A stretch of 60,556 nucleotides of DNA, filler included, from Dugesia japonica (lineage: Eukaryota): the NCBI GenBank assembly GCA_001938525.1. It is 5 parts of 5 records of this genome, joined end to end, with 100 filler letters (N's around TTAATTAATTAA, not from the genome) between each part and the next. Parts side by side here need not be neighbours in the genome. Positions count along the whole stretch, not along the records: positions 33,575 to 45,122 come from MQRL01640439.1; 4 more parts are not named here. One strand, written 5' to 3'. Position 1 is the first letter of the stretch. Each line of letters begins with the position of its first letter. This document shows positions 1 through 60,556 of the stretch, piece after piece. The notes below the pieces were generated by a model. It was given only the letters and a program-made list of their open reading frames with translations. It was not told the DNA's origin and made no database searches. A program made the position numbers and the translations under genes.

Positions 1-13950: not shown

Positions 13951-15039
13951 TTAGAATGATGTATTTATGAATGAGTATTTCCCCCATTACGAAATTATTA
14001 AAGGTTTACCCAATATAAACCAGAAAAATTATGTCATATAATATAATTTTTACTAGCAGTTATTTGTCTTCTAACACTATGCAAGTAGATTCTATCAGGA
14101 ATTTTAAAACTTTTAAAATTATTTATAATTTCAAAAGAAAAAAAATTATTCATTATGTTGAGGTTTTATCTAGGTGAGTGAATTTTTTGTTTATATTAAA
14201 TCTAGGGTAGACGACCTAGTAAAACCCCGCAAAGAATTTAATCTGGTGTCCCCAAAAAACCCAGATCTTCAGAATGAAGCCGTTGACTCAGAATTGAGTG
14301 CAGACTGGCACCCCTTTGGTTTGAGTTCGTCTTTCGTGACACTCGCTTGATTTTCGAGACATACTTATTCCTTTTCAATTATTATCCTATAAGTTTTCAG
14401 TATATGGAGCGTTTATTAGTCTAGTTAATATTAATTAATTATGATTTTTTATTAGCTATGGTTAAATCAATNATCATAAAAAGAAACGAATTTACAAGTG
14501 AAAATATATTAGGATTATTAAAACTTCCACTTATTACATAATAAGCGTGCAATTACAATAAGTAATAGAACTAACATAGTCTGGATCCCGATCCGGAGCA
14601 AGCATAGCAACTGGAGTGGTGCCTCTTCGGTGGCCATTAACGACATTAGTGGTCCTCCATGATTTTCCATATCAAAGTTGGAAATCGTTGTTTTAACCTC
14701 AAATAGATCAATATTTACCTTGTACAATATCCGAGATTTCTGTTCAATTTGAATAATCTTTTGTTGACCTTTTGCTATAAAATTCGATCAGTATTTGTAC
14801 TAGTTTCTTGATACACCCTCTTTTATTTTATTGGTCCAATTTTACTTTTCGCATTTTTATTGGCTAACTTTGTTACCTGACTCTTCTGATTAGTTGAAAT
14901 TTTGGAATTTCCAAATTACTGGAGTTCCATTGGTCAACCTTCAGACCCTTGTATCTTCTTTCTTAGACTGGCTATGATTTTTTAACCTGGATTTTTGAAA
15001 AAAAAAATAAAACTAGAAAAATAATTTAAAGATATTTTT

Positions 15040-15290
15040 TTTCCTTTTAGAAATCTAAAGGAGATTATATTTATGATGAACAATTAATGATTTATATTAA
15101 ACAACCAAAAATAAAAAGAAAATCTCACGAAGAAAATTTAAAAGAAAGAAATGAAAACTAAAAATTTTATTTAACAGCATATTTTAATAATAAAGAAGAA
15201 TATCTAAATATACATCTAAAAAATTATCTAGGATTAATAAAAATTGATTTACCTAATCCTAATCTACCACTAGTAGGGATTGTATTACAG
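15040..15290 (+). pseudogene. Fragment paralogous to the Polinton-region ORF at 23.4-23.6 kb
   Basis: GATTATATTTATGATGAA...CAACCAAAAATAAAAAGAAAA shared between ~15063-15123 and ~23495-23555. Confidence 0.55.
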
Positions 15291-16017
15291 GTAAATGAAC
15301 AATAAGGAACCATTAGTAAATACCGGTAAATGTAAAAATTTACCGGAAACTATTTATCTCGAATTAAAAACAAATAAACCAACTTATAACAAAATTTAAT
15401 TGTAATTTGCCTTAAGGTGTTGATTTGCATTTTCTGATTTGGCAACAGTAATAAAAAGTTTTTTACATGTCATAGTGGTCTCATCTGTCATTACAATTTC
15501 CGTTACCATATTTGTCCTTGCAAACTGCAGCTTATTCTAGTTGTTTTTGAGACATAGGGAAAAGAATATTCGTATTATGGTACTTATTATCCTGCGTTTG
15601 GAGATTACATTTGTTACATGTAATATGTATCTCAATCCTTTACTTATAGCAAAAATATAATTATAAAACGTGCAAAACTTACTGTATTAATAGTATTAAT
15701 ATTAATTTCTTAGTATTAATTTTTTCTATTTTTGTTTAATTAAGCTTTATTTTTGTTTTCTTTTATATATTTGTTTTCTTTTATTTCCGATTTAAATATT
15801 TAATTGTTATAAAAATATTTATAGAAGAAATTTAATAATGAACTATCAAGATGCTCTTAAATTTCAATATCTTTGAGCAAAAGAGATACGGAAACATATA
15901 TAAGAAATAAATCTTAGAAAATTTAATTTTATAAAACACATATTTTTTTTAATAGGCATGGATAAAGCATCCGTATGACAATATTTAAATAGAATAAAAG
16001 GCGGTTAGTCAGGATAA

Positions 16018-19000
16018 TGTAAGAAATGTGGCAGGATAATTAAGAGTACAGAGGAAGTACAAGTGACCAACATTCACATCTTAAAACTCAACACAAGATT
16101 AATATACAAAAAATGAAATTTCAAATGAAATAACAAGAAGTACAAGCGATTACCTTAATCTATAATTATTCACTATATTAAAACAGTGGATTAGAGTAGT
16201 AGAACAAATTTTTAAATTTGGATTTTCAATTAGATTCATTTGTCAATCGTCACAATGGCGTCACGAGCAAATCAATTTGATATAGAATTTTAAAAAATTG
16301 GAACTTGAAGTTTAAGAAAAGAAGCCTCAAGAAAAACTAGAGGATAGAATACAACAAGAAGAAAGAAAAGACAAAATAAAACGATAAGAACTCGACAAGT
16401 GTAGAAGACAAGATGAATTCGATGAACATAGAAGGCAAGACGAACTGGAATAGCGTAGGAGGCAAAATGAATAAGAGCAAAGCAAAAAGAGTTTTAAGAA
16501 AAACGATTAGCAATGAAAAAAGCAAGACAACCCCAAAATCTTCAGTGCAATATGTCAAACGTGTTTCTCAAACCAATTGCCTTTCAGCCATTTGTCAAAA
16601 GTGATAAAATTGAGATCTATTTAGATTATTTTGGGAGATGGGCTACTACTCAAGGAATCAGACGTCACGAATGGAGTATATTCCTACAACTCCTCCTTAC
16701 GAGTAAAGCTAGAAAAGTTGTTTTAAGATTACCATGGGATGACTAAAAAAATTACAATACTATAAAAAATGCTTCAAAATAAAAATAGATTCAACCTGGA
16801 TCTAGAACAATACCAAAAAACATTTCGATCATCACTAAAACTCGAGTCAGAAAATCACGTAGAATGACTACACAGATTAAAATCATAATTAGCAAGATGG
16901 TTACAATCTAGAAATGCAAACAATATTGAATTAATTAAAGAAGTTATATTGGAAAAACAATTTCGAAGAAATATTGTTCCTTTTTTAAGAAGCAAAATTG
17001 AAGAAATAGAACATCAGAATATTGAAGAAATGTTTAATACCACGGATAGATTTGATGCAGCCAATGACTTAAAAAGATATTCAAATAATACAATCAAGAT
17101 CAAATTTTAAGCAACCAATAAAATTTTATACGTGTGTAGTTAAGGGACGTATTGCACTAAGTCAGTAGTGAATGTGGCTATTTTGCCCACAACCAAAGTT
17201 CCGGATAATACATATTCAATGGTAAGATTCATAATTGTATTGTTAAAATGTTTCGTGATACAGGTGCATCAACAACTTGGATTTATCCTCAATATCTTCG
17301 AAATTCAGATCTAACTACTGAAACTGTGAGTGTTTATATGGCTAATGGGAAAATTTATGAAGCGCATATTGCAAATTTTGAATTGGAAATTGAAGATTTA
17401 CTGAAGAGTACTAGATCAATTGTAATGGAAAGGTAAATGTAAACGTAACGGTAAAGAAAAAGGTAATAAGATTGACCATATTTGTGAAATAATAACAAAA
17501 TCAAAGTCGATAAAAGCTAATGAAGAAGAAAAGCTTAGTAAACTGGAAGAGAAACTTAATTAAACTAGAATTTTATTAATTTATGATATTCCTCCTGAAA
17601 CGTTTGAAAAATACCCTTCAGATTCTGAAATTATTAAATATATATCAATTGAACACTTGCCTGAAGACAAAAATGAACTCTTTGAAATAAACCCAGAGAA
17701 GCCGAAAATTGAACAAATTAATGATAAATCACTTAAAGAGATTTTTGAAACATTAGAAAAACATGACAATTATTTCTTAGAAAATGAAATTTTGATGTTT
17801 AAAAATTCTGAAACGTCAGAATAACAAGTTGTTGTTCCTCAAAGGTACCGAAGAAAAATTCTTGAAGTATATCATGATGTACTTACCACAGGTCATCTAG
17901 GAGTAAATAAAACTCGAAAGAAAATTGAATAGTTCTTCAATTGGCCAGAAATGGCAAAGTATATTAAACAATGGTGTAAAGCTTGTTACCAATGCCAAAC
18001 AGCTAATAGAAAGGTAGCTGTTAACAGAGCTCCTCTTGTTACGACACCAACTATTGGTGAACCATTTTTCAGAGTTAGAATCTATATGATTGGACCATTA
18101 AATCTATGAAACAGGAAAAACAGGTTTATAATCGTTATAATTGATAATGCAACGAGATATTCAGAAGCTATACCAGTTCCAAATATGCGGGTAGAAACAG
18201 TGACTAAAAAGATTTCTCATTATTTCTGTAAAGTAGAAATACCAACTGAGATTTTTACTGATCAAAAAATAAACTTTTAAAGCTCGATAATGGTGCAATT
18301 TTATAATTTTCTTGACATCAAACACATCAAAACGTCCCCATATTACCCTCAGACTAACTGCTTATGTGAAAGATTCAATGGTACTCTTAAGGCAATTATC
18401 AGGGGATACCGATGGTAAAGATTGAAATGAATCTTTCCATATTTATGCTCAATCCAAGAAAATTTTGAATTTAGTTCTTTTGACCTATTGTTTAGCCGTG
18501 ATGTTCAAGGCCCTTTATTGGTAAATTATAGAGAGATGTTGGGTAAAGAGAAGGTTGAATCTAACATCTGCAAATTTGTGTTAAACTTAAAAGATAAATT
18601 AATTCAAGTTAGAGAAATAAGGTTACAGCAAGAAAATTTTAAAAAATCAAAAAAAGAAATAGTATGATAAAAAATCAAAAGATAGACAATTTGTTCCAAG
18701 CAATGATGTTTTAGTTTTATTACCGACATCTGCTAATAAAATTTTATCAGGATAGAAGGCTCCGTATAAAATTGTAGAACAAGTCGAAGACATTAACTAT
18801 AAAGTTGACACAGGACGAACAAAGAAAATATATAGAACATTTCACGTTAATCTTCTGAGCCCATGTTACAATCAGCTCTCAATTCTGAATCCGCGATAAC
18901 AGATAAGAATACCGTCCAAATCAATTAAAAACTTCCAGATGGATTATTTCAAACGAGTAAAAAACTAGTAAAATTCTACCAAGACGTTTTTTCGTCGAAA

Positions 19001-19175
19001 CCTGAGTTGACAAGGTCAAAAGAATTCAGCATTCAATTATACAATAATAGGCCAATAGCCCTCAAGCCTTATGTAGTGGCACATTCGCTTCGAGATATCA
19101 TGAAGAATAAAATCACGATGTTACTTAAGGAAATTATATTTGAAGAATGATCAAGTCCGTATGCCAGTCCTACTT
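16018..19175 (+). mobile_element. Gmr1-like Gypsy LTR retrotransposon (5' LTR, PBS, SCAN-like gag, PR, IN, start of RT), truncated
   Basis: LTR end TCACA (16254), PBS TGGCGTCACGA (16256); gag YLDYFGRWA...WSIFLQLLLTSKA; PR RDTGAS (~17254); IN H..GHLGVNKT..WP..CKACYQCQ, ILTDQ, CERFNGTLK, FHVNLL (17820-18860); RT N-terminus DVFSSKP...SSPYASP (18980-19172). LTR start position is approximate. Confidence 0.88.
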
Positions 19176-20110
19176 TATTCGTTTTGTTGCTTTATTTTTA
19201 ATTTATAAGTTTTATTGGAATTTCCAAATACTTTTCTTTCTCCATATACTTCTGAAAATCCACTTCTAACCCCCCCCCATTCTATTGTCATAAATATATC
19301 ATATTTTCTTGTGCATATTTTAATTCCATTTGTGTAAATTTCATTCCTGCATTCCAATTTAATCCTGGGGTTGAATAACAATAAACTGGATCTATTTGAT
19401 ATTTATTTAAACATGTCTCTAAAGTTTTTAAAATAAGTCTGCAAATATTAATGCGTTCTAGTTTTTTAAATGATAATTCTATAAAAGAAGAACCTACTAA
19501 AGATTGATATTTACATAATTCAATGTTTTATTCTGTATTTTTTTCTATTGTCTATTCATTTATTTCAGATTCTTCAATATATTCTTGTAATTCCGTTAAT
19601 TGATTATTTGTAATTTTTCTATATTAGTATATAAGCAAATCTTTTTATTATTTGAATAATAATTATAACTTATATATTTGGAGTTGGAACCAGTTTCTTT
19701 AGAATATTAAACTTTAATATTTAATCCTACACATATTTTTACCATATTCTATATATTTTTTAATTATTTCAATTCGTTTAATGAATTTATAATGAACAAT
19801 TTTAATTAATTCAAATTTACTATCTGTAAAATATTATTTTTGATAATCTTTATAAACTTTAAAATATTTTCTTACAACTTTTTTCATAATTTATTATTTC
19901 ATCTTTAAGAAGTTCATCAAATTATTCTTTTGAATTTCTTTCAGAATCTTTTTTAAAATTTTATTTATGTAAATTACTATTGAAATGTAATCTTGCTGGA
20001 TGTTCTTGTAAAAATGTTCTATTAAATATTTCACAATATAAATCAACTGGTTTTTTATTGATAAAACAAACTTGTGAATCTATATGTTGTTTTAAGCCTT
20101 TTTCATTTAT
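19175..20110 (-). pseudogene. Polinton/adintovirus protein-primed DNA polymerase B fragment with an upstream degenerate C2H2-like finger
   Basis: Across frameshifts: FADLF..NFR/ETCLNKYQIDPVYCYSTPG and FMTIEWGGVRSGFSEVYGER, matching the LADVFENFR..C...Y.LDP..Y.T.PG and E.GIRGG.S pPolB motifs; YCEIFNRTF...HFNSNLH upstream. Confidence 0.75.
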
Positions 20111-20139
20111 TGTAATAATAATTATCAGTTGATATCCAA

Positions 20140-22757
20140 GAGAACTAAGATAGGAGCGCACAGCCACAAATACTTCGCGCGATCCTTCTACCCAATTTTT
20201 TTCTTTTTATGTGGCTTGAATTTGATTGGTCGAAAATTTCGTGTGTGATTACGTCATTTGTGGCTTCAATTTGATTGGTTGAATTTTTTTATTAATTGAT
20301 GGATTTTTATTATTTTTTATTAAACATAAGTGGTTTAATGATTCTTTGTTTAAACTAATTGAATTTAATGATTATTTGTTTAAATATAATGAAATTAATA
20401 ATTTTCAGTTTCTTCAGTTTTAAAAGCTTATGTTTGTTTTAAATTAAACAAACTTTATCGAATGTGATTTTCTCCCCGACAATATTAACATAAAATATTT
20501 CCCAGGCAATATTAACATTGAATATTTCCCAGGCAATATTAACATTAAATATTTCCCGGGCAATATTAACATTAGTTGCTCAGGTTTCATACTAATGGAT
20601 GTTTCAGTGTTCATACTATGATATGTTAGTTAAAAACGTTAGTTGTAAAAAGTACAAACTATAAGATGTCTATGGGTATGCTCTCTTGGTTGTAACCGAC
20701 ATAAGATGCACCTTGAACAAACCATTTAATGTTCCTGACATTAATGTCATACTAATGAAATCAGTATATTATTTGTATTCTAAGTAAAATTATTATCAAT
20801 AGTATCATTTAAACTTATTTTCATAACAGTTTTGTTTGAATTCTATATTTTGTTTCCATTCTTTAAACTAAATCACTACAGCAAATCATTACTTATTATA
20901 ATTAAAAATAAAAGCATTACTAAAGTTTCAATGAATTAAATCATTAAAGAAAAACATTATCGTTAAAATAAAATTATTACCATTTAATTTAAATAAATCC
21001 TTACTTATTGTCAAATAACAATGATTATAATTCATAATAAGTTACCATATTTCCAAAAACTTTAGTCATAACATTAAGAATTTATAACAATTAATATCTG
21101 AAAATCAATTTATTAACTGAAAAGAAATTATTAATTTCAAAACATTAAACTTTAAATCTTTAACTTAAAATAAAATCATTACAAAAATTATTACAATTAA
21201 ATAAAATCACTACCGTTTTATTTAAATAAAAATATATCCTTACTTATTCTCATAGTTTATCAAATTTATAACAACATTTATCAAAATAAAATTTCATAAC
21301 AATGATCATAATAAATTGTCATACTACATCTATCACAAATCATAATAAGTTTTCCTTAAATAATCTAAAATAAAATTAATAATATAACAAATTAAATAAA
21401 AAATCTTACTTGATATTGCTAAAATGTCGGAATAATGATGAAATAATATAAAACTATTCCATTCCGGTCATATTTAAGTAATATGTTATAAGAAAATTAT
21501 TTAACAATTAATAATTGTTTGACATATAATATTTTAATTAATATGATTTAACGAAAATCAATTTTAAATAACATTAATTATAATTTTAAAATTCATTAAT
21601 TTTAACTGATCAACTAATTTTCAGTGATGCTAAATTTTAAATTCAATGAAATTTAAACTGTTCAATTTTGATTTGTATTAATTTCAAGCTGTTAAACTTG
21701 TATTTGTATTAATTTTAAACTGTTCAATTTTGATTCTTTTTAAATTTTGAGTTGATAAAATTTGATTATTATTAAATTTAAACAGATAAATCCTTTTTTA
21801 TAATCTTATGAATTTAATGATTTATGATGAAAGTTTCATTTTCAATGACTAGTTCTATACTTTCTATGTAGTTGTCTCTAATTTTCAATGATGAATCGTG
21901 TATTTATCATGATGATACATGTGCATTATATGATGAAGTGTCTGTTTTGTGATGAAATTATAATTTTCCATGACAAAGTTGAATTGTTTTTTTTCAATAA
22001 TGAATCCTATATTTTATGTGTTGTTTTAGAATTTTATGTGATGAAATGTACTTTTAAAACGTTGACTTAGAAATTTCAATGTGATGAACTATATATTTAG
22101 TGTGATGGATTATAAGTTTCACTTGTTAGTTTGAAATTTTATATGCTGGTTTAGAAATTTTACTATTTTCTATGCAATCTTTGAAGGTTATTGAATACCT
22201 CTGTGTAATTTATAACGCCTTTTTAATAGAAAAATACAATTTTTGAAATGTTTTATTGACTTGTGTGTATTTTTAAATAATTTAAATGACTTTTATATAA
22301 CTTTAACATGATGAATTATAATTTTTATGCACTGGTTTAGAAATGAATTATACGTTACAATTATATGTGATGGATTGTAATTTAAGTGTGATAGATTAAA
22401 ATTTTTATGTGTTGGCTAAGAAATTGTATGTGTTGACTTAGGAATTTAATAATTTAATTTTTTAATTAATAATAATTAATTTTTTGAAAGAACAGATTTA
22501 AAAATTTTTTGTCTTTAAAAACGGAATTTAGTAAAATCAAAAGTATATTTAAAATTTTATCAAGAAAATAAACTATAAAATAAATTACTAAAATTTAAAT
22601 TATTGAATATTAAATTTCTTCGTAACATATTTTTTTAAAAATAGATTTTTAAATTTGTTTGTTTAATTAACTAATGATGATATAGTTTTGATTTTAATAA
22701 AGTGTTGTAATGAATTCGAATTTTGATATTGATTGTACGATGAGTTTTCCAAAAATT
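20140..22757. repeat. Probable non-autonomous element with CCAAT boxes and internal degenerate minisatellites
   Basis: GC-rich left end, TGATTGG boxes, AAATCATTAC-rich block then GTGATGA-rich block, ~35-bp repeats at 21590-21790; right end shared with 8780-9130. Confidence 0.45.
20470..20572. repeat. 27-bp tandem repeat, ~4 copies (TTTCCCAGGCAATATTAACATTRAATA)
   Basis: Units start at 20498, 20525, 20552 plus a degenerate first copy. Confidence 0.9.
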
Positions 22758-22874
22758 ATTATTATTAACTAAAAATTATTATTATAGTTATTATTATTAT
22801 AATTATTATTATTATTATTATTAAAAACTTTTAAACGCCATTTCAATATATATTTGTGTATTACATGTTTCGAC

Positions 22875-22974
22875 NNNNNNNNNNNNNNNNNNNNNNNNNN
22901 NNNNNNNNNNNNNNNNNNTTAATTAATTAANNNNNNNNNNNNNNNNNNNNNNNNNNNNNNNNNNNNNNNNNNNN
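22875..22974. other. Artificial scaffold linker
   Basis: N44-TTAATTAATTAA-N44. Confidence 0.97.
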
Positions 22975-23221
22975 GGTTAATATATTTAAACTTAAAAAAA
23001 GAAAGCAAATAATAATACCAATGATATTAAGTCATTATTATTGGTTACTAACAGATGATAATATTCACTATACAAATTTAGTAAAAATTTGGTAAAATAT
23101 TTTTTGCTGTTAAAAGTACAAATTCTTCGTTCGTAACTTGAAACACCATGTTTATATCTTTTTACATCTTGAAACATATTTTTACAACTTGTAAAAAGGA
23201 CAAAAGTTATTTATATATAAA

Positions 23222-24192
23222 ATGTCTCAGATTTCAAAATCGAAAGAAGTTAGTCTTGGTATTTTAAATGAAATATAAATGAATATAATTATTACATGGA
23301 AAGTAAAAAAACTAGAAGATCCTATAAAAACAAACTCACAAATATAAAAAGAAATTAATTACCCTATAAGGAAATTATATGATATATTGAGAAAACATGA
23401 GTTAATTAAACAAACTAAAGTTAGGAAACATACACATATACAAAGATATTTATTTGATGAATGTGATAAAAAATATTATAAAGATTCAAAAGAGGATTAT
23501 ATTTATGATGAAAAATTAAAATTTTTTATAAATCAACCAAAAATAAAAAGAAAAACAAAAGAAAAAATCTTGAATGAAAATAATAAAACATAATTAATTG
23601 TATATGGTAAAAATTCAGAAAAATATCCCGAACTTTCAAATGGTGGAAATGTTCAAGATTCTACAAAAAATGAAATAAATATATCAGATGAGTATTTTAA
23701 TCATAAAATGGGTGAAGTAAAAAAGAATTTAGTTAGAAAAACGAAATAATAAAAAATTACTTAGAAAATTTTTTTCTATCGCAACTACTCCAGGTGCAAA
23801 TTCTTACAATAGAAAATGGATGAATTATTATAGTTAGTTTTGCAAGATAAAAATTATTTAAATGTGAAGAATATTCAAAAGTAAAACATTTATCAAAAGG
23901 TGAACAATGTGTTTATTTATTAAAAATATTTTCCCAATTTGAACAATATAAAATTGCTATGGAAATTGCAGGAGAAACAATTTATCAATTAGATATTAAA
24001 GTTGAAGTTTTAATTGAACGTTTAAAAGAATATGAAGATGTTGATGAAATTAAAATTGATGAAATGATTGAAACTAGAAAACCCATTTCAAAATTTGCAT
24101 TAAAGGTTCAAGATAGAAGAGAAAGAATTTTGAGAAATTTTACTAATACATTAAATAAAACATATAATGTTATTAAAGAAAATGGGTATTGA
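23222..24192 (+). pseudogene. Broken Lys/Glu-rich ORF(s) of unknown function in the Polinton-like region
   Basis: Coding-like composition, interrupted ORFs 23387-23593 and 23959-24192, second copy at 15.1 kb, adjacent to capsid gene. Confidence 0.4.
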
Positions 24193-24399
24193 AATAGAAA
24201 GTAGTTTATTAATTAAAAATATGCAAATTAATAATATATTATTAAAAATTATAAAATTTAAAGATGCAACAATATTTACTTTGAATATAATTTTATTTTT
24301 GTAATCTTTTCTGTCACGATGGCTCCAGGGCAAATTATTATTATAGAAAATGGAAGGATTAAAATTGGATATAAATAATAATTATGTTTTTAATCGTGT

Positions 24400-25240
24400 A
24401 ATATCTAAAAATGATTTATTAAAATTATCACCAAGAAGTAAAATTAAATCAACCTGATGATATATTATTTCAATCATTACAATCAACAAATCCATTAGAT
24501 ATTGGAAAAGCAATGTTATATTACGGGATATAAATTGATACAACTACAGAAACTAAAATAACTTTGGAAAAAAATTGGTTTCCATCAATATTTAAAACAA
24601 TGAGTTTAAAATTAGAATCAATAGTAGTTGAAGAAATGAATGATCCAGGAATAATATCAACAATGTTAAATTTAATTTTTTATGATGAATCATCAAAACA
24701 TTATACAAAAGCATATTATTGGATTCCAAATAATGATGCAACAACCTCCGTACCAAATAATCAATCAAAATTAAAATTATAAAGTGGTAAAAAATATGAA
24801 GGATATTTTCCATCAAAGAATTTATTTGGATTTATTCAATATTATAATAGATTATTATATAATGTATTTATACAATTATAATTTAATAGACAAAAGGATG
24901 ATTTATTAATATTTTGTGGTGAAGCTACAACAGCAAGTTTAAAATTATTAACTTTAGAATTACATTCAAATTCAATTAAATAATACATATTATCTTATAA
25001 ATCAAATTAAAATGAATATTAATAATAATGAAGAAATATTTCCATATCAAGCATATGTAGAAACATGTTTTCAATCAACCACAGTTAACATTAATTGAAT
25101 GGAAAAGTTTAAATCCAATTTTTTGTATGAATGTATCAAATCAACATTCAAAATTACCAATAAATACTGTAGATGTAACATTACATTTAACAAAAGAAAC
25201 AAATTTTAAAGGAAATATATATTGGTGTATGTTATAAAGA
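24400..25240 (+). pseudogene. Polinton/adintovirus major capsid protein (double jelly-roll) remnant
   Basis: IFKTMSLKLESIVVEEMNDPGIISTM; FPSKNLFGFIQYYNRLLYN...FNRQKDD; NPIFCMNVSNQ...TVDVTLHL...GNIYWCM. These match Polinton MCP blocks I recognise (PG.TSTM; PL..I.GF..Y.K; P.F.ID.S.Q...VD). Confidence 0.7.
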
Positions 25241-25429
25241 AGTCGAAATAGAGTTTCTAAAATATATTTTTATGACAATATGACATCATCAGCTTCTATA
25301 TAATATTTTAGAATCAAGCAGTCTTGGGGAAATCTTTGAAATAATAATACGGGACTAAAACAAATAAATCAAAATACCTGATATACACACTTACAATCAA
25401 ACATAATTTATTTTATAAGATTACTAAGA

Positions 25430-26447
25430 GATGATTGAATAATCATCTTACACCCCCCTCGTTTCAAAGGATTGTTGAAGAATGACGTTGAAGAAATAAT
25501 AATTAAGGATGAGCATATTGAAACGATTGTTATTGAAGATGATGTTGAATAAATAATAATCAAGGATGAACATGTTGAAGTAAATGAATATGCTGAAGAA
25601 ATCATCAATTTTGAACGAGAAGAAGAAACATTAAATATTGTACAAGAAGAAGATGCAATCAATATTGAAACAGATGATTGAAGCAGTTTTGAAATAATTG
25701 ATGAACTCAATGAAGAAGATACTGTATTACATGAGCTCATTGATATAGAAGAGGAAAATAATCAAGTTGGTAGATCAATAATGAATACTGAAGAACATAT
25801 CATGTTACAACAATTTATGGATGTAGAAGAAATGGGAAATAATAATCAAATTGGTGGATCAACAAATAATATTGGGGATGATGAAGTGATTATAGAATCG
25901 GATTTTTATCGCTGTCATAGGATACTTAAAATAGATGTTTCAAAATGAAATTGTCGTGAAATAATGTTACCAGAAGCAATAGTTGCAAAATTATTTAAGA
26001 TAATAGAAGAAATGAAAGAAGTTAAAATACAATTTGGGTTACATCTCGAGTTCAAAAAGTTAACAACAACTGCTGATGGAGAAAAAATTTGAGTTCAAAA
26101 CCTGTAGGAAATCAAATAGAGGTGTTGCATTAACTGATAACTTTTTTGAAGAGGGGATCAACCAATTGAATGAGAAAATAACAATAAAAAGCAAACTAGG
26201 CTCCAGTTGGATGTTGAACAGAATACTTGAAATTAATTTCAAAATCACAAAGGTTGCAGATATTTGTCGACTTTCAGGAAAAAGTTATATTCCGACACCG
26301 AAAGATTTAAGAATGAAAAAAGCAATTGTAAACATCAAAAACAATGACAATTACTGTTTTATTTACAGTATTCTTGCCATCACCAAAAGTGATCAAGTTG
26401 AACAAAAGAATAAACACCGCGTAACATTATATAAGAAATACTTGTAA
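25430..26447 (+). pseudogene. N-terminal region of Polinton pPolB with an acidic leader
   Basis: LGSSWMLNRILEINFKI...SGKSYIPTPKDLRMKKAIVNIKNNDNYCFIYSILA, matching the GSGW...SYI.LP....KKA..N.KN.D..CF pattern. Confidence 0.8.
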
Positions 26448-26790
26448 AATCCATCTGAAAAAAGTATATTTTGTTTTTCATGGATATTGTGATATTTCAT
26501 ATTTTTAAATAATTATAATAATTAATGGTATTAATAAATGTTTTCATTATAATTTTACTAATAGAAAAAAAGAAGAATTTAAATTTTTAATAAAATATTA
26601 TAAAGTTCTTACTCGACATTAAGATTTTTTTAAACCAGTAGAAAGTATTACATTAATAGTAACCGAAAATATTTATATTTATAATATTAAATAGTGAAGG
26701 ATTAAATACTGCAAGAGAAATATTAATTAAATTTGCACCACCAAGTATTTCAATAATTTAATAAAGACTTTTTAAACTAATAAATTATAA

Positions 26791-27456
26791 AATGTCTACT
26801 GAAGTCTCTGAAAATATTTATCTTAATCTCGAGCCTTGAAAGATTATATTTCTAAAGATAAAGAAATAACAATTCAAGATTTAAAAACCAAATTAGCAAA
26901 TTTAAGAATTTTTGATTTTGAATCTGATTTATATTTTATTGATGAAAAAATTACACATTATAATAAAATATATAAAAGATGGTCAAACTTTGATTCTGGA
27001 ATAAGATATACAGATATTGGTAAAAGCGTAATTATTGGAATTGGTGGTGAAGTTTTAGTAACTTTAGGATTTGCAACACCTTTAATTATTACTGGAATAA
27101 CTTCAGTTCCAATCATTTATTCTATTGCACACGGAACTTTAAAAGTTTCATGCTTAAATAAAAGAAAGAAAAAATATAATGATTTAATGAATTAGAAGCA
27201 TGTCGTAATAAATTATTTTTATTTCATCAAAAAGCTTTAAATGATGATGTATTAAAATATGATGAAATTTCAACTAGTAAGAATAGAGTTAAAGAAGTTA
27301 ATTTTAAAAACTAAAAAAGATATTGCAAATTTACAGAATAAAAATTTATTAAAAGAATTAGAAAATCACAGAATTCAGTTTGAGTATTTAAAAACAAAAA
27401 ATTTTAAAAAACTAATTCAGCAACAAAAAAAGTTAAGGAATTTTCCGAGCTATTAA
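26791..27456 (+). pseudogene. Polinton-associated predicted membrane protein remnant
   Basis: Basic stretch, Gly-rich hydrophobic segment (SVIIGIGGEVLVTLGFATPLIITGITSVPII), KKKY, then QKALNDD...DE/FQLV, a layout I recognise from Polinton accessory ORFs. Confidence 0.5.
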
Positions 27457-28004
27457 AATGTCTATAGTACATGCTCTAATTGTAATCGAGTGTTTAAAAA
27501 TAATATACATAAAATAAACGTTAAAAAATATAAAGAATTACAAGTTAATGAATCAAAGAATGTTAAAAGATGGTTTTAATTAATATTTACAAATCAGGCG
27601 GAATATTCATAATTATAAAAAACTATTTCAATTATTAATTATTTTTAAATGATGTAATTCAGAAGCTTTGACATTTGCATTTAATTTATTAAGAGGAGAG
27701 CCAGTGAAATAAATAGAAATTGAAATAAACGGTGATGATTGCCTGACCAGTGGTGGGTCCCCAATTTCGTTACATCTCATCAGAATAAAATAGAAATGCA
27801 GGCAAATGATCAGGCACTCTATTTTACTCTTTGTCAACTATTATTATTATCAAAATTTTATTGTTTATTGAGTTCGTGAAGTTAAATTTACTCATCAAGA
27901 AGATTTAAAGATTTCACGTAAATTTATATTTTATTTACCAATAATTAATCAACTAATTTTGAGTGACATTCTACCCCTTTGATCGTTCTACCGAGATGTT
28001 AAAA

Positions 28005-28330
28005 GAAAAGAAAATCAAGCCAATATTATGCTGAAATTTAAAGAGAAATTCTGACAAAATTTGTGTGGAAAGTAAAAATTAAATTAATCCAAAATTATGC
28101 TGAAATTTGAAGAGACCTTCTGATGAAAATTTGTGGCAAAGTAAACAGAAAATCAAGCCAAAATCATGCTGATATTCAAAGAGGATTCTGACAAAATTTG
28201 TGGCAAAGTAGAAAGAAAATCAAGCCAAAATTATGCTGAAATTTAAAGAGTAATTCTGACCAAAATTTGTGGCAAAGTCAAGCGGGAATTATGACAAACA
28301 CATGCTGTAAGTTAAAGAGAAGTTATTAAA
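28005..28330. repeat. ~67-bp tandem repeat, 4-5 copies
   Basis: GAAAATCAAGCCAAAATTATGCTGAAATTTAAAGAG..TTCTGACAAAATTTGTGGCAAAGT at ~28011, 28080, 28148, 28215. Confidence 0.92.
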
Positions 28331-29449
28331 AGTTTGTATAGAATTCATGAAAAATAGAGTCGAAAAAGATAACTCTCAAGCGTACTCAAGTTGTCAAGAA
28401 ATTGTGTTGAAAAAAAAACATCACGAAAGGATGTTGGAAAGTTGATGGAAAAGTCAATGAAAGTTTCCAAAATTTGGTGTATAATATTTAATTAGAATTA
28501 CTGATGCAAATTGACACGAAATAATGCTTATAAGTAACCAAAGGTTGAATGAAAGTTAATGAGAAGTGAGGTGGAGAAAAAAAATTGCTGTGCATCTTTA
28601 TGAGGCCTTGGTCATCACCATGTTCTGATTTTGTGAGTCTTGTCATCTTGTGGTTTGAGACAGAGTGTTGGGTTGAATGTCTCTTGTAAATATGGTTTTA
28701 TAGATTACTCAATAAAAGTTTAAAATTTTATATTATTTTATTTTTGTAAATCAGTTAATTATTGGTTTTATAAAGATGAATCCTAACTTGATTTTAAATT
28801 TTTGTTATGATTTATTTACGATAAAGTCATTTTTTTAATGTTAATTTAGATTAATTAAATGAGTTATCATAAAGTTTGATTCTTTAGATTATTGTGATTA
28901 GTTACGATATAGTTTTCAATTTAGTTTAAATCTATGATTTGAGATAAATTTGGTTACTTAAAATCTAGTTATTTAGTAATAAATTTTTAGACAGCTAAAC
29001 GGGAGTACTATAGTGAGGCACTCAACGCCACAATTTGAATTGTCTCACACTATTATCGTTTTGATTATATATTGATAGGGAACTTTATTTTCTTTATATA
29101 ACAAACGTTTTAAAAGGAGGTTTTGTTCAGCTCATTTTGATTATTTAAGACCATTGTGTACTTTAATTGTGTGGTCCTGTATGACCTATTTTCTTCCACA
29201 GTTATTAATGATGATTTACGAATGAAAGATAAAGGAAAGAGGTCACTGAGCAACAACAGACCACAAGGCTCAATAGCTATGAGTAAAGACGGGATACCGA
29301 AAAGTCGCGCTGGACCCAGGAAAGAGAGGACCATGGTACAGAGATACCATAAATGCTTATGGTTTTTAGGTATACCCCTAGACATGAATTTATGCGTTAA
29401 ATGCAGAAACGAGTAGATGAGAGGGAAAGTTAAACTAAATATTCAACAT

Positions 29450-30785
29450 AAAAATCCTAAAAATCCAACAGAAACATAATTCAAATTATATAATTTAAAA
29501 GGTTTATCTATTATATATAAATTCACTTACATCGGAACAAAATATGTAATGATTATTATTATATATTAATAAATTTGTATAGTGAATATTATTTTAATCT
29601 GTTGGTAACCAATAATAATTACTTAATATCATTGGTATTATTATTTGTTTTCATTTTTTTAAGTTTAAATATATTAACCTTTATATTGAAATTATTATCA
29701 TTATTAAATCTCTTTATATCTTCAAATGAAACAGGTACATCTTTTTGAAAATTCATTAAATTCTCAATTTCAATATAATCTTTATTATTATATTTTAAGG
29801 AATTTATTNNNNNNNNNNNNNNNNNNNNNNNNNNNNNNNNNNNNNNNNNNAATAATACTTTTGATTTAAATGGTAATTTAATCCATGCTCCTCCTAATGG
29901 TGGTGAATATTCTCCAATAAACATATCTATTGATTCTATATTTTATATAATTAATCCACTTTCATTACCTTTATATTCAATTATTCTATTACTCAAATAA
30001 TTGTAAGTAGAATCCATTTTAAATATTAAATCATCATAATTTAATATTATTTCTGGTGATGCTGTAAAATTAATATTTACTTGTTCTTCTATTTTATTTA
30101 AATATATACAAGTAACTCCGACTCTTATTTTTAAATTATCATATATATCCAAATAATGATTGGTTTGTTTTTTGAAAATATCAAATGATGGAATTATTTT
30201 CACAGTTTCGGAATCTATATCTATATTAGGATATNNNNNNNNNNNNNNNNNNNNNNNNNNNNNNNNNNNNNNNNNNNNNNNNNNGTACATCTTTTTGAAA
30301 ATTCATTAAATTCTCAATTTCAATATAATCTTTATTATTATATTTTAAGGAATTTATTGTTCCATGATAAAAAAATTTATTATCATGATAATTTTTATTA
30401 AATAATACTTTTGATTTAAATGGTAATTTAATCCATGCTCCTCCTAATGGTGGTGAATATTCTCCAATAAACATATCTATTGATTCTATATTTTATATAA
30501 TTAATCCACTTTCATTACCTTTATATTCAATTATTCTATTACTCAAATAATTGTAAGTAGAATCCATTTTAAATATTAAATCATCATAATTTAATATTAT
30601 TTCTGGTGATGCTGTAAAATTAATATTTACTTGTTCTTCTATTTTATTTAAATATATACAAGTAACTCCGACTCTTATTTTTAAATTATCATATATATCC
30701 AAATAATGATTGGTTTGTTTTTTGAAAATATCAAATGATGGAATTATTTTCACAGTTTCGGAATCTATATCTATATTAGGATATT
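29450..30785 (-). pseudogene. Polinton pPolB N-terminal fragment, present as a 550-bp exact tandem duplicate (likely assembly artefact)
   Basis: ESGLII*NIESIDMFIGEYSPPLGGAWIKLP...DNKFF resembles the 26.2-26.4 kb motif; identical copies offset by 550 nt and bounded by N gaps. Confidence 0.65.
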
Positions 30786-30849
30786 TTAGAGATTGCAAAT
30801 GCTGCAAATGTTTCTGTAAAGGAAATGAAGAAATGGTTTGGGAATGCAA

Positions 30850-31775
30850 TTTTAATAAACCAATGCAAAGACAGTTTACTACTCATAAACACGTTGTTGC
30901 TGACGTTAATAGACTATGACAGATGATTTTGATGGAAATGATTGACGCTAATATAATAATAAAACATATATCTTTACATGGGTTGATGGATTTTGTTGGT
31001 ATGCTCGGCAGTTTCAGGAAACAGAAATCTTGAAAGTATATATTGTTGGTTTTTGTTAAAGATAAATTACTAAAATAATATTTATTCAAAGTAAAACAGG
31101 TTCGAATTATCCTCTTCTAAAATCTGAATACTTAACTTTTATATTATTTCACAATTTTAACGATACATACCTGAAAGCTTTTCAAACTGATTTGAGTAAA
31201 TAGTTTCAGCATTCTAGAAAAAATTACATACATTGCACTATTCAATATTTTTAAGTACAAAGCTGCCTTAGTTGAGTGATTTAATGGTACCTTATGTACT
31301 CAATTAAGCAAGCTTTTTACTTAAAAAGGCAATAAAAATGGATACATGTTTTACCAAAAGTTTTTTATGTATTTAAAACATCACAGAAGGAAAGAAACCA
31401 GATGATGTTGCAAATAATGATTTTAGACATTATTTCACTTATCAACAATAAAAATCAAAATAGAAAATTTGTCAACAAAATTGTCGTACAAAATTTTCAA
31501 ATATATATNNNNNNNNNNNTACCAAAAACTTTGATAATAATTGAAGTGATGAAGTATTTCATATCTCAGAAATCAACACCAGACAAATGCCAGTTATGTA
31601 TTTGTTACGTGATGAAGATGATAATATTATGCAAGAATTACAAGTGTTGCCTGAAAACTAAGTATATATCGAAACAAATAAATTCTCAAAACCAAAGACC
31701 AAGGACAATATAAACAATATCTAATTAAATGNCATGGGTATTCAAAACCTACGTGGATTCAAGAATCTCAAAAAA
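30850..31775 (+). pseudogene. Polinton/Maverick retroviral-like integrase with C-terminal chromodomain
   Basis: RL*QMILMEM...YIFTWVDGF (WQADL.DM...YIL..ID.F), QTDLSK*F, KAALVE*FNGTL, chromodomain KQYLIK(W)HGYSKPTWIQES (31712-31768). Confidence 0.8.
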
Positions 31776-31950
31776 ATGAGTTTTTGTATGATTTTTCCAA
31801 GCCATAGTTGTCCAAAATCTTGGCCTGATAATAATTCAAGCAAGTTTTTGGTTGACTATGACAAATACCATCAATTTAAAGGATGACTGTTGGAAAGTTG
31901 CCATGACAAAATTTGTTTTTTAATTATTTTCCACAGACTATAGACACAAG
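31776..31950 (+). pseudogene. Polinton minor capsid (penton) N-terminal remnant
   Basis: MSFCMIFPSHSCPKSWPDNNSSKF...FKG*/WKVAM matches the FY.TLPSN....P.N..S.F.....L.G.WEVAL start of Maverick minor capsid; lies directly after the integrase. Confidence 0.65.
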
Positions 31951-33474
31951 TTAAAAAATTGAATATAAAATAAGAGAGGTGAAGGAAATTATAGATAAAT
32001 TTCAATTAAGTATTGCAAATGGTATTCTTCAACTTAAAAATACCGTCCCTATCAATAAATATAATTGTTTTATATTTTATGAAGAAAATAAAGTAATATT
32101 AAGGTGCAAATATNCTCACTGTTAAAATAGATATTTATGTTATTAATAATATTTTTATATAGTATTGCTGATTGCACAACGCTCAAAAAATTTACATGTT
32201 TTGATATATAAAAATTCTCACAGTTACACACTACAAAATAATATGTGAACTTAATTGTTTGCATTCACAAATAATTAGAAATATGCTCAGTTCTTTTATT
32301 GAACTTACGTTTTTACATTGTTTATGAATTACTACTATTTTATTTTCACTCCTTAGACAATTTATTTGATATATCTTGAAAATCTAACAAATTTAATTAA
32401 AACCAAAACACTTATTGATATTAAATTAAAGTCGTGTGGAAAATGTCCGTGAAAAACAAGTATTTGGTGCACTATAAGAATTTTGAGGATTTAAAATGAT
32501 AACTTTTAGCATCTCTTAATAATCTTAAATTAAATAATTTTTCGCTATTAAAATATACATGAAACTACACATATTTTATTTTTTCTAAAATATTCTGTCA
32601 TTAATATTTATATATATATATATAGACTGATAGCGAGAGAGAGAAATTACAAGAAAAGATTTTCAAAAAAACTGATTCTTAATAATGGGTTCTTAATTTA
32701 CTACTTTATTTTCTGTAATAAATCAATAATTCCAACTACTAAATTGACAGTTGAAAAACTTGTAAATCTAACAGCACATTTATCGAGATAAGACCCCATT
32801 TAAAATACAGCAAAGATTAATTTTTTTTAATTAGATTGAAGAAAAAATGAATTTTTTTAAATGTAATCTATTCCCTNGTGATAATAATAAATATCGTTGA
32901 TACAGATTATTATGATAATAATTTTTCTTTCCCAAATTAACAGGAACAAAATACTTTATCTTTGTTATCAAAATTTTATTATTTATTTTCTGTTTAGTTT
33001 TCTGTGTATTAAAATTTTCAGCATTAAAAAAAAGCTTCGATCAATATTTTGTCAATTGTCTGCAAAGTTAATGAATTTAGAAATTGTTTATTATATCCAT
33101 TTGCTTGCAGTAACTTTAATAAATATTCAATGCTTTTGTTGGGCTGGAACACCAAAATTAGGCGAGGAACTAAATAAATACAGAAGGGTGAAGATATGTA
33201 AGATAAAGAAGAATTTCCACCAAAATCGATGATCTGGACCAAAATATCCTTAAGAAAAGCATTATTATTATTATTATGGTCATTATTATTATGTAGTTAT
33301 CATTATTATAATTATTATGGTGCATTTTAGAAGTTATCAAAAAAATGAAAATTGGGCGTAGGGGACCCAAATTTAGTTGGACGAAACTGGCAGTTATATA
33401 TAACTAAAGACAATTAGAGAATAAATAATAAAAATAATATATGCTAATATAATAAATTATTAAAGAGGCCTCTG

Positions 33475-33574
33475 NNNNNNNNNNNNNNNNNNNNNNNNNN
33501 NNNNNNNNNNNNNNNNNNTTAATTAATTAANNNNNNNNNNNNNNNNNNNNNNNNNNNNNNNNNNNNNNNNNNNN
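33475..33574. other. Artificial scaffold linker
   Basis: N44-TTAATTAATTAA-N44. Confidence 0.97.
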
Positions 33575-33909
33575 TTTAAAAATAAAAATTAAAATTCATA
33601 ATTAAAATAAACCAATAAAATTTCAATAAAATCTAAAGAATTCAGTAACAAAGATCTATTGCATTGAATCGATCCAGAAGTCATCGTGTTCTTGAGGAAG
33701 ACCATTGTAGAAAATTTGAATTTCTTTAAAAATACATTTTATTTTGATCAAAACTTTTTCTTTATTTTAATAAAATCTCAAATGTGATCAATGATTAAGT
33801 CCAACAATTATTCTCACAATAATTGTAATTTTAATATTAAGACCAATAAATAATAAACATGTCTAGGGAATTTTAATATTAAGTCTTTCCGAGGAATTCT
33901 GGCCAGATG

Positions 33910-34043
33910 ACCTTGAAACACTTCGACCAATAAGATCGCAGGATACTATATCACCTTGATCTTGAAATATTTCGATCAATCATATCGCATGATACTATAT
34001 CGACTTGATCTTGAAATGTTTCGACCAATCAGATCGCAGGATT
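33910..34043. repeat. 49-bp tandem repeat (~2.7 copies) carrying CCAAT-like boxes
   Basis: Units start at 33912, 33961, 34010 (CTTGAAA...TTCGACCAATCAGATCGCAGGATACTATATC). Confidence 0.92.
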
Positions 34044-34459
34044 ATATAAAAAAATATTTCATTGTCTTCAAAATAAATTTTTCGACATAGTCACCCAAAA
34101 TTCCAGGGTTCGTGGCTTCTTTGATCAAATCCAATGATGTCTTGGTCGCCATATTAGTTAAATAAAAAAATTCGCAACTCTCAATAATTTTTTATTTGTT
34201 ATTACAAGTGTTTTTGATTAAAGTAAAATAATGATGAAGAATAATTTATAGTATTCAAACGAAAATCTGAGAAATTTTTCAATTAAATATTTTAAAAATA
34301 TCGATTTTTAATTTAATGAAATATTTTATTTAACACGTTTCAAAAATAAAATTTAATATTATGTATATAAAAATTTAAAAATCTCTCAGATATTTAAAAG
34401 TATGAATGATTCTTACAAATTGGAAATCATTTTTCAATTTATTAAAATTTTAGGATTCT

Positions 34460-35100
34460 ATAGAGTTATATAATACACATAATTAACCCTCTAGAGTACT
34501 GCAATACACATAATGAACCCTATAAAGTCATATAATACATCCAATAAACCAAACAAATATGCAAAATATGTTTAATATACACAAAAAAGCAATAAATCTT
34601 ATATACATAATAAACCCATTATAAACACATACTATATACATATTTAATTTAGTGTATGGGAACCATTGGATTTCTATGTATAAGTTTATATTAAGTTATA
34701 TATGTTTATTTCAGTAACTTTATTGGGGATATTTGTTTGTATATTATGCGACTATATGTTTTATATGACTATATTGGGTTTATTATACGCATTTAACTGA
34801 AAGTATGGAGTTTGTGATGTCATTTTACTGGTTCAATTGAGTTATTTATGTGTATTTAATGACTCTATTAGTTAATTTTATGTACTGTATGTCTTAAAAG
34901 ATTTATTGTGTGTATTATATATCTTTATTAAGTTTATTGTATGTATTATATTACTATATTTGGTTTATAGTATGTATTTATCTGTATGTATTAGGTTTAT
35001 TGTGTGTATTTAAGTGACTTTATTGTATATTTGTGTGTATTATATAACATTATTGGGTGTAATTTATGATTTTATTTTGTGTATTAAAATTGATAGTTGT
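34460..35100. repeat. Foldback-like degenerate minisatellite
   Basis: Left arm repeats AATACACATAATAAACC, right arm repeats its complement GGTTTATTGTGTGTATT, switching near 34645. Confidence 0.7.
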
Positions 35101-35583
35101 ATATAGTTTTGTAATTTTAAATCTTTTATAGTTTTCTACTGTTATGGTCGACTAAAACGTCAACGAGCCAGTAATATTTGTCATCTCATTCCGCGACTAC
35201 CGATACCAAATATGTCGCTATAACACATTCCTATCCATACGCTATTTTCTTTGGAGCAAATATTCTGCGTAAATGATAGTACTTGTTTAGGTTATGTTTA
35301 CTACAAATTTTACATTTCAAAATGAACATTTTACTAATCAAATTGGACGTTTTTTAAAAACGTTGGAATTTCAAAAAAATAACATTCATAGTAGACCGCC
35401 AGTATGAATAACTGCTCATATCTTATGTTGTTAAGACTACCAAGTGCATTAGTCAAGTTGGCAAGCCTTTGCACACCGTCATTATAAAAACCAACTAACT
35501 TTTAAACTAAATTTGCAGACAAGAGTTTCATTTTTTGAGTCCACATTTGAAATTTGCAACTAAGTTAACAAACTTGGTAAATA

Positions 35584-36692
35584 TACAGTTCTTATGTATA
35601 ATTTCTTAACATATATGTATATGCATAGTATCTACAAATAAAATTATTTTTAAAAATAGCTCCAAAAGATACTGAGTGGACTGACGAAAGCATGTTTCCA
35701 ACACATTTCTGACGGAAACAAATTATTTCCTCAGAATAATCAGAATCAAATCCAGATATTCCTGTTGTAAATCATCGACCAAAAAAATATAAGAATATCA
35801 GTCGAGATGAGAAAAACCTTTTGATAAAATGTTACGAAGATTGAAAAATGATCAACGAATCAGTGGAAATCGTTGGGATTAATTAAAGCACTGCAATGGA
35901 AATTATATCTGAATATAAAATAAATGGTGGAGAATTTATAAAAACAAACATGGTGGAAAAAGAAATAACAAATTATAATAAGAATTAAAAAATGATAATG
36001 AAAAAATAGTTGAGGAAAATCCGTATATTACTTTTAAAAAAATCGTGATAACATTTTAGAGAATAAATGAATAAATTTGAGTATTGCCACAATCTAGAAT
36101 GGATTAAAAAATTGCGGATCAAATTAAAATGCTCATCAATCAAACCCGAGCGCAGAAACTCATTAAGAGCAATGGATGCACGCAAGGATTATGCATTATA
36201 ATTTTTGAGCAACGTCCCAGAAGATCGGCAATTAATTATCTATATTGACAAATCCAGTTTTAATTATCATTTACGGCGAAGAATATCTCGATCAAAAATT
36301 AACACACCAACAATGAGAGGACAAAATGTTTCACTTATTGCGACTATGAAAATCGATGGAATAATATGACATCAAACAATTTCTCACTCTGCCGTTAATT
36401 AAAATATTTTCTCCACATTTCTTCAAAGATTATTTGAAAAACTAGCAGAAAAAAATTGAAATGCGGTATGGTTAATTTTGGATAATGCAAGCTTTCATCA
36501 TACTCAAGAAGTGCGTAAGATTATCGAACAGATAGGTCAAATATTAATTTTTTTACCACCATATTTGCCAAAAATGAATACTATCGAAGAGGTATTTTCG
36601 AAAATTAAATTTTCTGCTACGAATTTGTTGGCGTATCCAAATTTGGAAGACGTAATAATTGAGTCTATTGCAACCGTCACTTTTACAAATTG
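35584..36692 (+). mobile_element. Tc1/IS630-family DD34E transposon remnant
   Basis: HTH region (GIN*STA..I), YIDKSSFN, RGQNVSLI, LDNASFHH...FLPPYLPKMNTIEE with 34 residues between D and E; TA-CAGT at ~35584 as possible left end. Confidence 0.88.
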
Positions 36693-36881
36693 CTACCACA
36701 TGGATTGTTGGCAATAGTCATCTATTGCCAGTTCAGTAACAATCCTTAACCGGGCGTCCATGTGGCGTGGTGAAGGTAGAAAAGTGGAAGTAAGCATTTA
36801 TATTGTAATTAAATTTTACTGAGTAACAATANNNNNNNNNNNNNNNNNNNNNNNNNNNNNNNNNNNNNNNNNNNNNNNNNN
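36692..36881 (+). ncRNA. Putative HDV-like self-cleaving ribozyme at the 5' end of the RTE-like element (3' part hidden in gap)
   Basis: P1 TACCAC(36694-99)/GTGGTG(36767-72); structured J1/2; P3-L3-P3 GCG-TCCATGT-GGC (36754-66, one mismatch); P1.1 GG (36775-76); a P4-like hairpin closes at the N gap (36832-36881). Confidence 0.55.
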
Positions 36882-36961
36882 GGAACAAGCGTAGAAATGC
36901 GTCTTGAAAATCCTGAACAGTCCGTAAAAAAAGTGCTTATTGATCAATAAAATCCTAGAAC

Positions 36962-37620
36962 TACAACCTAGTTGGCTTGTTTTAATACAGACTGATCATG
37001 TACTTCTATGAAACGATGCTTAGGAGTGATAAGCATTGGAGAGTGCTCAACACTTGGACAGAAATGGCCCCCGATCTGGATGGATCCGAACAAATAACAC
37101 ATCAATCTATTTATAGTATCACAACTTAGTGGACCTGTTGAAATACACAGGTTGATTATGTGGTCCTATGGAGTGTATAACTCATATACTCTTTATGAGT
37201 AAGTTAGAAAAAAGCTGCAGTGGCGAAGGTATTCGACGTACCTTATAAGCAAGGGTGAACAAAGCAACAGCATTGTAGCAGCTGTAACTTATATCNCCGT
37301 GTCTAGGACTGTTCTTGTCAGATTTAGTTAGGAAACCAACTAATTACCTACCTTTACGGATGGTTTAACGAAACAATATAACATCACAATTAGTTGGCTG
37401 GTTGTGAAAAATAAACTGATTAAGTGGTTCCTATGAAATTAAACTTATACATTCTTAATGGATTATAAGTACGTATTAATATGTTGCAGTGGCAAATTTT
37501 CTCGAATTACGACTACGACGTGCCACATGAACAAGGGTGTATATAGCAGCAGCATCATAGCTGCTGTAATTTACTTATACGACGTTTGATGTTTCCTTAT
37601 AGTATAGCTGATTTAGTTGA
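36962..37620 (+). repeat. Three diverged tandem copies of a multi-hairpin motif
   Basis: Copies at ~36962-37038 (partial), 37118-37330, 37383-37620 sharing ACAA..TAGT, TGAT.A.GT, YCTATG; copies 2 and 3 also share TGCAGTGGC, CGACGT, CAAGGGTG, GCTGTAA, GATTTAGTT. Confidence 0.8.
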
Positions 37621-37850
37621 CGAATCATGCTCCCTGAGATTGACCGCATTCTGAACAGTCTGGTATGCCACTTAAAAATATCTGAATATCCGGTGAAAGC
37701 TGACTAGGAAGTTTGTCTGATTAAGGTGGGTGAGAACCAGCTCTATGACCTTTTGAACAGAGGATTTGAATCCCGCTAGAAATATTCAATGTCGTAGGAC
37801 CAGAAGTCAGCCGGCGGTATATCTGTTAATATACCAAAAACAAAAAACTT

Positions 37851-38776
37851 ATGATAATGTTCACTAATAATATAACTAGTCTAACAATGAGGACCTCATT
37901 TTTGTCGCCAAGATTGAGGTTTGGTACCTGGAACATTAGCGGCTTATACATTGAGTATAAACGTCTTAGCCTGATTGATATGTTTAATGAGCTGTCATTA
38001 GACCCTTTAATTCTGTCTGAGACACATCAAAATCCAACAGAATGTAGAAATGATGACGAAGAACTTGCAATATTCTATATAGATCTGAATGCCGGAATCG
38101 TATCCATGAATGACTCTACAGGAGGAGGTAAGCTCACCAGGGGACGTTCAGTAGTGCATGTAATCCATGGGGAATATGGCGACGACTTATATATACTGGG
38201 AGAGTCAGTATCGGAAGTGAACCGTAACCTTAACAAATTACAGGCAGTGCTCGAAACCATGAGTATCAAGATTAGCTCTTCAAAAACAAAGGCTATGAAA
38301 ACAGCTGGACACTTTGAGGACATATCTATATTGCTCTGCGGGGTCGTCATTGAATTATTAGACAAATTCCGATATCTGGGCAAATTGTTGATGAAACCGG
38401 TAAAATCGATAGAGAAATAGAGGCACGTTTAGCTTTAGGTCAAGTAAAACTCTGTTATATGTCACTTTTGCTTGGTAAGGCCAACTTTCCTAAATATATC
38501 AAGTTAAAACTCATCAGAGGTATCATCTTTCCAACCATTTNNTATTGGGCCGAAACATGGAACANCACTGCAAGGTATGAGTCAATACTTGAGGAATTTC
38601 TCAACGATTGCAGGCATAAATGTCTAAACACAAGTCGATTCGATCATATCAGGAACGAAATTCTGCAACGTAGGATAAACCTCCCTGCTGTAAGAACAGT
38701 ACTGGCTTCCCGCCAACTGCTGTTCAGAACAAAAATCTTGAACGATATTTATTTGTCGAAATGTCTAAGATATTAA
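37851..38776 (+). pseudogene. RTE-like endonuclease/reverse transcriptase, internally deleted and frameshifted
   Basis: ORFs 37851-38420 and 38459-38776 with the motifs above. Confidence 0.88.
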
Positions 38777-40110
38777 ATTCCCGGTGATATCAAGAGATTT
38801 GGATCAAGCGGATCAAAGATTGAGTGCATATGGACCGGTGACAAAGAATGGTTAGAGTCAATTTCAGGAAAGACCATTGACTGGGATTCCACTTTATCAG
38901 TCCGCAAGGCTATTAGTAACATCGGCAACCTAGGAGACCGAGGTGGACAACAGCAGATCCCACGTCTACTTAAGACCTGGCTCCATTGATTAAGATGTAA
39001 ACAATGACTATTTACCGCCGCCCGAAGGGTTGACATGGACAGACATATTGGAGTTCGAAATGGTAACGTGCAAATAGTTGGTCCCCACGCCTGCCAGCAA
39101 TGTTGATATGCATGCATAAGCATAGGACAACTCTGAAGACATATCCTTACATGCGAAAATTCTAGGACAATGACTAACTCTAAGGTTAAGAATGGAGATA
39201 CACCTAACCCAACGTCAGATGAGTGACAATTCATTATACCGAGATAAAGAGGATGATGGCATTGCAAACCTTAAACTGGTCTTGGTGGCACTGATCTGGA
39301 AATCAGAGATCACTTGTTTTTGAAGAGAGTATCCCGAGCATAACCTATATTGTCAGGGGGTCTTCAGGTTCATGGGTCCCAGGAAACTCGAAAAACCAGT
39401 CCATGTGTCTACAAGCTATGAAAATGTGTAAATATCTACTCCAATTTCTGAGGAGATCTTCAAATGACCTTGATAATGGTAAAAATTCATGTAGTTATTA
39501 GGCGAAGTTAAAATACAATCACTAACAAGGTGAGTACGCCGAAATGTACTAAAAAGTCACAATGTTACCCTTACAAGAAGCTGGCTGGTTGACTATCCGG
39601 TGGCAGCTGACCAGTCACTGTAAGTCTAGAGACAAGACACAGGTACTCAGAAAGTAGAAACGATTATGAATAACACGGACAGATATAACCGATCAGGGAA
39701 TGACTAAACGATCATACTACCATGATAATAGTAACTCTGATCAGTACGAGAGGAACAGCAGTTTTGGATCAATTAAAATATACCAATGACGACTTACTGG
39801 GTTATCAAGCTTAAAAATAGGCGCTTGGCAGCCACTATATTTCAAGGTAACCGTCATAAACGTGAAACAATATATGAGAGATAGAGACCGAACGACTTTA
39901 AGTCTGAATCTCACCTAAATATCATGATAAAAGCGCTCAATAATATTACCTATCGACACAAGTCATTGGGTGTGGCCTAGCCATATACTTAAACTCAGAC
40001 CTTTCTATGCAAGTGGATTGGATGTTCGAGCCATCACAATGGTATACGTGTGAGCCAAAATAAGTCGCCTTTTAAGTGGCTTCAATATGATTTATGAGTT
40101 CCCAAATGAC

Positions 40111-40392
40111 CGGTTAGCCAATGATTGACCAAAGCAATCGAAAGAATCCAGCCCCAAACCATTCTTCATGAACGGTTAGCCGGTGATTGATTATTATGAT
40201 TGAAAGAATCTAGCCCCAAGCCTAAATAAATATAAATCTAGATGTAGCAATAACAGCAAATGAGCTATAACAGTTTGGATAAGCGGTTAGCTGGTTATTA
40301 ACTGTAGTGATTAAAGAATCTAGCCACAAGCCATCCTTTATCGATTATTAGCTGGTGATTAACCACTACAGTTGAAATAACCCGGCCACAAG
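40111..40392 (+). repeat. Four ~50-nt hairpin repeats with variable centres
   Basis: CGGTTAGC..TGATT-variable-GAAAGAATCYAGCCMCAARCC at 40111, 40173, 40284 and a degenerate copy at ~40346. Confidence 0.88.
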
Positions 40393-42804
40393 CACTATGG
40401 AAACTGCTCAACCATAGACAGACGTTCAATTCATCTTATAACCTTCACAAAGTGTTAGGATTAAAATTGTTGAGAAAGCAATAACTGATTTGTCAAGCTT
40501 AAAAATGGGTTTTTGGAGACTACAACATTTTATTTCGATGTAAATGCTAATTGACGAGAGGTTGTTGGTCCAATACGGGATTCTACGGCTACAAAACTGT
40601 TCTTAGGAACGACGTCGAATAAACCAGCAACTGTAGCAAAAGTATATTTATAAATTAAATTTATGTATCTTTTGTTCTAGTTATCCATTAAGACTTTTTC
40701 ATCAATAATCCTTAATAACTGTTCGGTCAGTTTGGAAAACTAATCGAATCATTAACATCAGAATTTAACTCCATAAATTTATTAAAATAAAAACTATAAC
40801 ATAATTATTTGGTTAATCAAACAAATTAAAGTGCTTCAGTTGCGAATTATTTTCTAATAAATTTAAAATTTTAATTTAAAAATTTAAGCAAATCATTATC
40901 TGTTTTCGAAATTTTATTTAAAATAACTTTCACAAAATTTTTAAACAANACATCATTCACAACTAAAATATTTAAGTTTTACTTTTAAAAATTTTTAAAC
41001 TATATAAATATTTTTATATAAAAAAATATTTGAATTAATCTTTAACTAAACATAATTTTCGTACCAAAAATTTATTTAAATTTCTTGATTAATTTGTGAC
41101 TTCCTATTCATCAAATAAGAGATTTTTTAAAAATTAATTCCAATCAAAGCACAAAAATTTTAACTCGCTTCAAAACCACTCACAATAACTATGTACTATA
41201 TGTATATTATATATACAGACATAAATAAAAACCTAATGAGCAAATTATCCAATTTTTTGATTTGATTTGTAAAATGTATAATTTGAAGTGTAAAACAGAT
41301 ATATGCAGTTTTTAATTCTCTATCGATTGATACAAAATTCCAAAAGAAATTTCATTTAAATAAAAATAAACAAAATCGAAACAAAAAAATTATAAATCAA
41401 AATTCAAAACTCAGTACAAATTTCGACATCAAATTCTGCCCTGAAAGAATTTTGATCCCAGGGAGAGGGGATTGGGGCAGTTCTGAACTATGTAGATACT
41501 AATCATTTAATTGAAATTTAAGAAAAATGCTCTAAGTCCGAATTATCAAGATTTTACAAAATTAATTAATTGACTAAAAACAACATGTATCAATAGAAAA
41601 ACTTTAGAAAGTAAAGATCCAAAATTCTCGAAAATTATTACAGTATTATAATTTAATAATTAATTTAAAACTAAATTTTTGTATTTATTCAAAAAACACA
41701 AAATGACATAAGTACATAAAATCAAAAGTCTTTGTGCCATAAGAAGCTACTTCTATTAAAAAACACCCATAGAATCAACATTTTTCGCAATAATATTCTC
41801 AGTAATAACATTGAAAACATGTTGAATATTAGATGTGTCCGTTGCACAAGTAAAATGTGAATATATAATCTTTTCTTTTTTCTTATTTAACATTTCAAAT
41901 GTTTTCCTAATATATTCTGATGTTTCTTCAAAATTATTGTTACCTAATTTATAAAAAATTGATAAAATATTTCAAGAAATTCATGAAATATAAAAAGATT
42001 TTCCCAATTAAAACTAAAGATGGATTTATTTTGATTGATTTTAATGGGGAAATATGATTTTAGAATTTATGGAAATTGTTAAGTAAATTTTATCATAACG
42101 TACTAAAAGGTATATGTTAAAATATTCAATAAAGCGGATTATTGACCGTTTAAATTTAACTTTTGGTTATTAAACTTGATACCAAAGAAATGGTACAAAC
42201 CATTGGCATTATTTATTGAGTCTTAATATTCTTAAATTGTGTTAGTCAATTTAAATACACTTTGATTCTAGTCTAAAATGATCTTATAAATTTCTAATGG
42301 TAGTGATTTCTCTCACAATAATGGTGAGAAAAATTACAGATATTTACAGATAGTTTTATCTTTACATAGATAATTTGTTGAATACTTTAATACAGAAATA
42401 TGCTATTACCCTAATAATACTTGTGGTATAAAGTAATTAAAACTTTGAGCACATAAAAATAGATGTGATATTATTATATTCTCTTTACAATCAACCAACT
42501 AATATAACTTTTATATATTACATAAAATTCTTATAATTATTCAAATCTTTGTTTCTTGAGAGGTTATTCAAAATCTAAGTGTAGGTATTTTTGACAAAAA
42601 ATTTAATAACAAAGCCACTTTAAAAAGTTACAAAATACAATAAATCATCAAATATTAAAACATTTCACTGGCTTCACAATAATGACATTGTAATATTATT
42701 GCACTAACTCTGCGGTTAAATATATTCGATTTAAATGAAACTAGATATGATTTTATTGGTTTTAGTCTAATATATTTTGTTAAGGAGTTCAGTTCCGTAA
42801 TATA

Positions 42805-42828
42805 TATTAGGTTGTCCGAAAAGTAATG
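42805..42828 (+). repeat. Isolated mariner-type TIR
   Basis: TATTAGGTTGTCCGAAAAGTAATG, similar to the TIR-like sequence at 9182. Confidence 0.5.
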
Positions 42829-43016
42829 TTAAAGTTGCAAATAATCCAATTTAAGTATTATAATATTTTTAAATTTAATTGTGTTTAAATGTTTTATTTG
42901 CATTAACCTTAATAGTCAAATAATATGTCAATATTATAAGTAAAGTAAGCGCTGCTACTTATTAGAATCATTCGCTTTATAGAATTAAATTCAAAAGGAT
43001 TGTTCTTCGTCCACCT

Positions 43017-45122
43017 TGTAAGGATTAAAAATTACAATTGAAAATTTGAAAAAGAAAATGTTAAAAGATTTCAAGAAATTTTTAAAATATTTAAAAACTT
43101 TGTTTAAATACTCAGCTTTTAAAAAATAGTTTTTGAAGAATTGAAATTTCGTTTCATAAATAAAATTTTATTGAATTTAATAGAATTTTCAGAAAGTTTT
43201 TTTGTAACTAATATGGCGACCAGCGCTTCAATGGACCTCATTCGAGAAGCCCTACATCCAGGAATTTACCGGCATGGTGACGACATTAAAGAGTTTATCA
43301 ATGGTTGCACCAAATACTACGAATGTATTGGTGTAAAAAAAGGATAAAAACCTCTTGGTGGTTGGAGAAGCATATGAATGCAAAGATGAATTTTTAGATT
43401 TTGAGGACCAACTAAGGAAAGGGTTCCACAAAAGGACTACTCTAATACAAGACTTGGTAGAAGTTTTAAAATACAAGAGAACGGATGAACTCGTTTATTT
43501 GTACAAGAAAAGGATTTTAGCTTTGGTCAATAAAATCTTTGCACATAACCTATACAAAGAAGATATGAAAAAAGAATTAATATTTAATAGTTGCCGCGAT
43601 AAAAGGATGCAAAAAAAGATTAAAGGAGGCAAACTAGCTAACTCGGAAGAGATATTTGAAATAATAAAAACAAATGATGAACTAAAGGAGGACCTGAAAA
43701 AACAGGCAATATAAATACGGTGGAGAGTTGCAGCAGAGGCATGACAAAAGAACGTTTCACATGAGTTAACCTAACTCAAAGTGAATCCAAAAAAGAAATT
43801 AAATGTTGGTCATGTCAGAAGATAGGTCATATCACCAGAAGTTGTCCCGAAAAGAAAAGAACGTAATACCCATGCGGATCAGAGAATTTTATAAGAAGAA
43901 ATTGTGACAGAATTAGATGTTCAAGATGTGGAAAAAATGGACATCATACAGAACAATGTTATACTAATTTAGAGAAAAAGGGTGTGTGAACTAATGACAG
44001 AAGACAGCAGAATAACGAACAAAGAAACCAAGCAGCACTATACAGTCGAAGAGAGGGAATAAGCAGAAGATATGGCGATAGTAACAGATTTCCAAAACAA
44101 AGTGGGAAGACATCAGTTAATAATGGATTCAGGAAAAGAGACGGCGATAGATATGCAAACGCAATAGTAGAGGAGGATGATAAAGAGAGGAGATAATATT
44201 TTTTATTGCGATGAGGAGACAAACAGGTATAGAGAAGAGACCCCAAACAGGCAAGCTCCATCTAAAGTCTAAGTCTAATTTAAGCAATGAACTGAAAAAC
44301 AATCCAGATCGCGATATACATATGTATAGTAAAAGTAGTTTAATTAATAGTATAAAGGATGAAAGTAAAGAAGAAAGAGTAGGCAGAAAGGTTAATGCGT
44401 TTTTAAAGAAAGATTAAAGAGATATGTATAATACAGATATCAAGATAATGAAAGAAACGAAAAATGATGATAACAAAATAATGGTATTAGAAGAGAATGA
44501 ACAAGTACTAATAAATTATGATAGAATGCAAAGTAAACCCAGTGTGGAAGTTAGAATTCAAGGAAGATATATGGACTGCCTTTTGGACACAGGTGCAAAG
44601 ATAAACGTGATGAGGCTAAATATTTTTAGAAGTCTGACAAATGTGGAGCTGATAGGAACTGATGACGTGTTAAAATGTGCAAATAATAGCAGAATGAACA
44701 TTGTGGGTAAGATATATGTAAAAGTGAAGATCAGAAACAGTAAGAAAACAGCACAATTCACCGCAGTGGAATAAATGAGTCAGAATCTTGTTGGAGGAAT
44801 AGACATAAAACGCCAGTTTGGATACCGTTTAACGAAAGAAACAAAGGATTTTGAGNNNNNNNNNNNNNNNNNNNNNNNNNNNNNNNNNNNNNNNNNNNNN
44901 NNNNNNNNNNNNNNNNNNNNNNNNNNNNCTTTAAAAATTAAGATGACAAAGCGAGACGAGAAACTGAAAAAGGTAGGTAGGTATTCTCAAAAGGACTAAA
45001 ATAGCATTATATAACTCTAGGTAGAGCGGATCCAAAAGGCAAGACTGCGAGTGAATCCAAAGAAATGACACCTATTAAGCAAAGAACTGAAATTTTTTGG
45101 TCACATAATAGATAAAGAAGGA
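43017..45122 (+). mobile_element. Degenerate Ty3/Gypsy element, 5' half (LTR, PBS, gag with three Zn knuckles, PR, RT scraps)
   Basis: TGTAAG at 43017, PBS TGGCGACCA at 43214, gag MDLIREALHPG, CWSCQKIGHITRSC and CSRCGKNGHHTEQC plus a broken middle knuckle, CLLDTGAKIN, RLRVNPKK/FFGHII. Confidence 0.9.
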
Positions 45123-45222
45123 NNNNNNNNNNNNNNNNNNNNNNNNNNNNNNNNNNNNNNNNNNNNTTAATTAATTAANNNNNNNNNNNNNNNNNNNNNN
45201 NNNNNNNNNNNNNNNNNNNNNN
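45123..45222. other. Artificial scaffold linker
   Basis: N44-TTAATTAATTAA-N44. Confidence 0.97.
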
Positions 45223-45678
45223 AGTTATGTGTTTCTGTGAAGGGGAGTACTATTGCAAATAATGTGTTTCCGTGGAGGAGTAGGGTTAGGGTTAGAAAAA
45301 TTTTCAAAAAATTATGACTCATCAAAAAAATCAAAATGGCCAGAGGGTGGGGGGTAGAGGGAGGGTATTATGGTGTCTTTGTTCTGACTTAGAAATAATG
45401 TCAAAAAATTTCAAAATTCTGACTCATCAAAAAAATTATAAAAAAAATATTTTAAAAGAAATTTTTAAAAAATCAAAAACAAAATATTTAGAAAAATATA
45501 GTTTTTGAAAAAAAAGTTTTTTTTAAAAAAAAACAATAAAATTAAAAAATAATTTTTAAAGAAAAAAAAATATAATAAAATTTAAAAAAAGTGGGCGTGG
45601 TCATAAAGTGACTCATCGTGGAGGTAGGGGGTACCCCCATCGAGGGGTCCTGGTTTGGTGCGCTCATTTCTACCTACT
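45223..45678 (-). mobile_element. Probable Polinton-type terminal repeat end
   Basis: G-rich block ending ...GCGCTCATTTCTACCTACT (reverse: AGTAGGTAG), like AGT-initiated Polinton termini; three TGACTCAT sites. Confidence 0.45.
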
Positions 45679-46799
45679 TACGAGATATTGTTTAATTTTC
45701 CCAGGCTTTGGGATATCTACAACTCGAAGAGAAATGTATGTAAAAAGTGAATGTAAGTCCAGAACGGTGATAAGAATGAAATATTTATAAGACATAAAAA
45801 ACCTCGACTCCCAACAAATAGATGCTTTGATGATCAAATTTGAGATACAATTTATTTTTTCGAAAAATTCTGTAAAATATTGAAAAGAACAAAAATAATT
45901 CCCTGTAAATTCTCAGACGTGTGGTATAAAAATGTTTGAAATATTAGCATAAAAATTATTTATGAAAATTTTTTAAAAATTTGGCTGTTTACCAGGATTT
46001 TAATGAAAATTTGAATTAAAAATCATTAATTTCAATAAATTTAAAGAAAAATCAATAATTTCATTTAATTTAAACAAAACATTAATTAACTTTACTTTAT
46101 TTAAAGAAAAATTAAGTTTCCGTATGATGACGTTATCGAAGATATAATTGTGACATAATATAGTTATTATGTAATATTATCCCTGTTAGATGAATCTGTA
46201 ACATTCATCTTTGCTTAAAAAAGGAACACTTTTAATTAGAAGATTTATTCACAATATTAATTTGTTTTTTAAACAAATTTAAAGTTTTATAACTGAGACT
46301 TGAACAAAAAATATTAGTTTATCAAAATATTTTTTTAAATAAAATTTCAAAATTCCAAGCAAAATGTTTTAAAGAAAATTATACAAATATTATATTTAAT
46401 TAATTTATTTATTATATTTAAAATATACTAAAAATTATAAATTTAAAGTTTAGTTTTTTGTAAACATTTAAATACGTAAAATTTTATGTTCACAAATTTN
46501 NNNNNNNNNNNNNNNNNNNNNNNNNNNNNNNNNNNNNNNNNNNNNNNNNNNNNNNNNNNNNNNNNNNNNNNNNNNNNNNNNNNNNNNNNNNNNNNNNNNN
46601 NNNNNNNNNNNNNNNNNNNNNNNNNNNNNNNNNNNNNNNNNAAAATTTAAAATTCCTTTTAAAAACTTCTTTTCAATCCATATGACGTTAAAAGAAATAA
46701 CAAAAGTAATAAAACAATAACAAATAGTAACTATATAAATACTTCATAATTATTACGTGGGGTTCTAACCACGAGTGCTCGCATCAGACTACCTTTTTT

Positions 46800-48700
46800 A
46801 TTATTATTTGAAAAATTATCAATTCTTATTTAATTATTTTATACTATATTTTCTTATACTTCCTTTTAGTTTCTTTAATAATAACTAGTAAATTCAAATA
46901 GATGCTTCCATGTTGGATTTATATTTTTTTCTTTCATATGATTTTCGTCTTTCATTTTCTATCCAAGTGTTACATATTCGTTTTCTATATATTATAGTGG
47001 TATATTTAGTAATTATTTCTTTTATTATTTTCACGGGTTTCCCTTTTTAACTTCTGTTGGGATCTCTGTAAACAAGCAACACAAAATAAACATCGCACGC
47101 ATAAATAATACATACAAACATACATATTCTATCAACTCATTAGTCAAGATCAACGTTCGAAATTCAAATCCAACATGGAACACTGCCCATACAGAATCAA
47201 CATTCGATAGTGATTAGACGATATTATTTCAATAACTGAACATTATTTATATTTTGACTCTATGTTATTATATAAAATATGGAATATAATTAATTCAATG
47301 TACAAAGCTGTTTATTTTTCAATATTNATTTTATTACAATCTGTTTATTCTATTANTGTANATAAAATTATNTTAGATTATCGATTTTGGATTTTAATTA
47401 TTATAATATCTCGGAATTATTAGAAATTTTCTTACTTTGGGTTATCGATTTTAATTATTAAAAGTAAATTTTTTATTTATTTTGTAAAGGTTTTATGTTT
47501 TGTTTGGTTAAGAGCATTTTGCATGCGAGTGAAATCAGTATAAATACTGACTGATTTCACTCAATTTTTAGACATTTTTAATCGGTTAGAATCCAACCTC
47601 TCTGGGCGGCATCTCTAACACGATATAAATTTAGCTTATAAGATGTATAAGACTTTTCAACACTATTATTTTATATACCAAAAAAATTATAGTAGAAGGT
47701 ATATTTTTCATTTATTTATATAAGGCAACTATACTATATACCATATTAAAAAGTTTTCGGTAAAATATCATTTATATAATACTGTAGCAACATAGCAAGG
47801 GTAAAATCAACACCCGTGAAATTAGAAACATATTTTTCAATAGCTTTTAACTCAACGAACCATAAAATTACTATGTTGTGTAGAAATACCCAACACTTCC
47901 AAGTTTACTTTAACAGACTATTGTCAAGTTTAATACAATTTCTCTTGCTACATTAGCGGAAATACTTCTTAATCTTTTTTTTATTAACATGTAAATACCA
48001 TTTTGATCCCATTTTCTCGATTTATTTTCTAACTCAAAAAGAATAATTGTCTGCAATATCATGAAATTTTCGACTATTTATCCCATAATTACAATTTTTC
48101 TTTGCATCTTGTTTTGGCACGTTTCAATTTTCTTTATTCAGTTCTTGGTGATTCTAATTCATTTTTACTTTTTGCTTTATTGTTTCTGATTTATTTTATA
48201 CTATTTATTATTATATAATACTTCTCACGAATTAATCGTTTGTAATTTTTTCTTTTTTTCAGCAAGATGCCATTAATTCTTTTTCTTGCTTATAATGTAC
48301 TGATAATTAATCTTGTTATTATCATTACACAACAAAGTTTGTATATTTTCAAACTTAAAAGGATCAGCTTGTACACATTCTTTGATGATATTCTAAGAAT
48401 TTGATTTTTTTAATAACAGGGGATACTTTTCCAGATTAATCTTTAGTCTTGCTTTCTTGATCTCCTTCAATACCTTCTTAATCTTTTTTAAAATCGAAAT
48501 GTTTCATCTTCATTTTTAAAGATTTATCGCAGTTCCTTATCGATAAAATTCATAAAAATATGCTCCTTTTACTTTTCTTTATTCCTAAAAATTCAAAGTA
48601 TTTAGTAATCCTTTTCATAAGCTTTTTCACGTTATTTCCTTTCGTCAAGATTCCATAAATTATTACTGCATTGATCAAATCCATAGATGTGCTGATCACC
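46800..48700 (-). mobile_element. Heavily decayed Gypsy pol remnant
   Basis: Minus-strand KVLKEIKKARLKINLEK (~48425-48480, RT end), RKELMA (~48270-48287, RNase H), PKQDAK (integrase, cf. KQDEK at 3170). Confidence 0.55.
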
Positions 48701-49681
48701 ATGTTAGTTATATTAAAACTTTCATATTTTTACCTGATTTTGTAAATATTGAAACAAATTTTGTGTTTTTGAATATTAATTAAATCTTGATTAGTAAAAA
48801 CATGTATACACCTCGTTAACGATTGTAGTATGAATACTATAGCATTTCATATATTTTTCGCCCTATTTTTGAATATCCCAAATCGATTTGTGTTATATTG
48901 AGACAACACTCGCGAGATTAATATAATAACGCATAATTTGTAATACATAATTTGTAATAAGGATATACTTTTAAAGTAAATCTTTTTATTGAATTTTATA
49001 GGACAAGACTATAATAGTTTATCACTTATATAAATAAAATATTATTTTATTTATGGTATTAATAATAAGTCATATGATTCGTCTACATAATATATATTAT
49101 ATTTGGATTTGCAATTTGTCTTAATTTAAATTCTAAACTCATGAATTTGTTGACTTGACTTTGCCAAATCCCAAAGCCATCTCAACAGTATTTTCAACTA
49201 AGGGCGGAAATGTAACTTGTGCTTTTCGATAAATTTTCCTAATTTTAGCTGATGTATATCTGATATCGAAAGTATCTGATGAATTACTTTATAAGCGCTT
49301 AAGTTGTTTATAAGTTTTTAATAAGTTATTTTATAAGTTACATTTATTTGTATAAATTTTGTCAACACAAATTATTTCTTTAATTGCATTCTCAAAGTTG
49401 CTTATATTTTAAATCAATTTCAAAATAAAATTTATAGATAAAATTGATAAAAAAAAAGTAATCAATTTCTACAGTTTAGAGGTTTGTTTTAGTAAATCAA
49501 ATAAATAAAACTAATTGTTTTTGTTTTTCTGTAAATTATAAATGTATCATGAAATGATTTTTTCTTTATTTGCATCACACATTTTTATATTTTATTAATA
49601 AATTTTTATAAATGAGCAATGTGTTCATCATGAAATTCGTTATTCATAGAAAAATGTTTTATTTAGATCTGAAAAGGCGTT

Positions 49682-49793
49682 ATGTTAAACATTCGAGTTT
49701 TACTAGTTAATGGTCAGCATAAAGACTATCAATTTACCTCAGAAACTACAGCACAAGAAATTTGTAATCACATTTATAATAATTGGCCAGAAG
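49682..49793 (+). CDS. UBL3: Ubiquitin-like protein 3 (UBL3/MUB), first recognisable coding exon
   Basis: MLNIRVLLVNGQHKDYQFTSETTAQEICNHIYNNWPE vs human MINLRLILVSGKTKEFLFSPNDSASDIAKHVYDNWPM; GT donor at 49794. True start codon uncertain. Confidence 0.9.
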
Positions 49794-49845
49794 GTGTGTG
49801 AACATAAAAAATCATTTTTGTTTGAATATAGAAGTTTATAATTAG

Positions 49846-49926
49846 AATGGACAGAAAAACCTAATCAGAATATTTTACGACTTATTTATCAGGGACGATT
49901 TTTCATGGATGAATCAACTCTAGAAA
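49846..49926 (+). CDS. UBL3: UBL3 next coding exon
   Basis: AG acceptor 49844-45 after a 52-nt intron; EWTEKPNQNILRLIYQGRFFMDESTLE with hallmark NILRLIYQGRF. Confidence 0.93.
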
Positions 49927-50799
49927 GCTAGTTTTTAATTTTTTTGTTTGATTTTAATTTAAGTTTATTTTTTAAATATTTCTTGTTAAATTGATTTAAA
50001 GTAAATTAATATAATTTATAATACTTACTCCATCCAATAAAAAAGTGTATTTTTAAAAATATTAATAAACAAAGAAAATTTGTATTTTTAAAATATTTAC
50101 GAGATAAAACGTTAATATTAATCAATTAAAATTGACTTTATGACAAGAAGTAAGTATTTATTTATTTATGGATTTATGCTAATTAATGAGATTTCAATTA
50201 ATTTAAATCATTGAATATTAAATTTATATTGAATTTTGTGAGTTTTCATATCTATTAGAAAATAATATCCTCTTGACTGTCATAGAACCTTTGTATGTAT
50301 AAGTTTAAAATCAATACTAGTTAAAATAATCCATAGAATTTATCAAAGTATAATTCGTAAAAGATTTGTGTATCAATTATAATTTATTAGAGTGATACTA
50401 TTGAAAATAATTTGCATAATTTCTATTAATTTCATTTATACGATTATTTACTTCAAATTTATTTCACTACATTATTTATTTATTTGACTGTTAGGTTTGA
50501 TTTTATTTACTTTTATTTATGCTATTATATCCTATTATATACTATTATGCTATTATATACTATTATATGCTATTATATTAAAACATGCTTCTTTTTGTTC
50601 GATATCGGCCACTACAATAGTGGTCGATGTTTTAAAGAAATAGATATGTAATTTGATTTTTTATAATAAAAAAATATTTGTTGAAAGAAATAGATATGTA
50701 ATTTGATTTTTTATAATAAAAAAATATTTGTTGAATTTGTTATCTTAAATGTTTTATAATTTTCATTTTTTTACGGTGAAAATCAATTGTTTTCTGAAG

Positions 50800-52330
50800 A
50801 CGACCAATTGTATATTAATTTTTTTGCAGGGAATTAACATTGAATTACCTCCAAATTTTACAATTAGGATATCTTTTAGTGTAATTTTTTTTTGATTCGG
50901 TAAATTTATAGTAAAAAAAAATGATTGGTGTCTTTGATACCTTTCTGCTTATCAACAATTGTCAAACTTCTCAAATTTGTTGACAATGGAAAGTCCCTTT
51001 GTGACATTTCATGTAAATCTTTTCTGATATTTTCATGTTTTTGTATTCTCTCTATCCTTGCTAAATGCAGCAATGGAATCGTATCCAATATATTTATTTT
51101 CATATTTTTCTGTCTTATTATTATCATGTCTGGCCGGAGTTTAGTATCAATACCTTTTGAAGAAAATTCACACTGGCTATCAATTGTCTCATTTTTTTCA
51201 ATTGGGAAGCGATTTTCTCACAATCTTATGGGATTTGTTTTATTTTTTNNNNNNNNNNNNNNNNNNNNNNNNNNNNNNNNNNNNNNNNNNNTTTTTTTAC
51301 ATTGTCTGAAATGATTAAGTATATTGTTTTTAGTCTGAGTTGGTTGCAGTTAATGTGGGGCAATTTATTTCCAGCTGGTACTTTGAACAGAAAGTATTTT
51401 TCAATTAGATTAGTATTTTTTTTATAAATTTACTGATATAATCTGATAATTCAATGTTTAGAGCAGTGAAACCTTGAGTTAATTTCTTCCATTTTTAATA
51501 ATAAGTCATTTCAATCTTTGTATCAAGACATTTGTACAGTTTTGATTTTAAATCTTAATCAAAAATAATATTCAATTCTTATGTTGTATTCGATTATTCC
51601 ATTAATTTATTATTGTTATCCATTTAAAAAATTAATTTTGTCGTTTTATGCTACCATTTTTTTTATTTATTCTTTCAATTATATGGCCTTTATATTTTTT
51701 AAATATGTTTATCTGCAAAATCTAATTCTTTCATTGTAAATTTCTTGAAAGTATGCACAATACTTTGAGTATATTATTCGTCTATAGCAGATATAAAACT
51801 AGTTCTTCAACGTTTGCTGACATATTTATGGATGCAATATCATGGAAACTGTTCAATACTTTCATTATTGATTTCATCATTCTTTAAATAACATATTCTA
51901 GTTGGTTGGTGTTTTTGCTGTTATTTAACTTCACTTGGAGAATATTTCTATTTCTCTTACCATATATAGGGTTGGACGGTATGAAATATTTTTAGATTGA
52001 TATCTTCTGAGCTGAATGTAATCTTGATAATTGAACCTTCTCATAACCTCGTGGAACTTTCATTATGATCTCATCCAAAAAGAATCACCAGTTTTCTTTT
52101 ATGGTCTTTGAAATTATCTCATAAAATATCTCAAAGTCTCTTCTCTTACTCCTCTTACGGTTCAATACAAAATGTCCACATTTATTTGAGTTGAGTAAAT
52201 TTTTACATTTATTACAATTCTGAAAGTTTGATTATTTACTTGAGCATTTCATCTATTTTATCCTAGTCCATTGGAAAGGTGCTAATAAAGCAGTATTATA
52301 CTCGTAAAACATTTCTTATTTATTTGAAAT
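50800..52330 (-). mobile_element. Decayed R2/NeSL-like non-LTR element (restriction-like endonuclease) inside the UBL3 intron
   Basis: TKLRPDMIIIRQKNMKINILDTIP...ARIERIQKH matches the RPD..D..K RLE motif; degenerate CCHC remnant (CP..C...NILNH) at ~51315-51365; ALLAPFQ at ~52271-52291. Confidence 0.65.
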
Positions 52331-52959
52331 TTTTCGTATAATCAAATTGATAGTAAAAGTTTACAGGGTAATTAACATTACACAACCTAGCTTAACTCAC
52401 TTATTTATTTCAATGTCGTATTTATAAGTAGTATAAAATTGATAATATCGCATTTTGCTAAGAGAAATCATGCATTGATTGAGTCTTATTTTCTGTAGAG
52501 TGATCCAGAGGGTTTGAGGAGGAATTCTACTTGAGGCATCTGCAACATACAACCATGTTAAATAAAGGTTGAATAAATCTATTAAAAATTAAGAAAATTG
52601 AAAGTGCACATTTTTTGTTTTTATTTGAAATTAAGTTTGAATTAAATTTATAAAGAATTTAAATTAAATTTTAATTTATTTGAATTAAATTTAAAAAAAA
52701 AAGATGAAAAAATAAAGAAAAGTAAAAGTTTTTATTTATTTCTTTTTGATTTAATAAATTATTATGAATTCACTTAGTTTTGATGTTAAATATTCAAACA
52801 CAAAATGACTGTTTCTCACAACATAATCCATCTTAGCTTTTACCATGATTATTTGAATTGTAGTGGTATTATGCTGGAAACAACCATCTGATACTTTAAC
52901 TTCGTTTTGACTAATAAAATAATAACAATACAAAGAGCCTATTGTTTTTTTATAATTGA

Positions 52960-54400
52960 AGAAATTCTTTAAGAAAAGTTATAGTAATGGGTCTCTAACA
53001 AGAAAAATGATGCGTTTTCTATTTTTACGAGTTACAGAAGCAGGTTCGTATCGAATATTTTTCACTGCTTGAGATCTTTTTGATTTATGATCATGATAAA
53101 TATAACAAGTGGAAAACCGTGATTTTAATCCAATTTATTTGATCAGCATGACTGATGTTATATAGGAATCGAATTCAAAATTTCATTATGACTGGAAATC
53201 TTTATATTTAGAAAACTGGAAATTCTCGATTTGTTATGTAGAGATTTCTTTAAGTCATGATTATATAAAAGAACTATAATATTCTCTAATTAAAGTGAAA
53301 ATCTCTGATAGTTTAGTCACATTTATTCTGTATTTATTTATTGTTATGAATAGTGTTCCTGATTCTCGATTTTTTCATTTTTCGAGAAGAGAAATATAAC
53401 AGTGATTTCTCGAAAATTATCAAGAAATCAAATTTTTTTTAGATCTTATATTAAAATGATTTGAATTTTTGTAATAAGGTTTTCAATAAATGGAGTTCTG
53501 TTAGCAACATAATTTAATGCCGTCTTAATACGACCACCATCAATCAATTTTACTTCTGCCAAAAATGCTCCATATAGTTGCATCATATCAATTTCACTAA
53601 TAAAACTAGGAGAAATACTTTTAACAACCACAATTTCTTTCATCAAACGTTTCTGTTTCCACACAATTTGTAAAAATATCTTACCAAGATATGATTCATG
53701 TTTTAAAGAAAAAACATCTAACTTCTATCTTCATCGTGCTAAGTGCTCCTATTCGGATTCATCTTTAGTCACTCATCACTGTTATTAATGCTCCAGAATC
53801 CCACAACATTTCAATATTACATCCCTTACAATTCATAATACTCCATTGCCGCCCTTCTATCTTTTGAAATATTCTAAATTCTTCAGCATTCATCTAATAT
53901 TCCTCTTTTTATATTTTTCATTAATAGACCTTATTGACTCAATTCCACCGACGAAATAGCAGAAAGCTGGTAGGAGTTTTTATATTTCACTACCATCAGT
54001 ATCATGGGTTTCGTATAAATTATTTTTCTCATTCACACTATGTGTTTCGTCGTGAATACATAATATTCTTCCTTTTTGATGGCTATTGGAAACTAAATAG
54101 CAATCTTTGAAGAAATTACCATTTTTACCAGAAATCAAACATTTTTTCTTCAGTGGACATTTATTTTGTCTATAGTTCATATTACCACAACAAAAGCGTG
54201 CATCTTGTAAAATTTCATTATAAGGTGTTTTACTCTTACACTAATTATAGAATTTCATTTCAATTATCTTCATTGATAGTTGCGTTTAATGGCTTGATGA
54301 GAAAAATCCCCATTATTGCTTGATTGTGACAATTTTTTATCCCGTTCTTTATAGGTAGTTTATTTTTTCTTTTACCTGAAGTTTAAAAATTTATTTAATT
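52960..54400 (-). mobile_element. Internally deleted Gypsy element of the same family as 1-3891
   Basis: Minus-strand IEMLWDSGA (53790-53816), knuckles FCCGNMNYRQNKCPLKKKCLISGKNGNFFKDC, EIVVVKSISPSFI (cf. EIIIVKDICPNFI at 1105), RYEP remnant. Confidence 0.82.
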
Positions 54401-55429
54401 CTTTTGGTGTTCAAAATGTATTTTCTTTTCCGAAGATTGATTATAATATCGAGGTTTAATGTGATGGGGAAAATAAAGGAATTTGTAATCAAATAGTAAA
54501 ATTTGATACCAAATGTTCAAGTAATTTAAAAATAGGAATGTCTAGACTAGATAAACTGGTATTATTACTTAACATTCGATAAAATATTTATATTTTACAT
54601 AATTCGATCTTAGTGAAAATAAAAACACGATTTATTCATATTTATATAATTACTTATTAAATTTCTTTTATCAGTCAAATTGCATTTGCTATTTTTATTA
54701 GTTTGCCCAATTAATAATTTTACATGACATTATCGATAGAATTTATGTTAAGTATTATTTCCTATTTATTTAGTGTCATATATTTATTGACATAATGATT
54801 ATATAACTTCTGTCTATTTCTGTAATACTTCTCAATTCATATTAATTTATAAATGGGAATTAATGAGATTATTGAGCCCAATATTTTTAATTTGAAACTG
54901 AATACTTTCATATTGATCCGCTATTTATTTGGCGACAGTAATTATTTATGCAAATAATTGCGTTATATAAATACATTCTCATATTTTCTTTATCATGTGG
55001 ATAATTTTTATCTAGTAAACAAAATTAAGTTAAATAATTTTGTACGTTTAAATAGATGCTAAAATATAACATAAGTTTCCATAATAAAATTTGAAGAATA
55101 TGTGCAAAATCAATGGGAAAATATGGTACATAAATGCAGTCATTCATCTTCTGTTATATCAATAATTGAGTCAACCGTTTCTTCCAGCATTCGTAAAACT
55201 GTTCTTGATTTATTGTATTCTACGATTGGTGTTTTTCATTGGCAAAGGTTCTTTGTCAATTCGATTTACAAACATTTATTGTTAATTAAAATAGCACTTA
55301 CATGAATCCTGATAATTCCGCATCACATATAATCTACCAGACATAGAGTCAGAGCATCGTCATATTTCCATCCTGGGGTTACATCTTCCCTGTTTTACTA
55401 TTTTCGCACATTTTATTATTTTATTTCAC

Positions 55430-55950
55430 ACACGTAACGACGGTCGTTTCTTAAGCCTGCCTCAAACGATCTAATTGCTGGCAATATTTTTCGGCAGAAA
55501 CGGTTTGGCCCATATTTAACAATTTATAGTATATGACCTCATGTATGTCCCACCAGAAATACAACATTACTTTCTTCGGTGTAAACCTTGTTTAGTTGTA
55601 GTTAGGTATCCATTGACCTCTGTTGTCCGGATTGACATAGAGAATCCATTTCTCATTTTCAATCACCACACAAAAATGGACACAATTTCTTTCTGATCAA
55701 TAATGAAGACGAGATGGTAATTCTATGCAAAAGGTTCTGTTGAGACAGTTTGTTCGAAACACAAACAGTATGAAAAAAACTTTCCAATAGACTTCAAATG
55801 GATTTAAACTATTGTGTCATGTTTGCCAAGGATTTGCCCCAACTCAAGATATGTCATTGCAAAAGTTTTTATCAGAAGAAAGAACTCATCTCTAGAATGT
55901 TTCTAACCTGTTTGAGCTGTATCTAAAATTAGACTTTTTAGTTTATCATA
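55430..55950 (-). pseudogene. Second mariner transposase fragment
   Basis: Minus-strand ENEKWILYVN and KKVMLYFWWDIHEVIYYKLLNMGQTVSAE/YCQQLDRLRQA. Confidence 0.85.
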
Positions 55951-58900
55951 GTAAATTTTAATCATCTCATGGGACAATAATAAAAAAATCAAAAAATAAG
56001 TCAAATTTTACATGATTTTGTACATTATTTAATACAATCGTATTCTTATAAGTCTCTTCATGGTATAAATACATATATAACGCTGATTAAAATGAAATAT
56101 TAATTTTTTTCATTTAACTATTTTAATGTACTTAACAATAGAGAAAATGTGTTATGTTAAATATACAAGGGCAGTTCAATAATTCTCTGAAGAATAAAAA
56201 AAATTTCAGGACTGGCGTTCCGTACCTTTTATTAATAAATAAAGTTAGTGAAAAGTAAAAATATAAAACTTTAGAAATATTTAAATTTGTTTTAATTAAA
56301 TCGTAATTTAATATTATCAAACTAATCATTTCACCCATTTTTTGGAAATAATGTTTTCTATAAAATATATGATATATAAATATATAAAATATAACTTAAA
56401 CAATTCGAGTAATTTTTTTTTATTTAATATGATAATTAGAAATTCAAAATTTTTCTTTTAAAATAAAATTTTTATATGCAGTTGTTATAATTTAACTAAA
56501 TATTTAACAAATCCCTTTAGTATTTTTTACGACTACTAAACTCAGTTAATAAATTTTTAAAATAAATTCATCATATTTTTTGATTCAAATTCTTCTTAAA
56601 AGATTTTATCAAATATCATTTCTGAGATAAAAAGTAACTTGAAACAGTTCAAAATAACAGAAAATATATTTTGGATTTTTGTTTTAAATAAAGTGTTGAA
56701 GTAAAGTTTTTCAATAGAAATCAGGAAAATTTTATAATAAGGAATAATTTAGAAATTGTCATTATTTTGAAAATGTTATAGTTTTCGGCGATTGTAATAT
56801 ATATAGTCTTAGAATTTATGGAGTCAGATAACAATTATTAGTTGCTGAATATCTGATTGCTTTGATTTTGTGTTTTTAAATTTGTTTGTTTCCCTAATAA
56901 ATATTGGTTTTATAGTATAGGTTACTGTTGAAAAACTTTATAGCTCAATAACTACATTTATAGAGAAATCACAACAGTAAAATTATATAAATTATAATTT
57001 TTATAGATTTTTTAACAATACTTTTGAAATATAAAAATTGTAAAATATTATGGAGCAAGGTACTTTGTTTGGTTTTAATTTTGCAAAAGTCTTTATCTTA
57101 TCCTATCGATTAATATGACTGCTTTTTGATTCTATTGATAAAATAGTAAGTTTGTTTTCTTGTTTCGTGATCAGTTTTGAAAAACTTCGTTTGCGTGATT
57201 TAACTGTTACTGAAATTGACAAATAAATACAAATATATAAATTTGAATATTTTCTTCGGTTGATCATAAAATTACATTAGAAGAGAAGTGTTTCTTACTT
57301 CCATTTCCAAAACTAACATTTTACCATTGGTTATATTATATTTACATAGGCAAATTATTAAATATATTAAAATATCTTATTAAATAAAATAATTTTAAAC
57401 AATAAAACTATTTTATTGAGGGCAAAAAACGGAAGTATTGCCAATTTTTTTCGTTTATGTTGAAAATATATTGTAATACGGAGTTGAATTCAAAATAATT
57501 TACGGTTTCAGAAAATGTCTTATGACAAGGTGTAAAAATACTCTTGGGTTAATCATTTTTTTAATTGTTCATTTTACTTATATGGGTTTTATAATTTTCT
57601 TTGGTTTTAATTTTTGTTAAAAAATGTTTTTTACAATTTTTATCACATATTTACATCAATCAAAATGTGACTAAAATAACAAACCCTCATATAAATCTGC
57701 TTCGTATTCGTTCCCTCTAATCACTTACAGGATTTGATATTTTGCATTCTATATAAATAATTTAAATTTATTTTTCAACATAAATTAGGATATTTTCTCT
57801 AATTTTAATTTTAATAATATTTAATTGAATTAAACTTTTAATAATTTATATATATATTTATTTTTATTATATAAATATATTATATATTATTTTTTAAAAT
57901 TATTTTCTTACAATTCCAAGACATTAAATTTGCCAAAGGTGGTTTAATAAAATGATATTTTACGAAATTAGATTTTTTGTCTTGAAGATTGACATTCACC
58001 GTATTGTCTTCATCTGTGAATATGTAGATACATATTTTGTTGATAATTTGTTAAATTTTGACTTAAGTGATTTGCTTTTATAAAGATTTATTTAGTTTCT
58101 TTAAAAAAATTTGTAGAAAATTTCATAACGGTTTTGTAATTTTGGCAATGTCATAACGTAATTTTATAAAAAATATTTTCCAACATGTTTTATTGTAAAT
58201 ACACTAGAGTTTTAAAAAGATTTAAAGCCATAAAACATGTCTTAGAGTAAGTTTAGATTAAAAATAAATCTTATATAAATGTGAACTTCTTTTACTAGTT
58301 TTTATTTTATTACGAAGTAAAAATTATTTAATTTAATTATTTAGTAATTAATTAATTGTTAATTAATTAATTAAATCATATTTCTAGTCATTATTTAATT
58401 ATTTATATATGAAACTCATTTTTCTTGTTAGTATTCTGTAGGGAAAATATTTTCATTATTTCTGTTTTTTTAAGTCGTACCTCTTAAAAACTTTGATGTT
58501 CTTATCGATATTCTTATCATTATAAACAGTCATTATTTCTCAAACGCGCAACTGACTTAAATATCTATGGGTTGTTTTAAAATAATTTTCCTGATAATAT
58601 CTATAGAGAATTACTCGAATGCTACATTCAAAAATAATGATGAATAATCGTTTATTACCTTCATCAAAATATTGGCAAAGAAAATTTTAGGCTCTATTTT
58701 AAATTCAATATGTTCACAAATACTGCTCATCAAATTGTAAATACAAGTATTTGTAATTAGATATGTTCAAAGGTTGTATTGAGTTCAAGATATCGATTGT
58801 AGATTAAATAAATAAAATTATGAAGACTAATTGAGCTCATTGAGCCCAACTACAAAACCATAATTTTAATTTACAATCCGCTATGAAAATTTCAGTGGAT

Positions 58901-59601
58901 ATCGAATAAAATAAACATAATAAGGGTATATTTTATTTTCAGTAACTAAACTTAAAATAAAATAAAATTAAGAGTAAACATCAATTTATCCACTTTTCCT
59001 GTTGTTTTATCGATATATTCTAAAATATATACTCAAATAAAATGTATTGTTCTCTAAACTGCCATAGCAGAATAATTTCAGTGACATTATAATTAACGAC
59101 AAATAAATTCATTTTTTATAAGATATTTTAATTTATTTAAACATTTTCATTTGCCCTTTATCTCGAATGTTACCTAAAATATTGGATTTTGCATTTTAAT
59201 TTTAAAAAATATTTTTTTGTTTTAATATTTACATTTTTATCAAGGTATGTTTAAAACCATAGCTTCAAATTAATAATTAACCACTTACATAATAATGGTA
59301 TTTCACACTAATTAAATACTTGATTTAGAAGAAGACTAAAATAATCTTATTGTTTATCATTGTATTGTCTATTAATTTCATTCCAATAAAGAGTTTCACA
59401 TTTTCATCATTCCACTATTGGTAATGAATGACATTTGCTTAGTTATCATTTTCATTATAAAGAAGAATAGAAATTCTGCGAATTTCAACAGATACTTTTT
59501 ATTTTATAGAAATTGAATTTTAGAAATTTTAGAAATAAAAATTATTGAATTTTTTTTCAATGTATTATTGAAAGTAATAATGATTTTTCTAATAATCTCA
59601 G

Positions 59602-59676
59602 GCTTGAATATCTCATCAGAAACAACTGTCATTCATCTAATAATGCGAGAGAACGTACCAAAACCAGCAAAACAAA
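59602..59676 (+). CDS. UBL3: UBL3 penultimate coding exon (final CAAX exon not seen in window)
   Basis: CAG acceptor; SLNISSETTVIHLIMRENVPKPAKQ vs human ALKLPFGKTTVMHLVARETLPEPNSQ; GTAA donor at 59677; phases consistent with the upstream exon. Confidence 0.88.
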
Positions 59677-60289
59677 GTAACGTTTTACTTATATACTTAA
59701 TTAAATTAATTTTATTTAATTAATTTTTCTAATTTTAAAATAAATTTTAAAATTTGAAACTTTTATTAAATGTTTTGAACATTATCTAAATTTTTTTGAA
59801 TTAATTAATAATTAATTAATTAAATTTTTTATTTAATTTTTATTGAAAATTTTTTTAAAATCTTTTTTTCAATAAGAAAATCTCGTACAACTTATTAAAA
59901 TGAAATATACTCGCTTCAAAAGGTTATTTATAAGTCATTTATTTAAAATTTATATTTACGAGGCATAGCTACAGCATCCATTTTCTTTGCCATTTCTCCT
60001 CATTGTCACCTTTTTTCAATCGTCATTTTTAAAAAGAAATAACAAATGAAGTAATCTATTCGTCTTTAAAATTTTTACAATAATTTTTAAATAAAAAAAC
60101 AAAAATAGACTTGATGAGAAGAAAATAAAAATGATTATTTATAATAAATATTATTTATGTTTGTTTGACTCTTTTCATTTTGAACAAATCTTTCAACCGC
60201 TACATTTTGCACGAGTACCGAATTTGGTGGTAAATTGAGTAGATAATTGATTATAATCAATATAACGCATATTTATCGCATTTCTTCAG

Positions 60290-60360
60290 TATACTAATAA
60301 TAAAAATACTACTACTACTACTAATAATAATAATAATATTAATTATTATTATTATTATTG
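60290..60360. repeat. (TAC)n/(TAA)n/(ATT)n simple repeat, possibly the tail of a minus-strand LINE running off the window end
   Basis: Direct reading; more GC-rich sequence begins right after. Confidence 0.6.
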
Positions 60361-60556
60361 TTGGGGTGAAACACCTGGTATCGAAAATAAAAATGGCAAT
60401 AAGTATACTCGAAATTTAAAAAATGGTCGTCAGAAAAGAAAGCAACGCACTCGGACCTAGGAAGAACATAATTCCGTGAAAGGAAAAGATAATTAAAAGG
60501 AAAACCAAGATTGGTAGCTAAAACCAACGAAACAACCAACAAAACCCAAAATTTAC

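What the first reader, a model, noticed from the sequence alone, without database searches (positions are those of the whole stretch)
36962..37620. Triplicated, covarying multi-hairpin RNA motif in the 5' region of an RTE-like retroelement
Seen: three diverged copies keep the same layout (long hairpin, then YCTATG, then a second hairpin) although the primary sequence drifts. Hairpin 2 stems are GATGCTTA/TAAGCATT (37015-37037), ACTCATA/TATGAGT (37180-37200) and ACTTATA/TATAAGT (37443-37470), with a compensatory C-G to T-A change. Copies 2 and 3 also share TGCAGTGGC, CGACGT, CAAGGGTG and a GCAGC/GCTG hairpin. Inference: structure is being conserved at the RNA level. A transcript self-cleaved by the upstream ribozyme would be uncapped, so these could be tandem cap-independent translation or RNP-assembly domains, or an unnamed ribozyme. 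I do not recognise the motif as any known family. Best candidate for an undescribed system here.
Basis: partly seen in the sequence, partly recalled or inferred. Interest (0 to 1): 0.8.

Follow-up and report, generated by a model that had tools for sequence, protein, structure and literature searches.

The report
Diverged tandem repeats in LINE leader
The flagged stretch is a real set of three old, diverged direct repeats, each with the same two hairpins, in the long non-coding leader of a broken single-ORF LINE retrotransposon; it most resembles the tandem "monomer" leaders of other LINEs, and there is not enough evidence to call it a new structured RNA or ribozyme.

Summary
The three copies are real. 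Units B (37112-37376) and C (37377-37640) align along their whole length (63% identity in ungapped columns, local-alignment z=29). Unit A (36956-37040) shares only the first ~70 nt (z 5-6).

The array lies directly upstream of a 210-nt unique stretch and the ATG (37851) of a broken APE+RT LINE gene. That gene is at most 36% identical to anything in the protein libraries.

No Rfam family matches, so no ribozyme of any kind is detected. The covariation claim is weak. Hairpin 1 has 3 double changes in 22 pairs, reached by 41/500 shuffles. When the structure is taken from one copy only, the other copies keep no more pairs than random substitution would (P 0.02-0.85). The hairpin-2 "compensatory" pair depends on which alignment is used. 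Folding z-scores are modest.

Best reading: a monomer-plus-tether LINE leader that predates this insertion, probably promoter or regulatory DNA, whose hairpins may or may not act in RNA. One distant relative (L003) also carries a duplicated long hairpin in its leader. No other copies of this family could be fetched, so the RNA question stays open. Interest is low to moderate.

The parts
35680..36830 (+). Neighbour: degenerate Tc1/mariner-like DNA transposon remnant; the transposase C-terminal piece lies at 36478-36714
   Evidence: Pfam DDE_3 E=4.8e-11; sequence read. The outer bounds are approximate.
36832..36881 (.). Run of N (gap or mask) that hides the true 5' boundary of the repeat-bearing leader
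   Evidence: left as it stands
36883..36955 (+). Leader stretch upstream of unit A; holds the first GAACAGTC motif (36915-36922)
36956..37040 (+). Unit A (partial): hairpin 1 (about 36954-37010), TCTATG, hairpin 2 (37016-37036, with a G-U extension to 37015-37037)
37041..37111 (+). A-specific spacer with no counterpart in B or C
37112..37376 (+). Unit B: hairpin 1 (37112-37172), CCTATG, hairpin 2 (37180-37200), TGCAGTGGC (37216-37224), CGACGT (37234-37239), CAAGGGTG (37250-37257), imperfect GCAGC/GCTG hairpin, tail holding GAACAGTC in inverted orientation (37307-37314)
37377..37640 (+). Unit C: hairpin 1 (37377-37437), CCTATG, hairpin 2 (37443-37470), TGCAGTGGC (37485-37493), CGACGT (37516-37521), CAAGGGTG (37532-37539), 8-bp GCAGCAGC/GCUGCUGU hairpin (arms within 37539-37574)
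37641..37850 (+). Unique non-repeated stretch ('tether') between the last unit and the ORF start; holds the third GAACAGTC (37653-37660)
   Evidence: (no significant similarity to A or C; z=3.8 against B)
37851..38773 (+). Broken single LINE gene, given as one part. It keeps the N-terminal start of the APE endonuclease and the C-terminal part of the reverse transcriptase plus the region after it. About 258 of the 1242 residues of the nearest full-length relative are represented.
38774..40640 (+). Tail of the element with no recognisable coding similarity. It holds four diverged ~45-65 nt direct repeats at 40088-40400. The 3' end is placed only by the drop in G+C near 40575-40640.

Best explanation
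The stretch is the long 5' leader of a single-ORF, APE-type (RTE-like) LINE retrotransposon. It is built like the monomer-type leaders of rodent L1. It has a partial unit A, two full units B and C of about 265 nt that arose by tandem duplication, and then a 210-nt unique 'tether' before the ATG.

The duplication is old and was carried by the family's source copies, not made at this locus. Each unit inherited the same two inverted repeats (hairpin 1, YCTATG, hairpin 2) and the same short conserved blocks.

The most likely role is the element's own promoter or regulatory DNA. That DNA is also transcribed into the leader of the sense RNA, where the hairpins may add a second, unproven function.

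Shown here: the repeats, their layout, their position next to the ORF start, and the absence of any known RNA family. Inferred: that the array belongs to the LINE, that it predates the insertion, and that it has a promoter role.
For: - Repeat structure and significance.
- Position next to the gene: the ORF starts at 37851 with the very N-terminus of the endonuclease aligned to residues 31-84 of a 1242-aa relative. The leader therefore has to lie upstream.
- Relatives are single-ORF elements of 3.6-4.3 kb with APE then RT.
- Units are followed by a unique tether. This is the layout described for mouse and rat L1: monomers plus a ~250-bp tether (PMC5381506; PMC9022269).
- G+C of the leader (0.34-0.37) matches the element body (0.37-0.42), not the flanks (0.21-0.26).
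- B and C differ at 37% of ungapped sites. If that divergence had arisen in place, the adjacent 189-codon open frame would stay free of stops in only about 0.4-1.2% of simulations. So the duplication predates the insertion.
- Conservation between B and C comes in short blocks separated by spacers of variable length. The 8-mer GAACAGTC occurs exactly three times, only in this leader and in both orientations (0.13 expected). That pattern is typical of protein-binding DNA motifs.
- The only relative with a long leader (L003, 631 nt) also owes its length to an internal duplication.
Against: - No second genomic copy of this family could be fetched. That the array belongs to the LINE and travels with it is therefore inferred, not shown.
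- The 5' end is hidden by an N run.
- No promoter could be tested. An arthropod-style Inr/DPE reading of TGCAGTG...GACGTG fits only unit C, and only one base off register. The host is unknown.
- Units 63% identical in ungapped columns are far more diverged than the monomers of young rodent L1 (my own knowledge).
- RTE-clade leaders described so far are short; for example the ribozyme lies ~112-147 nt before the AUG in Perere-3 (PMC8501958).
- The invariant G-U pairs and the better fold on the sense strand are not explained by a purely DNA-level role.
Confidence: 0.55

Rival explanations
1. The module hairpin 1 - YCTATG - hairpin 2, with the downstream blocks, is a selected sense-strand RNA element present in three copies. 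It might be a binding site for the element's protein, a cap-independent translation element, or an unrecognised ribozyme.
For: - A consensus hairpin 1 of 22 pairs is shared by all three copies, with 89% of cells paired and 3 double changes.
- Five pair positions are mostly G-U, and the consensus fold is better on the sense strand (-10.2 against -6.1 kcal/mol).
- Hairpin 2 sits at the same offset in all three copies with different stem letters in A.
- The leader is slightly more structured than the rest of the element (mean z -0.95 against -0.30, P=0.026).
- In the distant relative L003, two leader copies about 65% identical keep all 29 pairs of a long hairpin with 3 double changes. With the structure taken from one copy only, retention has P=0.007-0.017.
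Against: - Covariation is within the controls: 41/500 shuffles, and P 0.02-0.85 when the structure is taken from one copy.
- The whole B-C unit has a consensus-fold z of only -1.6 on the sense strand, and -3.0 on the antisense strand.
- The third hairpin is degraded in B without compensation.
- The hairpin-2 double change depends on the alignment and could come from a templated insertion.
- No Rfam hit.
- A covariance model of hairpin 1 finds nothing in the relatives.
- GAACAGTC occurs in both orientations.
Confidence: 0.2
2. The repeats are not part of the LINE. They are an older local tandem repeat or pieces of another, unclassified element, and the LINE (or its 5'-truncated copy) landed next to them.
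For: - The 5' boundary is unknown (N run at 36832-36881).
- The locus is a pile-up of transposon remnants: DDE_3 and RVP pieces.
- The described relatives have leaders of only about 160-630 nt.
- No other copy shows the link between the repeats and the LINE.
Against: - The ORF keeps its own start and N-terminus, so some leader must lie upstream.
- G+C of the repeats matches the element, not the AT-rich background.
- No tRNA-like or other small-RNA head of the SINE type is present.
- No copy of the unit lies elsewhere in the 11.5-kb piece.
Confidence: 0.15
3. The duplication is real but functionless. The shared hairpins are ancestral inverted repeats that each copy inherited and that are decaying neutrally.
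For: - Pair retention is no better than random placement of the substitutions.
- AT-rich sequence readily gives 7-bp stems: 4-8% of windows.
- The element copy itself is dead: a broken gene with large internal loss.
Against: - The duplication predates the insertion, so diverged units persisted in the source lineage.
- Conservation is block-wise, with 9/9 and 8/8 matches inside a background of 63% identity.
- The GAACAGTC motif recurs.
Confidence: 0.1

Closest known systems
Mouse and rat LINE-1 5'UTR: tandem monomers plus tether (PMC5381506; PMC9022269)
   Same: Head-to-tail homologous units of a few hundred bases lie directly upstream of a unique ~200-250-nt tether and the first ORF. The first unit is partial. 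The region is non-coding.
   Different: Here the LINE has a single ORF of the APE-RT (RTE-like) type, not L1. The units are only 63% identical in ungapped columns. The region is AT-rich rather than a CpG island. Promoter activity, transcription starts and variation in unit number are all untested.
Dictyostelium TRE5-A modular UTRs (A-, B- and C-modules; PMC3159450)
   Same: A LINE whose UTRs are built of discrete modules that can be duplicated. There the 5' module is the promoter and a 3' hairpin is needed by the element. Internally deleted derivatives keep the UTRs.
   Different: TRE5-A has two ORFs. No sequence similarity was tested or found. The module functions in TRE5-A were shown by experiment; nothing was here.
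Ribozymes at LINE 5' ends: HDV-like (R2, L1Tc and others) and twister variants in the RTE-clade element Perere-3 (PMC8501958; PMC3774820)
   Same: Structured RNA in the leader of single-ORF LINEs.
   Different: No match to any Rfam ribozyme model in the piece. Those ribozymes are single copies at the very 5' end and close to the AUG (~112-147 nt in Perere-3). They are not three units spread over 700 nt.
Leader of the distant relative L003 (Logan run SRR26849178, protein P0005)
   Same: A single-ORF APE+RT LINE. Its 631-nt leader holds two ~65%-identical copies of a long hairpin, about 305 nt apart.
   Different: Protein identity to the window's pieces is only ~39%. There is no detectable leader similarity (z=-0.1; no covariance-model hit). 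The likeness is one of architecture, not shown homology.

Membership tests
LINE leader made of tandem monomers plus tether (L1-monomer type) | Two or more homologous units head to tail, upstream of the first ORF | tested here: met
   B-C z=29; A-B z=5.4 and A-C z=6.1; all units on the same strand as the ORF
LINE leader made of tandem monomers plus tether (L1-monomer type) | A unique stretch between the last unit and the ORF | tested here: met
   37641-37850 has no significant similarity to A or C, and z=3.8 against B
LINE leader made of tandem monomers plus tether (L1-monomer type) | The units belong to the element: they are shared by other copies, with varying unit number | not testable with these tools
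   No other copy was found:
LINE leader made of tandem monomers plus tether (L1-monomer type) | The units carry transcription start sites or promoter activity | not testable with these tools
   Only motif hints: recurrence of GAACAGTC, and an Inr/DPE-like spacing in unit C that is one base off (my own reading)
RTE-clade LINE | A single ORF with an N-terminal APE endonuclease followed by reverse transcriptase, and no ORF1 | tested here: inconclusive
   The window keeps the APE start and the RT C-terminus in the right order. Relatives are single-ORF APE+RT. No coding signal lies upstream. The gene here is only a remnant.
RTE-clade LINE | The RT groups with RTE in a phylogeny | not tested
   No named RTE reference came back from any search; the hits carry only generic names
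RTE-clade LINE | A short 3' UTR ending in short tandem repeats | tested here: not met
   The tail after the last recognisable coding similarity is ~1.8 kb, and TRF finds no terminal short repeat. The relative L003 does end in (CCATTA)n.
Known self-cleaving ribozymes (HDV-like, twister, hammerhead and others) | A match to the family's covariance model | tested here: not met
   Rfam 15: no match at E<=1 in the piece, and only snoRNA/sRNA noise at E 4-9 in 36300-37900
Evolutionarily conserved structured RNA | Covariation above controls | tested here: inconclusive
   3 double changes in 22 pairs, reached by 41/500 shuffles. The structure-from-one-copy test gives P 0.02-0.85. Only three related sequences are available.
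Evolutionarily conserved structured RNA | Folding energy clearly below shuffled sequence | tested here: inconclusive
   Single copies z -1.2 to -2.9. Hairpin 1 consensus z -5.4. Whole B-C unit z -1.6. Leader mean z -0.95.
IRES or cap-independent translation element | Drives internal initiation | not testable with these tools
   No sequence criterion exists for this

The most novel reading that the evidence does not exclude
Single-ORF LINEs of this poorly sampled lineage carry, in their leaders, duplicated long-hairpin modules that are kept by selection on the sense RNA, for example as a 5' recognition or translation element. The window's hairpin 1 - YCTATG - hairpin 2 unit and the duplicated hairpin of L003 would then be two instances of an undescribed class of LINE cis-RNA.
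Probability: 0.15. Interest if true: 0.55.

Novelty: new member of a known kind. Interest (0 to 1): 0.3.

Why it matters
If the main reading holds, tandem-monomer leaders are not confined to rodent L1. They would have arisen again in a distant, single-ORF LINE lineage in an AT-rich genome. That is a modest addition to what is known about how LINEs build their own promoters.

If the hairpins prove to be selected RNA elements, they would be a handle on how single-ORF LINEs translate or package their RNA.

As it stands this is one dead copy of an unsampled family, so its main value is as a pointer to what to collect.

Tried and rejected
- Other copies of the family. None was found by exact look-up of the ORF product; by a full HMMER search of 1.84 billion representatives, where the best hit is 36% identical; by a metagenome scan with the conserved-block pattern (0 hits); or by a metagenome scan with the protein (0 confirmed). 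The genome-contig scan gave one match, in a bacterial bin, taken as chance. The phage collection gave none.
- Close relatives of L003, for a covariation test. The nearest is 43% identical.
- Known RNA families. Rfam on the piece, on the leader at lax thresholds, and on the relatives gave nothing relevant. No tRNA was found.
- Homology of hairpin 1 with the L003 hairpin. Both begin with UUAGUGG-like letters, but the covariance model and local alignment find nothing. Rejected.
- Hammerhead reading of CUGAYYA...GAAA. By my reading of the sequence, the core G is not there and there is no stem II. Rejected.
- A second, deleted copy of the leader at 39566-39674. Only weak collinear matches (z<=3.2). 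Rejected.
- Similarity between the 5' units and the 3' tail repeats: z<=1.9. Rejected.
- Coding potential of the repeats. None, apart from one sub-threshold chance Pfam hit.
- Inr/DPE reading. It fits unit C only, one base off. Kept as a remark only.
- The prokaryotic promoter scan was not used, because it does not apply to a eukaryotic element.

Full report
**Setting.** Only 33575-45122 was used.
- The piece is AT-rich (G+C 0.21-0.26), with a richer block from about 36075 to 40575 (0.32-0.42).
- That block holds at least two transposon remnants.
- From about 35680 to 36830 lies a degenerate Tc1/mariner-like element. Its last transposase piece (36478-36714) matches Pfam DDE_3 at E=4.8e-11.
- A run of 50 N follows (36832-36881). 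It was left as it stands.
- From 36883 on lies the element of interest.

**The element.**
- The open frame starting at ATG 37851 begins with the N-terminus of an APE-type endonuclease. It then runs straight into the C-terminal part of a reverse transcriptase (Pfam RVT_1 positions 146-194).
- A second piece, in another frame, continues the region after the RT.
- A HMMER search of 1.84 billion representative proteins gave only 22 hits, the best 36% identical.
- The full-length hits are proteins of 966-1242 aa with APE then RT.
- They are encoded as single ORFs on contigs of 3.6-4.3 kb.
- No named RTE reference came back, and no phylogeny was made.
- Against the nearest relative (P0001, 1242 aa) only about 258 residues are represented, within outer bounds 37917-38725.
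- The gene is therefore broken. By count there is one change of frame; at least one (probably two) large internal losses that together remove most of the endonuclease and the N-terminal two thirds of the RT; loss of recognisable similarity for roughly the last 290 residues of the relative; and a few ambiguous bases.
- After 38773 there are about 1.8 kb with no coding similarity. This tail includes four diverged ~45-65 nt direct repeats at 40088-40400 (z 5-13.5).
- The 3' end is placed only by the fall in G+C near 40575-40640.

**Checking the observation.**
- The three copies are real.
- Local alignment against shuffles gives z=29 for B-C and z=5.4 and 6.1 for A-B and A-C.
- B (37112-37334) and C (37377-37624) align over 262 columns at 65% identity including gaps. 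In ungapped columns they differ at 37% of sites.
- A shares only its first ~57-71 nt with B and C (36956-37022).
- After hairpin 2, A continues with 70 nt that have no counterpart in B or C.
- All three copies have YCTATG.
- Hairpin 2 has perfect 7-bp stems at 37016-37036, 37180-37200 and 37443-37470.
- Such stems occur in 4% of 48-nt windows of the element and 8% of the piece.
- Hairpin 1 is a shared hairpin of 22 consensus pairs.
- Against column-shuffled alignments its consensus energy has z=-5.4 on the + strand and -3.6 on the - strand. The difference comes from several invariant G-U pairs.
- TGCAGTGGC, CGACGT and CAAGGGTG are shared by B and C.

**Is the structure covarying?** Not demonstrably.
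- For hairpin 1, 89% of cells are paired and 3 pairs change on both sides. That is reached by 41 of 500 shuffles.
- I then redistributed the observed substitutions at random. With the consensus structure, retention looked better than chance for some pairs of copies (P 0.002-0.14). That test is biased, because the structure came from the same sequences.
- With the structure taken from one copy's own fold, the other copies keep no more pairs than expected (P 0.02-0.85).
- For hairpin 2, the C-G to T-A double change between B and C appears in the local alignment. In the MAFFT alignments the 3' arm of C lies in a C-specific insertion, and the 3' arm of B aligns with C's loop. A templated insertion would give the same picture without any selection on RNA.
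- The third hairpin (GCAGC/GCTGC) is 8 bp in C and has two uncompensated mismatches in B. This is my reading.
- Single-copy folds have z of -1.2 to -2.9.
- The whole B-C unit has a consensus-fold z of -1.6 on the sense strand and -3.0 on the antisense strand.
- Over 120-nt windows the leader is slightly more structured than the rest of the element (mean z -0.95 against -0.30, P=0.026), and about equally so on both strands.

**Known RNA families.**
- Rfam 15 gives no match at E<=1 in the piece. In 36300-37900 at E<=10 it gives only snoRNA/sRNA noise.
What lies upstream is a DNA-transposon remnant and a gap.
- No tRNA-like head is present.
- The repeats do not code. The indels between B and C are not multiples of three, and the short open stretches have no family match.

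**What it most likely is.**
- The order is: partial unit, full units, a unique 210-nt stretch, then the ATG. This is the architecture described for mouse and rat L1 leaders, namely tandem monomers that carry the transcription signals, joined to ORF1 by a ~250-bp tether (PMC5381506; PMC9022269).
- Modular UTRs with a promoter module are also known in Dictyostelium TRE5-A (PMC3159450).
- Three observations favour a DNA-level regulatory role:
  1. Conservation between B and C comes in short exact blocks with spacers of variable length, including a 13-nt length difference between TGCAGTGGC and CGACGT.
  2. GAACAGTC occurs exactly three times in the window, all in this leader, twice forward and once inverted (0.13 expected).
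  3. The G+C of the leader matches the element body.
- The duplication predates this insertion. If B and C had diverged by 37% in place, the neighbouring 189-codon frame would stay free of stops in only 0.4-1.2% of simulations. So diverged units were carried by the source lineage of the family. This holds only if the units belong to the LINE, which is inferred.

**Hints for the RNA reading.**
- Hairpin 1 has invariant G-U pairs.
- There is an unexpected parallel in L003, the one relative with a long leader (631 nt; Logan run SRR26849178).
- L003's leader holds two copies, 22-140 and 327-452, that are 65% identical.
- Each copy folds into a long hairpin whose 29 consensus pairs are all kept, with 3 double and 5 single-sided changes. 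The one-copy test gives P=0.007-0.017.
- There is no detectable similarity between that hairpin and the window's.
- No close relatives of L003 exist in the libraries to extend the test.

**Limits.**
- No second copy of the window's family could be obtained by any route.

**Verdict.** The reading as a new covarying RNA motif or ribozyme is not supported by the statistics available, and the ribozyme premise fails. The most economical explanation is a monomer-type LINE leader.

**Other safeguards.** The covariance model R1 was made only from the three non-coding hairpin-1 copies and was used only for searching. The consensus line that the tool printed was not used.

Noticed in passing
L002:1-148 and L002:4140-4258: The closest full-length relative (P0023/P0001, on a JGI metagenome contig) is flanked on both sides by eukaryotic 28S rRNA sequence (Rfam LSU_rRNA_eukarya, E=2.6e-21 and 2.3e-36). 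The two flanks overlap in model positions. It therefore looks like a single-ORF APE-type LINE inserted in rDNA.
   Followed up: no
L003:22-140 and L003:327-452: The leader of a distant intact relative holds two ~65%-identical copies of a long hairpin. All 29 consensus pairs are kept, 3 of them with changes on both sides. The contig ends in (CCATTA)n.
   Followed up: partly
L004:153-229: A weak match to metazoan SRP (7SL) RNA (37 bits, below the gathering score of 70, E=8.6e-7) lies in the leader of another relative.
   Followed up: no
window 40088-40400: Four diverged ~45-65 nt direct repeats (67-79% identity, z 5-13.5) lie in the non-coding tail of the element. With the unit bounds I tried, no convincing shared fold was found.
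   Followed up: partly
window 36915-36922 (+), 37307-37314 (-), 37653-37660 (+): The 8-mer GAACAGTC occurs exactly three times in the window, all in the leader and in both orientations (0.13 expected by chance).
   Followed up: partly
window 36478-36714 and about 35680-36830: A Tc1/mariner-like transposase remnant (Pfam DDE_3) lies directly upstream of the N run.
   Followed up: partly
window 44424-44771: An ORF with a retroviral-type aspartyl protease signature (RVP, E=2.7e-5), probably a fragment of an LTR retroelement. The surrounding 43100-45122 is strongly purine-skewed on the + strand.
   Followed up: no
window 37963-38082: A 120-nt window at the start of the coding remnant folds well below shuffles on the sense strand (z=-3.9 with 60 shuffles). 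A 151-nt window around it does not (z=-0.6 with 200 shuffles). Unresolved.
   Followed up: partly
window 33908-34042 and 34902-35086: AT-rich tandem repeats with periods of 49 and of 31/94 nt lie in the upstream flank.
   Followed up: no
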